NCBI GenBank assembly: GCA_021432655.1
Contig: MU271203.1
Location: 62,001 to 126,000 of the forward strand
Direction of reading: 5' to 3'
Source: Atractiella rhizophila
Taxonomy: Eukaryota
DNA length: 64,000 bases
Shown: positions 1 through 64,000 of the stretch, piece after piece
Numbering within the stretch: position 1 is the stretch's first letter
How the letters are laid out: each line of letters starts with the position of its first letter
The notes under the pieces: model-generated
The model's input: only the letters and a program-made list of their open reading frames with translations
What the model was told of the DNA's origin: nothing
Database searches by the model: none
Position numbers and translations under genes: made by a program

Positions 1-166
1 ATTACAGCGCACAGGCTATCATCACTGCCGTTCAGGATTGGGTCGCATCGCTGGAGTTCTGATCTCAAGCTCTTTGGAAATAAACTTGTCGTAATCTACG
101 TACTACATACATATCATTTTAGCAGTCAGGTATAATCTGAAAAGAACATTGCTTTGCACCATTGTC

Positions 167-1545
167 TTATTTCACAAGATATTTTTGAAGAATGTCTTTG
201 ACCTTCTCAACAGGTAGACCTTCAAGCTTTAAGGTTTCTCCCTCTTTACCTCGCCGTCCCTCTCGTCCACCTACCAAAGAGTTCAGGATAGCTTCTTCCA
301 CCGCCTCACTTCCAGCTCTGAACACGGCATTTATACTCTCGTTCCGTATCGTTTCCACATCATAAGATTGGACCGGTGGGTGTCGATGGTTGATTTTCTC
401 CCCGTTTGGAGAGACAAGCAGCTCGTTCGTTTGGTTACCTGCAAAGCCGTGTGATCCAAGGTCAAGACGAAGTCGACGATAAAAAAGAGGACGAACCAGT
501 GGAGACGGCAAGGAAGATATCCCCACTGTGGTTCCGTCCTGAGCCATGAGAGCCAACTTGGGAGAGACCGATGGAGGCACGTTGAGCCAAACGTTGAAGT
601 TGATGAGGAATAAGTGGGGCATCGGTGCTGTTCCTCTAGTTTAAAACGTCGGTAGACCGTACGAGCACTCACAAGATATAAATGAGGATACTGCCGTCAT
701 CTGCCTTGCCTTCCGTTCCTTTGGCTGGAGCGACCTCCTTTTCTTGCAGCAACACTCTTCCAACAGGGACACCGCCAATTCTCAGGTCATTCGTATGTCC
801 GTAGTTCGACTGCACAATGGCGGCCACGACGTATTCTTTCCCCTCTTCGCCTTTGACCAAGCGAGAAGAAGTCCCGACTCCAGCTACGAATTCGTGACAA
901 GTCATTCCAGCTCCTCCGCCGAACGGTCCCTCCAAAACTTCCCCTTGAGCTCCGGAAGCAGCAAGATCGCAAGCTTCGATGGCCAGCGCCTTATCCACAA
1001 TGCTAGTTTCGATTCCGTTCAACCACCAGTCGCATGTCTCGCCTTTGCACGAAAATCGATCAGGTCACACGAAGTAAGCTCAGAGGAGATGCAGACCAAC
1101 GACCGGCGTCCCATAGAGACGCCCCATCTCGTCTTCAGGTATGCTCTCTTTCCTCCATTGAGATAGAACCCATTCCCAGAGACCTTGAAATGTGTTGCCA
1201 AGCGAAAGCGAATTGCACATGGCGATGGGCATGTTGATGGTACCCCAATCCCGAATTTGATGGCTTCCCGTGAGTTCTCCATTTCCATTTAAGACATGGA
1301 AAGCGGCGTAGACTGGGTGTTTGAATAGCGAAGAAGTTGGTCGCGGTAGAATGACAGTCACTCCTTTGACGATGGGGCCAGTTGGACCCGCCTCCACTAC
1401 GGTCTTTTGAGAGATCGATAGACCTGCCGTAGAGTGAGATAAAGCATTGAGCTCAAAGGAGAAGCAGGCCTTTGATGTCTAAGATTGAATTCTTAGGTCC
1501 AACGGGCAGTTGTCCCGGCATGTAGCCAAGATCACGAATCCTCAT
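167..1545 (-). CDS. DmpA-like aminopeptidase (peptidase family S58), multi-exon
   Basis: The spliced product has family motifs RIRDLG..PGQLPVGPKNSILD, NGNGELTG, PVVGETCD, GGGAGMTC and QSNYG, the G|S autoprocessing site DDGSI, and EAVEEAILNS. Confidence 0.88.
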
Positions 1546-2810
1546 CTCAATAAAATGTCGCAATTCAGGCCGTCGACGTTGAGATTGGTAATCATGTAAA
1601 GATATTTCTTCAGTACCCTCGCCCCTCCCAACAACGACTTTAAATCCATATGACATCTCGAGTCACACGACAGGCAAGGCTCCGCGGAATCGCATCGTTG
1701 GGGAGCAACACGACGCCTCGCTGTCGTCAAATATGGAATGAATGAAAGCTGCCCATAAACAATACAACGTTGCAAGTGGTCATTATTGTAGTGGTCACTA
1801 AAATATTATATCCCTCGCCAGTCTTTCCTTTGGTATAAAACCATGAATTCATTAATAAAAGTAAAAAGATAGAATAGCTATAAAAAAGGTCGTCGTTTCA
1901 TCTTCCGGATAAGAAGTGTCGATGTCGCCTTCACATCCTTACAAACGAAAAGTACCAGCTACGCCGGTAGTTCACCTAAGAGCTGAAAAGAAAGTCTAGC
2001 CTTCCATATAGATAAAGTTGTATGACAGACTCGGACGTTTATGGGAAGAAACAACGAGTTTGGGGTATTTGCCTTTCAAAAGATTAGGAATAAAATAGGG
2101 AGCACCAAAACCACAACATTATTGTTTGCCTTGCCATACACTACCAACCATGTAACACAACAACACAGGGATATTCTCCTTGATTGTCAGCTGGCATGTT
2201 TTCCGCTAAATTTTAGAGATAAACTCAGAAGAACTGCCAGCACACACTGCACCAAGTTTAATTCTCTGGTCTTCCATGCCTCCAAGCAGGCAGCACTCAC
2301 TTTGAGGCCGAGTTGAAACTCAACCTTTCCTTCCCCATGACCACCAGTGCCTGCCTCATGACAAATCGAGGGCTTCAGTAGCAGACTAGGAATGTACAAG
2401 CCTTCTGCTATCCTCTTGATATTGTCATTCAGCCGGAGCCGAACGCACAAGATTTCACTGGAGGTTTCACGAGGTTTGCAGTGGGTTTTACTGGGATTTC
2501 ACGTCTTCTTTGTCAAGATTCGAAAACGAAACGACGAACAGGTGGCATTGGCGTCACCTCGGCTGTCTTTATACTCGCCTGGTCACTTGGAGGTGTGCTT
2601 CGGTGGCCACGATAGCATCCTATACGAGGACAGTTACTGGGAGACCAACCAGAATCACCCGCACCCGAAAGGCTACTTTCGGAACCGAAAGAACGACTCC
2701 CGCTCAAAATACGACTTCTTCAACGAAGGCTATAACGCGCTTTTATCATATGAATTCAACGAGTATTTTACCTATTTAACATCTCTATCATATTCTACCC
2801 AAAATCAGAG

Positions 2811-5800
2811 ATGCCAACGTTAGCCACTTCTCGATCTCAAAACAACCTCCTCAAACGCTCTCCGCCGCGCGCTCGCAAATCCTCAAATGGCGCCAACCAA
2901 GCCCATCATCCTTCGAAAGGTGTCAACCCCCGTGTGACCCGCTCTAGGAGTTCGATGGATTTGGAGGCTAATGAGAAGGTGGACGATGGGGATGAAACAT
3001 CGGGGATAACCTCGTTGGATGATGAGACTGACGGAGAAGGAGCTGAGAAGATGGAAGAGAGAAAGATAGTGAGTCCTCGCCGTCGGTTGACTCGTGCACT
3101 CTCTGGGAATATGGGTGGTGTGCCTCTCTTTGCGCTCGACTCGCCCTCTCCCGTTTTAGCCAGGAAGAACAGGATGAAGAAGCGAGCACTCCGTAGCCCG
3201 TCGAGGAAGGCTCGCGTCCGTGTCCTTTCGCCTATCGTCAATATACCTCACAATCGATCACCCTTTCCTCCTCGCAAGAAGCGGATAACAAATCTCTCTC
3301 CTTACCATAGATCCATGGAAGCATCTCCGTCTTCTTCTTCTGCACCTTCGGGAAGCCCAAGGGAGCAGGAATACGAAGAAGAGAGTACCACTGATGAGGA
3401 TCTTGATTTTGAAGACCGTCCCGTTAGAGCGGGCACGAAAAGGAAGAGGATGGGAACTCAGGAAAATGGTAGGAGCCTTCGGCGGCGGCGGAGTAGTGGG
3501 ATTGGTGTAGGAATGAGAGTGCTGAAGAAGGGTAAAGGAAAGGAGAAGTTGAAGGAGGAACCACCCAGCTCCGGTGCCAGCTGGGTAAGCACAAGTACTG
3601 AAGTCGATGGGGAGCAGTTGGACGAAGACGTGGACAGTGAGTGTCCTATCTTTGGTTTCGACTATGATCTGGAGCTGAATGTGTTTCCTCCGTATAAAGT
3701 GGACGAGTTTCTCCTGAAGACCTCAACCATGTCCCAACTCCACAGGCAACGCAAGTCTTCTCTACAACGGCTCGTCTCGGCACTACCCTCCTCACGTTCC
3801 TCTAACGCCCTCACCTCCACAATGACGAAAGATGACCTCGTCGCCGCCATCCTTTCTGCCCGATCATCCTTGCCTTCCACTTCCGCCATCGTCTCCATCT
3901 CCCCCTCTGCGGCGCGTGATGTTTCTCCTTCACCGCCCCCAACCGTCAAAAAGCCAAACGCAAAGCAAATCCCTCCCAGTCTGGATTCTGGGGACTTGGT
4001 CACGGGGAAGAAGAAGGGACGGACGACTTCAACACCATTCAAATTTGAAGATTCGGACGCTTTGATAAAGGGAACAGCACTTTCGAGAAGCAAGAGTATG
4101 GGTGACCTGAAAGGAAAGTCAAGCAAGTTCGACCCCATCCGAGAGCTGGGAGTTGACGGTGGTTGTACTCGTATGACAAGGGCTCAGGAAAAGAAGGAGA
4201 AGAAGGAGTTGAGGAATGGGAAGTTTGTCGGTGTCGGTGCAAAGGGAAAGGCGAAGGAAGCAAAGAAGAGGAAAGTCACTTTTTCGGAGCTACCAGAGGA
4301 GAGCGACGAACCTGAGACGAGTGAGGACGATGCGGAGGAGTGGAGGGAGAGCGGGATGGAGGATGAGGAGGAGGAGGAAGAGGAAGAGGAAGAGGAGGCT
4401 GAAACAGATACCAATGAGGACGATGAGGGTCTTGCGCCACCGACACCGATTGCGAGGAGAACAAGGGCGGGTTCAGGCTTGGTGAGGCAGGAGAGCTCGC
4501 CGAATATAGGTGGGCTTTATATCACAAGGAAGAAGGCGAAGAAGACAATCGATGATCCCTCTGAGGAAGAAGATGAGGAGGAGGAGACAGGAGAGAGTGA
4601 AGGAATGGACGTGGATGAGGAAGAGGAAGTGGCGCCGAAGAAGGGACGGAAGAACTCCGTGCAACCGGAGACGCTGCCATCTGAGAGTGAAGAAGTAGAA
4701 GAGGAGGAGGAGGAGGAAGCAGACGAAGGAGAAGAAGAGGATGTCACTATCCGAGAAGATGATGGTATTGGTGTCGACGAAAGCGTGGAAGAAGAGCTCA
4801 CAGCTGGTCGTGTCCTGCGGACTCTCAGAAACGGCAAGATTATCGTTACAGAAGATGAAGGCGAGCAGGAGGAAGTGGAAGAGGAGGAAGAGGAAGAAGG
4901 CAGTGAAGAAGACGAGAATATGGAAGGTGTTGAGATTGACTTGTCCATTGCGACGAGAGCTAGTTTATTGCGATTAAGACGAGATGATCTTGTCGCCCTT
5001 TGCGAATCCCAGGAACTGGATTTTGAGGGAACCAAAAAGCAGCTTGTCAGTCGTCTACTCAAATCGGTGCGCCATCATCTTGTTTCTATCCATTTTGCTT
5101 AAACGACATGTTGTAGCGCGAAGCCGTCCCTGATAAACCGGCTGTAATGGACTCACCTTTGACCTCTGTCGCAACTACGACGGCATCCTCGAGCAGATCA
5201 AGTAATGCAACAGCCACACCAACCACGAAACGGCCGAAGCTCAAGCAGACAAAGACCGAGATTCTGAAGGAAATCGCATCAGGCAATCGCGATGTTAGTA
5301 CACCTCCGATCCTCCTTAAGGACAAAAGGAAGAGATTTTCCTCGGAAAAACCCGATACCCCTCCTGCTAGCGGTGAGGAGGCAGAAACGGAGTTGAACGG
5401 CCTGGACCTAGAGAGCCTGAATCTGCTCGATAAGGAGATCTCGCCCGATAAGCTGACTAAGCTCGAAAAAATTGGTAGTGGCGGTTTCAAGGTTTGTTTA
5501 ATCTTTCAATTTGGGATGTTGTTGATGAGCCGAGATAGGATGTATACAAAGGAAGGTACAAGCGTTACTCTGTTGCGATTGCGGATATCAGAGGACATCT
5601 CACGGAGATGGATATTAAAGAGCTTTCCCTCCTCCGAGATCTCAGACACGACAACATTGTCCGCTTCATCGGTGTCAGCATACCTGAAGACCCCAAAGAT
5701 GTTCCTTGTATGATCGTCACTGAGCTCTGTTCAAATGGAGACCTGTACGACTATATCAGGAACGTCAACGCACCGTCCCTTGAGAAAGTGGTATGCATCG

Positions 5801-6472
5801 TATATCTTAGTAACGACTCGAACTTAAAAGTCATAACAGCTGAGCATTATGCTTGATATCGCACGTGGTCTTGAATATCTACACACCAACACCCCCTCCA
5901 TCATCCATCGTGATCTCAAATCCTCCAATGTGCTCATCACTGCTAAAGGAGTGGGCAAAATCAACGACTTTGTATGTGCTCATTACTTGTCTTGCTCCTA
6001 ATTGCTGACACTATCGTCTAGGGCCTTGCTCGGGTTAAGAACTCTACTAGGTCTATGGTCAAGTCGTTGGTTGGTACTGTGAATTGGCAAGCACCAGAGC
6101 TTTGGGTCCCGCACCCTCGTTACAACGAAAAGGTGGATGTTTACTCGGCTGGTCTGGTCTTCTGGGAAATGTTGCAATGGCACTTCCCGACAAAGAAGTA
6201 TCCATTCGAGGGGTCGAATGAACATGTTAGTCCCACTTATTTTATCTGTTTAAGGGTGTCCCGAGCTGATGCTTTTAAAGGCTATCTACAACGATGTCGG
6301 AAAGAACAAAATGCGACCGTCCACGAAGGGTATGAAGCCACAGTGGGGATCCGATATTCTTTTGCTCATAGACAAGATGTGGGCTCAAGAGCCGTCTGCG
6401 CGACCTCGGATGACAGAAATAGTTCATACACTCGAAGAACAATACCTGGAAGCTCGGAAGAAGAAACGGTGA
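2811..6472 (+). CDS. TKL-group protein kinase with long acidic/basic disordered N-terminus and SAP-like domain
   Basis: Spliced exons give [57 protein letters not shown] and PSARP. A SAP-like segment [31 protein letters not shown] lies at about 4965-5060. Confidence 0.9.
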
Positions 6473-7577
6473 TGAAGCGATTTTGGTAACGAGGTTGTGC
6501 ATAGGTTTCAGGTCCTTGTTTTATTAATTGCGTCTTATATCCCTTGCTCACAACTCATATTTTTGGAGGCCGAACTTCCCTCTGCTTCTCTGCAGCATAT
6601 CATCAAGAAACTCATCCCAGCATTCAGCTCTATTTTCGCGAATTTTCACTTCTGCTTCCATGAAATCTCTGACCATTCACACTTTGCCTTTATGCGGTTG
6701 TAGGTTGACCAAGTGCCATAAAATATGATTGTCGTTCCTCCAGAAGTTATTGTTCGTGAAAGACACCAAACCGAAAATCTCGGTTCATATTAAATTGACA
6801 GAGTTCTGTACATCTCTCGTCAATGTCCAGAGCGAGAGAAGTAACCTTTGGTTGCTGTGAAATCGACTGCTCAATAGTGATAACCCTCTCAAACAGATCT
6901 AACGATATTAATCAATCAGGGTGCTTAGCGGGTGTTGGGATTTGAGGTGTTGGACTTTTGGCATCATCATCATCAAAAAATTAAACTGAAACGGTGGGCG
7001 AATGAGAAGTGGCGGTCAACAACAAAATCCCAAGGCTTTCAATCAATAACTGTTAGCTTTCAGAAATTGGAGGGATCTGCTCAATTTTCTACAGAGGTTG
7101 GAATAGAAGGCTGCCTTTGGAGAAATAGGACTTTGTGCGGCAAGGACTGAAATAAGAGAAAAGGCCAATAAGACTTACCAAGCTCTTCCGTCATGGAATA
7201 CAACATTACCGCCAAAATCATCGAAAAGGAAGTACAGAGAGTCAAAATCGTTCACAAGTGCCACTCCCTTCATGAGCTGCAAGATCAAGAGAGAAAGCAC
7301 TCCGGAAACTGCTCCAAAGCAACTCCTTTCAAGAACTATATTCGCCCAGCCTACAATGCTTGCCTGTCTCATCCATAGTTATAACGAGCTTTCTTTGGCT
7401 TACCATTATTATTATTAGCTGGTCATCAGGGCGTCCCTTGATTTGGACCTGTCCGAGCTTCCAGTCACAGGAATCTCAAACCTCCGCCCGGACGTCCAAC
7501 CCCAACCACCAACCAATTGGCGCTCACGACTTCACGACTTTACGGCTTCACGAATCGACATTCCAACAGCCACCAGC

Positions 7578-8811
7578 ATGGGACTCACATCGATACTCGG
7601 ACTCCCTCTCCTCGAAGAGCACTGGAAGGTAACCGTCGTTTCTGCGCTCTCCTGCGTCCTTCTTCAATCCATCATTGGTCCCATTCTGTCCTCGCTTTAC
7701 TTCCCTACGACCTACCCACAACTCCCTCCTAAAACACGGTTTGGATGGAACATTCGAGTCGTCGCTTTCGTTCATGCCCTTATAGTCACTCCATTCTCCT
7801 ATTACTACCTCAGGAATCCACCGCCGGCTTATGTCGAGGAGCCTCTGATAGGATACGACCGAACAGCGTCGAACCTCTTTGCGCTCAGCTTTGGATATTT
7901 CCTCTGGGACACAGTCATTAGCGTCGTGGATGCCGTCAAGTATAAAGCTGGTTGGGGATTTGTGTTGCACGGAGTGGCGTGCGCTTTCGTCTTTTCGAAC
8001 ACCTTTAGACCTTTTGCAACAGGTTTTGGGGCTGTCTTCTTACTAGTGAGTTTTTCTTTCGTTACCCATCAATATTGGGCGTGAAGCGAGTTTGGGGTGC
8101 TGTTCATGACAAGAACGGTGTAATGCCAAGATGCTGAACGTGCCGTTTGTGCCGCTCGTCCCTGCTCTGCGTCTAGCGAATCAGATGCTTTACATCACTC
8201 TGCACTTGCACTTCCTCTCCAATTTACATTCGCATCCATTTCCTTTACTCTTGTTGACACAGCTTGCTGACTTAACCGTGTTTATGACTTCATCAACGAC
8301 AGTGGGAGCTCTCTACAATGTTGGTCCTTTTCCTTCCTCATCTCATTATCGCTAACAACAATCCTCAGTTTCCTGAATCCGCACTGGTTCTTCGACAAGC
8401 TGGGAATGACTGGTTCCCGCGCACAATTGATCAACGGCATCCTGCTCCTCTCGTCCTTCTTCTTCGTCCGCCTCGTAATTGGAACCTACCACTCCTATCG
8501 GTTATGGGTGGAAACATTCTTAGAGCTTTCACGCCCTGAAGAGGATGGCGGGAGGAGGATTGGGTGGTTCGTCGCAGTTGTGACTTTGTTAGGGAATGGC
8601 AGTGTCTGTGGTATGCACTCCGTTTTGACCTTCGATTTCGAGGTATTGATGTTAGCCAATTTGCCGTCTAGGATTGAACTTCTTCTGGTTCAGACAAATG
8701 ATTGCAGCTCTCAAGAAGCGCTTTGCTCCGACAGAAGGAGATAAGAACTTACATGTCACGCCTAAGAATCGGGTGGCGGAGGAAGCGAGTTTGGAGAAGA
8801 AGATGGAGTGA
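7578..8811 (+). CDS. TLC (TRAM/LAG1/CLN8) domain membrane protein, TMEM56/TDA4-like
   Basis: Motifs WNIRVVAFVHA, GYFLWD, GFVLHG, L|WELST-FLN.HWFFDK, FFFVRL and LNFFWF. Introns at 8046-8302 and two short ones downstream; stop TGA at 8809-8811. Confidence 0.88.
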
Positions 8812-9219
8812 AGGAGTTTCCATTAGGAAGCAACTCGAAGACTTGGTAGAGGTGCAGTTCAAGAAGAGTGCTATATACATAGTGCCGCGAGTCGTTCGTT
8901 GGTGATGTTTTGTACTGTCCAAGAGCGGAGTGAGGATTGAGATGCTGCGTCGTTTCAGAAGTTCTGTTTTGGGGTATTGGTGCTAGATCGTAGGTAATAG
9001 TAGATTATCACATTATTCTATTTGCCACCGGGCCCACCTCCTCAACTCGTTCCCTTTGAAGTTCTCTGGGCCGTAGTCCCAAGGGCCGAATCATAATCCC
9101 TAGTCACGTTCATTTGTACTCAGCTTGACAAGCAACTTGAAAAGGTCGTCCAGCAATGCCCTGGTCAGACAAGATCGTACACAGCTAGCCAGCTACCCAG
9201 GGATTTATGGTGCGGTTCA

Positions 9220-10707
9220 ATGGCGAATGCAGGTGATCAAGTTGAGGCTGGTGCTGGTGAGCTCTACCGATTTTACAACATTACAGCTGAGCTCTTTGCC
9301 ATAGTTCTTTCAGCATGCCCAACTCCAGACTTGAAGAATGCAAATCAATGCCGCTCAACCATCGAACACACCCTTCCGATAATTTTCAAGTTCCTTTCCG
9401 AGACAACTCAAGATTTTCCGAGTCCTGCTCTCCTTCCTTGCGCGCTCGTCTCCCGCTCCTGGTATTCTCTCGCACTACCATGGATATATCAGGTTCTACG
9501 TTTGGAGAGCTACTTTGACGCACTTACCTTCTGGAAATCTCTGCCTGCTCTTCGTCGCCCCAGTGTAGAAAGGTCGCCTTCTGCCGTTTCTCCTCTGTGT
9601 TGGATCCAAAGTCTATCTTTCGACCCATCGGCATTCTCTTATATGTCACTGGCATTGTCACAGTTTGAGCCTGAGATGTTCATCGTGGACATCTTGGATG
9701 CCATTGCGGATGCGAATGGAGAGAACTCTAATTCCAACTTGAGAGTTCTTGAATTGCAGCTGCCTAACGATTTCGCGATCTCTGGCTTTTGTGTGATTTC
9801 GGAGAACCTTTGGCGAGCGATTGCAAGACATGATGGGCTGCAAACCTTAGAAGTGCAACTGAACGGGACTGGGGGGACGAACGAAGTGTTAGATAGGGTA
9901 CCGTTCGGACATTACAAGGATGGGTTGCACGATCGAGCGCTCTCTCTCCTTCTGGAACAAGTGAGGAGACTTGACAATCACCTTGCGCTTCCAATTCTAG
10001 GGCACCTTAGCTCGCTCCGTCTCAAAGATACCTACATTACCGACTCCATTATTTCTGGCGTCTGTTGCTCGCAAACCATTGAAAATTTCCATCTCCTCTC
10101 CTGTTATGGATGGACGGTTCATGGTCTCCATGTTTCTCTCACATTCCTCTCCAAATCTCTCACTGAGTTCGAGTGTATCGTGGAGCACGATGCCGAAACG
10201 ACCAGTCTTCGATGGAACACCTTCCTCGACGGCACGATGCCTTTTTTCAAGCTGAAAGTATTTCACTTGAAGAGAGATTGGCCTTTCAATCTTCACCTTT
10301 GTCGCTTCATCCGACTCTTCCCTCCCGGCGAATTTCTATCCTTTGACGTCTCAGGAACATTGCCTTTGGACCCAGCTTCTCTGTTGATACATATTAGGGA
10401 TCTTTCCTGTGTTAAGAAGATGGGAACTATTCGACTCGAATTCTTGTATGATGAGAACGGGAGAGGAGCGCAGAGGAAGACCAAGTTTCACCAACTAGGC
10501 ACCGTACGGGCTCTTTGTCAATACGTGGACGAGAGGAAGATTGACGTATTGTTCGACATGGGGAGAGGGAAGGTTTGGGACTGGAAGAGTCTCGAGAAGA
10601 TGGCACTTAAGATCGAGAAGAGCAAAGAGTACCACACGTTTTCAAGTTCAGATACAATGCGACCATTTGGCCCTCAGAGTCTGTCAAAAATGTTTCCTGA
10701 CGTGTAA
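9220..10707 (+). CDS. F-box-like/LRR-like hypothetical protein, apparently single exon
   Basis: 495 aa ORF with an F-box-type helix (LPIIFKFL...LLPCALVSRSWYSLALPWIY) followed by LxxLxL repeats (LRVLELQ, LQTLEVQ, LSSLRLK, LKVFHLK). The start codon is uncertain. Confidence 0.65.
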   Translation: MANAGDQVEAGAGELYRFYNITAELFAIVLSACPTPDLKNANQCRSTIEHTLPIIFKFLSETTQDFPSPALLPCALVSRSWYSLALPWIYQVLRLESYFDALTFWKSLPALRRPSVERSPSAVSPLCWIQSLSFDPSAFSYMSLALSQFEPEMFIVDILDAIADANGENSNSNLRVLELQLPNDFAISGFCVISENLWRAIARHDGLQTLEVQLNGTGGTNEVLDRVPFGHYKDGLHDRALSLLLEQVRRLDNHLALPILGHLSSLRLKDTYITDSIISGVCCSQTIENFHLLSCYGWTVHGLHVSLTFLSKSLTEFECIVEHDAETTSLRWNTFLDGTMPFFKLKVFHLKRDWPFNLHLCRFIRLFPPGEFLSFDVSGTLPLDPASLLIHIRDLSCVKKMGTIRLEFLYDENGRGAQRKTKFHQLGTVRALCQYVDERKIDVLFDMGRGKVWDWKSLEKMALKIEKSKEYHTFSSSDTMRPFGPQSLSKMFPDV

Positions 10708-10837
10708 AGGATGGAAAGCCAATGCATTGCTTGATTTGAAATGAAAGATATGTGACAGTATGGAAGGATGTAAACGAAGAAGTGTGCAATTGCTTGTAGG
10801 AGGACATGAGAAGGGATTGCGAACCGTGACTAAAGAT

Positions 10838-11816
10838 TCAGTCATGCTTATTTACATGTTCCGCGTATTCGTCAATCAAAGTCGGCCCTGTTTGCAATCT
10901 CATCAATTTCATCCGACTTTCAAAGAAATGAGAAACATTACAAGCGCCGTCTTCGCTCCAGCCGCTGAGTGTCTTCTTCCCATCCTCTTCCACAAGCTGC
11001 ATGCTCCTCGAAAATTCTAACACCATTCCCCATCCATCCTTCGTGATGCCCTTCAGACCTGCCTTCATTCTCTCTTCCACGAATCCTAAAAAGTCCTTCA
11101 CCATCTCTTCATCGGCTTCTGCATAGTCTGGAAGTAGTAAAGACCAAAGAGTGAGTGCAAGATCGATCGGCAGGGAACGTGCGCCGGGAGAGAGGAAGAA
11201 AGGGAAAAGGAAGTTGTAAAACGGTTGGAACGTTGGCGAGCGCTCCTCTTTGAAGGAATCGCACGTGTTTAGGAGGTATGTTTTGAGCTTGGCCAATGTA
11301 GTCAAACCGTGAGATGACATAAATTTCGCCAACGATGCAGCATTGAATTGACCCTTTAATCAGACGGCGCGTCAAGTCCAATTCTACACTACCAAGGATA
11401 GGTCATAACAAATCATGACGCACCAGTTCTGAAGCGCCAGTTTTCCAAGCCAGCACCATAGGCTCTAATCCCTCTACCCCGATCTCCATATCTGTAAACA
11501 GAGCCTCCGCACCTTCAGCACCAATGGTTCCCTCGACTTTGGCGTCCTTATCCACGTACTTCTCAAGGATTGCCTCTGGACCAGCAGGGGCGGAAGCAAC
11601 CTGAGATATTTTCTTTGGTGCGACCTCTTCCACGCTGTTATCGCTGCTCATCGTGGCATCCTCAACTATAGGAGCGCTCTTCTTTTTGCCCCTCCCTCCA
11701 CTTTTCGATGTCGATCCAGACGCTCCACTTGCAGCTCTCTTTGAGGACCTCGTCGCAGTCTTCTTGGTTGGAGGAGCCGAGGTCGCTTCTGATGCTGCTT
11801 TCCGCTTGGGAGCCAT
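10838..11816 (-). CDS. DCN1: DCN1-like cullin neddylation protein (PONY domain; basic N-terminus, no UBA seen)
   Basis: Motifs IGAEGAEALFTD, MVLAWK, FYNFLFPF, GARSLPIDLALTLWSLL, ITKDGW.MVLEF and, after splicing, EDGAWPTLIDEY. Confidence 0.85.
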
Positions 11817-12439
11817 CGCGCGTAGGTCAAGAGAAGAAGAGACAGGAAAAATGCACAGAAGAAAGACTGAAGTGGTCGTCTTGTTTGGGCTCCATATCAA
11901 ACAAGCTCACGTGGTTTTAAGCACGTCGAGTCGCGCTTGCCACACGCGTCGAGTCAGCGAAAAGCGAGGCCAGAGAGCACCTTTGATATAGTTGCAGACC
12001 TATTGAGGGATGTGTGGTTATCTGGAAACTCGCATGAACGCGACGAGATCGCGAAATCGGTTGGAGCTGAGGCATGTTCAACACATGAGATAATCAGATC
12101 AACAAATGCATCTCAGACGGCGTTGGCTTCTCGTAGGGATCCTTTCAGATGATTAAACGGCAGTAGTCTAATGAGAATAAGCTACTTGCTTCTGCAATAG
12201 CTCAGAGTGCTTCCTACATCGCGAGCTAATCTTAGGCCTTCACTGGCAATCTTCTACCCAATTACCCAACTCAACATCATATAACAGACACAACTCTGTC
12301 CTTAAATACAGATGACAATCTGCATAAAACATCCAAAAACATCTCATTTCTGGTCTGGAGGAGTGTGAGTCACTGCGGAAGCTACGTCACGGTGATCCGT
12401 GTCTTTCCGATGAGCCTGCAGGAGCAGTGATCAACCACG

Positions 12440-14163
12440 ATGATTCTGCGGTCTCTTCTCACAATTCTCAGCCTCTCCAGCGCAACTCAAATCCCCTTTC
12501 AAGCGCCAGTCCAACAACCAGGACCTGTAGATTTCTGGTCCCTGCTTGATTCCCCTTCCGCGTCATCCTCGCCCCAGCCAGGCACACTTCGCTCATTCCC
12601 TCCTTTACGCACTCGCAAACAAAAGATTTCCAGACCACGAAACCTCAATTTGACGACCTATCATGCTCTCCGTAAAGCGCGGTGGCGCTCCCGTGTGGCC
12701 TTGAGGACCAGCGAGCCTTTCGCCATTGTTAATGCGTTGTCGAGGGAGCGAGAGGTTTGGGAGGAATGGGATGGATGGGAGGACGAAGAAGTTGTGGTAC
12801 CGGATACGAGTGACTGGGATACCCTGAAAGGATTGGCAATGATGACTGGGAACGCTTACTGGGAACATCCACCTGTTAATGGAACCATTCCGCCGGGTTG
12901 GTATGATTTGGGAGAAGGATGGGAAGTCGTGCGTTGTCCATTGCTCTCATTGGAAACCTGAATGTTAAGTGCGTGTTTGTGCACGTTCTGTAGAGAGAAA
13001 GCTTTGGCTGGTCACTGCCCAATATGAGAGGCCACATCTTCGCTACACCAGATAACTCTACAGTGGTCATGGCCATCAAAGGAACAAGCGCTGGAATCGT
13101 AGGTGGAGGTGGGGACACAGGGTCCAACGATAAGTTCAATGTGCGTTTTCTTACCATTTCCATCCTCACTCCGTCCATTAAGTCGTCGCCGTTTAGGACA
13201 ACCTGCTCTTCTCCTGCTGTTGTGCGCGGGTAGATTGGACGTGGACGCCAGTGTGCGACTGTTATCGAAAAGGCGGAGACGGCTACCAATGCTCGGGCGA
13301 TTGCGTGGAGACAGCGGTGATGGAAGAGGGGTCGTATTACCCAGCGGCGACCGAGTTGTTCAACAATATCACAGCGCGCTATGCCGATTCTCAACTCTGG
13401 ATAGTAGGCCACAGTCTAGGTGGAGGACTCGGAGCGCTCCTTGCCATCACCTTCGGCATTCCAGCCGTCACCTTCGAAGCTCCAGGCGATCTGTTGGCCG
13501 CTCGAAGACTCCATCTTCCCCTACCCCCACCAAAGACCATCGCGAACGAATCCCTTCCCTTTCCATTACCGTCTTTCCCGAAAGGTATGGAAGGCGTGAT
13601 CGATTGGCTGAGGTGGAGTGAGAAGGCGGATGAAGATGATCAACTGGGGAATGGGGATTATGGATACGCACCAGTGACGCACGTTTATCACAATGCCGAT
13701 CCGATACCAATGGGTGTATGGTACGTCTCTCCATTTCCTCTTTCTCCCTTAGCTGACTGATGATGTTCACAGCACCGGTGTCCTCTCCTCCTGTGCACTA
13801 GCAGGCTTCGCACTCGAATCTCGCTGTCATACAGGCAAAACCATCCTTTTCGATACCGTCTCCAAGCTAGGCTGGTCCGTCGACATCCGGACGCATCCCA
13901 TCAGCCAAGTGATCACGAAAGTGTTGGACCCAGAGACATGGCGTGATAAGGAACTGTTGTCATCAGCTGCACATGAACGGGATGGAGGGAATGAGGAGGA
14001 TCGAGAGGCGATGGGAAAGTGGAGATGGCCTTGGAAAGGAAAGAAGGATAAAGGAGAAGGAGAAGATGAGGAGAAGAAGGATCCTCTTGTTCCTGAGGCA
14101 GAGCCGGAGTTGGATTGCCAGGATTGCTTTAGGTGGAACTATCAGCAGCCAGAGGAGAGGTAG
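12440..14163 (+). CDS. ATG15: Autophagy-related vacuolar lipase Atg15
   Basis: N-terminal hydrophobic segment; motifs LAMMTGNAY, RGHIFA, IKGTS, NDKFN|DNLLFSCCCARV, lipase GHSLGG, TFEAPGD, H.ADPIPMG, ESRCHTG and terminal C.DC.RW. Confidence 0.93.
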
Positions 14164-14631
14164 AGACGATTTAGTTGGCGTAGGAGTGGTAGACATTTAC
14201 GCGATTTGGGGTAGAAACGCTGATCCATTTTATTCGTTCATGTTGTAGATTTTTCGTTTCAGCAAGCGCAATGTAACATTACATACTCATTTTAGGATAT
14301 ATGACCTTATCCGAAGAAATAATCGAGAAGAAGTAGCAGAAGAAGTAGACGTGCATAAATTAACACGTTGCCTCTAGTTTGGACCACGCTCTAGTCTCAA
14401 AACGGGTAGTCACTGTTCACGTCCGTAGCAGTTCCCGCCAACTTCCCGGCAAATCGTCCGTCATCCAATCGCTCGTAACTTACCTCCAAGATGTCTCTAG
14501 CTCCCCTGTCGTTGTGAGTCCCTATTCCACAGTATTTGTAGTCTGCATATTGACATGGGGGCCTAAGGGCGGACACTGGCACTCCGTCCAGCATGCTCAC
14601 CTCCCAAATCCTCGACCCATCCGGCTCTGCG

Positions 14632-15189
14632 ATGTCTACCTCAGCTAGCACACCGACACCGACCACGGCGCGAGAGTTCGAAACTGCTCTCGAATCTTAT
14701 AGGGCGCGGGAGGCCACCAAGGCGAAGGGTTTGTTCTCCTCCTATTTGCATCAGCAGTACTCAGGAGGGAAAGGCAGTGGTGGTCCGCTTCCGAGCAGTG
14801 GGAGCGGCGCCAGTCATGAAACAGAACTTTTTCAAGATCTCAGCCTCGAACAGATTCCAGACCGTCATGACCTTCCTCCGGAGAGAACTAAACTGGAAAT
14901 CGAGTGATCCTCTAGTTCGTCGACCTTTCCTCCCTCGACACGAAGAGTGATAAGAACACAAATAGTTTATGTACATCAATAGCTCCTTCTCACCTGCTCC
15001 AGATGACACCGTCAACAATCTCTTCAAAGTTTGTCTAGAATCTCAACGCGAGCGCAAGTGCTGACTTAATGGCGGACAGTGCTTCGCGACGGAGGGACAT
15101 CTCATCGTTAACTACAGGTAGGTTCTTCCGTCCCTCAGAATAAAATTTTGATCCTATTTGCCTGTAGCACGACGCCTGCATGGGGATGA
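14632..15189 (+). CDS. ATG12: Ubiquitin-like autophagy protein Atg12 (5 exons)
   Basis: Manual splicing gives K|VVVRFRAVGAAPVMKQNFFKISASNRFQTVMTFLRRELNWKSSDPL|FMYINSSFSPAPDDTVNNLFK|CFATEGHLIVNYS|TTPAWG*, ending in the C-terminal conjugation Gly. An alternative in-frame ATG lies at 14593. Confidence 0.93.
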
Positions 15190-15371
15190 TGTGACCCAAT
15201 AATCTCATGCAATCATCCATTGCTCAGCGGTTTACAGCATGTACATCTTGAGAGGAATCGGAAGTTATGACGACGGAGCCAGAACTTTTATTGCAGCTGT
15301 ATGCTTTAGAGAGCCTTTTAATACTTATTCCAGCGTATTCCCATCAAAATGTCCTTAAACTTGCATCCCAC

Positions 15372-16892
15372 TTACCCAAGGTGCCGGAACACATCCCTAA
15401 CAACGCTGTCCCACCGTTCCCCCTCCAATTCCGAATCGACCAGCCCAACATCGACATCCTCGTTATCTCCAAACAGTGTTTTCAGGCGTTCCTTCGTCTT
15501 AGAGCGATTCACGAATATCCAACGGAGCTCCTTCCACGGTCCCTCCTTCTCCCCTTTACTGGAATTGACGGACTCCGCGATCTTTTCAAAGGCAACATTA
15601 TCCCTCGTGTGCAGCACGACGACTTTGATCTCTTTCCAAGCAGGGAATGGATTGAAGATTGCTGTCTCAGCGTGGGGGTCTGGGAATCGTAGTCTTTCCA
15701 GAGCGGCTGAGGCGGAGGTTCGAAGCTGGAAAGCTTGTAGATGATGACAAGATTCTAGGGCTTCGCATAAACGGGCGGACCAGGAGGAGGTAATTTTGAG
15801 GACCTTGAGAGAAGGAAAGAGGGAGATGAGTGAAGCCAGATCGTCGCTGTTCGTCCATGGAATAAAGTTCAATGAAATTAGGGTCGTAGTCTTCTCTGGC
15901 GTAGGAGAGCTGAGGATGGGGAAGGCGTTGATCTCGAGGGCGATTATGGGGACGCTTGTGGGAAAGGAGATCGTAGGACCACGCAGGAACAAATGCTTCA
16001 AGTTTGCAGAACGTTGCAGGTGTGGCATGATCTGTTCAATCGACATCACTCTGTCCTGGTCTTCAAGAGGTGCGGCAGAGGATATCAGAAGGAATTGCAA
16101 TAGTGGAAATGGTGGGATGGCCCTGTGTCCTTCGGCGTCGAAGCGTAAGTGCATATTCAATGATTCAAGCGTGGGCGCAAAGTGGGCGAGAAAGGACGAA
16201 AAACTGTCCTTGTCCTCGAAATATACTTCGTCGACGTCCAAGGTACGGAGATGTGCAGCTGAAATGAAAGATGCGTGCACCTGTGTTTTAAGTGGGAATG
16301 AACAACGGAGAGAGAGGTGGGTGGGCTGGATCTGGAAAAGAGGTTTCGGGGATGAGGAGATAGGTAGAGGGACGGAACGCAAGCAAAGATTTTGGAGATT
16401 AGACATCCTATCGAGATGAGGGACGAGATCTAAGAGAGAAAGGGTTTGTGATTCTCCTGAAGTAGTGAAAGAAGCCACGATGTCGATGTAGAGCATTCGG
16501 AGGTTCTTGAGAAACGGGAGGCGAAATTGAATCACATATCCCGTGATGGACAAGCTCCTCAAATTCTCGCAGAGCTCCAGCAGCTGTTCAACAGCTACGA
16601 CTGACGTTGTTCGCGAACCGAATATCCCCAGCTCTACAACATACCTTCTCTTGTCCGGAGCTGATTCAAGGAAGCGATAGAGACGGGGAAGGCGCTTGGT
16701 AGACGTTTGCAGCTCGATCCGCTGTGAAAGGAGAACAAGCTGGACAGCAGGGTAAAAGGCAGAGTTGATGGTGAGAAGTGTAAGCAATTGTGACCGGGAG
16801 GGCTCCCGCAGGCTGACCAGATTGGGTGGAGGGCAACAGTAGAATACTATTCGTACGAGCAGCTCTGGCGGCAGGGTCGATAGGGTAGCCAT
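15372..16892 (-). CDS. F-box/LRR protein, single exon
   Basis: 506 aa ORF starting with the F-box motif LSTLPPELLVRIVFY, followed by many LxxLxL repeats (NLRSLSI, NLRMLYI, NLQNLCL, HLRTLDV, SLKVLKI). Confidence 0.8.
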   Translation of the reverse strand: MATLSTLPPELLVRIVFYCCPPPNLVSLREPSRSQLLTLLTINSAFYPAVQLVLLSQRIELQTSTKRLPRLYRFLESAPDKRRYVVELGIFGSRTTSVVAVEQLLELCENLRSLSITGYVIQFRLPFLKNLRMLYIDIVASFTTSGESQTLSLLDLVPHLDRMSNLQNLCLRSVPLPISSSPKPLFQIQPTHLSLRCSFPLKTQVHASFISAAHLRTLDVDEVYFEDKDSFSSFLAHFAPTLESLNMHLRFDAEGHRAIPPFPLLQFLLISSAAPLEDQDRVMSIEQIMPHLQRSANLKHLFLRGPTISFPTSVPIIALEINAFPILSSPTPEKTTTLISLNFIPWTNSDDLASLISLFPSLKVLKITSSWSARLCEALESCHHLQAFQLRTSASAALERLRFPDPHAETAIFNPFPAWKEIKVVVLHTRDNVAFEKIAESVNSSKGEKEGPWKELRWIFVNRSKTKERLKTLFGDNEDVDVGLVDSELEGERWDSVVRDVFRHLG

Positions 16893-18631
16893 TTCCTTGT
16901 AATGTAAACAGAATTATAGCAGATGTGCACAACCTGGGGCTCATCAACACATCAGCACTTGAGATCGAGCCTTCACTGAAGTAAACTCACGATGCTGACA
17001 GCTTTTGTGTAGCTGTTCAAGTTCGAACCCTTGGCCTCCCTTGACTGAATAATCCAGGTAACTTTGCGATCACTCCGACTTTGCACACAAGCGTTGTAGA
17101 TAACAAGTGACGCCAATAAACGACCTGGCGCGAACTGATTTAACCTGCAGTCTCCACCTTCAAGCCACTGACAAACGCACGCTTTTCCTTTCAAGGCGGC
17201 AGGTAGATAGAGTTCGGGCAGGATGTTGTCGGATGTGGGACATCGGAAAGGTGCACACAGGTGCTCACAGGTGTATTGATGGGCGCTAAATGTTATGGAG
17301 GGAGGTAAAATATGGCAGCGAAGGTGAGCGTCACGCGTTACGGTTTATCATTTAAAGTGCGCCACTACCACACTCAAAATCTTTTCTTTGAATCTGGTCG
17401 GACAGTCTGGTCATTGAAGTCCTGTTTCTCTTGTGTGTAATTCTTGGATTCCTCTAGCTCTAGTCTCGAATATCTCAACCCGCCACCTAACCCTGTCGTG
17501 CTGAGATGTTTGCAGGGAATCTTAGTTGAGGCCGGGGTTCCATACATCCACCAGTAATTTTGGTATGATCAAATGCCACACACCTAATATCCCGTGATGG
17601 ACAAGCTCCTCAAATTCTCGCAGAGCTCCAGCAGCTGTTCAACAGCTACGACTGAGGTTGTTCGCGAACCGAATATCCCCAGCTCTACAACATATCTTCT
17701 CTTGTCCGGAGCTGATTCGAGGAAGCGATAGAGACGGGGAAGGCGCTTGGTAGACGTTTGCAGCTCGATCCGCTGTGAAAGGAGAACAAGCTGGACAGCA
17801 GGGTAAAAGGCAGAGTTGATGGTGAGAAGTGTAAGCAATTGTGACCGGGAGGGCTCCCGCAGGCTGACCAGATTGGGTGGAGGGCAACAGTAGAATACTA
17901 TTCGTACGAGCAGCTCAGGCGGCAGTGTCGACAGGGTAGCCATTTCCTTGTAATACAAACAGAATTATAGCAGATGTGCACCACCTGGGGCTCATCAACG
18001 CATCAGCACTTGAGATCGAGCCTTCGCTGAAGTAAACTCACGGTGCTGTCAGCTTTTGTGTAGCTGTTCAAGTTCGAACCCTCGGCCTCCCTTGACTGAA
18101 TAATGTAGGTAACTTTGCGATTGATCACTCCCACTTTGCACCCAAACGTTGTAGATAGCAAGTGACACCAATAAACGACCTGGCGCGAACTGATTTAACC
18201 CTGCAGTCGACCACTGACAAACGCACGCTTTTCCTTTCAAGGCGGCTGGTAGATAGAGTTCGGGCAGGACGTTGTCGGATGTGGGACATCGGAAAGGTGC
18301 ACACAGGTGCTCACAGGTGTATTGGTGGGCGCTAAATGTTATGGAGGGAGGTAAAATATGGAAGCCAAGGTGAGCGTCACGCGTTACGGTTTATCATTTA
18401 AAGTGCGCCACTACCACACTAAAAATCTTTTCTTTGAATCTGGTCGGACAGTCTGGTCATTGAAGTCCTATTTCTCTTGTGTGTAATTCTTGGATTCCTC
18501 TAGCTCTAGTCTCGAACATCTCAACCCGCCACCTAACCCTGTCGTGCTGAGATGTTTGCAGGGAATCTTAGTTGAGGCCGGGGTTCCATACATCCACCAG
18601 TAATTTTGGTATGATCAAATGCCACACACCT
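16536..18631. repeat. Head-to-tail tandem duplication of about 1.05 kb (16536-17585 and 17587-18631)
   Basis: Both units begin ATATCCCGTGATGGACAAG and end AAATGCCACACACCT, with scattered SNPs and small indels. One extra A sits at the junction (17586). Confidence 0.97.
17584..17943 (-). pseudogene. 5' fragment copy of the F-box/LRR gene (119 aa, truncated at the duplication junction)
   Basis: Protein identical to the first 119 aa of 15372-16892. The junction creates the TAG stop. Confidence 0.8.
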
Positions 18632-19163
18632 GTCCTCAGCTCGGGTAACTGAGCTTGGTTAAAACAGAGGCAGTTCTGGGTACCTATCAATTAAGCTAAC
18701 TGTTGCAGCCTTCGTTCACCTCTCGCTGCAATACTGGATAACAGAGAACAGGATTAGGCCACAAGTGGTTTGACATTGGCAGGTTCTGTTCAAGGTAGCC
18801 CGTCACTGCCTCATCATTCGGCCCTTCCTCTCCATAGTCTAATCTCTGTAATCAAAGGCTTATCCCCTCGCAAGCTGCTAAATTGTGTATTAAGGCATCG
18901 CTTCCAACCACTGAACCATGAATTGTTAAGAGGAGCGAAATGAAGGTACGTGTACCTGAAGGTGTTACACTGTATCTTGCACCCTCTTCTATTTGCTCCA
19001 CAAATGGAGTCTTTGGCCCTCTACGTTAAAAACTCCTTTCTGCTCCACTCTATTAGTGTCGCTCCGAATTCTTAGTCGCGTTGTGGGTCGGACATCACGG
19101 ACTTGCGAGTCCTTGTATTGCCAGTTCAAGCATTCTAGTTTTCTCGTCCTTCCCTTCTATGGG

Positions 19164-21623
19164 ATGGAGACAGTGGTGTGTGAGCGTTGTCGGGAAGAAG
19201 GAATCACATGTGAGAGGGAGCCCACGGAATTGCAATGTAAAACTTGTTCCACCGCAGGTGTCCCGTACGCATCCATATTTTTCGCTTGACAAAACTAATG
19301 CCTTTTAAAGATGCGAAACTGTTTACAGACCGTCTGTCAAAAGGAAGAGATCCCCAGCGGACAGCGAAGCGGGTCACTCTCGTCCTAGTTGGAGCAGAGA
19401 AGGGTAACACCATTCATCATCTACTGTAAAACTACTGATAGTACCTATCAGAGTTAATCTAACGCGCTTGACGCAGAAGCATTATTCAAGTTCGGCAGAT
19501 TTAGCGAGAGACTTACAGTTCCAGACAAAACGTAAAAAAGGTGCAGAAATTGCGCCAAACGGAGGGCAGAAGAAACGTACTTCAAAAAGCCTTATCGTGC
19601 CTAACCCACCAGAGCAGATAAGGAGAACAGACAATGTTGTTTCAAACATCCTACACGCATTCAATTTGGCAGCTTTATCTCCCGAAAATCGGTTGGTTCA
19701 AGTTCAGCGAGCAAGGGCAATCGGAGATCACCTTTTGTCCATGGCTTACTTCGACCATGTCCTTCCTGATCTCGATCCTGTGTTAGGACGTCTACCTCAG
19801 AGCTGGTCTGAATATGAGAGTCTTCGCACCGACCCAAGTTTCCAAAACGGGAGGCTAGACATTCTCGTGACTTACGCGATAGCAAAGTCAGCTCTCAGCT
19901 CTCCTCACTCGGAAATCTTAGGTCGACATTCACTCAGAGCTATTCCTCTGGACATTTCGTCATCAGCCGATGCCCTAGATTTCCGGGAGCAGGGACGAGC
20001 TCGCACGACTGCAGTGATGGCACTGCAGCAGCAGTGTTTCGAGCTCGCGTTGTCTCCCACGTCTCCACTTCGTCAAGCGACAGAATCGAGCATCGCAACC
20101 CTACTCAACATTCTCTTCGTATTTTGGCAAGATTCGCCTTCTGGAGCTCCAGAAGCTCTACGATTAGCGGTAGAACACTTTGATGCCTTGTGGAATGTTG
20201 CAGATAACAGTCGGCGAGAGGTACTGATAGATAGATATCTTTACGGTCTCGTTGTGGTAAGCGCCTGGCCTGCGAAAAAGGTGATCTGACAGTATATCAA
20301 GATAGATAATGAAGTCCACTCCCGGTTTGGAGGAAGGCCAGACTTGTTAGACTAGTCCCACGTTATTGCCAATGCCCTCACTCACAAGCTTTGTTAGAAC
20401 TGAATCTCGTTACCAGCGCATCTTACGACGCCGCGAACACCTTCCAGATTATAGGTTCTTCGTTTACCCTGCCACTCTCGTTTCAGAACAGCCTGTACCC
20501 AAGACAGCTTCTGAAGGGGCTGAGGTTGGATGGGCATTCCTGGAATCGTTCCTTCGCGAGACGAACATCCGACGTGAGTGAAGCTTCGGTAAGCCTAAAG
20601 GGTCGAGCTGCTGATCGATTCACAGGCCATCTGCTTAGTTCTGCCCTCCAGGACGAAGCCGAGAACAGCTTAAGCGAACTTCTTCAGTACCTCGTTGGTT
20701 ACGTGTCCTGGAGGACTCGGCACGCTCGCCTTCACTTCAGGTCGGATGTCCAAAGTGAAAGTGAGGGAGTTCCTCGCAAGAAGGATCGATTCTCGCTCTA
20801 CAGTGTTGGCGCCACAGCCGAAGTCTGGTGGGACACAGATCTATTGTTGGGTCGATTCTTCAAAGGTGTCTTCGTCTTCAAATCGCTATTATCCCAAGCT
20901 GTCTCCCTCTTTCCTCACAGCGTGACACTATCAAGTCTCGAAGAGTCATACCGTCCTCTTCAAGACTTTCTTTTTCTCGAGCTCATACGATGGTTTGCCT
21001 TCATCGTCTTGTCTTCGAAAATGGGAAATTTTGGCACAAGTCTATGGAGAGGCTCTGGAGAATCAATCTTACATCAATTTGATTTCGTTCCAGGCGGATT
21101 TCGCAACTTGGCAGAACTTGCTCGTAACTCTCCAGCGTTAGAGCAGCCCTTGAGGGCGTGAGTTGCAATATTCCTCATTGTGTTCATTACTGACCAACTC
21201 CGTCAGTATCATCAAACAAGCAGGCCTCTTTAGTTGGTCATCGCACAGGTTAGCTGTTCAACTTGACGCTTTTGATGACGAAGTTCGCAAAACGCCATCT
21301 CCAGAAGCAGACCAAGACATAATAGAGGTAGCTACATTACTGTCGCAAAAGCCCAGAGAATGCTGATGACTTCACAGCTGCCTCGAAGGACACCTTCACC
21401 ACCTCCTGTATTAAGCAATTACGCAAGCGCTTTACTTTCGAACAACTTTCCCGTTGGCGAGCCAGAACAGTTCGCATCTCCAGACAGTTCTTCCGTTGAG
21501 ATAGTTTCGACGGGCGAGCCCGCCCACATTGTACCACCATCTCCAGCACTAGAAGACTTCATTCAAACACTTTTGGGGCACGAACTAGGATCGGCAATAC
21601 CGGACCTATCTCTCGATCACTAA
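19164..21623 (+). CDS. Zn(II)2Cys6 cluster transcription factor-like protein, multi-exon
   Basis: Spliced N-terminus CERC-x6-C-x8-CKTC-x6-C, followed by basic VKRKR and long helical exons at 19468-20256 and about 20400-21160. Confidence 0.75.
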
Positions 21624-21788
21624 GATTTATACCACATGAATTCATCCGTTTCCATTTCGTTTGCAAGGTTCATGATGCTTAACCTCTGGCAATGGGGATT
21701 AATAAGGGATATACCGTTTTGCGTTGAATTTACTGTGTTATTTACCTTTACCTCCAAATCTTCTGCTATAGAAATTCTTCAACCATAC

Positions 21789-22897
21789 TCACGTCCACAG
21801 CCCCTTCTCTACGTCTTTCCAATTGAACTCTCCCTGTATTTCGCCTAACTTAGCATCATCTCCTTCCCAACCCACCCAGTCCCATCGGAATCCAACTTTC
21901 TGATACACACGTCTGGCATTGCTGCTGGTCTCCACGATGAGACAAACCTCCTCCTTCTCTCGCACGCGCAACCAATATTCACAGGCATGCTGCACTGTCC
22001 TCTCAGCAATGCCTTGCCGTCTGTGGCTCGGGGATACAAAAACGTTCCGGATAGCGACTACTTTGGGGGATTCTCGCCCAGTAACAAGAAAGCTCGCGAC
22101 GAGCGGAGGGGATCCTGGCGGTGTAGGGAGGAGATAAAGAAAGTAGCCGTTGGTGTGACCTTGACCCAGGTACTCTGAGATCATGGCCTTTGCTCGGTCC
22201 CTCGATTTATCCTCTGGCGCGTCAAACATTTCTCTGGAAAAAGAGACGAAAAGGTTCTCCACGTTAGACTTGAAAGCAAGCCGCTCTGCATCGGGGAGCG
22301 AATGGAAGACAGATTCCAGAGTCTTGATTTCGTGACCGACCGGAAGATCGGCTGGGCTTGAAAATTGGCTGGAACGAAGAACACCTAAGTGAACTGGCAT
22401 GCGAGGTTTTGGATCCCGTTCTGGCGGCGCGACATCCGGGGCAAGCTCCCTCGCAAAATATACCAGTTGGTCCTGAAGGTAAGTAGCATAAGTGGCTGGC
22501 CCATAAAGTGATCCGATAGCCCGAATCGGTATGGAAAGCTCCTTGATGATATACCCGGCAAGTGTTTGGAGGGCTGCAGCTATGACAGAACTTGGAAAGG
22601 TAGAAGGGGAAGCAACTGCGAGAAATTTTGTGTAAAAGTTGCAGCCAACCCTGCCACGATGATCATTAGAAAGCGTCAGTTTTCAAGTACCGTAACGTAC
22701 ACGACTCGACCAGTCGTATCCCTTGCAATCAGGAGAAAGTATTCCCCTCCCTTCAGATCGTCAAGCCTCCGGGCAGCAATCCCATCGATTGTTCTCCCAA
22801 CGAGCATGTTGCATTTAGAATTGTCACAATCATTCTGCACGAGGAGATCTACGAATTCTTGGGGGGAATGCTGGGTAATAGCAATCTTGGTCGCCAT
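21789..22897 (-). CDS. GNAT-family acetyltransferase (paralog A)
   Basis: Acetyl-CoA motif A (IRNVFVSPSHRRQGIAE) and motif B (NARRVYQKVGF). One intron at about 22632-22699. Confidence 0.85.
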
Positions 22898-23416
22898 TTG
22901 ATCAAATTGGCTTGGGCCACTCGCTGGCCCTGTGTCAGCAGGCTTCTTTCCCCCTTTCCATATCTGAATTTATAGTAACATCGCGCTTCTATCCCGAATC
23001 CATATGACTCCAACAGTCGTGTTCCGACGCGCATGCACATGGCCTGTCGCAGTCGCACTCACAGGCAGACAAGTGGCGCAACAAATATTCATTACAAAAG
23101 AACTTGAAGTCTCGTCCAGACACTGGCAATATCGTCTCCACAACTTCAGAGACATGTGCAACTCTGAGGATGGCGGGAAGAGTAGCCTGCATGTCCGACT
23201 TCTCCAACTTGAAGTTAATGTATCGTCAAAAAGCCCGTTACTGGCCCCCTCAACTAGCCTTCAACCTACCACTACGTCATCTCGCCATCGTTCAAGCAGA
23301 GTTCATTGGATGACCGCCGTCTGCGTGATGTCCTCTAAACTTGTAGTTCAGCAACCAGCAGTCGATTCGAGAATAACAAACCTTTTAACTGTTTCGTGTC
23401 ACGTTGTCTTTCTATC

Positions 23417-25619
23417 TCATGAAAGAACTTTACCCAAAGTCCGATCGAAATCTTGCAGTGATGAGAAATCATCGTATTCATCCTCTTTACTTGGAAACTC
23501 TCCAAGAACTACTGCTCCAGAATAAACAAGATCCGAATAGGTATGCTCAAATCCCACAAGGTCCTGCGGTACTCCGTGATGCTGTTTGTCGCTATCTGTA
23601 GCACGACCCTGTAGAGCAATGTTAGTTCTACACCAGGAGCAACGAAGGCAAAAGAATCGTGACAGATGAATCACGCTGGCACTATCTTGTGAGGAGGACC
23701 AAAGTAGAGCGAGTCTCACCGAAAAGGACAATTCCTGCTCAAACTGAGAGACACCGTCACCTAAAGTCTTGCTCTGCCAGCTCATATGCTTCCACAAGCT
23801 TAAGATCCTGTTTTCATAAGTGTCAGAAGGTAACAAAACGACAGAAATTCTGCGTTACTGCATCAAATCACCTTCGTCCACCAGGCTCACGTTCCGTTGG
23901 CACCAGAGGGCAAAATAAGCATATCCCCCAGGCAAGTCTCGGAAGTTCAGAATGACGATAAGGTCACCAACCATTTCGCTGTCATGCAACACTTGCGGAT
24001 TACGAATCTTGTGATACCGAAAAGCGTTATGAACCCATTTTAAACCTGCTGCAATCAAGTGGTGACACTCATATTCAACACTTCTGTTCAGTTCCACTAG
24101 TCGCATGTTCGAAGAGTACGCATGGGTTGTTGCCCGTATCAGGTTGAATAGGCAGAACGTAAGGCGTGATTGATTCTGGAACATCATCCTCGAAAGCCAT
24201 CGTGGTACGTCGCCAAATGGCCCCGTGTAGAAGGGGCAATCTTCTTGGGCATAATCAGGTAACTCTATAGGCAAGAAGTGTTTGTTGTAAAATATCGAAA
24301 AATCAAGGACGAGCTTGCAAGCTGTGGAGCACAGCTGTTCAGCTTCTTCTTCATCTCGGAGCGACTTCAGGGTCTCTCCTAAAGCAAATTTAGCCCGTTC
24401 CGTATGATAGAAGAGCAAGCATACGGATGGAAAAGAGATGCCTAAAAAGACTGGTCTGATGTGCCCATATGACCTCTCGATATGTGTCCTTATCGGTCGG
24501 AAGTGATTCTGGGGTGAAGAAATAAGGATCGGTTAGGAACTGAACTGGATAACCGCAATACTTCATAAATTTCTCCAATTTATGGTCCTCAACGATGACA
24601 GAACCCCCGAAATCTAAGCAGTATTCAATATCAGTTGTAAAATGACCCTCAAAGGTCTGAGATAGCTGTTTCCTATATTCTGGGTCGTCCACTTCTTCCC
24701 ACATAGCTTCTAGATTCTCCAGAGCGAGACGAAGGAGAGAGCGAGCTTGTGAACCTGTCACAAAGGGCTTCCTCACGCTGCCGGAGAGTGTGGTGGATAC
24801 GATTAGTGATTGCTTGGACAGCTGCAGCAGAGGGGATGTATTCGATAAAGCAAAGTCGACCCAAGCCCGGATGAGGGTCCCGTGAGCCTCTTGTCGTCTC
24901 TGGCCAAATACGCGCAGGTCCAGGAGATGGTCGTTAAAGGATCTGTGAGGTATGACTGGAGTCCCTTCCGCCGCTAGTATATCCTGTCCACTGTATCTAT
25001 CAAAAGTGGAATATAAAGAGGAGGACGCACAGAATGAGGAGACTGCGAAGCTCCGCACGACATCATATATTTGAACCACAGTTCTGTGTAGGGAGAAATT
25101 GTTGCTTCATCGAGCTTCAGTTGCCAATACTCGACCCACGACAAACTGTTCCATGGACCGGGGATGAAGAGCTTCATTTCCTGGGTGACTAAGTGTTTTG
25201 TAACTTCAATTTGCTGTCCAGTTTAAAGTAACAGGACGTACCGCTCAATAAATGTTGACCTAGAGACAAAGCTCTCTGCACCTCTCCGAGCCGGGCGTCT
25301 ATCGAGCTAGCACGTATGTTTGAAGTACGAAGTACATCGCTAAAGTTTCTTCTTTGCTTTCTTTTACCGAGGAGTGCGGATTCAGACTTTTTGGAGGATT
25401 CAGACTTTTTTTTCGAAGTCCCCCTCACTGTTCTTTTCGAGATCAAAGATACCTCACAACTACATTTATTGGTCAATGTAGCTCCGATTTCATTAAGCTC
25501 ACGTACATGGCTCCAGCATCTTTACATCCCTGACACGGGATATGAGAGATATTATTTTCAGCGTTTAGGCAAATGAGTTGCAGGCGTCTACAGCGAACAC
25601 ACGGCGCTCGGGGAAGCAT
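23417..25619 (-). CDS. Zn(II)2Cys6 cluster transcription factor-like protein, paralog of 19164-21623
   Basis: Spliced CVRC-x6-C-x11-CQGC-x6-C. Shares ALS.TSPL.Q and LRLA.E...A.W with the other factor. The 3' end is uncertain. Confidence 0.7.
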
Positions 25620-26146
25620 GATGATCGCCAATTGCTTGACGTAGTTGCCTAACGTGGAGATGGTACAGTCACGGCAGTGTGCTCTGTGCTCAAAATCTGG
25701 AAGAAGCTGAAGCTCCTTCAAGCCAAGCTGCGAGATACTACGCAGGCTAATTTGAAAGTTACGTTTGACCGTCTCAAGACCCGATCATTTCTGGTTTCAA
25801 ATCCACCAGTTTGCTCTCAGATGACTTTCTTATCCTGGGATCACAAAGCTGCCTCAGGTCAGCAAGTTAAGAGCCGTTATTGATTTATTGTCGAGTTGAG
25901 CACTTCTATCGAATTCGTTCCTCTCTGAATTCTCGCGCGTTCGTGAGGGCATCCCTACTACATACCACATTTGATCCGCATTTCGGTGCGTCATATCCAT
26001 GAACACCTACTGTTGACAGACATTACCCGAGTACCACACCTAAAGTAGGGAAGCGGAAGAGTGCATGACCTTCTGCAAGGTGTATGAAGCGTTCCCTCTC
26101 TACCATTTACAAATCAAACCGGGGACAGACCTTCGATCCAATACTG

Positions 26147-26926
26147 CTAATCTGATTTCTGCTTCTCTGGTTCCTCCTTCCTCTCCACACCTTCCTCTCC
26201 TCCCTTCTCCACTTCTTCTCGCTCCCAACATGCAAGCACACCTCTCACATTTTTCTCTGCCAGCCCAACAACTCTCTTACAAACCATGCTCCACACTCCA
26301 CAACTGACGCTCCCTATCATCCAATAAGCGCTCCGTTTCCGCCGCATGTAGTGCCAATAAAGTACGAACCATATGGAGCAAAGGGAAAGCTCAACCACCA
26401 CGTTAGTGGTCCGAACCACCCTGGCGGTAGCCAGAAGACAGCTTGTTTGCCGTACCAACTCGTGATTAAGAATGGCGTAATTGTCGTCAATCCGAACAGG
26501 AAGGCTTTAAAGCTCATCGAGAATGTTGTTCGACTCATAGTAATCTGTTTATCTGCACAGTGCGGCGAGATTCAACTGAATGCGCCACACATATTCACCA
26601 GGAAGAACCGACTTAGGGTATCAAGCTCAGCTATCTGCTTGTCGAGCTTTCGTCGTAGCTTCGCCCATTTTGCAAACCGTCCTTGAGGAGAAGTAGCAAG
26701 CATGTCTGCTTTAGTTTGTAGGATGTCGCTCTTCAAAGAAGTCTGTTGCTTCTGTAATGGAGACGCAGTTACACGTAGGTACAGTGCGTGAGCCTGCGAC
26801 CCAGAGCTTTGTGAGGGTTGAAAACTAGAGAGAACGACTACTTACGGAGGTCAAGACTACTTCTTGCCCTATCCATGATATAAGAGAGGAAAGGAGCGTG
26901 AATAGAAAAATGGTGAGTGCCAACAT
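26147..26926 (-). CDS. GET1: Guided entry of tail-anchored proteins factor Get1
   Basis: TM start MLALTIFLFTLLSSLISWIG, coiled coil TSPQGRFAKWAKLRRKLDK, WYGKQAVFWLPPGWF..TWWLSFPFAP and GSVSCGVW. Confidence 0.92.
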
Positions 26927-27338
26927 GGTCGGTTTTGGGAGCGAGCAGTAAGCATGACTCATCACACCAAGAGCAAGAGTTCATCACTTCATCCCAACTT
27001 CACAAAAGGTGCCTTTCTGCATCTGTTATCTACCTTCTGGCAAGCCGAGCCATCCACTTGGCCTTAAGATATGAGTTTTGGACCCGGTGACTACCTGTGC
27101 TAGGCTTACGGTACATCGAGCGACGGGAGTGTTCGAGCGAGCAGGAGCGAGCTGTCGGTACCTATCCTCGTCAGAAAGTTTTTGGTCTTTGAACAAATGG
27201 CGAAAGCGGCCAAACTGAGCGAGGTATGAAAGCAAACATTCATCGCCGATACTGCCTCGCTTTCTGCGTCCGCTTCTCATAAAAGCAGCCTGCAATATCT
27301 GCATGTAGGTGTGTCGAAATTCCCTTCAAGCATTAAAT

Positions 27339-28618
27339 ATGTCTAACGTTTCTGAACAGGGTCAAGATGCTTTTTGCAAGGAACAAATTCGTCTGAAAAT
27401 CTGGGAGCGAGTGGGGTACGACCCGGCACAGGACCCTTGCAATGAATACGGATACATTCCTTCGCTCTCCTTCGGGATAGCTTTCACTATCTCGTTGTGA
27501 GTTATCGGCACTTTATATCTGTCTCACAAAGTGTAAACACTCATGAGAGATGTTTAGTGCTATCTTGACACTCGTGCTCACCGGACAGACGTTCTACTCG
27601 AAACGTTGGGCACTGCTGACGCTCACAGTTGGAGGATTGAGTAAGTTTCTGCGTGTGATCCAGGGAAAAGTTGCTGATGATTCGTAGCGGAGGTTGTAGG
27701 ATGGATTGCGCGTTTGATCTCACACAATAATCCTCTTGATGACGGGCCATTCACGGCACAAGTAACTATCTGTCGCTTTCAGACCGCCGTACACTAAAAG
27801 TCAAGCACAGACGTCCACACTCATTCTAGGGCCGTCTCTCTTCAGCGCAGCTCTATACCTCTCATTCGGCGCCATAATCGTACATCTGGGACCTCAATAT
27901 TCACTCCTCAAACCAAAACTTTATGGTTTCGTGTTCATCGGCGCGGACGTGATATCTTGTACACTTCAAGGCGTGGGAGGAGGGTTGTGTGCCAGCGCAG
28001 ACGACAATGACAGTCTGAAATTAGGTACGCTTCAGCCAATCTCTGACACGTCGCCAAGCTGAAACGATGGAAGGGACGAGCATCATGGAGAGCGGGATCG
28101 TCTTCCAGTTGGCGGCCACGATTGTGTTTGCTTTCCTCGCCCTCGATTTTAGGAGGAAGGCGAAGAAGGACGGTGCCCTGCCTGCGCGGGGCACACCACT
28201 ATGGTGGTTAGAGGTCGCATTGGCCGTAGGGACCGGAGCAATCATCATCCGAGGCATATACCGGACGATTGAGCTTGGGCAAGGATGGGCGGGGTGAGCT
28301 TCACTCCTGCCAAAGGTTTTTATCAGAGGAACTAATGTACCCATGGCGGTGGTGTGCAGGTACACAGCGAGGCACGAGAGCTTTATCCTTTTCGACGCAG
28401 TACCTATGGTCATCCTGCTCATCGCTCTCGCACTCGCTCATCCGCTTTGGACCTTGCCTCTACCAGGGAAACATGTGCCGAGTCTGATGAGGAAGCTTTC
28501 GATGAAGATGGACAGACGATCACATATTCCTCTCGACACCAAAAGCACCGTCGAATTCAAGCCGCTTGTAGACAAGGAGGGGCATTTTGATGCTGCAGAG
28601 AAAGTGACCACGGTTTAA
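27339..28618 (+). CDS. RTA1-like multi-TM protein
   Basis: Motifs YGYIPS, EVVGWIAR, LILGPSLFSAALY, FIGADVIS..LQGVGGG, GIVFQL, IRGIYRTIELGQGW and FILFDAVPM. Confidence 0.9.
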
Positions 28619-29607
28619 CGGTTCCATTGCAGTGTTACCCCATAAGGTAATATTGACATCTACCGTGATTCCGTTGAATGCGTATTTACTGCTTCAGAAT
28701 ACGGTAACCACATCATGGTGTACATTGGCATTTAGGAAATAATCAATACAAAGCTCCTCCTCGAATATCCTCGAAGCCAAAGGAACGATACCAATAAGCT
28801 GAACATGAAGAAAATCAGTCTGAGTGGTGCATTTTGCAGATCAGCCGCTCGTTGCTGGGGCATCATTACTCTGAGTCCCAGGTATGAATGCCATGAATGT
28901 ACGGTGAGCAGGAAAGGGACCTTGGGAAACCAAGGTTACTATAACCAACACTGGAAGCTTCAACGCGAAGGAGACATAGACGAGGTGCCAATGGATGAGC
29001 GGCCCGCATGTGACACGTCGAGTCGTCCCGCCAACCAAATGACGTCTCTGCAGCGGCTGAACTTTTCATCTGCGAGCACATTCATCATCCATGCCGTCCT
29101 GTTGACGGGAGGGAATTCGAAACGTACACTCGCGGTGTGGCTTTAGGCAGGGTTTCAGCTATGTTTATGCTTTTTTCTTTTTACAGCAGTTCCTTGCTGA
29201 GTTCCCGACACTGATCATCTCAATCGATTAGGCTATCAGTGGAATTCCACCACGGTCAATTACACCATCGCATCGATTTCAATGATTCTGCTTGACTTCC
29301 CCGTGATTTCATGGCCCAGGAGATCGGAATGGGCACACAAATTATCAGGCAAATTATAGAGCGCAGCCGTCAGCGTGGTCTCCCCGCTGACCAGTCATCC
29401 CGCGAGTCTGCCAGCACGCCAGTTCACCGTCCTTTTCATCATACCCCAAGGTCAAGAGACCGTCAGGCATGCAAACTCCATGCAGCTGGAGGAGTGTTAC
29501 CCCCGGCAAGTGGCGCGTGGCCGTCTGCATAAATATCCACCTCCCTCGAGCCTGCAGCAAGAGAGCTACTTGGGCGTGTGAACTTATAAGGCGCAGTCAG
29601 TCTGACA

Positions 29608-32008
<2,401 letters not shown>

Positions 32009-32286
32009 AGCTTTGGTTGTCCAAAATAAATTAACACGACAGGAAGTGTTGTTTCAAAGACAATATGTTCGATACTATCATCAGTCTGTGACTGAATTTG
32101 GAAATACAATAAATTTTCCTTCAAAGACGTCTGATGCATAGAATGTCAACACTCTTTATTGCAGCTTTATGCGTCAGTTATGGTGAGATATGGCAAAGTT
32201 AAGGAAACCGGAACCTAACCGATTTCCTTTGTTGTGGCCCTAACCCTAGAAGGAAGACTTGCAAAACGATCGCAAGTGGATGCTGA

Positions 32287-35200
32287 ATGGCTTCTGCTCC
32301 CTCAGACACAGCTGCAGTCGCTTTAAGCGCATCTCTCCAAGAAGTGACACGACAGGAACAGGTACCTCAAGCACAAGACTCATCGATTACGCAGTCGCGT
32401 CATAACACGAGTGGGCAGGGCACAACTATGACTATTGGACCAATGGAGGGTGTCATTGCAACACAGGGTGGGACTGCAGAGCCAGGAGAGGTCGCTCAGG
32501 TATGTCTTACAAAAGAAGATACGAGGGAAATGACAAAGAAACAGCAGAATTCTTCAGGAGCGCAGGAACCACAAGGGATGGATGGCGTAGAGGAGCTACA
32601 ACCAACTGTAGAGGAAGGGCCGCCTGCCATGGACGTGCCGATGCCAGACAATCCAGTCGGAGAAGGAAACTCGCTCACCGGTGTAGTCCATGTCGATGTA
32701 AGTGCAGCACAGGAGCTGCCATCACTCTCCGTTGGGGTCGCGCGCTCGGACACGACAGATGAGCTTCCGGCTCCCAACCTTCCTTCCCTTCCTTCAGTCA
32801 GCGAAGCACCAACTTCACAACCTTCGACAATACCCAGTCTTTCATTCTCCGCCGCCCTTCCAGTTGGCGCTCCTCCGATTAGTTTGTTGGACACACATTC
32901 GCCCATTCGCCCCCATGCTTCGCGCCTGTCGAGTACGAAGCCTTCAAGCCATTCGGAGGAGGAAAGCAAAGGTGGAAGGCGGAGGAGGAGGGATCATACT
33001 GGTGCCGCTGCCGGGAGCATGATTGGGGGGAGGGGGAAGAGGAAAAGGAAAAAGAGGACGTTTGAGAGTGAGGAAGAGGTCGAAGTTGAGAAACGAGAGG
33101 AGGAGGGAGAAAGCGTCGTTAAATGCCTTTGCGGGGTTGAAGAAAGTACGTTTTTCTTGTCAAAGGTGGATAAATGGGTCCAGATTGAGTGCGCGACTTA
33201 TTGGTGTCGGAGGGAAGGTGTTCCCATCATGATCAGAGAACACTATCTATCAATTTTTTTTTGCTTTTAGCCTCCTGCTCCATAAGGTTTTGAAATGGCT
33301 CTTGTGCCCATTACGTACAATAGGCACTCTGTCTGCCTCATCTCCTCCAAGTGCGGACGAGAATTCTGTTACGCAGTTTTCCCATCAGGCGTCTGATCGC
33401 AGTGCCTTTGCAGGGAGGCTGGGCGCCTGGTGTTCTCCGGTCCTATTTTTCCGCCACAACTTCACTTATTACGTTTGCGTTCTTTCTCCATCTTGTGAAG
33501 AGACAAAGGTGAACCACATAATGTAACGGTCACTCAGTCTCACTCCTCGTTTCTTGGCGGTGCTCTCACTGAACGATGACTCGCCTCTCACCCACGGACG
33601 GACGCTGACGAGCCTTCACTTCATAGACTCAACCGACGCAGACGGGCTTATGATTGAGTGTGAGAAGTGCCAGACCTGGCAACACTTCCCTTGCATGGAG
33701 ATCTACGACAACAACCCTCCTTCCGTCTACTTCTGCCACGAATGCGATCCGAAGGCCTTCGAGACAAGGAAAGCCGCCAATATGAAACCTCCCAAATCGT
33801 CTTCAAGGTTTGTCCCTCTGCTACAAAGTGCATTGCTGAATGTGGGCTGGGTAGACCACGAAGGAAATCCTCCGCTTCGAAGGAGCCGCCCGAATCAGTC
33901 AGGGACGAGAAAGAAGCTTCTCCAGCAGCTCCTAAGCGCTCGCATCCCCATCGTCAGTCTGCCGATGCTGCCTTGATAGCAGCTGCATTCGGCGAGCCCA
34001 TCAAATCATCTCGAGCTGACCGTCATCGCTCTTCCTCCTCCGAACCGGAACCTCTACACCCTCCTCCGCCGGTCAAGAAGCGAAATACGATGAATAGTCG
34101 GGACGCGGCATATGACCCACAAGAGATCGTGAGGAGTATTTTGGAGCCTGGAAGCGGAGCGATGAGGAAGAGACTGGAGGAGAAGGAAAGGGAATGGATT
34201 GATGGTGCTCCTGTTCCCGCCGCGAAGAGGGGGAAGAAGAAGAGAAGAGAGAGCGGGGATACCAGGGGCGAGGATGAGACGGAGGACGAGGGAAGAGGCC
34301 ATGATGAATTGGGAGCAGATCAAGAAGTTGGAGATGATCATCCTGTAGTTGAAGGGGAAGATATTGATGGTCAGGAAGGAGAACAAACTATGGACGTGGA
34401 TGAAGAGGAAGAAGCTCCTCTTGCCCGACGCTCAAAGCGCAAACGATCTGCCACAGTCACCAAGGCTGAAGATGATGCGGAGGAGGAGCTGGTGAAGCCA
34501 AAGAAGAGGAAGAGGGTGGTGACCAAGTGGTCCTCCAGGGGGAGAGGGAAGAAGAGACGAAAAGTCACTGTGGAAGTCACGGACGAGGAGGAGGATGGGG
34601 AACGCGAAAGGGATGAAGCCATGCTTCCAGTGAATGAGGTCATCGTAGAGGAGCCATCGCTGGAGATCGAAGCTGAGCCAGCACAAGTGGAAGATATGCA
34701 GGACGGAGAACGAGCTCCTGACGCTGAAGACGAGAAAAGGATCGAGATGGATGGCGGTGCAGAAGATGCGGCAGCTGAAGAGGTGGAAGAGGAGGAAAAG
34801 AAGCCAGCACCGAAGAAAAGGGGCGGCGCTCGGAGAAAAGGCAAGAAAGTAGTGGTAGATGATGATGGTTAATTTCTCTCTTCTCTTTGTCTATTCCAAG
34901 TTAACGAACCCAACACAGATGGAACCGGCGATCAACCAGTACCAAAACCCAAAGGCAAACACCCGAATCAATACACATACCGCGATGCCGATGGAAACAT
35001 CATTCCTAAATCTCAACGAACCCCTCAGAAGCGTGCAGGCGGTAGTTCACGCTCCAAGAGGGCGATTTCAAAGCCAGGAACGATCGAACCGCCGTTCATT
35101 ACAGGTTTGGAAGGCTGGGGTCTTCCGGAACATCTTTCCGTTTTGAAGCCAATTCTGGACGAAGCAGGGCCTCAACTCCTTTCAGTCCGTTCGTTCTGCG

Positions 35201-35517
35201 AGGATGGAAAAGGTGCGGAGACTTACCAAGTTCAGCCAAGCAAGATTAGGTGGCCGACGAAGAGAAACGGGATGGGAGATTTGAAGAAGAGGAGTAAGCA
35301 TATCATGGACTTCTTGCAGAGGATCGAGCTCGATATGGTTCAGAGAAAGAAGAAGAACAAGGCAATGGATTACTCTCCGAGTCGGGGAAAGGTGGGGGAT
35401 GATGAAGACTGGAAGGAGACTTTGGAGCTAATTCAGGAACTCCATAAGGACGTCCACGCCTTTCAGAGCAAGTTCTTCAGCTCTGGTGGGAGGAGCAAAG
35501 GGGACGGTGCCGAGTGA
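32287..35517 (+). CDS. CTI6: PHD-finger protein, Cti6-like (Rpd3L complex subunit)
   Basis: The PHD (KCLCG|...MIECEKCQTWQHFPC...YFCHEC) is split by intron 33146-33626. Also present: KRNTMNSRDAAY, HPNQYTY and C-terminal KIRWP.KR..M.DLKKR...IMDFL.R. Confidence 0.72.
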
Positions 35518-35637
35518 TTCACCTCATTGTTGTACCAAGTAGTTGTACACTAATTATAAAAATTTCGATTCACAACTTGCCCAAGCTCTCCCCTGGTAGG
35601 TATGGCAGAAACAAATTATTCTTCCGATCAACGTTGA

Positions 35638-37590
35638 TCATCCCGCATGTTCTACGATTGTAGTTACAAGCTTCCCATTCTGAACGACCGATTTCATCTG
35701 TTCCGGTACAGCCTTCTCAGAGAAATCACCTTCCTCTCCTTCAGGGACGAGGACGTTGATCGCACTCGTCTTCGCGGTAATGATTTCGCAGTCAAGGCAA
35801 TCCTTGGAGAGGTAGACCATCCCGCTATCAGTGTTATCAATCAGAATAGTAGGTGCTTTGCCCATGATCTGGACCTGGAACGAAGGCGAAGAGGTGACAG
35901 AAACCATTGACACAACGGATTCAACGACCACAGCGACTTTGTCACATCCAACTGTAACAGCACATTGTTAGGACGAAGCGTACAGGTCAGAGCTGACAAA
36001 CCAAGAGAAACAGCGTTGACTTTGCCTTTGATTTGGATGGTAGAGTTCTTGCAAGAAAAGATGTTGACAGATTGATTCAATTCCGTTTGATCGATGATGA
36101 GGTCCCGGTTCCCGTCTTGATTTTCCTTAACGGGCATGAGCTAGATGAGCGACGAGGGTGATAAAAAGACGAACTATCATCCAGTTCTTTCCATCTAACT
36201 CCTTCTTCGGTGGTTTCTTCTGGAAAGAGTGAGGTTTCGGTGGCTTTAATGGTCTTGAAGGTGCTGAACATGCACGAATCGGGTAAGCTCAGAAAAGCGG
36301 GAAGGAACACGACGCCGTACGGGCCTTAACTCCATTCTTGCCGGACCCAGAGGAGGCAGGAACGGTCGAAGATTCTCGGAGAGAAGGATTTTTATGTGTT
36401 TGCTGACTGGGATCGACTTTCTTCAGTCCCTTCGTAATATCCGACCCCTTGTTGATGGATGCAAAAACCGAGCCCATATCTCCACCGGAAGCTGCAGGCT
36501 TGTTGGTAGAGGTAGCAGCAAGATCCATTGGAGGGGGTGGCGGAGGAGGTGGAGGCGGACCGGGAGCTGGAGGAGCTGCCGCAGGCGCACCCTCACCAGA
36601 GGGTTTGGAGGCATTGTATTCTGCCGGATCGGTACCCTTGAACAGAATAATCAGGGCTAAGATTGAAGAATGAGAATGTAGGCACTTTTGGGTTCCATTC
36701 TAGACCTGTCTTGTAGTACTTCTGTACGTAGACCTTGAGGTCGGTCAGGAGAGTGATAAAACTCTTCGACCACTCCACATCCTTCCCACCACTATCTCCA
36801 ACTTGTCAGGTTCAGTATCCGTTGACTCGATTATGGCACCTACGTATCCTTCTTTTCCTTCATGATCCTATTGGTCCAAAACTGCGTCGTCTCGATCATG
36901 TCCTGACAATACGATACCGGCGTCCGCTCCTAGACAGCAATGAGAGTGTGTAGGAATGGAAGGAAGCAACACTTACAATCATAACCCATCCCAACGTCGG
37001 TGCACCTTCAGCCACGGAGTTGAGATGGCTAGCAAAGTTCCTCTCAGCTCGATTCTTGTCCCTGAGCTCAATCGCCTTCGTTAACGCGGCTCTTGTAGGT
37101 CCAAGAAACTTCTCCGAGATACTATCAGCCGGCTTCTTGCACACTTGAGCAGCAACGAGCATGTCTCGCTGAGCCGTAAACATATCCCTGATGTGTTGCG
37201 CCTTTATTTCATTCATCAAACTCAACCCTATCACTATAAGAAAAGAGAACACGCACTTGGTCATTGACCAACCCTCCGAGTTCAGCTGAAAGATTGATAA
37301 ACTTGAGAAGTGACCCAGACACAATCTCATCAAAATCCTTGATTTGAGGTGGGTCGATTTTCTCCACAGGTGCAGGAGAAGCCTCAGGAGGAGCCGAGAC
37401 CGCGGTGCTGGATGATCCACCTTGAAACTGCTGTGCTACATCTTCGAGCCGAGACGTCGCAGCCTCAAGTCTAGCGCATAGTCCCAGTTTAGGGAACGCT
37501 CAGCGAAGGAATAAAGAGCAGGACTGACCGTTTGAGGAGGGTGTTGAGATTGCCTACTCCTGCAGCTGGAAGGCCTTGAAGCGAAGACAT
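35638..37590 (-). CDS. SRV2: Adenylyl cyclase-associated protein CAP/Srv2
   Basis: Motifs LLKR|LEAATSRLED, HLNSVAEG...LGWV, YYKTGLEWN, polyproline, WH2-like ITKGLKKVD...THKNPSLR, and a CARP domain ending TTIVEHAG. Confidence 0.95.
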
Positions 37591-37829
37591 TGTTGTGGTT
37601 GTCGCTTCCCAATTCCTGAGACAATTGATGCGGATTGATGATGGCCTGACTTGGTTACAATTCACATTCATGCGAGTAGGAATAGCAATGTAGCGCCTGG
37701 AAACAGATTGTACAGGATTGTGTCGAATTACTGAAGGAATATATACTGCTTTCGAAGTGGAGACTGTACATGCGACGACAAAATACATAAAGTAAACGAC
37801 CTTTATATCCCAACTCTCCTAATGCCATG

Positions 37830-39734
37830 ACAATATCAGCAGCATTCACAAATGCGAACATTTGTCGAAGTAATGTCATGGCGTGGTATGCGATCTGCGA
37901 AACGTGCAGCTTTTAAAAGGGGCAAGTATACCTTCCTGGAAGGCAGGAGTGAAGAGCAATCCGAGCAAAGCGAGAAATCCGACTTAGGCCAGTGATGAAT
38001 GTTAGTTCACGCATTAGAGGGGTCGAGAGGAAATTACATACCAGATAACGCAGCAGCGTGTTGAGTTCCGAATCCAGTGTCTACTGAATCGCGTGCAATG
38101 GCGCAGAATGGTGTGATGGAAGCGATGAGTTGGCAAAGGAAGAATGTAACTGTGTTCTAATCTCAGACATGAAAGGAGAACGGGACCTGACGCACACAGA
38201 AGATTGCAAATCCTGGTGATCGCATTATTGACGTGGGACATTTGTTCGTGTATCGAGGGTTCAGGGGTTTCTGTCCGTGCGAAATCAGCAATAGACAATG
38301 GAAGAAAGAGGTGGACGGACTATAACGAATTTCAGAGGAAAACGCGGGTGATTTTGGAGTGGCAGGAACATGACGAACACCACCCCAAACTGACGCGTGT
38401 CATTCAGCAAATCGTCATGCCCATCAGCAGGGACGACGTACCAACAGAATTGATACCTTGGATGGTCATAATCTGCTGTGATATTCCGTTCTTCGTCGCG
38501 ATGATGTTCAGCTTCTCGGATGAAGTGGAGGACGCGGCATTGATGGATTTGTGGTCAGACGCAACGCTCGGGCTTTTTCCTTCATCCGTGGATGAAGGTT
38601 CGTCGAGCGAAATCGATAACGCATTGTTTTGTTCGTAGGGATCGGAACTGGGAGAGGGGAGAGTGACAGATAACTGTCGCTGTAATCGAATTGACGTGTC
38701 GCGGGCAGCTGATTTGACTTTTCGCTGCATCAACTTTAACTTGATGATTGCTAAAGAGCCAGTTAGTCTTAGCGTTTCCTCGTTAGGTGGACAAAATGTG
38801 TGGAGCGTACATGACAAACAGAATGCCATCCCAGGAAGAGCTATCAGCCAATCCCATCCAGCATAGGTGAAAAAGCGGATCCTAAATCAGATGATAGTCA
38901 GCCATGTGAAAATGGGCAGAGGTATATACAAACTCACCATGGTGGATCAAAGCCGTCACACGCTATGTACGATGGTTGTATCCCATCCTTCGATAACGCT
39001 ACAGACGCAAGGATAACAAACCCCAGGAGGGGATGTCCAAACAAGAGTGGGAGATAACGACGCGGTAACCGGAGCGGCTAACGATTCAGATTCCGTCATG
39101 CGTGATTTATCCTCCATGCTTAGCTGCATGGAAATAAGGAGACTCACGCTACGTGAGAATCGAGAATCAGCACAGAAACCTAATGGAGAGGGAGGGAAGG
39201 AGAGCCACACCGTTCTTCAATCATATTTGGTTTCTCCAAGTTCAACAGCGTGTTGAGTGCGAGGCAGCTCACAGCCGAGACCATGAAGAAAGCGCTGAGC
39301 GAGATTTGGATTCCTACACAAGCTTAGCTACTCCATCGGGGGTGAAATAGAACAAATCCACCTTGCCATTGGCAAAAGCTCTTCGGAAACCGCCTGTGGT
39401 AACGAAAGTGAGCTTCACCGACAAGAACGAAACAAAGTCACGAACTGTGCATCCATGTCCCATATTATCCTGCCAACATCATCAGCGGTGCGAATTCGAT
39501 GTTCAAGAGGCTCGCACGCACCCTAAAGCTACTGCTAGGTTCAAGGAGGTCACTCCTAACCCAAAGACAATAGGCAAGAGGGACCATCCGTGTTTCTTGA
39601 AGAAAACGACTTCGCACACGGCCTCACTACATTATTTCTATGGATGAGAAAAACTCACGATAAAGGACCGCCCAAGTGCACAATGGACCCAATACAGACA
39701 ACACGAAGGCGACCCATGCAACAGGGGATGCCAT
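37830..39734 (-). CDS. Putative 7-TM GPCR-like membrane protein with many short exons (3' end approximate)
   Basis: Manual splicing gives MASPVAWVAFVLSVLGPLCTWAVLY|...PIVFGLGVTSLNLAVALG|...KSFCQWQG|IQISLSAFFMVSAVSCLAL...YIACDGFDPPW|IRFFTYAGWDWLIALPG..., a long Ser-rich loop, then TFFLCQLIASITP...FGTQHAAALS|VGFLALLGLLF. Confidence 0.6.
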
Positions 39735-40407
39735 TCCCTCAACCTCTTCCCACCACCCTTGATTTATCTAGCTCCAAGCTATAACTCCGTATGGAAAGTA
39801 AAACCCTGAATGCTCGATGTCGCTGGGACGGTAAAGCTGGCAAAAGGTAACGAATGACGAAGTGTATTGAGGAGCAGGCGTCTTTAAAAAGGCTCTTTGA
39901 GCCTTCAAACTTTCGAAACCCAGTCCCACACTTGCTTCTAAGTATTGATGCCACGAAGGACTAGCCAGTCTAGCTCCCGATCATCATTTCCTGTCTCCGC
40001 CTGCCTTCCTGCATTTTTCAACTGGGCTTGGCTTTACGTAATGCTCCAAAATGTCCACTGAACATATTAATGAAGGTCACGGCGGTAAGGGAGAAGCTGG
40101 AGCAGAAGAGTGTCTTTTGAACAGTATGAATGAGGCATTGGGAACCAGAGTCAAACGGAGAGTTACCCAAGAAGAGACATTAAATTGCGACGAAACTGAG
40201 GTACCTTGTATCTTGCTACTTGCGAGTCAACTACAACCAACCAAGGAGCATATGTGCAAGATTTTATGCGAAGCAATAAGACCACCTTCCCTCACCCTAA
40301 AAATTCAATAGCATAGGAGAAACAAACAAACCGTGTGCTTCAGTGAAGTAATATCAAAGTGAATGAATCCAAAACCATTGACCTAACCGCCACTCCCTCC
40401 TTCCAGT

Positions 40408-41181
40408 TTACATGAGGGCCACTCCAGCGGCAACAGCTCCAATGAGAAGCATCGAAGCTTTATTCGATAGGGCTCCGCTGCCTCCCTGAGAAGAGACGGT
40501 GCTAGTGGGAGCTGGAGCAGAGGTAGAGGCGGAAGATGTTTCAGCAGATGAAGAGCTGCTGGTAGTGGTGGACTCAGACGATTCTGAGGAAGAGGTGGTC
40601 GTGGGTGTTCCCTAATCCCGTCCAAAACAGGAGACTTAGAAATTTACTACGATCTATGACAGAAGAAGGCACACCGTGGTAGCACCCCCAGTCACGGTCG
40701 CTCCAGGAGGGATGTTGACATCAACACCAACACTCTATATTGAACAAGAACGTTAATGCCGCATTAAAAGAGACGGGCGGCGCACCTTGCAGAATTCGAT
40801 TCCATAGGTGAGACCAGCTTGAGCGTCAGAAGCTGAGCAAGCGGAGTTGAAGCACGTGATGGCCATGGTCAGGTAATCTAGAACGCGTCCAATCAGCGTC
40901 TTCTGTGAGGCTAATGAAGGAAAGAACGGACTGTCATTCTTGCACAGGCAGACGTAGTCGTTAGAGGCACATGCACCGCTTGCGACTGTTTGGGAAAGAG
41001 CATTCCCAAGACACGTTTGAGGGCAGGCAGGAGGCAGTTGGATACCTTGTCTCTTTGTGATAACTGCAGGTAGAGGATCATTAAGGAGAGCTCGTGTGAT
41101 TAAAGAGGGAGACCAACCGAATCCTTGGACGGTGGCGGCGATGGAAAGAGCAACAAATGTGGCGAAGACCTTGGCTTGCAT
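40408..41181 (-). CDS. CFEM-domain secreted/GPI-anchored protein
   Basis: Signal peptide; 8-Cys pattern PPACPQTC...C...DYVCLC...C...C...FC; Ser/Thr stalk; hydrophobic C-terminus LLIGAVAAGVALM*. Confidence 0.88.
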
Positions 41182-41352
41182 CTATTGCCACAATTGAGAC
41201 TTCAGTTCCAACTTCAACACAAAGGGGAGGCGGACATACTTTGAAGTAATGAGTTACAAAGTACGAATGATTGGAGGAAGGACTGGAAGTTGCGAACCGG
41301 AAATCTTTCGAGGACTGATTCTGAAGAAAGAAGAGGACAAGCGAGAAGGGGC

Positions 41353-41361
41353 TTTTATATA
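41353..41361 (-). promoter_or_regulatory. TATA box of the CFEM gene
   Basis: TATATAAAA on the minus strand about 170 nt upstream of the ATG, followed by a pyrimidine-rich tract. Confidence 0.55.
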
Positions 41362-42004
41362 CTTTCTGGAGCAGTCATAAACTCGTAACCCAATTCGAGA
41401 TGCATTCCCTCCGGAAGAAGTGAATGAGTTTCGATCGGAGGAACGGAATCGATAAGAACCTTTCATGACCTTTGCAAACAATTCTTTAGCTTCAGAGAAG
41501 CACATCGAACGCGAGGAAAATCTTCTTACGTTTCCAGGCAATTTCGAGGTCAAAGGCAAAGTTTCAAAGGGAAGGCTCTATATGATCTTTGTTTGTTCCG
41601 GTTTGGGATTGGGTTGGTAGATCACCTCGCGTGTTGAAACGTGACACAGTTAGATCCTGATCTCATTGTTGGTGAGTTTCCACTGTTATGGACTTAACTT
41701 TGTTGGTGCTGCATGTTGAAATGGCAGAAGAAGAAATCGATACATTTCGTGACAAAAGCGGTTAGGCTTCTCAGGAATGAACCGAGATCGATTGTCAACC
41801 TCTGGAAATGTCCTATCCCTTGAATGTACCATTGATGAATTGGGGTGAATGGCAGGAAGGAGGGTGGGAAGGGAATGGAATTTGAATAGCAGGCGTCAAG
41901 GAGTTCGATGGAGCTCGAAGGAGCTATGGATTGATTGATTCAAATAATGGAATACAATACTTTATATCATTCATAATTGTTCAACAAGTTCTATTCAATC
42001 GAGA

Positions 42005-45000
42005 TTACATTTCTTGAGCAGCTCTCCATACAAACACTCCATCAACCATTTGTGCATCGGTATCCACAAGTTCTGCACCCTTAGATGGTCCAAACGTTGT
42101 CACAAGAAGCCCCTGTTCCTTGATACTCTCTATTAACGATGGGACTCGGATCTAGGCGGGTGTTCAGATACCGAACCTCATTGAAGGAAGCAAAATGCGA
42201 ACAATGATAGTCTCGTCTAAAACAACTCCAAGCAGATTGTTTGACTTCGCAAATTTGACTGCCTCCTTAATACTCGTACAGCGACGGTCTACTTCAAGCC
42301 GATTAGCAGGAAGCATTTCTCCTGGTGGACTGGAGCGTGACAATCCACAATGAGTAGCAAAAAAGACGGCATCTATATTTGCGATGCCATTAGTGGCGCT
42401 GGGAGAATGGAAGGGAAGAACGAACAGTTTGGCTGCTTCCAATTGAGGGTTGTGCAAATAAGAGGATTAAAGGACGAGAACATTATGTCTCTCGATTTCT
42501 TCTCCTCAGCCAGAGGGCGGTAAACCACATTGAGAACGGAATTAACAAACTCGTTGACGTCGAGGGTACTGCGTAATTTGAGTCGAGCGACATCCGATTT
42601 CGTGGGGTATCGAAACTCCAAATTCAACCTGAAGGAACTCGGAAGGACCTATCTCAACTATAAATGAGCGTTTCTAAGTACGAGCAGGAAGCGAGACCCA
42701 CGTCGATGAGAACCTGTAGAGGAACCAAAGACTCCTTGATAACTTTACACCACTCCCTGGCATCCGACTGATCTTTTACGAGCGCTGTTGAAAATTCACG
42801 GCCGGTATCCTTCGCAAGTCTAAGAAACTGCTCAAGGGTGAGATCAGCCACTTGGACAGTCGCAACGTCAATAGGAAGCTCCCATAACGGGAACGCAACT
42901 GGTACACCATCGGAAGTGACCTGTATGATGATTTGAATATATTCGCCATGCAGAGAGGAAGCTGTGACGACGGAGGCAGCATTGGAATGGGAAGGAGCAA
43001 GGGAGTGAGGAACATCGTCTCCCCTTCCTGTGCCGGAGGTCAAGGCTTTCGTGGACTTCCAGTATGTCTCTATCCGTCCACCAATCTCGAGTTGAGCTGC
43101 GAGGAACGGCCGGACTATTGAAAGCTCGAAGGCAATCTCCCCGATAACTTTGAGATGAGAGTCCACAAGGGGAATCACGAAGCCTTGCTGGCTGACCACC
43201 TGTTTGAACAAGCTCGGCAAGGCGACTCCTTTCCCGATGATCTTCGAACCAAAGGTCGGATAGACGTCGAACTCGAGGTAAACTTCTTCCAAAGAGTTGA
43301 CTTGGAAGTCGAAAACCTCCCTCTCATCTGCGAGAGGAATAATCACAGAATGCGGTATAGCAAGCGGATCAGGTCGAGGAGTGATGACGAGCTTGAGGGA
43401 GAAAATCTCGCTGCTGCGAGAGTAGAACCGCACCGGAGGAGCATGTGGAAGCCGAGTTGTATTTGGATGCCCAAGGGTGAGCTGTAATAAAGATTTGCGC
43501 TCAAGATAGTTATGACCGTAGATACGAAAAGGGATGATCGGCGGGGGAAGGAGGAGAGATGGGATGTTGTCCGGTTCCAAGTCCATCTGCTCAAACCCTT
43601 GAGAGCCCGTCGAAGCCGTGGCATCGCTAACTTGATGAGCGTCGGGAGGAGAAACTTCATTGAAGAAGTCTACCGAGCTTCTCTTCTCGGACGCTACTAC
43701 CGGCTGGGCGAGGAGCAGGAGGTTGAGAGAATCGATGTTAGACTGCCAAGCTGCATAGTGAATTGCAGTCTTGCGCATTTCGTCCAGAAGATTGAGGTTC
43801 GCTCCGGCTTGTATTAGGGTCCTAACGCAATCTGGTCTACCTTCGCTAGCGGCGTGAAAGACAGGAGTCCAGTTCTGATACTTGTCAGGAACATCGACAA
43901 TTTTGGACGCCCCTCGCTTCAGAATGAGAAGTTCCAATACTTTGACATGACCTTGACGAGCGGCGAGATGTTGAGGATACAAACCTTCTGGGTTAAGAGA
44001 GAGGGGAACGTCATTGTCGAGAAGCAGCTCGACAATATCTTCATGACCGTGCTGACACGCAAGGGAGAGGGGATTGAGGTCTGTGGGATCACGCGGAACG
44101 AAAAATACACCTTTTTCCAGAAGTTTGCGGATGCAAGAGGTCCTCCCGTTCGTGATAGCATAGATCATCGCGCTGTAGCCATCGAAATCCATGAGGTGAG
44201 GGTCCGCTCCTCGTTCAAGCAAAAGATCGAGAACGCTGTCGAATCCCTTCATCGCAGCATAGTGGACCGCCGTGCGTCCATACGCATCGGGAGCAGCAAT
44301 AGGCACGCGCTTAGTATCGGACAGGCAAAGTTCTGCGAGAGCTAGCCTGCCGGTATTGGCAGATAAGTGCAGAGTTGTGCGATTGTTAATATCGTCGACA
44401 AAAGCAAAATCGAGGAGTTCGATAGGGATGAGATGGACATTAGGGCGAAATTCGGTTGGTTCTTCCAACGCAGCTTTCCAAAGGATCCTTTGAACCTGAT
44501 TCTTCGATTCTGGAAGCTTCTCCGCAACTTCTGAAAGCTGACTCAAAACTTCCTTGATGAGACTGTGATCGTCTCCTCGGACAGCTTCTACCAGGGTCGT
44601 CTCAATATCCTCAAGCTCGTTGCCGCCTTCACGACCTTGATCATCAAAACAGACTGTGCTGATGATCATGTGCAACGGCCGAACGGCTCAAGGCCGGATC
44701 CTCGTCCATCAGAGCATCTTCTCCAGGTAAAGCCTGACCGTCTTCCGTATCACTCTTCTCTATCAGCCTCTCAAGGTCTGATATATTAGCAGCAGCGATA
44801 TCATTGAGCTTGGTCAACTCATCGCGATTAAACGCAGGCTGAACTTCGACTTGACGAGAGATGTACAGCTCCTTCGTCGTCGATTTGGAACGCTTATCGA
44901 ACTTCTTGAGTATTTTTCGAAATGCAGTGGCGTTGAGGTCGATATATTGCTACGAATGCGAATTGATTAGCTACTGCTTCCGCAAGCGAACCAGAAAAGC

Positions 45001-45583
45001 AGCCCAAGCGGCCACACGAACAAATATCGAGAACTCGAAAGCAAACCCATTACCTTGCAAAAGCACTAAGTTCAGACTTTGGGAGAGCTCTCACCTGAAA
45101 TCTGGCCAGATCTCTTTCAAAGTTCTTGAATCCTTCGTAAAGAGCTAACCAGCCTGAGTTCTCCTTGCTGATCCTAACTCCTCTCCTCCCCCTAGCTAAG
45201 ACCTTCCGCTTTTCCACCAGTGTCCTCAGCCGCATCTGCAACTCAGACTGCTTCAAAGCGTAAAAGTGATTGATTCTATCTAGCTCTCGTTCGACTTTGA
45301 AGAAGAATGGAGCAGCTGGAATGGCAGAGGTAGCGGAAACTGGAGGTTGGGAAAGGGGAGACTGAGTGAGGACTTCAGAAGCTGCATCGTTGATAGTGGG
45401 AGAATTGCTGGAAGCGGTAGATAGGTTATTGATAACCTTTTTAAGCCCTTTATAATCGACATAATGGTTCGCCCATCCAGGTATCCGCTGAGACTGTAGC
45501 TGTTTTCCAAACTTCATTCTTTCGATTTTTTCATCAGAGTCCATATCTTAGCTGCTGTCAGACGAGAAAATACTCACTTTCAT
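42005..45583 (-). CDS. PHO81: SPX-ankyrin-GDPD-like CDK inhibitor Pho81/Nuc-2
   Basis: SPX motifs MKFGK, YVDYKGLKK and LNATAFRKILKKFDKRSK; ankyrin repeats; LPPPIIPFRIYGHNYL. The GDPD-like region is degenerate (VTASSLHGEY...QVTSDGVPV, no HRG motif), which favours Pho81 over Gde1. Confidence 0.88.
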
Positions 45584-46002
45584 GGCACGACAGCTTCAAG
45601 CTTGAGTTTGCACCTGTCTCGATCGTATTCCTCGCTCCTCGCGCTTGCAGCTAGATCCAAAAGGGAGGAACGTGTTTAGTTTGTCCGAACGGAGCAAAGT
45701 TATAACTTTGCACAAAGACGAGCAATCGCTGTCTGACGACAGTCAACTCCAGTGACGAAATTGAACGAAATCCTGAACGAAAACTCCTGCTTCTGCTTCT
45801 TCCTCAGAACACCTACGACGGCCTCAAACTTACGCTCTGAAAGCTGAAAGAGTGGACGGTCTGCTGTAACACGACATCTGTCTGTAAGTTTGAGATGCCG
45901 AAAAATTGCCAAGTTCCAGTGTTTCTGATCATGAGCTTGCAGGATTCTCCGACATAAAACTGGATACGAACGTCCAAGACAACCTACAAAATACCTTCCA
46001 AA

Positions 46003-47165
46003 ATGCCTCTCGAAATGCCTGAAAGAATGCACAGAGAAGAGCTGGAGAAAATGCTCAAGAAAGCAGGCGAGAAAGCGCGTTACAATGCGAACGATTCTGC
46101 TTGGATGTATCCTCTCCAAGTCTGTCTTTCCTGCTGACGTGTTCCTTCTCCATGCTGATACTGAGCGACTATCAGGGAATCGTTTACTTTGCGCTCCATC
46201 CTGTCCTCTACCGCGCCGCGAAGACACCAATCCTAAGGCAACTCGCGCTCAACTCGGTGGTCATTGGCACCATGTTTGTCTTCTTCTACCTGCCTCAAGT
46301 GGCCATCATGGCACTCTTTAGTGGACCGCTTGGTGAGTGCAAGGTGCTGAAAGATGGCTTGTATTCTGACGAAGCAAAAAGCATTTGTTTCTGCTGTTCC
46401 TGTCGTCCTGGCGGAGTCCTCCGTCATCGTGAAGCTAATCCAACGCTTCTTCTTCGACCTCCATCAACAGGAAACCTTGGACTATATCTTCGATGAGGTA
46501 CATCTTCTTCCTCTTCGCGAAATTTTTATAGACGGTGAGTAGACACTGGCGCAAGAAGGCTTCATTACGCTCGCATCTCAAGGCCACGACCCACTGCCAG
46601 CGCCTGGACCAGAAGGTCAGCTCCTTGGCAAGCGCAACGTCCCCTCTCCTCCTCCTCGCAAGGTTTCCGGTCTCTTGCGGTACCTCGTCTCCTTGCCGTT
46701 GAATGCAATCCCAGTTGTCGGAACCATCCTATTTGCGATATGGAACGGAAGGATGAGCGGCGCTGACTGTCACAGGAGGTATTTCCAGCTGTTGAGATTT
46801 TCGGATGAGAAGAAGAAAGAGGCGAAGGAAAAGAGGATGAGGGCTTATACCGCGTTCGCCTCATTTTATTTATCGGTACCAGGGTGTTCTGAATTGGGCA
46901 CCAGGTTCGGAACCACAGTTAACCTGCTGAATATCGTTATCCCTTTCGGTTCTGTCATCACCAGGTAAGCTCCTCCCTAGGTTTCTTCCAAAGTAACTAA
47001 ACGTTCCGTTTCCACAGCTTTACTTCTACGGTTGGCGCTGGTTCGTATCCTCACAAATATCTATCTCAGAGTTCCAGCGCTGACAATTGTATAGCACTTT
47101 GGGCTATTGACCTCGAGAAAGAGAAAGGACTTGGGGTTGCTCCTCCTCCCACCAAAACAGACTGA
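46003..47165 (+). CDS. EI24/Rrt8-Lds family membrane protein
   Basis: Motifs WMYPLQ|GIVYF, YLPQVA.MALFSGPL, VVLAES, IFDE|TL, YLVSLPLNAIPVVGT, HRRYFQL, YTAFG and GAALWA. Confidence 0.82.
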
Positions 47166-47428
47166 ACTCTGTGCAAATTCCCATGCCAGCTGTCGGCTGG
47201 TTCACCTGTACATATTGTGCTGCTTGTAGGCTAGGGCGAAAATGAGTGATCTTTCATTGACTGCGGTATGTAAAGAGCCAACGAGGAAATCAGGGCAAGG
47301 ATCGTCCATTATCGACCGCCAGGAAACAAAAGCTAGGAAAGAGTAAAAGAGACAAGAATCCAGTCAATATCTACAGCTTACCCCTCTACTTCAAGAAATG
47401 AACAACCAATTGATTCGGACGAATCGCT

Positions 47429-48566
47429 TTAAGCCAACAAGATGGCGCCGACGGCGACGAGGGCCAAGCTGATCGTTGCCGTCACTGGCACCTTCACGTT
47501 CATCGCTGCAGAGTTGGCAGTGGCGGCGGACACGGTGGAGGGCGTGGTTCCGTCGACGAAGGAAGCTCCGCACTTGTCTGAAGCAGCGGATTTCAGGGTT
47601 GTTGCCTGGTCAGCAGAGATGAGACCGGTGACGGAGTTAATGATCGCTGTATACAGAACCATTAACATTTCTGAATGAGCGCATGAGGAGGTAAGACGAC
47701 AAACCTTTGTCGCAGTCGGTGCAGAGGGTGGAAGCGGGAACCTCTGACAGGGTGTTGATAACGGCATCCGGGGTCTGGAAGAGATTGATGACAAAGTCCT
47801 TGGTGATATCTTTTCCGGTGGAATCTTGAACACCCTGAAGGAAGTTGGTCAAGCAAAAGGTGTTGTTCGAGGTCGCTTGAAGACAAGTAACTTCGCGCAC
47901 TGTGACAGAGAAAAGGTTAGTGCGAATTTTCGAGGGGCAGGCTCTCGGGAGCTCGGATCATGAGGGAGAGGAAACTAACGTTGAGTGTAGTTGGAGGTCA
48001 ACAAGGCGAGGGCCTGAGCTGCCTCGTTACCGCCCTGGATATCAGTCGCGCATCCGCTTGTGATGGCTTGGTTCGCGCTGGTGAGATCGGTCTGGGAGCA
48101 GGGATCAGAGGAGCAGATTCCTGAAATCCAGCTGTTGACGGGCTGGACGACGGAGCTTTCGAAAGGATCGTCAATTATCGCATCGCAGAATGCAGAGTAT
48201 GAAAGGGACTAACCCAGTTGCCGAGACAACTGAGACGAGACCAAGGACGTTGGCGCAGCCTAACAATCTCTTTGGTAAGCTGCAACGAGTGAAAGGAAAG
48301 AGGCACACCTGTCAAAGGAGAGCTGAGGAGGCTGGAAGCAGCAACCTGGAGAAATCAAGGCGCGTTTCGTTAAAGGGTGCTAAAAACGAGGGTGAAACAA
48401 GAGTGCACTGACTTGACAGCCACTGCAAAACGAGCTCGAATCAACGCCCAGTCTACCCTGAACGAAAGACGACGCACCTGGACAATCCGCTGACCAAACC
48501 CTCGAGGTCTTGAGCGTAAACTTTGGCAGAAAGGACTGCGAGAGCGACGAAAGCTTTTCCAATCAT
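47429..48566 (-). CDS. Cys-rich secreted, probably GPI-anchored hypothetical protein
   Basis: Signal-like N-terminus MIGKAFVALAVL; motifs REVTCLQ...FC, LCTDCDK and KCGASFVDG; hydrophobic C-terminal tail. Confidence 0.75.
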
Positions 48567-49187
48567 TGTTTCGGGCTTGGATCGAATTAGGGGATAACGA
48601 CTTTGAGATTCGGTTTATGAGGGGATTCTTCTACACCGTAAGCTGTAAGGGAAAGATGGCGCTGCCGGGTTGCTGGTTAGGCTGAAAGAGAGTAGGTGCT
48701 CTGGTGGTTTGGTTTTTTGGTCTTGAGTGCGCAGCGCCTTGGGGTGTAAAGACCGTATTGCCGCCAGGGACTTTTTTGGTTCCGAAATGGGGGGCAAAAT
48801 TTCGAAAGGAAGGTATCCTTAGACCAAGTTAGACCAGCTTTTTTTGAGGCACATTACAGCTTGTTGATAGGCATATTGTTTCGCTGCCTCGCGAGATGCT
48901 TCCATGGGTTAATGATCTTAAGGGGCCTCGGTTATTGCTCGCCCCCAGTTACGCATTTCCCGACGACACACGACACAAAGACATGGCCTGGAACATTTGG
49001 GAGCTGCCCCTTGAAGCAAACAAGGCGTTACAAGCAGCCAAGGCGAACCAAGCTTCATCCATCGGGTTGAATCAGGTTGAAATCGTCAACCGTGAGCCAA
49101 TTTGAGCAACCGTCTGAGGACGAAATGGTACGAGAAATAAGGTTAGGTTGCCTTGAAACTTCGATCAAGAACAAACCTGGCAACGCA

Positions 49188-49194
49188 TATAAAA
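49188..49194 (+). promoter_or_regulatory. TATA box of the cupredoxin gene (probable 5' UTR intron at about 49244-49420)
   Basis: TATAAAA, then a GTGAGT donor, a CTAAA branch-like site and an AAG acceptor before the ATG at 49468. Confidence 0.5.
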
Positions 49195-49467
49195 GCCTGT
49201 CGCCCTTGTGCTTCTCCCAGAGCCCACTTTGTTCTCAACTTTTGTGAGTTTTCTTTGCGGCGCTGTGGACAAAATTGACGAGTCGTGGGGCAGAGCCAGG
49301 TAGCACTCGTCCTTCCAAGCCCTCGGCAGAGCCACCCTCGTTTCTAGTCCAGCATCGTCCAGGAGACTTTTTCATCCCAGGGGAATCAGATCACTTTCAC
49401 TACTAAACTCTCATCACAAGAAACGATCCTTCATTTCTTCAACTTTTAAAGAAAGTAAAGATTCAAG

Positions 49468-50280
49468 ATGTTGTTCTCTTTCGCAACCTCCCTCCTCATC
49501 GCTTCCCTCGCCCTCGTCAAGGCCGAAGATCACAAGATCGTTGTCGGTGGTTCTGCTGGACTTGTCTTCACTCCCGAGTCCATCACTGCCGCTGTCGGTG
49601 ACACTGTTACCTTCGAATTCCAGACCAAGTGCGTATTTCTTCCCTGGATTTCGGGAAAGAAGATTTAATCAATTTTTTTCCTATAAAGGAACCACACCGT
49701 TACCCAGTCAGCGTTCGCGACCCCCTGCAACCTCCTGACCAACACGACAACCAACGCTGTCGGTTTCAACTCTGGTTTCGTCCCAGTCGCCGCTAACGCC
49801 ACCGCCTTCCCCGCCTGGACACTCGAAGTCACCGTTGCCACCCCCATCTGGTTCTTGTGCGTCTTCTCTCAAATTTTTCTTCACTTCGCAAGTCCTGACG
49901 ACATGCTCTCAATGTAGCTGCGCTCAAGCAAACCACTGTGCTTCTGGTATGGTCGGAGCTATCAATGCCGCCACCACCGGAGCCAAGACCTTCGCTGCTT
50001 TCAAGGCACTTGCCATGGGACAGAACTCAACTGGCACCACCACTGGTGGAACTGCTGCCACAAGCGCCAACGGTGATGGAATCGGAGCCAGTGCGTCTCT
50101 ATCCATTTTTATAAACTCCAGACTGATGTTCTGGGAACAGCCGGAGGATCCGTCACTGGTGGCACCAGCGGTGCAGCCCAGACCAACACGCCAACCTCCG
50201 ACAACTCATCTGCTGGTTCGTTGAAAGTCGGAGTTGCTGGTTCGATCCTGTCCATCGCCGCCGCCGTCCTCCTGCTCTAA
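49468..50280 (+). CDS. Extracellular cupredoxin-fold Ser/Thr-rich protein, probably GPI-anchored
   Basis: Signal peptide; motifs LVFTP..I.A.VGDTVTFEF, NHTVTQSAF.TPC, FNSGF and PIWF.CAQANHCASGMVGAIN (type-1 Cu ligands H, C, H, M). Confidence 0.9.
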
Positions 50281-50578
50281 ACTTCGTTTACATCGTTTAA
50301 CTCTTAGACGAAGGGCTGGTCGGAGTGAATCAGGCGTTGGCTTGATTCAATGTCTTTACTCTTCTTTTCGTATCCTTCAATTCTATGATGAGATGAAGTG
50401 ATCTGTTTCTCGTTTGTGATCTGGCATGCAATCGCAATGGGCTTCGTGGTTAACCTGGCACTTGTCGACTGGTCCCTTTTCGCTTATACCCTTCCAGGTC
50501 CCACCAGTGAAAGAATTGAACAAAACATCAAACTTTACAATCGATAACTAAGTATCAAAAATGACATTCAACTTGAAA

Positions 50579-51954
50579 TTAAGCTGCCTCAGCCTCCTCG
50601 GTTGACGCCAGTGCACTTTCCTCCACAGGCTTGGTGACGCCAGCGACAGGACCCTTCCTCGACCTGCCCCAAGACACCTTCACAGCTTTGCCACCCAACA
50701 CAACTTCCACCGCGCTCCTTGTAGCCGCACTCTCAGCAGCCTTCCTATCCGAAAAATTGACGAATGCGCAATTCGAAGCAGGAACGAGGACGATGGACTT
50801 GATGTTATGTGGTTGGAGGTCCGGCACGTTCTGGACGTAATGAGTCCGAATCTCGGATTCTGTTACGTCTGGAGGGAGGGAGGAAAGGAAGAGAGAGGTG
50901 ATGCTCTTGTCGTCAGGTGGGGTAAGCGACTTGGAGGCCGTGACGGAGGAGAGGATTTTGCGTGCAACGGGATCGTTCGTGCCGTAGTCTGGTTCGCTCG
51001 AGGATGTTGGACATGGCTAGTCGAGAGGAAAGAACTCACAGCGATCTTTGATGTTTTGCTTCGAGAGCTCATCTACAAGTGGATGAGCATTCCTTGAGGA
51101 TGGAGACTGACAACTCACTTTCAATTGGCAGTTCGTGACGGTATGGACACTCGTCTCCACGCATGCAAGCTCCCTTCGCGTAGAAAGAACAAAGATGTGG
51201 CCTTCAGAGTATTATATATTAGAACTGAAGCAACGATGCACAAAGGAAGAGATGTGACATACCGATTGCGCTTGTAATAGGGATCGGTGCGCGCAAGTTT
51301 TTTCAAGAGCTCCTTTCCTGCAGAATCTGCCTTTCCAAAGCTAACAGCTCCTTGACTTGTGTTCGCCTCCACCTACACACAGACATCAGTATTTCCTGTG
51401 TAGAAGGGAGGAGAAAGGGAGAACCTTGCCATCCATATTCTGCGCAAAGTACTCTCTGTTGATGTCGCTCGTTGGCGCTTGATTTTTCAAACCCAAGGCA
51501 GTATCTCGAACTTGAACTGGAAGTCCGAACTGGAGGTCCAGCAGGCAAGTCTGGCAAACATTTTTGGTCTTTGAGCACGTCTGGCAAATCTCAGTCTTCT
51601 TGTAACGCATTCCTGACCCAGGAAGCCAACGGAAGACGGTGAATGGACGTGTGCAAATCTTGCACTCGCCACCATAGTTTTGCTTTGACTGTTGGAAAAT
51701 AAGCACAGATTTTCTCGTCATATACGAAGAAAGGACGAACCATTCGAACGTATGGATTGTCTCCGAGACATGTCTCGCAAAGGATAGGGAACTCAGATTC
51801 TTCGAATCCAGCCTCTGCAGACGATAATAAGAAGGCTGCAGGTGAGGTGACGAGAAGGTGAATTAAGGCTCACTGTTCAAGTCGACTATTCCACGAATGT
51901 TAAAGTCAGTACCTCGACAACATTTCAGGCAAAGAGCTTACATTTTGGAGGCAT
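50579..51954 (-). CDS. SLT11: Pre-mRNA splicing factor Slt11/Ecm2/RBM22
   Basis: Motifs [49 protein letters not shown] and PYYKRNR; CCCH finger; RRM (CAFVNF, VSWGR). Confidence 0.95.
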
Positions 51955-52283
51955 TCTGGGACAGATGACAATGTCCTATTGGTGGTCGTGGTCGAAGTTA
52001 AAGCGTGAGTAAGGATCTAGCAAACCCTAGTGTAGCGCCATGTCCGGGACCGGATTAGGCCCGGGACGTAAAAGCGGCCAGATGGAAACAACATCCATCT
52101 CAATCGACGAAGCTCCCTAGCAAAGACCTCTGTTGCTTTTTTACAGATAAAGCGTCGTGCAGCGTTCCTTTGTGTAGATGGATGAACCCGGTAAGTTGCT
52201 CTCTTAGTTACTTGCTCCTGCTGAGCTAGCACGCTACCCGTTTTCAGGATATCACGCACGCCGTCGCGCTGAGAGAGAGGACC

Positions 52284-55200
52284 ATGAATTCCCAGCTGGT
52301 CGTCCTCAAGTACGGACAATCTCCCACATCTCCTACCAGACCAGAACTCCCTCGATTGCCAACAGATCAGATCCCTAAAACAATTGACGGAACTACTGGC
52401 TATGAAGTGCCAAATTATAGGCCTCCAGCCACAGTTGAGGAAGGTCAAATTCCTGGAGCTGGTGGTGGGGTTAAGAGGGGGACAACTCAGCCTCGATTGC
52501 AATTCATGTGAGTCCTGATATAAATTTCCGGAATTGGGAAGGCGTTGTATTTGTTGTTGCTCATCACAGTCTTTCTGTGAGCTATGGGCGAGTTTTAGTC
52601 GCAACCACTTTCAAAATTGCTCTAGAATGCGTACTGACTTAATTATTTTTTGGTGTGCAGGTGTGGGCCGATGTTGAAGTGCGTTTCATCTCTTGAACGA
52701 CTATAATGTTTGAACGCTTGAACGCTTGGTTGGCAGGTACGACTCGATAGTTTACTCAGAAAGACCGATCTGGATCGGCTACGCCATGATAGTCACCTCC
52801 GACAACCACTCAGACTACTCGCGTCATCCCTACCTCACGCTTTTCGACTCGCAAAGGCCGGAATCTGCCGTAGATATAACGGGGCAGAAAATCAAAGAAT
52901 TCAGATCCACCAGCGGTTCGAACTCTTTCTGGAGATTCAGGATGGAGATTCCACTTGTACAAGAGGAGAGGATGTGGAATTATCGGATTAACGTGAGTTT
53001 TCTTCGTCAGTTCGATGGATTGACGCGGTCGATCATTTTACAACGTCGTATCAAGAATTGTTTTCGACAATTGGTTCATGCAATCCTTCCCGTGCCAAGA
53101 ATTGCGATCGCGCTTCGTGCCATCCGCACGTGATGATACGTCTGAGCAAAGAGGACGTATGTGTTGAAGGACGAGGAATTTGAATGGTGCTTAGCGAACT
53201 TACGCCAGAGGGGCAACGTCCGCTTTGACAGACCACAAAGAGGAACGCTAATTTCGGGGGTCCAGAACGGTCACAGGCTGACTTTCTGGGTACCTGGTGC
53301 TAATCAAAATATGCGCTGTCAGTCTTTTCTTTTTTGACTACAATGTCCTGACAGCGTGACACAGGGGTTGCCCACAGCTGCAATGGCTTTTCAGCGGGAG
53401 TCGACACTGCTTCTTTCAATGGGTCCGATCCACTTTGGAATGACCTTCTTAAGAGGCATCAAGAACGCCCATTTCATTTGCTCGTTGGTGGTGGTGATCA
53501 GCTTTATTCTGATCCGGTCAGTGTCAATTGTTGTGAACTTATGCGGTAATTGACATTGACTTAGGTTATGAGAGAACCTGAGCTCACCGGCTGGTTGAAC
53601 GAAAAAGACCTTGCAGTCAAGCTTAAGATGATTGCTGGCGAGGAGATGGCATTTGCTATCGACAGATATTACTTTAACCATTACTGCGAATGGTTTAGGA
53701 AGGGTGCTTTTGGCAAGGCGATCAGCGGAATACCCATGATGAATATGGGTCCGTTTCAATACAGATTCCTACTAGAGTAGCTCATTGGAGCTACAGCTGA
53801 CGACCACGACATCATCGACGGGTTTGGAAGCTATCCTGAAGACCTAATGACTTCGCCAGTTCGTATTTTCCATCCACTACGGCCGCATGCTGATGCCTTG
53901 TTCAGGTATTCGCAACGTGAGTAAGCACATTCGCGCCGTTGCTTTGCTGACATACCTATCCTCATCAAGACTCGGAGCGAAAGCATTCGGATGGTATCAC
54001 ATCTTCCAAAACTTCCAAGTTCCTGAGCTGGACGGGAGCACCTTTGAAAGACCACATACATTCAAATCTGCTCTGATGGGTGGTGGTGTGTCTCTTCTTT
54101 CCCATATGACAGAAGAACAGGAACTGAACACGTTTACTTTGAAGAAAGCGGTTATGTTCCCTTCCGCAGCTACTCGTGGCTCGCCCCACTAGGACCCAAT
54201 GTCCAATTGTTGATGCTGGACTGCCGTTCCGAGAGGTAAATTTTTTTTCCAATTTGAAAGTCTCTGACAAGTTTGAATCTGCAGGAAGAAAGAGAAGATC
54301 TGTTCGGAGGAAACCTATGACCGAGTCTTCAATACCCTACACCAGAGCTTACCCCCTTCCACCAAGCACCTAGTTGTTCAACTGGGAGTCCCAATAGCTT
54401 ATCCTCGAATGAACTTTCTGGAGTATGGACTCGTTTTCACAACCTAAAGGATCCCTAACGTTGCTCTTGTAGGTCAGCACTCGAAAACAAGTACAATCCC
54501 ATTACGATGCTCGCCAAAACTGGAACGTTGGGGCTGGGCGGCTTTGTCAACAAATTCAATAAAGAGGTCTGTGTTTTCGTGCCATTGTGTTGGCGCTCAA
54601 TCTAGAAAGCTTAGGCCGAGTTATTGGACGATCTGAATGATCAGTATGTGACTATCGGAATTTCCAGCTGAACTCTGATGCTTTCTCTCTAGTTGGACAG
54701 CGTCGAATCATAAGAAGGAGCGTAATTGGCTTATTGAGCAATTTCAGAAAGTTGCCCTTGAGAGGCATGTTCGAGTTACTTTCCTAAGTGGAGAGTGAGT
54801 TTCTGAACTGTTAGATGTAAAACATGTGAAGTTGACCGATACGGCAAGCGTTCACGCTGCTGCATGTGGGAGATTTTTCAGCCTCAAATCGCTGGAACCG
54901 ATTCACGATCCCAAATACATGCTCAATGTACGTGTCATGGCTAAATGCATTTAAAGCGCTGATGGTCCTGCAGATTGTATCATCTGCCATTGGTGCGATA
55001 ATGCTTGATTCTTTCTCTGCCGCGCTGACATCTGGGAAATAGTGAACACTCCACCGCCTCGTAAGTTCGCGTTACCCTTTTGAACCGTTCTGACCTGTCG
55101 ACAGCTCCTGTCATTACGATGACGAACAAACTGGCGACGAAGAAACATAAAACCATGCATTATTGCGACACCGACGAAGTAAGTCGGTTTTTCTGTTGGT

Positions 55201-55473
55201 ACTTCCTCCTTGATGAGATATCCAGACAATGGAAGGTCTTTTTGAAATCGACACAGATGGCAACAAGTTGAAAAACAAATACATACTCGGAAGACGTAAC
55301 TACGCCGTGGTCGATTATTTAGCTCCCAACACAGAGCTACAGTTCACATTCCAGGTCGAGATAACCAAAGGAGGAGGGGACACTAAATCGTGAATACGCT
55401 GCTGTCCCTATTGTTGTCACACTCATCTTTACTTCCTAGGTACCCTATTTCCGCGCCTCAACCTGCATGGTAG
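52284..55473 (+). CDS. Fungal PhoD-like metallophosphatase, many exons
   Basis: Motifs CGPMLKY, FWRF, HSCNGFS, PFHLLVGGGDQLY, DDHDIIDGFGSY, LDCRSER, LGVPIAYPR, ELLDDLND and VTFLSGD|VH. Confidence 0.88.
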
Positions 55474-56071
55474 ACCACATGGACTGAGGAAATGTTGTTG
55501 TGTGTGTCCATTTTGCCCGACCTTCAGTGCGCAGATCGTTGTTGGAAATGATTGTATCCATTTATTTGTAGCAGAGAGAGATCTGCGAGCTTACTTCGCT
55601 TATTTCTTGATTATATTGGTGATTAAATTTGCAACTTGTGAATAATTTGGGACGCAAGGCCCTAATATCTCAATGCAAAGAATTGTTGGAATGTCAACAT
55701 TGTTATTCGAATCTGCTGTCTAGCGACGTCATGATTGAAAATATTGGGATCTAGAGGGTTCACGCTGTCGCTTGATCTTCATATTGGCTTGTGCCCCACA
55801 AACATCAATTAACATGTTACCTAGTCGGTATGTTCTTCCTTTCAGTTACGCATGTGGAGATCCAAGCCGGGTAGTAACTTATCATACGCATGGGACGCTT
55901 CGTAGGTGATTGTTACTGTTTCTGAGCTTGATTTGATAGATAGTGGCGTGTGTTCTGCTACAGCCATGCGTGGTTGTTCTGAGTCAGCTCCAGTCCTTAG
56001 ACGCCTCTACATGACCTGGACGCAGTTGTTGCTATCTCCATCCAAGCGCCAGGAAAGAGCCCAGAGGAGCA

Positions 56072-57162
56072 ATGAGCAATCTGATTGACAACTCGAAGTC
56101 CCAGATACGTCTCTCTGCGAAGCTATTTTCTGCTACAGAGTTTGCCGGCTTCCTGGTTGACAATGGGTATGATAACTCGAGATGCAACATGCTGGCAGGT
56201 AGGACGTTTGACAAAATCAATGACAACATTACAGGGGAGCTGAAGCCTGGAGACTTCTACATCGCTGTCAAAGATCACAATGATCGATTCATGTGAGTGA
56301 ACCTGCTTCCACAGTGGAAAATCAATTTTAACAGGCCTATAATAGCGTTGGGTCAAACTGTTACGACGGATTCATGTCAATTGCTTCTCACGTCGCCTTA
56401 CCCAAGGAAATGATGACTTCAGCTCTGCGATATCTTGCCTGCTATTTGATCGAAGAACTCTTGGTACCATATCAGTCCATACAGTCTATACACGGACCAG
56501 CTTCATATGTGGAGTATCTCCAAGGGCAACTTCTCTATTTTGCAAAAATTCGCGATATGAACGTTGTCCCACGGATACCAGATCCGGAGCCACTTCCGCC
56601 AGTTCATCTTGGAGTCCTCGCCACTGATGACGAGCTCTCGCGATCTGCTCATTGCCCAACCGAGCACAGGATCGAAACTCTGGAAGCTTACATCAGTTCC
56701 CTCCGGACTTCAGAAACTGCCGGCGTTATTTCCAAAGTCGAGCGTCTTCTTGCCGAGTTCTACAGTGACAGACCTGAAATCTCAGCTTCGGCAGCGCAAA
56801 AGGCTAGAGACGTTGTTTCTACTTACATCGAAGGGAATCAACAGAATAGTTTTTTCCTCTGCCTTCTTTCAAGTTCACTGGACACTGCGCCGCACGTAGC
56901 GGGCATTTTGGTGATGGGACGAGAGACTCGCAGGACTATTGCAATTCGTCACGTTTTTGTCTCACCTCAGCATCGCCGACAGGGTATCGCAGAACACCTT
57001 GTGCGACACGCATGCGCTCACTGGCTCCAGATTTCAAAGAAAGAGGAAGTTTGCCTCCTCGTCGAAGTCGGTAGTGATGCTAGACGAGTGTATCAGAAAG
57101 TAGGATTCAGGTGGGACTGGGTCGGATGGGAAGGTGATGATCCAGAGAAGGGTAATGTTTGA
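56072..57162 (+). CDS. GNAT-family acetyltransferase (paralog B)
   Basis: Motifs IRHVFVSPQHRRQGIAE and ARRVYQKVGF. Intron at about 56293-56345. A further short 3' exon is possible. Confidence 0.85.
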
Positions 57163-57243
57163 TGTCGTCCATTGGAGTTTGCTCATCCGTGTCATAGGAA
57201 TCCAGTGGGTCATTAGATAAAGCATGTTATCATTTGATGGCAC

Positions 57244-58843
57244 TCAACAAGCAGCTGTGTTATTTTGAGCCATTAGCCGTCTTTCTTCCCGCACTTCCAG
57301 TATTACTTCTTTGAGTCTCCTGAACCCTTCATCCGCCTTCTCCTTGCTCGCGAGAGAGAAGCTCACTCGAGCGTAAGAGCTCTTTGCACCTGAGGGCATG
57401 AAAGTCTGCTCGATTCACCATCAGCAAGTCACCTCCTCAGCAAGTAAATGCCTACCGTGCCTGGGGTGACCAAAATTCCTTTTTCAATAGCCTTGGAAGA
57501 AAGTGCGTGGTAAGTATCGACGTCACTCTCGCCTGAATCTGAAAGGTCGAGTCGAAGATACAAGAACATGCCAGCAGTCGGAGTGACCTTCATCTCCTCG
57601 TGAGGATATGTGCAGAGGACAAATGGATCGACATACCCAGGTCGCAAGTCCCTCGAGATGCTCCTTAGCTGCCGCCTCAAACATGTCTCTCTGACTTTTG
57701 TAGAATGCCGCCACTTCTGCACAATGCGCTTTCAGCCCGGAGATTCCCCATGCTTTGAACAGTTTTAATACCAAAGCCTGAGTTGTTGACGAGGATTGGA
57801 GCTGAGTGTTAGCGGTATGCTTATCAACGATGTCAAGAATCGCCGGAGGACCCGTAAGGAAGCCGACTCGCAAACCTATTATATATTGTGTCAGCCCGGA
57901 GATGAATATGGAAAGCGATCGAAGGAGAGAGTACCGGCGCTGAGGATTTTGGACATTGAATCCAAACGCAAGACTCGCGATCGACCCTCTCCCTCGTCCA
58001 ACTCAAAGAAACTTGCTGGACGTTCTCCTTCTCCATAATATACGAAGCCGTAAGCTTCATCTTCGACTAGTAAAAGATTCCACCGCCTAACAATCTCCAT
58101 GATACGCTTCTTCCGAGCCGTGCCAGTGCAGTATCCCGAAGGGTTCTGACCTGAAGGTTGGACGTAGAGGACCTTTGGAAAAGGAAGGGAAGGGCGGAGA
58201 GTCTTCCAATTTGAAAGAAGAGTTTCAAGGGTATCGGGCACGATGCCTTCATGGTCGGTTTTTAATTCGATGGGGACGCAATCCGTCTGCGTTAATGAGC
58301 TCAATACTCCCCTGCACCACATCAAGATTTGGACAGACCTGACGAAGGTGACGGAACATACGGATAAACTGGTGTTTCCAGTAGCACAGGCTCTCCAGGG
58401 TTGATGAGAGCGGCAAATACTTTGGTCAGGAGGTCGAGAGATCCAGCACCGGCGGAAACGCGCCAACCGTCTCCTCGTCTCCGGTTATGCTCGACCGCCT
58501 CGAAGGTTTCCCACCATTCGGTCAGCTCTGGCAGAGTTGCGTTGCGAGCGTTAAGATATTGTAAGGCGTCGTAGAGCTCCTGTCCTTCGAGCGTGCACAC
58601 TTCGTCGCTGTCGGCTAGCCCAAACGAGATGAAACGGAATGGGAAAGATACTGGGTTTGGCTGTTCCAATAAAACTTTAGCTTCAAATCGGTACGATAGA
58701 GCTATGCATACTTTTCCAGTGAGAAAGGATATCATTCCTGGTTGTTCTTCGAGAGGGAGCAAGTGTCGAATAGGAGCAGGAGTCCATTTTCTACCCGATT
58801 TCGAAATAAAAGAATCATAATCGACAGCGCCAGAGTAACCCAT
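57244..58843 (-). CDS. PLP-dependent class I aminotransferase (aromatic/2-aminoadipate, Aro8/Aro9/AADAT-like)
   Basis: Motifs MISFLTG.PN, ALQY, GQNPSG and EDEAY; PLP lysine motif DSMSKILSAG|LRVG; AGMFLY and RVSFS. Confidence 0.92.
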
Positions 58844-60086
58844 TTTGAAAAGCAGAGAGGCGGAAGGAATAGCGTAGGAGGAAAGTGAACGATTCAGGGA
58901 TCGCTTTATAATACCCTCTGGAGAAAGAGTCTCGGGGAGATTAGAACAGACTGCTCGGGGAGATTGGCTGGCTTCAATCGGAGCACGGCACGAAAGCAGA
59001 TATCGCAGCGGGGAGATAACTCATTTCTCCCGCGACGGTCGTGGGCGCTCAGGGAAGGATATCAAAGGTTGTGCTACTCAGATGCGTGGGCCGGAGTGCT
59101 ACAACGACTCGGCGGCTCCCCCCACTATAGGAAAGAAAGATGGTGTTTAGATTGTATGCGAAATCTGATTCTTTAGTCGTACTTGGTCTTGTCACCTCGA
59201 CGCAGAATGGGGATCATGCTTGGTATTATTACGAGAGCTCCTCCAGAAGGAATACGCCAGGAATCCCAAGAGAACCTTGTGAAGTGTCAACCTATCACGG
59301 ACAACGGGAACGAAAGAATTAATTGGACGCCAACTTATGTCCGCATAAACTATGCTTTCAGGAAGGTATTTGAAGGCTGAAAAGTCATCTTAGCTTCTAC
59401 TGGCTAGGAGTTTAGTAGGAAAGTAAGCAACAATCTGACTTGACGAATCCGGGCAGGAAAACAACACGCGAAGAGCAGAGCCTGAAGCAAGGAATAGCTC
59501 AACGTTCAAGCTGTTAACAGGCAAAATATAAGAACGATGGGCACGACACACCTTCCCCCAAAGCAAAAGAAGGCAGTTTCAATAGCTGAGCAGGTCTGAG
59601 CAACTCATATCCCTGCATCATGTCGCCTATACTCCTCTATTGCGAGCGGCGGCTTCAGCCCTTATGCGCACCTATTTTACTTCTCTCTGTGCTCCTCGTC
59701 ATGTTCGTCAACAAAGGTTCGAGGTCAAATCCTGATCAAAATGGCGAAATTGGCAGAAAACGCCAAGACAAAGGGAGAAAACAACTCCGCTTCGGTCGCG
59801 GCCAGCGTCCGACCACAACACTCGCTTCACGCCAGCCAAGCAAGTAATTAGCAGGCAGGACGACCAAATCAGCTCTTCTGCCTCAGCATCTCCCCATCTC
59901 CCTTCTCTGGTCCACCTTTCTCTTCCATTACTTCGGCAGGTCCAAAGTGATTTTTTCATTCACAGCCTCCAGCTCCACAGGTGACTGTTTTCCAGATCAC
60001 ACCCCGCTGTGTCAGCTCCATATATTCCAAGACTGACCCTTCCACAGATATCACGACTTTCTCGTTCGCAGCTTAGCAAAACGCGT

Positions 60087-63000
60087 ATGCAATCCCTTCA
60101 TCAGAAAAGTTGGACGAATTCCAATAACAAGAGACCCATCAAAGCGCACGACGATTCCAGCTCTGGATTTGATAACCAAAAGGAAGGATCACCAAGCAAG
60201 AAGTTGAAGGCTTCCAACCAAGAATTGCTCGAAAACGACCAAAGTGTGAGTGTTTCACCGATCCTCACAAAGAAAGGTGGCGTGCGTGCGGTCTTTGTGT
60301 TGGCTGCGGCAGTGTGATGCCTGGATGATCGAGGTCTCCGCGTCAACTGACTTGTTCTCCTCTTCATAAGCGAACAGCCTTGAGTAACGCAAGTACTGAC
60401 TGGTGGGCATGATAGTTGACCTCGCCTCAAGATATCACGATGACCTCCCTCGTTCTCCCTCCTCCTCAAAAACGGCGCGGCCCACCGTCCCTCAATCTCT
60501 CCTCAGTCTCCGCTCCACAGACCCCAAAACCTCTTGTGCTGCAGTCTCAGAAATCGTCTACCATGGTTCCTTACAACCCGGACGAAAACGAATCGTCACT
60601 CAGCGACTTCTCCGACAAGAGTCCGAACGAGATCTCCTTTGTCAGCGCTCCAACCAGCCCGGACGTGAACTCGACCACATTTTCTTCCACCTCATCCAAC
60701 ACTTCCTCTGCGCCAATCCCTCAACTGACGGTCCCGACATTGCAATTGCCTTCCTCCGCCTCTGCATCCACTTCTGACTCTACAGACGCCGCTCCTCCCG
60801 CACTCAAATTACAAGCTCCCTCACTTGCCGCTCGCCGAAAGGGAAAAATACCTCTTCCGCTTCCTCTTGATCGCATAGGGGAAGAGTCACCGGTGTACGA
60901 GAATTCTGAGCGACCTTCGATCCCTATCCCCAAACCTGACATTCCACCAGCTCCACTTTCCGCCAATCCTCTCAATTACGGAAGGCCGAAAATGAAGAAG
61001 AACCTCAATAAGAAAATGCTTTCTCTTACCGTCAACCCTGCCCTCGCCGAAACCCAATCCTGTCCCCCATCACCTGGCATCTTTGCCCTGCTTCCGGATG
61101 AGGGAGACGAGGAGGATGGGGCGGGGAAGGACGAGTTTAAAGCTAAGATGATGTTGAAGGTGAAGGCGGAAGAGATGCGAGATCGACTTTCAGGTAAGAA
61201 TGGAGGAATGGGAAGGAGGAAATCCATACCTGGTGGAATGAGTTTAGCAACTCATGTTGCTGGGACCGCGCCAATTGACGATCAAGAGGAGGAAGATGAG
61301 GAATTCCCGTATCAACATGGACCGAAGGAGATCTTGAAAGGCCTCTACCTTGGAAGTGAGGGGAATGCGAAAGATGGAGAGATGCTGAGAAGAGAGGGGA
61401 TCAAGTGGATCCTCAATGTTGCGGTGGAAGTGGTTGTGCCCTGGGAGGATGGGAACGTGGTTGATGGGATCGAAGGCTGGAACAAGCTGGATGAACAGGT
61501 ACCCCGTCTAGCAATCGAGAAAGTGGACGGAGACCGCACCCCTCTCAGCTCAGCTCAGCCAACCTTCAAGCTCGCCTTGGACGACCGGCCCCCTATGAGC
61601 TCCATCGAACCCTCGTTTGGAGGACTGCCCTTTGGTCGAGACGACGACGACCGACCACCCATGAGCTCGATCGAGCCGTCGTTCGGTGGACTTCCCTTCA
61701 CGCGAGAAGCAGATGAACCTGCCCCTCTGAAGAGCTTCCTTCTGCCTTCTTTGGGTGGATTATCATCTGCAGATGAAGACGACGATCGACCACCAATGAG
61801 TTCTATTGAACCCACCTTCGCTGGTCTACCATTTGGAAGGGATGAAGATCGTGGACCGAAGAGTTCGTTGGCCCCGTCGTTTGGCGGCCTGCCTTTCAAG
61901 AGAGACGATGATGACGATGATCGTCCCCCGATGAGTTCGATCGAGCCCACATTCGGAGGATTGCCTTTTGGAAGAGATGAAGACAGAGGACCGAAGAGCT
62001 CGCTTGCTCCCTCTTTCGGGGCTTTGCCGTTCAGGAGAGACGACGATGATCACCCTCCGATGAGTTCCATCGAACCCACTTTTGGAGGATTGCCTTTCGG
62101 AAGAGATGAAGATAGAGGACCAAAGAGCTCGCTCGCTCCTTCCTTCGGGGCGCTTCCATTCAGGAGAGAAGAAGACGACGACAAGCCACCCATGAGTTCG
62201 ATCGAACCTTCCTTCGGTGGACTACCATTTAAGAGAGATGAACCTGCGCCGATGAGCTCGATCGAGCCCAGCTTCGGTGCATTACCCTTCAAACGGGATG
62301 ACGAGGACGGGACTGCCCCCATGAGTGCCGTCGAGTCGACATTCTTTTCCCTGCCCGTCAACAATCGTCCCTCCATTCCACGATCGGAAAGGGCGCCGGA
62401 GCCTATCATGGAAGAACCGATGGAGTATACCATCTCGATTTCCCCTCCGCAGGAGCCCGCCGCTTCTCCCCAAGTTTCTCCCAATAGATCGAAGTCAATG
62501 TTGATGCGTACTGCCACGTCAACTCCAAATCTGAAAGCTTCATTTGAGGAGGAGGAAGATGCGCCTTCTCCTTCGAGGACTAGGAAGTTTACTCTTCCTC
62601 TTCCTATCGTAGATAATGGACCAAAGGTACTCGACTTGAGATTCGAAGAGATGGGGAGTCGCCCGGCCGTCAATTACCGAAAACTGTTCTGGGGACATGA
62701 TCAGAAAGATGTTGTTGACCAGTTTGAGAAGGCTTTCGAGTTTATTGAAGCTGCACGCAGCAGGGGCGAAGGAGTTTTGGTGCATTGCCAATGCGGTATC
62801 TCAAGGTTTGTTGTTGCTTCCTTAATAGATGGCGCCGAACGTTGATTCTGAATACAGGAGCGGATGCGCTGTCATTCTCTATGTGATGAAGAAGGCATCA
62901 GAAGGTCGGATCAAAAAGATGGGATCAGAATGGGAGGGCGGAGAACTGGTTGAAGTGACGACGGAGTGGAGCTCTGCCTATGACTTTGCCAGAAAGAAGA

Positions 63001-64000
63001 GTCGACATGTTGGACCAAACATGAATCTCATTTGGCATTGTCTGGATTACGGAAAGACGCTCAAGAGGCTGGAAAGTGGCAAGGGAGAGGATTCGAACAC
63101 GGATGACGAAGAGGAAGAACGACAGATAATGCAACAACGCAGGAAGCAGGAAGAACCTGATGAAGCCGCGTCCTCCGTCTCATCCAAGAACTCCTTCTCG
63201 ACCAGACTTTATGCTGGTTCCAATCAACTTCCCGATAACGAGTCCATGTTCTCTCAGGTTTCGACACCAGTTTCGATGAAACCTCCAGTTGTTATTGCAC
63301 CCATCCAGCCGAAAGCGAAACGAGCACCGCCGCCGCTGAAACTCAAAAAGGAGACGACGACAACGGTCCTTGCAGTCGGAGATGTTGACGACAAGGAAAG
63401 CGTCACCAGTCATGCCTCGTCGAAGTTAGACACGAAACACCAGTTATCGCCTCTTCCTCCTCACGTCGCTCCACCAATCCCCACCCCCTTCACCGCTCAT
63501 CCTGCGAAGACGACTTTTACAAGGCCTATGGCTCCGACGCCTCATACCGCGAGTGCTTTCAAAACCAGCTTCGGCAGCAAGAGCCAAGCTGCCTCTTCGT
63601 CCTTTAGCAAGATCTTTCCATCGTCTGCCTCGATCAAATCTGCTTCTTCTAAAGGTTCCAAGACATCTAAACTGTCCCGTCTGCGGTCGTCTAAGTTTGC
63701 CCTGCCTTTCCCTCTGCCCCCTTCTGTCACTACTCAGGTGGGTGTTCGCCTCTAGACACCGTCTCCGTTTCAAGTGCTGATCTTACTTGATGGTTAGGTG
63801 GATACCCCAACTGCGTCTGCATTCAAGCCTTCGCCAGCTTTGAATGCTCTTAATAACACAGCGCAAGCTACCGGAACATACACGAGAAAGCGAGGTGCTT
63901 CTCTTCTGGTATCAACCACTGCGAACATTGCGAGCGCGATTGCGAGCCCTCAGACCCCTGGACCGCCTCCCGCTACTCCCCATGGTAGGAGTAAGTCATT
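60087..64000 (+). CDS. Dual-specificity MAPK phosphatase, Msg5/Pmp1-like (3' partial)
   Basis: Motifs YQHGPKEILKGLYLGSE, WILNVA.E, Y.KL.W.H, VLVHCQCGISR|S and AYDFARKKS..VGPNM.LI. D-motif-like segments RRGPPSLNL and KKMLSLTV. Exon 60087-60245 splices in frame to 60416. Confidence 0.9.
61535..62359 (+). repeat. Coding tandem repeat of about 13 units, each about 20-24 aa
   Basis: Units RPPMSSIEP(S/T)FGGLPF(G/K)R+D/E and RGPKSSLAPSFG(G/A)LPF(K/R)R+D/E; 10 well conserved and 3 degenerate. Confidence 0.95.

What the first reader, a model, noticed from the sequence alone, without database searches (positions are those of the whole stretch)
5471..5600. WNK-like relocation of the catalytic lysine in a fungal TKL kinase
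Seen: after removing intron 5492-5538 the N-lobe reads [25 protein letters not shown]. The normally invariant beta3 Lys (VAIK) is Ala (5581-5583), and a Lys (5489-5491) replaces the third Gly of GxGxxG. HRDLK..N, DFG and APE are intact. Known: WNK kinases use this arrangement (GRGSFKTVYKG, no beta3 Lys), and budding yeast has no WNK. Inference: an active kinase with convergent 'with-no-K' chemistry on a TKL scaffold ([17 protein letters not shown]), which automated annotation might call a pseudokinase.
Basis: partly seen in the sequence, partly recalled or inferred. Interest (0 to 1): 0.78.

Follow-up and report, generated by a model that had tools for sequence, protein, structure and literature searches.

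The report
Fungal kinase family with relocated lysine
This fungal gene belongs to an old family of signalling kinases whose ATP-holding lysine sits in the glycine loop instead of its usual strand, as in human WNK kinases; it looks like a working enzyme that reached this rare design on its own, though no activity has been measured.

Summary
Confirmed. Intron 5492-5538 is spliced in contigs of 3 of 4 runs, giving GSGGFK-DVYKG...VAIAD: Lys856 (5489-5491) at the third Gly of the loop, Ala871 (5581-5583) where the beta3 Lys belongs. The swap is family-wide. Of 385 family proteins from Basidiomycota, Mucoromycota, Zoopagomycota and aphelids, 367 of 375 with a residue there have the loop Lys (the other 8 look like mis-called N-termini); beta3 is Ala/Gly/Ser/Cys in 375 of 375; HRD-K-N, DFG, alphaC Glu and an activation-loop Ser/Thr are nearly invariant. 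Trees put the family inside TKL/TK, and an AU test rejects a family+WNK clade (p about 0.03). It has DFG rather than WNK's DLG, no C-terminal tail, and a conserved SAP motif upstream. Cryptococcus neoformans Ykl1 (CNAG_06671; viable, near-silent deletion) is very probably the ortholog. Best reading: an active SAP-TKL kinase that gained WNK-type chemistry independently. Activity and the lysine's role are inferred, not shown. The design is known from WNK and POMK, and this scan noted it earlier in bacterial and phage kinases; ten literature searches found no description for this fungal family. New variant of a known kind.

The parts
2811..6472 (+). Whole gene model, 7 exons (2811-3636, 3700-5066, 5117-5491, 5539-5790, 5840-5971, 6022-6225, 6281-6472), 1115 aa: long basic/acidic low-complexity N-terminus, SAP motif, C-terminal kinase domain
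   Evidence: Open frame to one stop; all six introns seen as joints in run X22. The start ATG at 2811 is inferred; no single contig spans the gene.
4962..5063 (+). SAP-like helix-extension-helix motif (about residues 697-730)
   Evidence: Pfam SAP below cut-off here (E 0.034); a profile from 60 short early-fungal members hits residues 705-730 at E 1e-7 and 178 of 189 long family proteins, 0 of the reversed controls; over Pfam cut-off in P0307, P0308, P0309, P0337, P0343, P0352
5450..6433 (+). TKL-type protein kinase domain (about residues 843-1103), over exons 3-7
   Evidence: Pfam PK_Tyr_Ser-Thr/Pkinase; best solved relatives CTR1, DLK, ZAK, TNNI3K, BRAF
5474..5491 (+). Gly-rich loop GSGGFK; Lys856 (5489-5491) replaces the third Gly, in register with WNK1 Lys233
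   Evidence: register against WNK loci; start of strand beta2 in the AlphaFold model; Lys in 367 of 375 family proteins with a residue there
5492..5538 (+). 47-nt GT..AG intron directly after the Lys codon
   Evidence: Joint in 3 of 4 runs
5572..5586 (+). Strand beta3 VAIAD; Ala871 (5581-5583) at the site of the canonical Lys
   Evidence: Ala 161, Gly 104, Ser 81, Cys 29, Lys 0 of 375
5620..5622 (+). alphaC Glu884
   Evidence: Glu in 379 of 380 with a residue; in helix 138-149 of the model of P0001
5906..5929 (+). Catalytic loop HRDLKSSN
   Evidence: Asp 363 of 364, Lys 364 of 365, Asn 364 of 364
5966..6024 (+). DFG (5966-5971 plus 6022-6024, split by intron 5972-6021); DFG, not WNK's DLG
   Evidence: Asp 368 of 369, Phe 368 of 369; WNK loci read DLG
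6064..6099 (+). Activation segment end: Ser999 (candidate phospho-site), GTVNWQAPE
   Evidence: Ser or Thr in 364 of 365

Best explanation
An active Ser/Thr protein kinase of the TKL group, member of an ancient fungal SAP-kinase family (aphelids, Zoopagomycota, Mucoromycota, Basidiomycota; very probably C. neoformans Ykl1). Shown: a Lys at the first position of strand beta2, a small residue at the beta3 site, all other catalytic residues intact, TKL ancestry. Inferred: Lys856 reaches across the space left by the small beta3 residue and holds the ATP phosphates, as Lys233 does in WNK1; the enzyme is an RD kinase switched on by phosphorylation at the conserved activation-loop Ser/Thr; the SAP motif and basic clusters tether it to DNA or chromatin in the nucleus. 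The swap arose once in an early fungal ancestor, independently of WNK.
For: Strict co-variation: loop Lys 367 of 375, beta3 only Ala/Gly/Ser/Cys in 375 of 375; 0 of 151 outside domains with the loop Lys. Position 856 is the only N-lobe column that is Lys and never Arg in both the early-fungal (105 proteins) and the mainly basidiomycete (280) groups. Catalytic Asp, Lys, Asn, DFG Asp, alphaC Glu and APE Glu each conserved in over 99% of proteins with a residue there. Family is one clade (SH-aLRT 99-100), joined with TKL/TK (95-96) apart from WNK (98-99) in trees of 50 and 43 rows. AU test on 28 rows rejects family+WNK at p 0.027 with and 0.026 without the loop-to-beta3 columns; all 8 regions of the domain favour the TKL tree. 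Family profile ranks CTR1, DLK, ZAK, BRAF first, no WNK among the 60 rows shown. Model matches CTR1 at Z 28.6 (rmsd 2.0, 241 aligned) and WNK1 at Z 23.4 (rmsd 2.8, 233 aligned; rank 46 of 50 shown). Precedent: the beta2 Lys is needed for activity in WNK1 and POMK (PMC10211241, passages; PMC4718504, passages).
Against: No activity, ATP binding or side-chain geometry was measured; the structure tool gave no coordinates, so the reach of Lys856 is argued from register only. WNK is not far: with P0001 alone WNK1 scores 110 bits against 129 for CTR1 and 106 for BRAF; 37% identity to an animal-type WNK over 237 columns; mean identity family-WNK 30%, family-TKL 33%; a few columns besides the Lys favour WNK (for example the Tyr of QIY). 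The AU p-values are modest, from LG+F+G4, with partial outgroup pieces, no fungal or microsporidian WNK and no named animal or plant TKL in the tree; the test under the mixture model did not finish. The ykl1 deletion is nearly silent (weak capsule, urease and peroxide scores only; PMC5052723 supplement). Nuclear location and DNA binding are untested.
Confidence: 0.73

Rival explanations
1. A pseudokinase or very weak kinase: it binds nucleotide or serves as a scaffold, and the loop Lys has a structural or binding role.
For: No beta3 Lys; near-silent deletion of the Cryptococcus ortholog; TKL holds the most pseudokinases, mainly in plants and fungi (PMC10211241, passage); no assay found in ten searches.
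Against: Every other catalytic residue and the activation-loop Ser/Thr are held at over 99% from aphelids to mushrooms; the loop residue is Lys, never Arg, at exactly the WNK position.
Confidence: 0.12
2. A highly diverged true WNK, or a WNK/TKL chimera, so that the Lys is inherited and not convergent.
For: WNK1 ranks just below the top TKLs for P0001; 37% identity to WNK locus L004; Cys at beta3 in 29 members, as in WNK's VAWC; the genome has no other WNK-like match (best 63.5 bits, 34%); true WNKs exist in microsporidia (PMC4280135, passages).
Against: AU rejects family+WNK at p about 0.03; all 8 regions favour TKL, so no sign of a WNK-derived lobe; TKL-type columns D-x-A in alphaE, K before DVY, W in alphaF, RP in alphaG-H; DFG not DLG; median 15 residues after the last kinase motif, over 60 in only 3 of 327.
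Confidence: 0.08
3. Active kinase, but another basic residue does the job: Arg874 (three after the beta3 site) or Lys883 (next to the alphaC Glu).
For: Arg874 is Arg/Lys in 93% of early-fungal and 100% of basidiomycete-group proteins; Lys883 is Lys/Arg in 98% of the latter.
Against: Position 883 is Lys/Arg in only 19% of early-fungal members; 874 is not basic in the two aphelid rows and lies past the end of beta3 in the model.
Confidence: 0.05
4. Artefact of a wrong splice or a sequencing error.
For: The 5' splice site (GTTTGT) is weak-looking; the laid records are contigs, not reads.
Against: Joint in 3 of 4 runs; no listed alternative splice gives VAIK; same motif in hundreds of homologs.
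Confidence: 0.01

Closest known systems
WNK kinases (WNK1 Lys233 in beta2, Cys250 at beta3; PDB 4pwn, 6cn9)
   Same: Lys at the third Gly position of GxGxxG, small residue at beta3, in the same alignment columns; intact HRD and alphaC Glu; Ser/Thr at the same activation-loop place.
   Different: TKL ancestry; DFG instead of [12 protein letters not shown] instead of GTPEFMAPE; kinase at the C-terminus with no tail; upstream SAP motif.
TKL-group MAP3K-like kinases (CTR1, DLK/MAP3K12, ZAK, TNNI3K, RAF)
   Same: Best sequence and fold matches; HRDLKSxN catalytic loop; TKL-type alphaE, alphaF and alphaG-H residues.
   Different: They keep GxGxxG and the beta3 Lys (CTR1 alignment; beta3 Lys in 122 of 151 outside domains as aligned, loop Lys in 0).
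Cryptococcus neoformans Ykl1 (CNAG_06671 / CNF03480)
   Same: The H99 protein named 'TKL protein kinase' (AFR95956.2, 983 aa) lies in the cluster of P0429, which reads GSGGFK...VAISEF; CNAG_06671 is the only gene with that description in Supplementary Data 1 of PMC5052723. The link is by name and chromosome, not by a sequence labelled CNAG_06671.
   Different: Named and deleted, but the main text never mentions it and the rows I saw say nothing on the lysine.
POMK/SGK196
   Same: A second known case of a beta2 Lys replacing the beta3 Lys (PMC10211241, passage).
   Different: A sugar kinase that also lacks canonical HRD, DFG and alphaC Glu; not compared by sequence here.

Membership tests
WNK | Lys in beta2 at the third Gly position, no beta3 Lys | tested here: met
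WNK | Kinase domain groups with WNKs | tested here: not met
   Trees; AU p 0.027 and 0.026; WNK rows from metagenome loci, one checked as WNK against the PDB (411 bits)
WNK | DLG motif (part of the chloride site; role recalled, paper not held) | tested here: not met
   Phe in 368 of 369; WNK loci read DLG
WNK | Autoinhibitory/CCT-like domain and long region after the kinase; RFxV motifs (features recalled) | tested here: not met
   Median tail 15 residues, over 60 in 3 of 327; no RFx[VI] in the model; no such Pfam hit in 34 proteins scanned
WNK | Activity depends on the beta2 Lys; chloride inhibits autophosphorylation | not testable with these tools
   Needs an assay
TKL group | Closest relatives by sequence and tree are TKL/TK kinases | tested here: met
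TKL group | Fold closest to TKL/TK structures | tested here: met
   CTR1 Z 28.6, rmsd 2.0, 241 aligned; rows within 1 Z unit are tied; TNNI3K first by Foldseek
TKL group | Ser/Thr-type catalytic loop HRDxKxxN | tested here: met
   Lys 364 of 365, Asn 364 of 364
TKL subfamily (TKL-ccin, LISK, MLK or other) | Grouping with a named subfamily | tested here: inconclusive
   Some members carry the database name 'TKL/TKL-ccin' (P0082, P0084, P0525); the TKL rows of my trees are unnamed and the forks inside TKL are open
Pseudokinase (sequence rule) | Lacks one of beta3 Lys, HRD Asp, DFG Asp | tested here: met
   No beta3 Lys in 375 of 375; rule as stated in PMC4718504, which also names WNK as an active exception
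Pseudokinase (function) | No phosphotransfer | not testable with these tools
   Needs an assay
SAP domain | 35-residue helix-extension-helix motif over Pfam's cut-off | tested here: inconclusive
   Below cut-off in the window protein, over it in 6 of 16 family proteins; family-built profile hits 178 of 189 long members

The most novel reading that the evidence does not exclude
The family is a chromatin-tethered sensor kinase: as proposed for WNK1, moving the lysine frees a pocket behind the ATP site, and an ion or small metabolite bound there gates autophosphorylation of a SAP-anchored nuclear kinase in fungi outside Ascomycota. Against it: DFG rather than DLG, and wild-type scores of the ykl1 mutant in the heat-map columns that I read as salt and sorbitol stress (abbreviations read from memory).
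Probability: 0.1. Interest if true: 0.85.

Novelty: new variant of a known kind. Interest (0 to 1): 0.6.

Why it matters
If active, this is another independent eukaryotic invention of 'with-no-lysine' catalysis, on a TKL scaffold and with an otherwise canonical active site, which makes it a clean system for asking what the swap is good for when WNK's chloride motif is absent. It names the residue to change for a kinase-dead control in a family that has no VAIK Lys, keeps the family from being written off as pseudokinases by the three-residue rule, and gives an identity to an orphan kinase (Ykl1) that is conserved from aphelids to mushrooms and has no close match in the 16 ascomycetes of one published BLAST matrix. 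The unusual ATP pocket differs from that of nearly all host kinases.

Tried and rejected
Alternative splicing: 30 in-frame donor/acceptor pairs around the intron, none restores VAIK. WNK/TKL chimera: no region favours the WNK tree. Lys883 as the substitute: not conserved in early fungi. A true WNK elsewhere in the genome: none seen, but the search is exon by exon. The AU test under the mixture model did not finish; the reported tests use LG+F+G4 on 28 of those 43 rows. Rows left out of the trees: of 80 collected rows 50 went into; dropped were three short or near-duplicate WNK rows, every second TKL row, eight family rows and two outgroup rows. The counts cover the 462 proteins first listed (each call lists only its best 120 or 150), not the cluster-member lists; 77 of the 462 fell outside the family by score. 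WNK absent from the Foldseek rows shown: not used as evidence. The L107 fragment had no PDB match at E 1e-6. No ascomycete or chytrid name among the listed hits: weak, since only top hits are listed. Sequence look-up in the scan's earlier findings gave nothing. Literature: ten searches found no description of the lysine swap in this family; subscription papers and supplements are not searched, and the 2019 tree-of-life pseudokinase survey (Kwon et al., Sci Signal) and the WNK1 chloride paper (Piala et al. 2014) are not held, so the family may be listed there or in kinome databases. No complex prediction was run.

Full report
Observation. The window encodes a seven-exon gene on the + strand, 2811-6472, 1115 residues, with the kinase domain at its C-terminus. 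Removing the 47-nt intron 5492-5538 gives [25 protein letters not shown]. Lys856 (5489-5491) stands at the third Gly of GxGxxG, and Ala871 (5581-5583) stands where the beta3 Lys belongs. [11 protein letters not shown] and APE are intact. Contigs of 3 of 4 public runs show this joint, and run X22 shows all six introns (only X5 and X6 are on record as RNA, and all are contigs). None of 30 in-frame alternative splices restores VAIK. The database protein P0001, named Atractiella rhizophila by its source, equals the model from residue 742 onward.

Extent of the family. Exon 4 found 164 proteins at E 1e-10 among 236 candidates; the named ones among the 120 listed are rusts, red yeasts, smuts, Malassezia and mushrooms, plus one under a fern name that looks like fungal contamination. 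A profile search of 1.84 billion representatives (120 new proteins among the 150 listed, 180 full-length domains scored) showed a gap: 29 domains at 282-494 bits, all with the loop Lys and Ala, Ser, Gly or Cys at beta3, then 151 domains at 165 bits or less, none with the loop Lys and 122 with the beta3 Lys as aligned. Six divergent members led to short SAP-kinase forms of about 370 residues in Mucorales, Mortierellales, Glomeromycotina, Zoopagomycota and the aphelids Amoeboaphelidium and Paraphelidium (808 hits among 8000 candidates scored, 120 listed). A Kwoniella member led to Tremellomycetes, C. neoformans and many Agaricomycetes.

Conservation. Of 462 proteins pooled from those four searches, 385 were family by score. 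Loop Lys: 367 of 375 with a residue; the other 8 (6 Gln, 1 Ile, 1 Cys) are gene calls that start in or read through the intron region, judged from their printed sequences. Beta3 site: Ala 161, Gly 104, Ser 81, Cys 29, Lys 0. alphaC Glu 379 of 380; catalytic Asp 363 of 364; catalytic-loop Lys 364 of 365 and Asn 364 of 364; DFG Asp 368 of 369; APE Glu 360 of 362; activation-loop Ser/Thr 364 of 365. Position 856 is the only N-lobe column that is Lys and never Arg in both the early-fungal and the basidiomycete groups; Lys883 beside the alphaC Glu fails in early fungi (19% basic), while Arg874 is well kept (93% and 100%) and remains a minor rival. In the AlphaFold model of P0001 (mean pLDDT 70.2, residues 5-95 low) the Lys begins strand beta2 and the Ala lies in beta3; no coordinates were returned, so the side-chain reach is inferred from register with WNK.

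WNK or TKL. WNK sequences came from a motif scan of metagenomes (113 loci; translated); L004 matches WNK1 at 411 bits. Two quick trees (50 and 43 rows, SH-aLRT only) make the family one clade (99, 100), joined to TKL/TK and apart from WNK. On 28 rows under LG+F+G4 the AU test rejects family+WNK at p 0.027, and at 0.026 without the loop-to-beta3 columns. All 8 regions of the domain favour the TKL tree, by 0.2 to 14.6 log-likelihood units. The family profile ranks CTR1, DLK, ZAK and BRAF at the top of the PDB, and the model matches CTR1 at Z 28.6 against 23.4 for WNK1. Against: P0001 alone scores WNK1 at 110 bits, between TNNI3K and BRAF; mean identities differ little (30% to WNK, 33% to TKL); outgroups were partial, and no fungal WNK or named TKL was in the trees. 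Independent origin is therefore well supported but not beyond doubt. The family also lacks WNK's DLG and any C-terminal tail.

Architecture and likely work. A SAP-like motif lies a median 102 residues before the Gly loop in 178 of 189 long members, at residues 705-730 here, with no hits in reversed controls; it passes Pfam's cut-off in 6 of 16 family proteins scanned. The long basidiomycete N-terminus is low-complexity, with basic clusters and an acidic stretch (43% Asp/Glu over residues 470-690). SAP motifs are known as DNA- or chromatin-binding elements (recalled), so a nuclear, activation-loop-regulated Ser/Thr kinase is the likeliest reading; location and substrate are untested.

Known gene. 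The H99 protein AFR95956.2, 'TKL protein kinase', is in the cluster of P0429, which has the swap. In Lee et al. 2016 (PMC5052723; passages and supplement rows seen) the only H99 gene so described is CNAG_06671, YKL1. Its deletion was made and scored -1 for capsule, +1 for urease and +1 for peroxide, 0 in the other 27 columns, on a scale where 1 means weak. Its best hits were 1e-70 to 1e-131 in other basidiomycetes, 1e-39 in Phycomyces, and only 1e-16 to 1e-19 in 16 ascomycetes. The main text does not mention the gene.

What is known. The beta2 Lys design is established for WNK1 and POMK, where changing it abolishes activity (PMC10211241, passages), and it was proposed to open WNK1's halide pocket (PMC4718504, passages). 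Microsporidia have true WNKs (PMC4280135, passages). Kosti et al. 2010 (PMC2838846, passages) and a 2025 review of fungal kinases (PMC12394161, term search) do not use the word WNK. Ten searches (listings only, apart from the papers named) found no description of the swap in this family; the 2019 pseudokinase survey and the WNK1 chloride paper were not held and may bear on novelty. The scan's earlier notes report the same swap in bacterial and phage kinases (six notes; unchecked); my own scan caught one bacterial-type kinase (L034) and one TKL-type fragment (L107) with it. The swap thus seems to have arisen several times, which lowers surprise at the chemistry and raises the odds that it is a working design.

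Verdict. Observation confirmed; interpretation supported, with activity inferred. A new variant of a known kind: an ancient fungal SAP-TKL family with WNK-type lysine placement. Interest 0.6.

Noticed in passing
L034:103-1047 (+): A bacterial-type Ser/Thr kinase (67% GC locus; Pfam Pkinase 136 bits) with GRGGFK in the loop and Cys at the beta3 site (VALC), HRD and DFG intact; outside both WNK and the fungal family, on a long branch.
   Followed up: partly
L107:256-630 (+): A TKL-looking fragment with GRGTFK and Ser at beta3 (VAVS). The scan pattern fixed the loop Lys only, so loss of the beta3 Lys in both non-WNK hits is a small independent sign of co-variation.
   Followed up: partly
window 2811-5146: The public protein model P0001 starts at Met742 and omits the first 741 residues with the SAP motif, although contigs of run X22 bridge introns 1 and 2.
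   Followed up: yes
window 5492-5538; P0065, P0006, P0007, P0023, P0069, P0072: The intron right after the Lys codon seems shared with other fungi: several gene calls start at or read through the same K|DV junction.
   Followed up: partly
P0216, P0343: Calcarisporiella thermophila has two members; one groups with the basidiomycete forms (support 91-97) and shares their four-residue shorter beta3-alphaC link, the other with the short early-fungal forms, hinting at an old duplication.
   Followed up: partly
P0540, P0548, P0563, P0028, P0037: Family members carry misleading database names: general RNA polymerase II transcription factor, polo kinase CDC5, CLA4, MAPKKK13.
   Followed up: no
P0061, P0150: Members filed under a fern and an endive are close to smut-group proteins and are probably fungal contamination of plant assemblies.
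   Followed up: no
window 167-1660 (-), 7560-8800 (+), 9226-10707 (+), 10838-11900 (-), 12431-14163 (+): Neighbouring frames look, by recalled motifs only, like a DmpA-type peptidase, a TLC-domain membrane protein, an F-box-like protein, a DCN1-like protein and a class 3 lipase; no link to the kinase is implied.
   Followed up: no

Follow-up and report, generated by a model that had tools for sequence, protein, structure and literature searches.

What does a long array of peptide repeats do inside the catalytic domain of a MAPK phosphatase, and where did it come from? These questions are raised by a locus of Atractiella rhizophila in a 64,000-nucleotide stretch of contig MU271203.1 (the window, whose positions are used throughout). 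Spliced contigs and open reading frames defined a forward-strand gene whose model, starting at 60440, encodes a protein of 1176 aa. The first coding exon (60440-62805), an open reading frame with splice joints in all four runs, holds the N-terminal region, the first half of the DSP domain, the loop with the array, and the second half up to the catalytic motif; the array itself lies within an 809-codon open frame. The second coding exon (62858-63737), placed by splice joints, completes the motif HCQCGISRS and the DSP domain and continues into a disordered tail, and the third (63798-64000), placed by spliced contigs, runs past the window end to a stop near 64083 that was read in locus L021. GT..AG introns at about 60246-60415, 62806-62857 and 63738-63797 were skipped by contigs from all four sequencing runs examined, runs with small shares being set aside, so that all four represent spliced RNA, including X3, which is labelled 'DNA?'. 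The intron at 60246-60415 lies in the 5' leader and was located from joints and loose ends of spliced contigs; two more leader introns were found upstream, at about 59981-60047 and 60085-60144. The spliced leader contains no ATG. Across the leader region (59950-60439), with its three introns, about 60 codons in frame with the gene are open after a stop, and a longer protein made from a non-AUG start is possible.

The catalytic motif HCQCGISRS is formed across the first coding intron, which is supported by RNA, and is intact. The domain carries the HCXXGXXR signature and scored 41.4 bits against Pfam DSPc (cut-off 33.5). Its first half, from GPKEIL to WILNVAVEV, occupies 61319-61432, and its second half up to the intron, with W-G-H and HCQCGISR, occupies 62675-62805. 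WILNVAVEV (61406) and YRKLFWGH (62675) are in one open frame with 414 aa between them, and since the two halves align with DUSP10 residues 7-40 and 50-95, these 414 aa stand in place of a loop of about 9 aa. The second Cys two residues past the catalytic Cys (HCQCG) is given as a feature of fungal MAPK phosphatases in the available sections of PMC6479966. A match to the D-motif consensus of those sections, KRRGPPSLNL near the N-terminus (residues 11-20, 60470-60499), and a second putative N-terminal match at residues 186-198 were found with a loose regular expression that yields 32 overlapping matches in the whole protein. The HCXXGXXR signature, the extra Cys, the N-terminal D-motif matches and a W-x-H replacing the usual acid loop are shared with the Msg5/Sdp1/Rok1 group as outlined there. 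The nearest ortholog found was P0104 of Rhodosporidiobolus azoricus (BLAST E values of 3e-21 and 1e-16 for the two domain halves), which the gene joined in a 27-row tree with support of 94/85, on a long branch (2.31) and at a node that was not starred, a placement pointing to Pucciniomycotina. By these sequence features, the gene belongs to the basidiomycete Msg5/Rok1-type MAPK phosphatases and is intact. A Pfam match to the RDM3 beta-solenoid was dropped at 21.8 bits (cut-off 35). AlphaFold2 models of exon 1, with pLDDT of 39 alone and 44 with nine alignment rows, are too weak to show whether the domain closes, and a Foldseek search gave no match at E<=0.001.

The array is part of the mature message. 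Record 4 of X3 covers 61637-62803 without gaps and continues across the spliced intron, record 3 of X3 covers 61349-61641, and record 20 of X9 covers 61928-62298 without gaps. The possibility that the array is spliced out was thus rejected: contigs read through it with spliced introns alongside, and no canonical donor was found among the patterns tried. These contigs bear on exon structure, not on expression level. No single contig covers the whole array, and because the two X3 records overlap by only 5 bases (61637-61641), the true number of copies between units 2 and 3 may differ from that given below. A 3-base in-frame insertion at 62605-62606 was observed in three of the four sequencing runs examined.

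A preliminary description of this DNA had counted about 13 repeats between WILNVAVEV and YRKLFWGH, and we found exactly 13 units, which fill 275 of the 414 loop residues (residues 366-640) and comprise seven units of type A (PMSSIEP), three of type B (PKSSLAP) and three degenerate ones. Unit starts range from 61538 to 62315 with a spacing of 17-24 aa; the spacers vary between 3 and 7 aa, and core length is constant in the ten A and B units. The array opens with a degenerate unit (unit 1, 61538-61588), followed by two type A units with acidic spacer (units 2 and 3, 61589-61705) and another degenerate unit (unit 4, 61724-61774). Units 5-10 form three A-B blocks at 61790-62167, the threefold alternation described earlier. 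They are followed by units 11 and 12 (62186-62296), type A units with KR ends that are the sole two fitting a reverse D-motif consensus, and by the degenerate unit 13 (62315-62365), the best match to a profile of the agaricomycete tail motif. The earlier statement that units end in KR, RR or GR and are joined by acidic spacers stands for the spacers; a dibasic end is present in only 5 of the 13 units. The array is net acidic (52 D/E, 29 K/R), and the low-confidence AlphaFold2 model (nine rows, pLDDT 44) assigned it no secondary structure.

The units have diverged at the DNA level and have been held together at the peptide level. As had been noted, codons vary while residues are kept: the five quoted PPM codon strings are all present, and pS is 0.7-0.8 against a pN of 0.06-0.08. 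In pooled A-A pairs, pS was 0.82 (saturated) and pN 0.084, with 201 of the 287 base differences at third positions; in B-B pairs the values were 0.69 and 0.062, with an omega of about 0.03. Residue conservation to this degree was reached in none of 2000 neutral simulations (2.1 differences per 17 aa observed, simulated mean 8.4), which bears out the earlier proposal of peptide-level selection rather than recent slippage. Slippage as a recent origin was rejected, synonymous sites being near saturation and third positions at four-fold sites agreeing in 96 of 304 cases, where chance alone would give 25%. Serine codon use is shared, with AGY for the first serine in all 13 units and TCN for the second in all 11 units having one, and points to common descent of the units. 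The youngest pair consists of the last two A-B blocks, with units 7-8 duplicated into 9-10, at 86% DNA identity and a pS of 0.50. Strain differences tell the same story: among the 40 listed of 122, seven of the nine in the array are synonymous (p=0.003), as are all six within units 2-12, and both non-synonymous ones fall at the degenerate unit 13 or its spacer. The array is therefore old, and selection acts on its peptide while codons are not kept; constraint among units is position-specific, with an omega of about 0.03-0.1. The search for close relatives found none that carry the array, so that synonymous saturation is the sole guide to its age and range.

To place the array in its family, we compared the loop among 93 basidiomycete-type proteins, setting aside the Mortierellaceae protein P0001. 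The loop could be measured in 88 of the 93 (five lacked the anchors); it spans 36-366 aa and is little conserved, with lengths of 42-49 aa for agaricomycetes, 36-88 aa in Dacryopinax, Tulasnella and Phaffia, 173-366 aa in the Ustilaginomycotina-type set and 216 aa in P0104. The family thus tolerates insertions here, as had been stated, and a long loop at the same site is common to basidiomycete Msg5/Rok1-type orthologs. Copy number across orthologs, a comparison proposed at the outset, gave repeats in this protein and in none of the 88 measured ortholog loops, which contain at most one repeated 5-mer against 120 in the array loop. A long loop at this site is ordinary in the family; repeats there are not. 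What the loops do share is a short motif, here RTATSTPNL (RxxxSTPNL) at 62507-62533 after the array, with an S[TA]P[ND][LFI] match in 89 of the 93 orthologs. We take this motif to resemble a 14-3-3 site, and R-x-x-x-S-T-P-N-L may represent the ancestral function of the loop. Upstream of STPNL, 43 of the 54 anchored Ustilaginomycotina-type loops (P0002, P0029-P0086) carry an aromatic-T-P motif, mostly [FY][FY]TP, a candidate conserved MAPK site. One member, P0036, is labelled as a protein of the fern Adiantum, yet it groups with Meira at 99/98 and is probably a fungal sequence in a plant assembly.

Searches for relatives of the array itself returned little. A phmmer search of 1.84 billion representatives gave 11 weak matches (best 7.5e-12), all 11 without the phosphatase motif, and the six inspected were unrelated repeat proteins. 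A word search with residues 280-789 gave two matches among 8000 scored, and a metagenome scan with the array gave none among 320 candidates; two loci from a scan with the domain piece were set aside as unrelated phosphatases. In the ESM Atlas the array scored at best 0.79 and exon 1 at best 0.85, values that are leads only. Within the genome, all nine matches to [ST]FG[GA]LPF fall in the array, and besides the array itself a search found only chance matches, on a TPR-repeat gene of contig C365. That gene (L002-L004, G000:C365) has near-identical repeats and frame breaks. Two further loci of this genome occur as near-identical pairs on different contigs, a Pps1-like phosphatase (L005/L017 on C495 and L006/L014 on C126, the C495 copy seeming to differ in frame) and a TEY-type MAPK (L025 on C62 and L027 on C587); these pairs are duplications or split haplotypes. 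Elsewhere in the window lie two similar GNAT acetyltransferase genes (56332-57159, forward; 21792-22682, reverse), an aminotransferase class I/II-like gene (about 57400-59020, reverse) and a gene with ankyrin and GDE1-like C2 domains (42657-44687, reverse). No fungal MAPK phosphatase with a repeat array came up in a literature search that covered few subscription papers, and the words 'insertion' and 'repeat' do not occur in the available text of PMC6479966, a review of these enzymes.

Where the unit came from can nevertheless be traced to some extent. Some orthologs carry, in loop or tail, one to four copies of a short family motif consisting of an acidic run followed by P-P-x-S-[SA]-I-x-x-[STA]-F, and the array unit probably descends from it. 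P0104 has one copy with an acidic lead-in in its tail (DDDLPPPSAIEGAF). Scored with an array profile that included the spacer, this tail ranked top of the 93 orthologs at 20.4 bits, a value reached in none of 2000 local shuffles (p=0.0005, partly post hoc, as the spacer was added to the profile after the P0104 alignment had been seen). With a shorter, 10-aa array profile P0104 gave p=0.04, and p<=0.05 was obtained for 13 of the 93 orthologs, a count that is not independent as the orthologs are related. In the reverse direction, a profile of the agaricomycete tail motif, anchored on [ST]F and built from the 12 of 29 proteins that have both anchors (the first was missing in 15 and the second in two), placed seven array units ahead of everything else in the 1176-aa protein (p=0.006). 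Three Meira-like orthologs carry PPMS[AS]IRE in this loop, upstream of STPNL. Other comparisons speak against the link: a profile built from the loops of 43 Ustilaginomycotina proteins was not significant on the array protein (p=0.15) and matched best in the tail, and in the agaricomycete copies [ST]F is preceded by a basic residue, in contrast to E-P in the array, and GG is absent.

Related motifs in the tail of the Atractiella protein had been proposed as well, and the region of PHTASAFKTSFG (63537-63575) agrees with this: it is a relative of the P-x-S-A...K-T-S-F motif found in the tails of agaricomycete and Tulasnella orthologs and was the top match of the profile of that motif (p=0.028, 500 shuffles). 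Two to four tandem copies of a related tail motif were observed in Amylostereum and Tulasnella orthologs (P0028, P0088, P0089), so small expansions recur in the family. In this lineage one unit of 21-23 aa was multiplied in the loop long ago, by single and two-unit (A-B) duplications, and the best reading is that this was a lineage-specific amplification of a family linear motif. The KNL1 MELT arrays, as the available part of PMC4558858 describes them, likewise grew by lineage-specific duplication of single units and blocks in a presumably disordered region; the two have no sequence relation, and unlike the array, which sits in a catalytic domain, KNL1 is a scaffold whose kinase and reader are known.

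A fixed core, variable spacers, strong constraint and disorder in a weak model are what arrays of linear binding motifs look like, and we lean, with slightly better than even confidence, towards the array being a multivalent binding module of linear motifs that is probably disordered. The fixed hydrophobic residues of each unit (M/I/F/L/F) would fit a small pocket of a partner, the ten near-intact copies would provide avidity or hold several partners beside the active site, and binding may be tuned at the fixed serines (S-x-x-E, CK2-type). The putative partner would most likely act in the MAPK pathway or regulate it. The specific modules suggested in the preliminary description, classical MAPK docking and multisite MAPK phosphorylation, are not supported. 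The classical D-motif (a basic cluster, then hydrophobic-x-hydrophobic) has no match in residues 366-640, and IY[TS] has none in the whole protein; the IYT docking motif consists of an invariant Ile-Tyr followed by Thr/Ser in the accessible portion of PMC3898958. A single S/T-P site lies in the array and 19 lie elsewhere in the protein. With these counts, neither known fungal MAPK phosphatase docking nor MAPK feedback phosphorylation fits. The acidic charge is also a poor fit to the acidic CD groove of MAPKs.

Binding to the MAPK docking groove in reverse orientation was considered as well and is a rather unlikely candidate. Among several motif ideas tried, the reverse D-motif O-X-O-X2-O-X4-6-O-X2-(R/K)(R/K) fits 2 of the 13 units, and shuffled units fit it at 0.3-3% per unit. 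Compared with the reverse D-motifs of RSK1, MK2 and MNK1 in the available parts of PMC4705221 and PMC4670726, units 11 and 12 fit if Pro counts as hydrophobic, and the hydrophobic-x6-Leu-x2-x-Arg spacing is kept in all ten A and B units; however, in 11 of the 13 units either the initial hydrophobic pair or the dibasic end is absent, and the acidic flanks are unfavourable. A complex prediction for units 11-12 with a TEY-type MAPK of this genome in three separate pieces scored 0.00 and speaks neither for nor against binding. According to the portion of PMC6479966 available, IYT is restricted to yeasts and further motifs have been suggested. It is conceivable, though we think it unlikely, that basidiomycete MAPK phosphatases possess a docking motif not described before, the counterpart of IYT, and that the unit is this motif, present 13-fold in one lineage and in part with a basic end that makes it reverse-D-like. 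If so, the enzyme would also serve as a multivalent sink or scaffold, keeping several kinase molecules beside its active site.

Other functions would account for parts of the same data. The array could be a multisite phosphorylation or degron timer, in which acidophilic kinases of CK2 or CK1 type load the fixed serines and so set the stability or activity of the phosphatase, instead of serving to bind a partner from the pathway. Ten S-x-x-D/E (CK2-type) sites, the acidic spacers and a first serine kept in 13 of 13 units suit such a timer, as does the regulation of Msg5 by phosphorylation and ubiquitin-mediated degradation reported in the available sections of PMC6479966. It is nevertheless improbable, as it leaves the conserved F-G-[GA]-L-P-F half of the unit unexplained and, with one S/T-P site, would not take its input from MAPK feedback. 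That very half recalls FG nucleoporins: the array holds 13 of the 14 FG dipeptides of the whole protein, PSFG is a named FG-repeat subtype in the accessible part of PMC4756821, and one weak array match is a Nup159 protein (P0008, E 3e-5). An FG-like tract might bind nuclear transport receptors or drive condensation and thereby place the phosphatase with its bound MAPK, whose localisation is influenced by MAPK phosphatases according to the available part of PMC6479966. Yet nearly all core positions are fixed in the array, and the related ortholog motif is mostly without FG. The spacers of FG nucleoporins usually vary freely, and acidic spacers are atypical for them, which makes this reading quite improbable.

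The array might instead be a tolerated spacer whose residues are kept only by disorder, solubility or resistance to proteolysis, or a relic of a lost role. The variable, little conserved ortholog loops (36-366 aa, none with the array) would agree with this, as would the decaying end units and the location of both non-synonymous strain differences at unit 13 or its spacer; the position-specific omega of about 0.03-0.1 and the six of six synonymous differences in units 2-12 are hard to reconcile with mere tolerance, and we hold it to be quite improbable too. Least credible, at a very low probability, is the alternative raised at the outset, peptide release from a segment of Kex2-processed or RiPP precursor type, along with the variant that the array was captured from a precursor gene of this kind. 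Repeated cores, some KR/RR ends and acidic spacers are shared with the Kex2-processed repeat proteins (KEPs) treated in the available text of PMC7329392, KR or RR precedes the acidic spacer in 5 of the 13 units, and a weak match (E 5.5e-4) was found to the secreted-looking Peniophora repeat protein P0013 with its FKRD junctions. In that text, however, KEPs are defined as proteins with an ER signal peptide that Kex2 cleaves in the Golgi, whereas the array sits in a cytosolic-type enzyme: a hydropathy scan found no signal peptide or hydrophobic N-terminus (best 9-residue mean 0.82), and the spliced leader has an in-frame stop and no ATG. Cleavage would split the catalytic domain in two, the units contain no tyrosine, and with [ST]FG[GA]LPF confined to the array no donor gene was found. 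A genome search for DUF3328/UstYa gave no match, and its control likewise matched nowhere.

The array was seen in one lineage only. Compared with the Msg5/Sdp1/Rok1 group of PMC6479966, as far as its available sections describe it, the Atractiella protein differs in its 414-aa loop, its 13 conserved repeats and the lack of an IYT motif. The family and motif amplification are already known; what appears new is that the unit resembles a motif present at low copy number in orthologs. Partner recognition by basidiomycete MAPK phosphatases has been little studied, and an array held at an omega near 0.03-0.1 highlights one short motif and its key residues, and offers a natural high-avidity bait for its partner. 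For the family as a whole, a long loop bearing a conserved motif interrupts, throughout basidiomycetes, a domain that has been considered compact, and this may explain the description of the Rok1 domain as notably short in the available part of PMC6479966.
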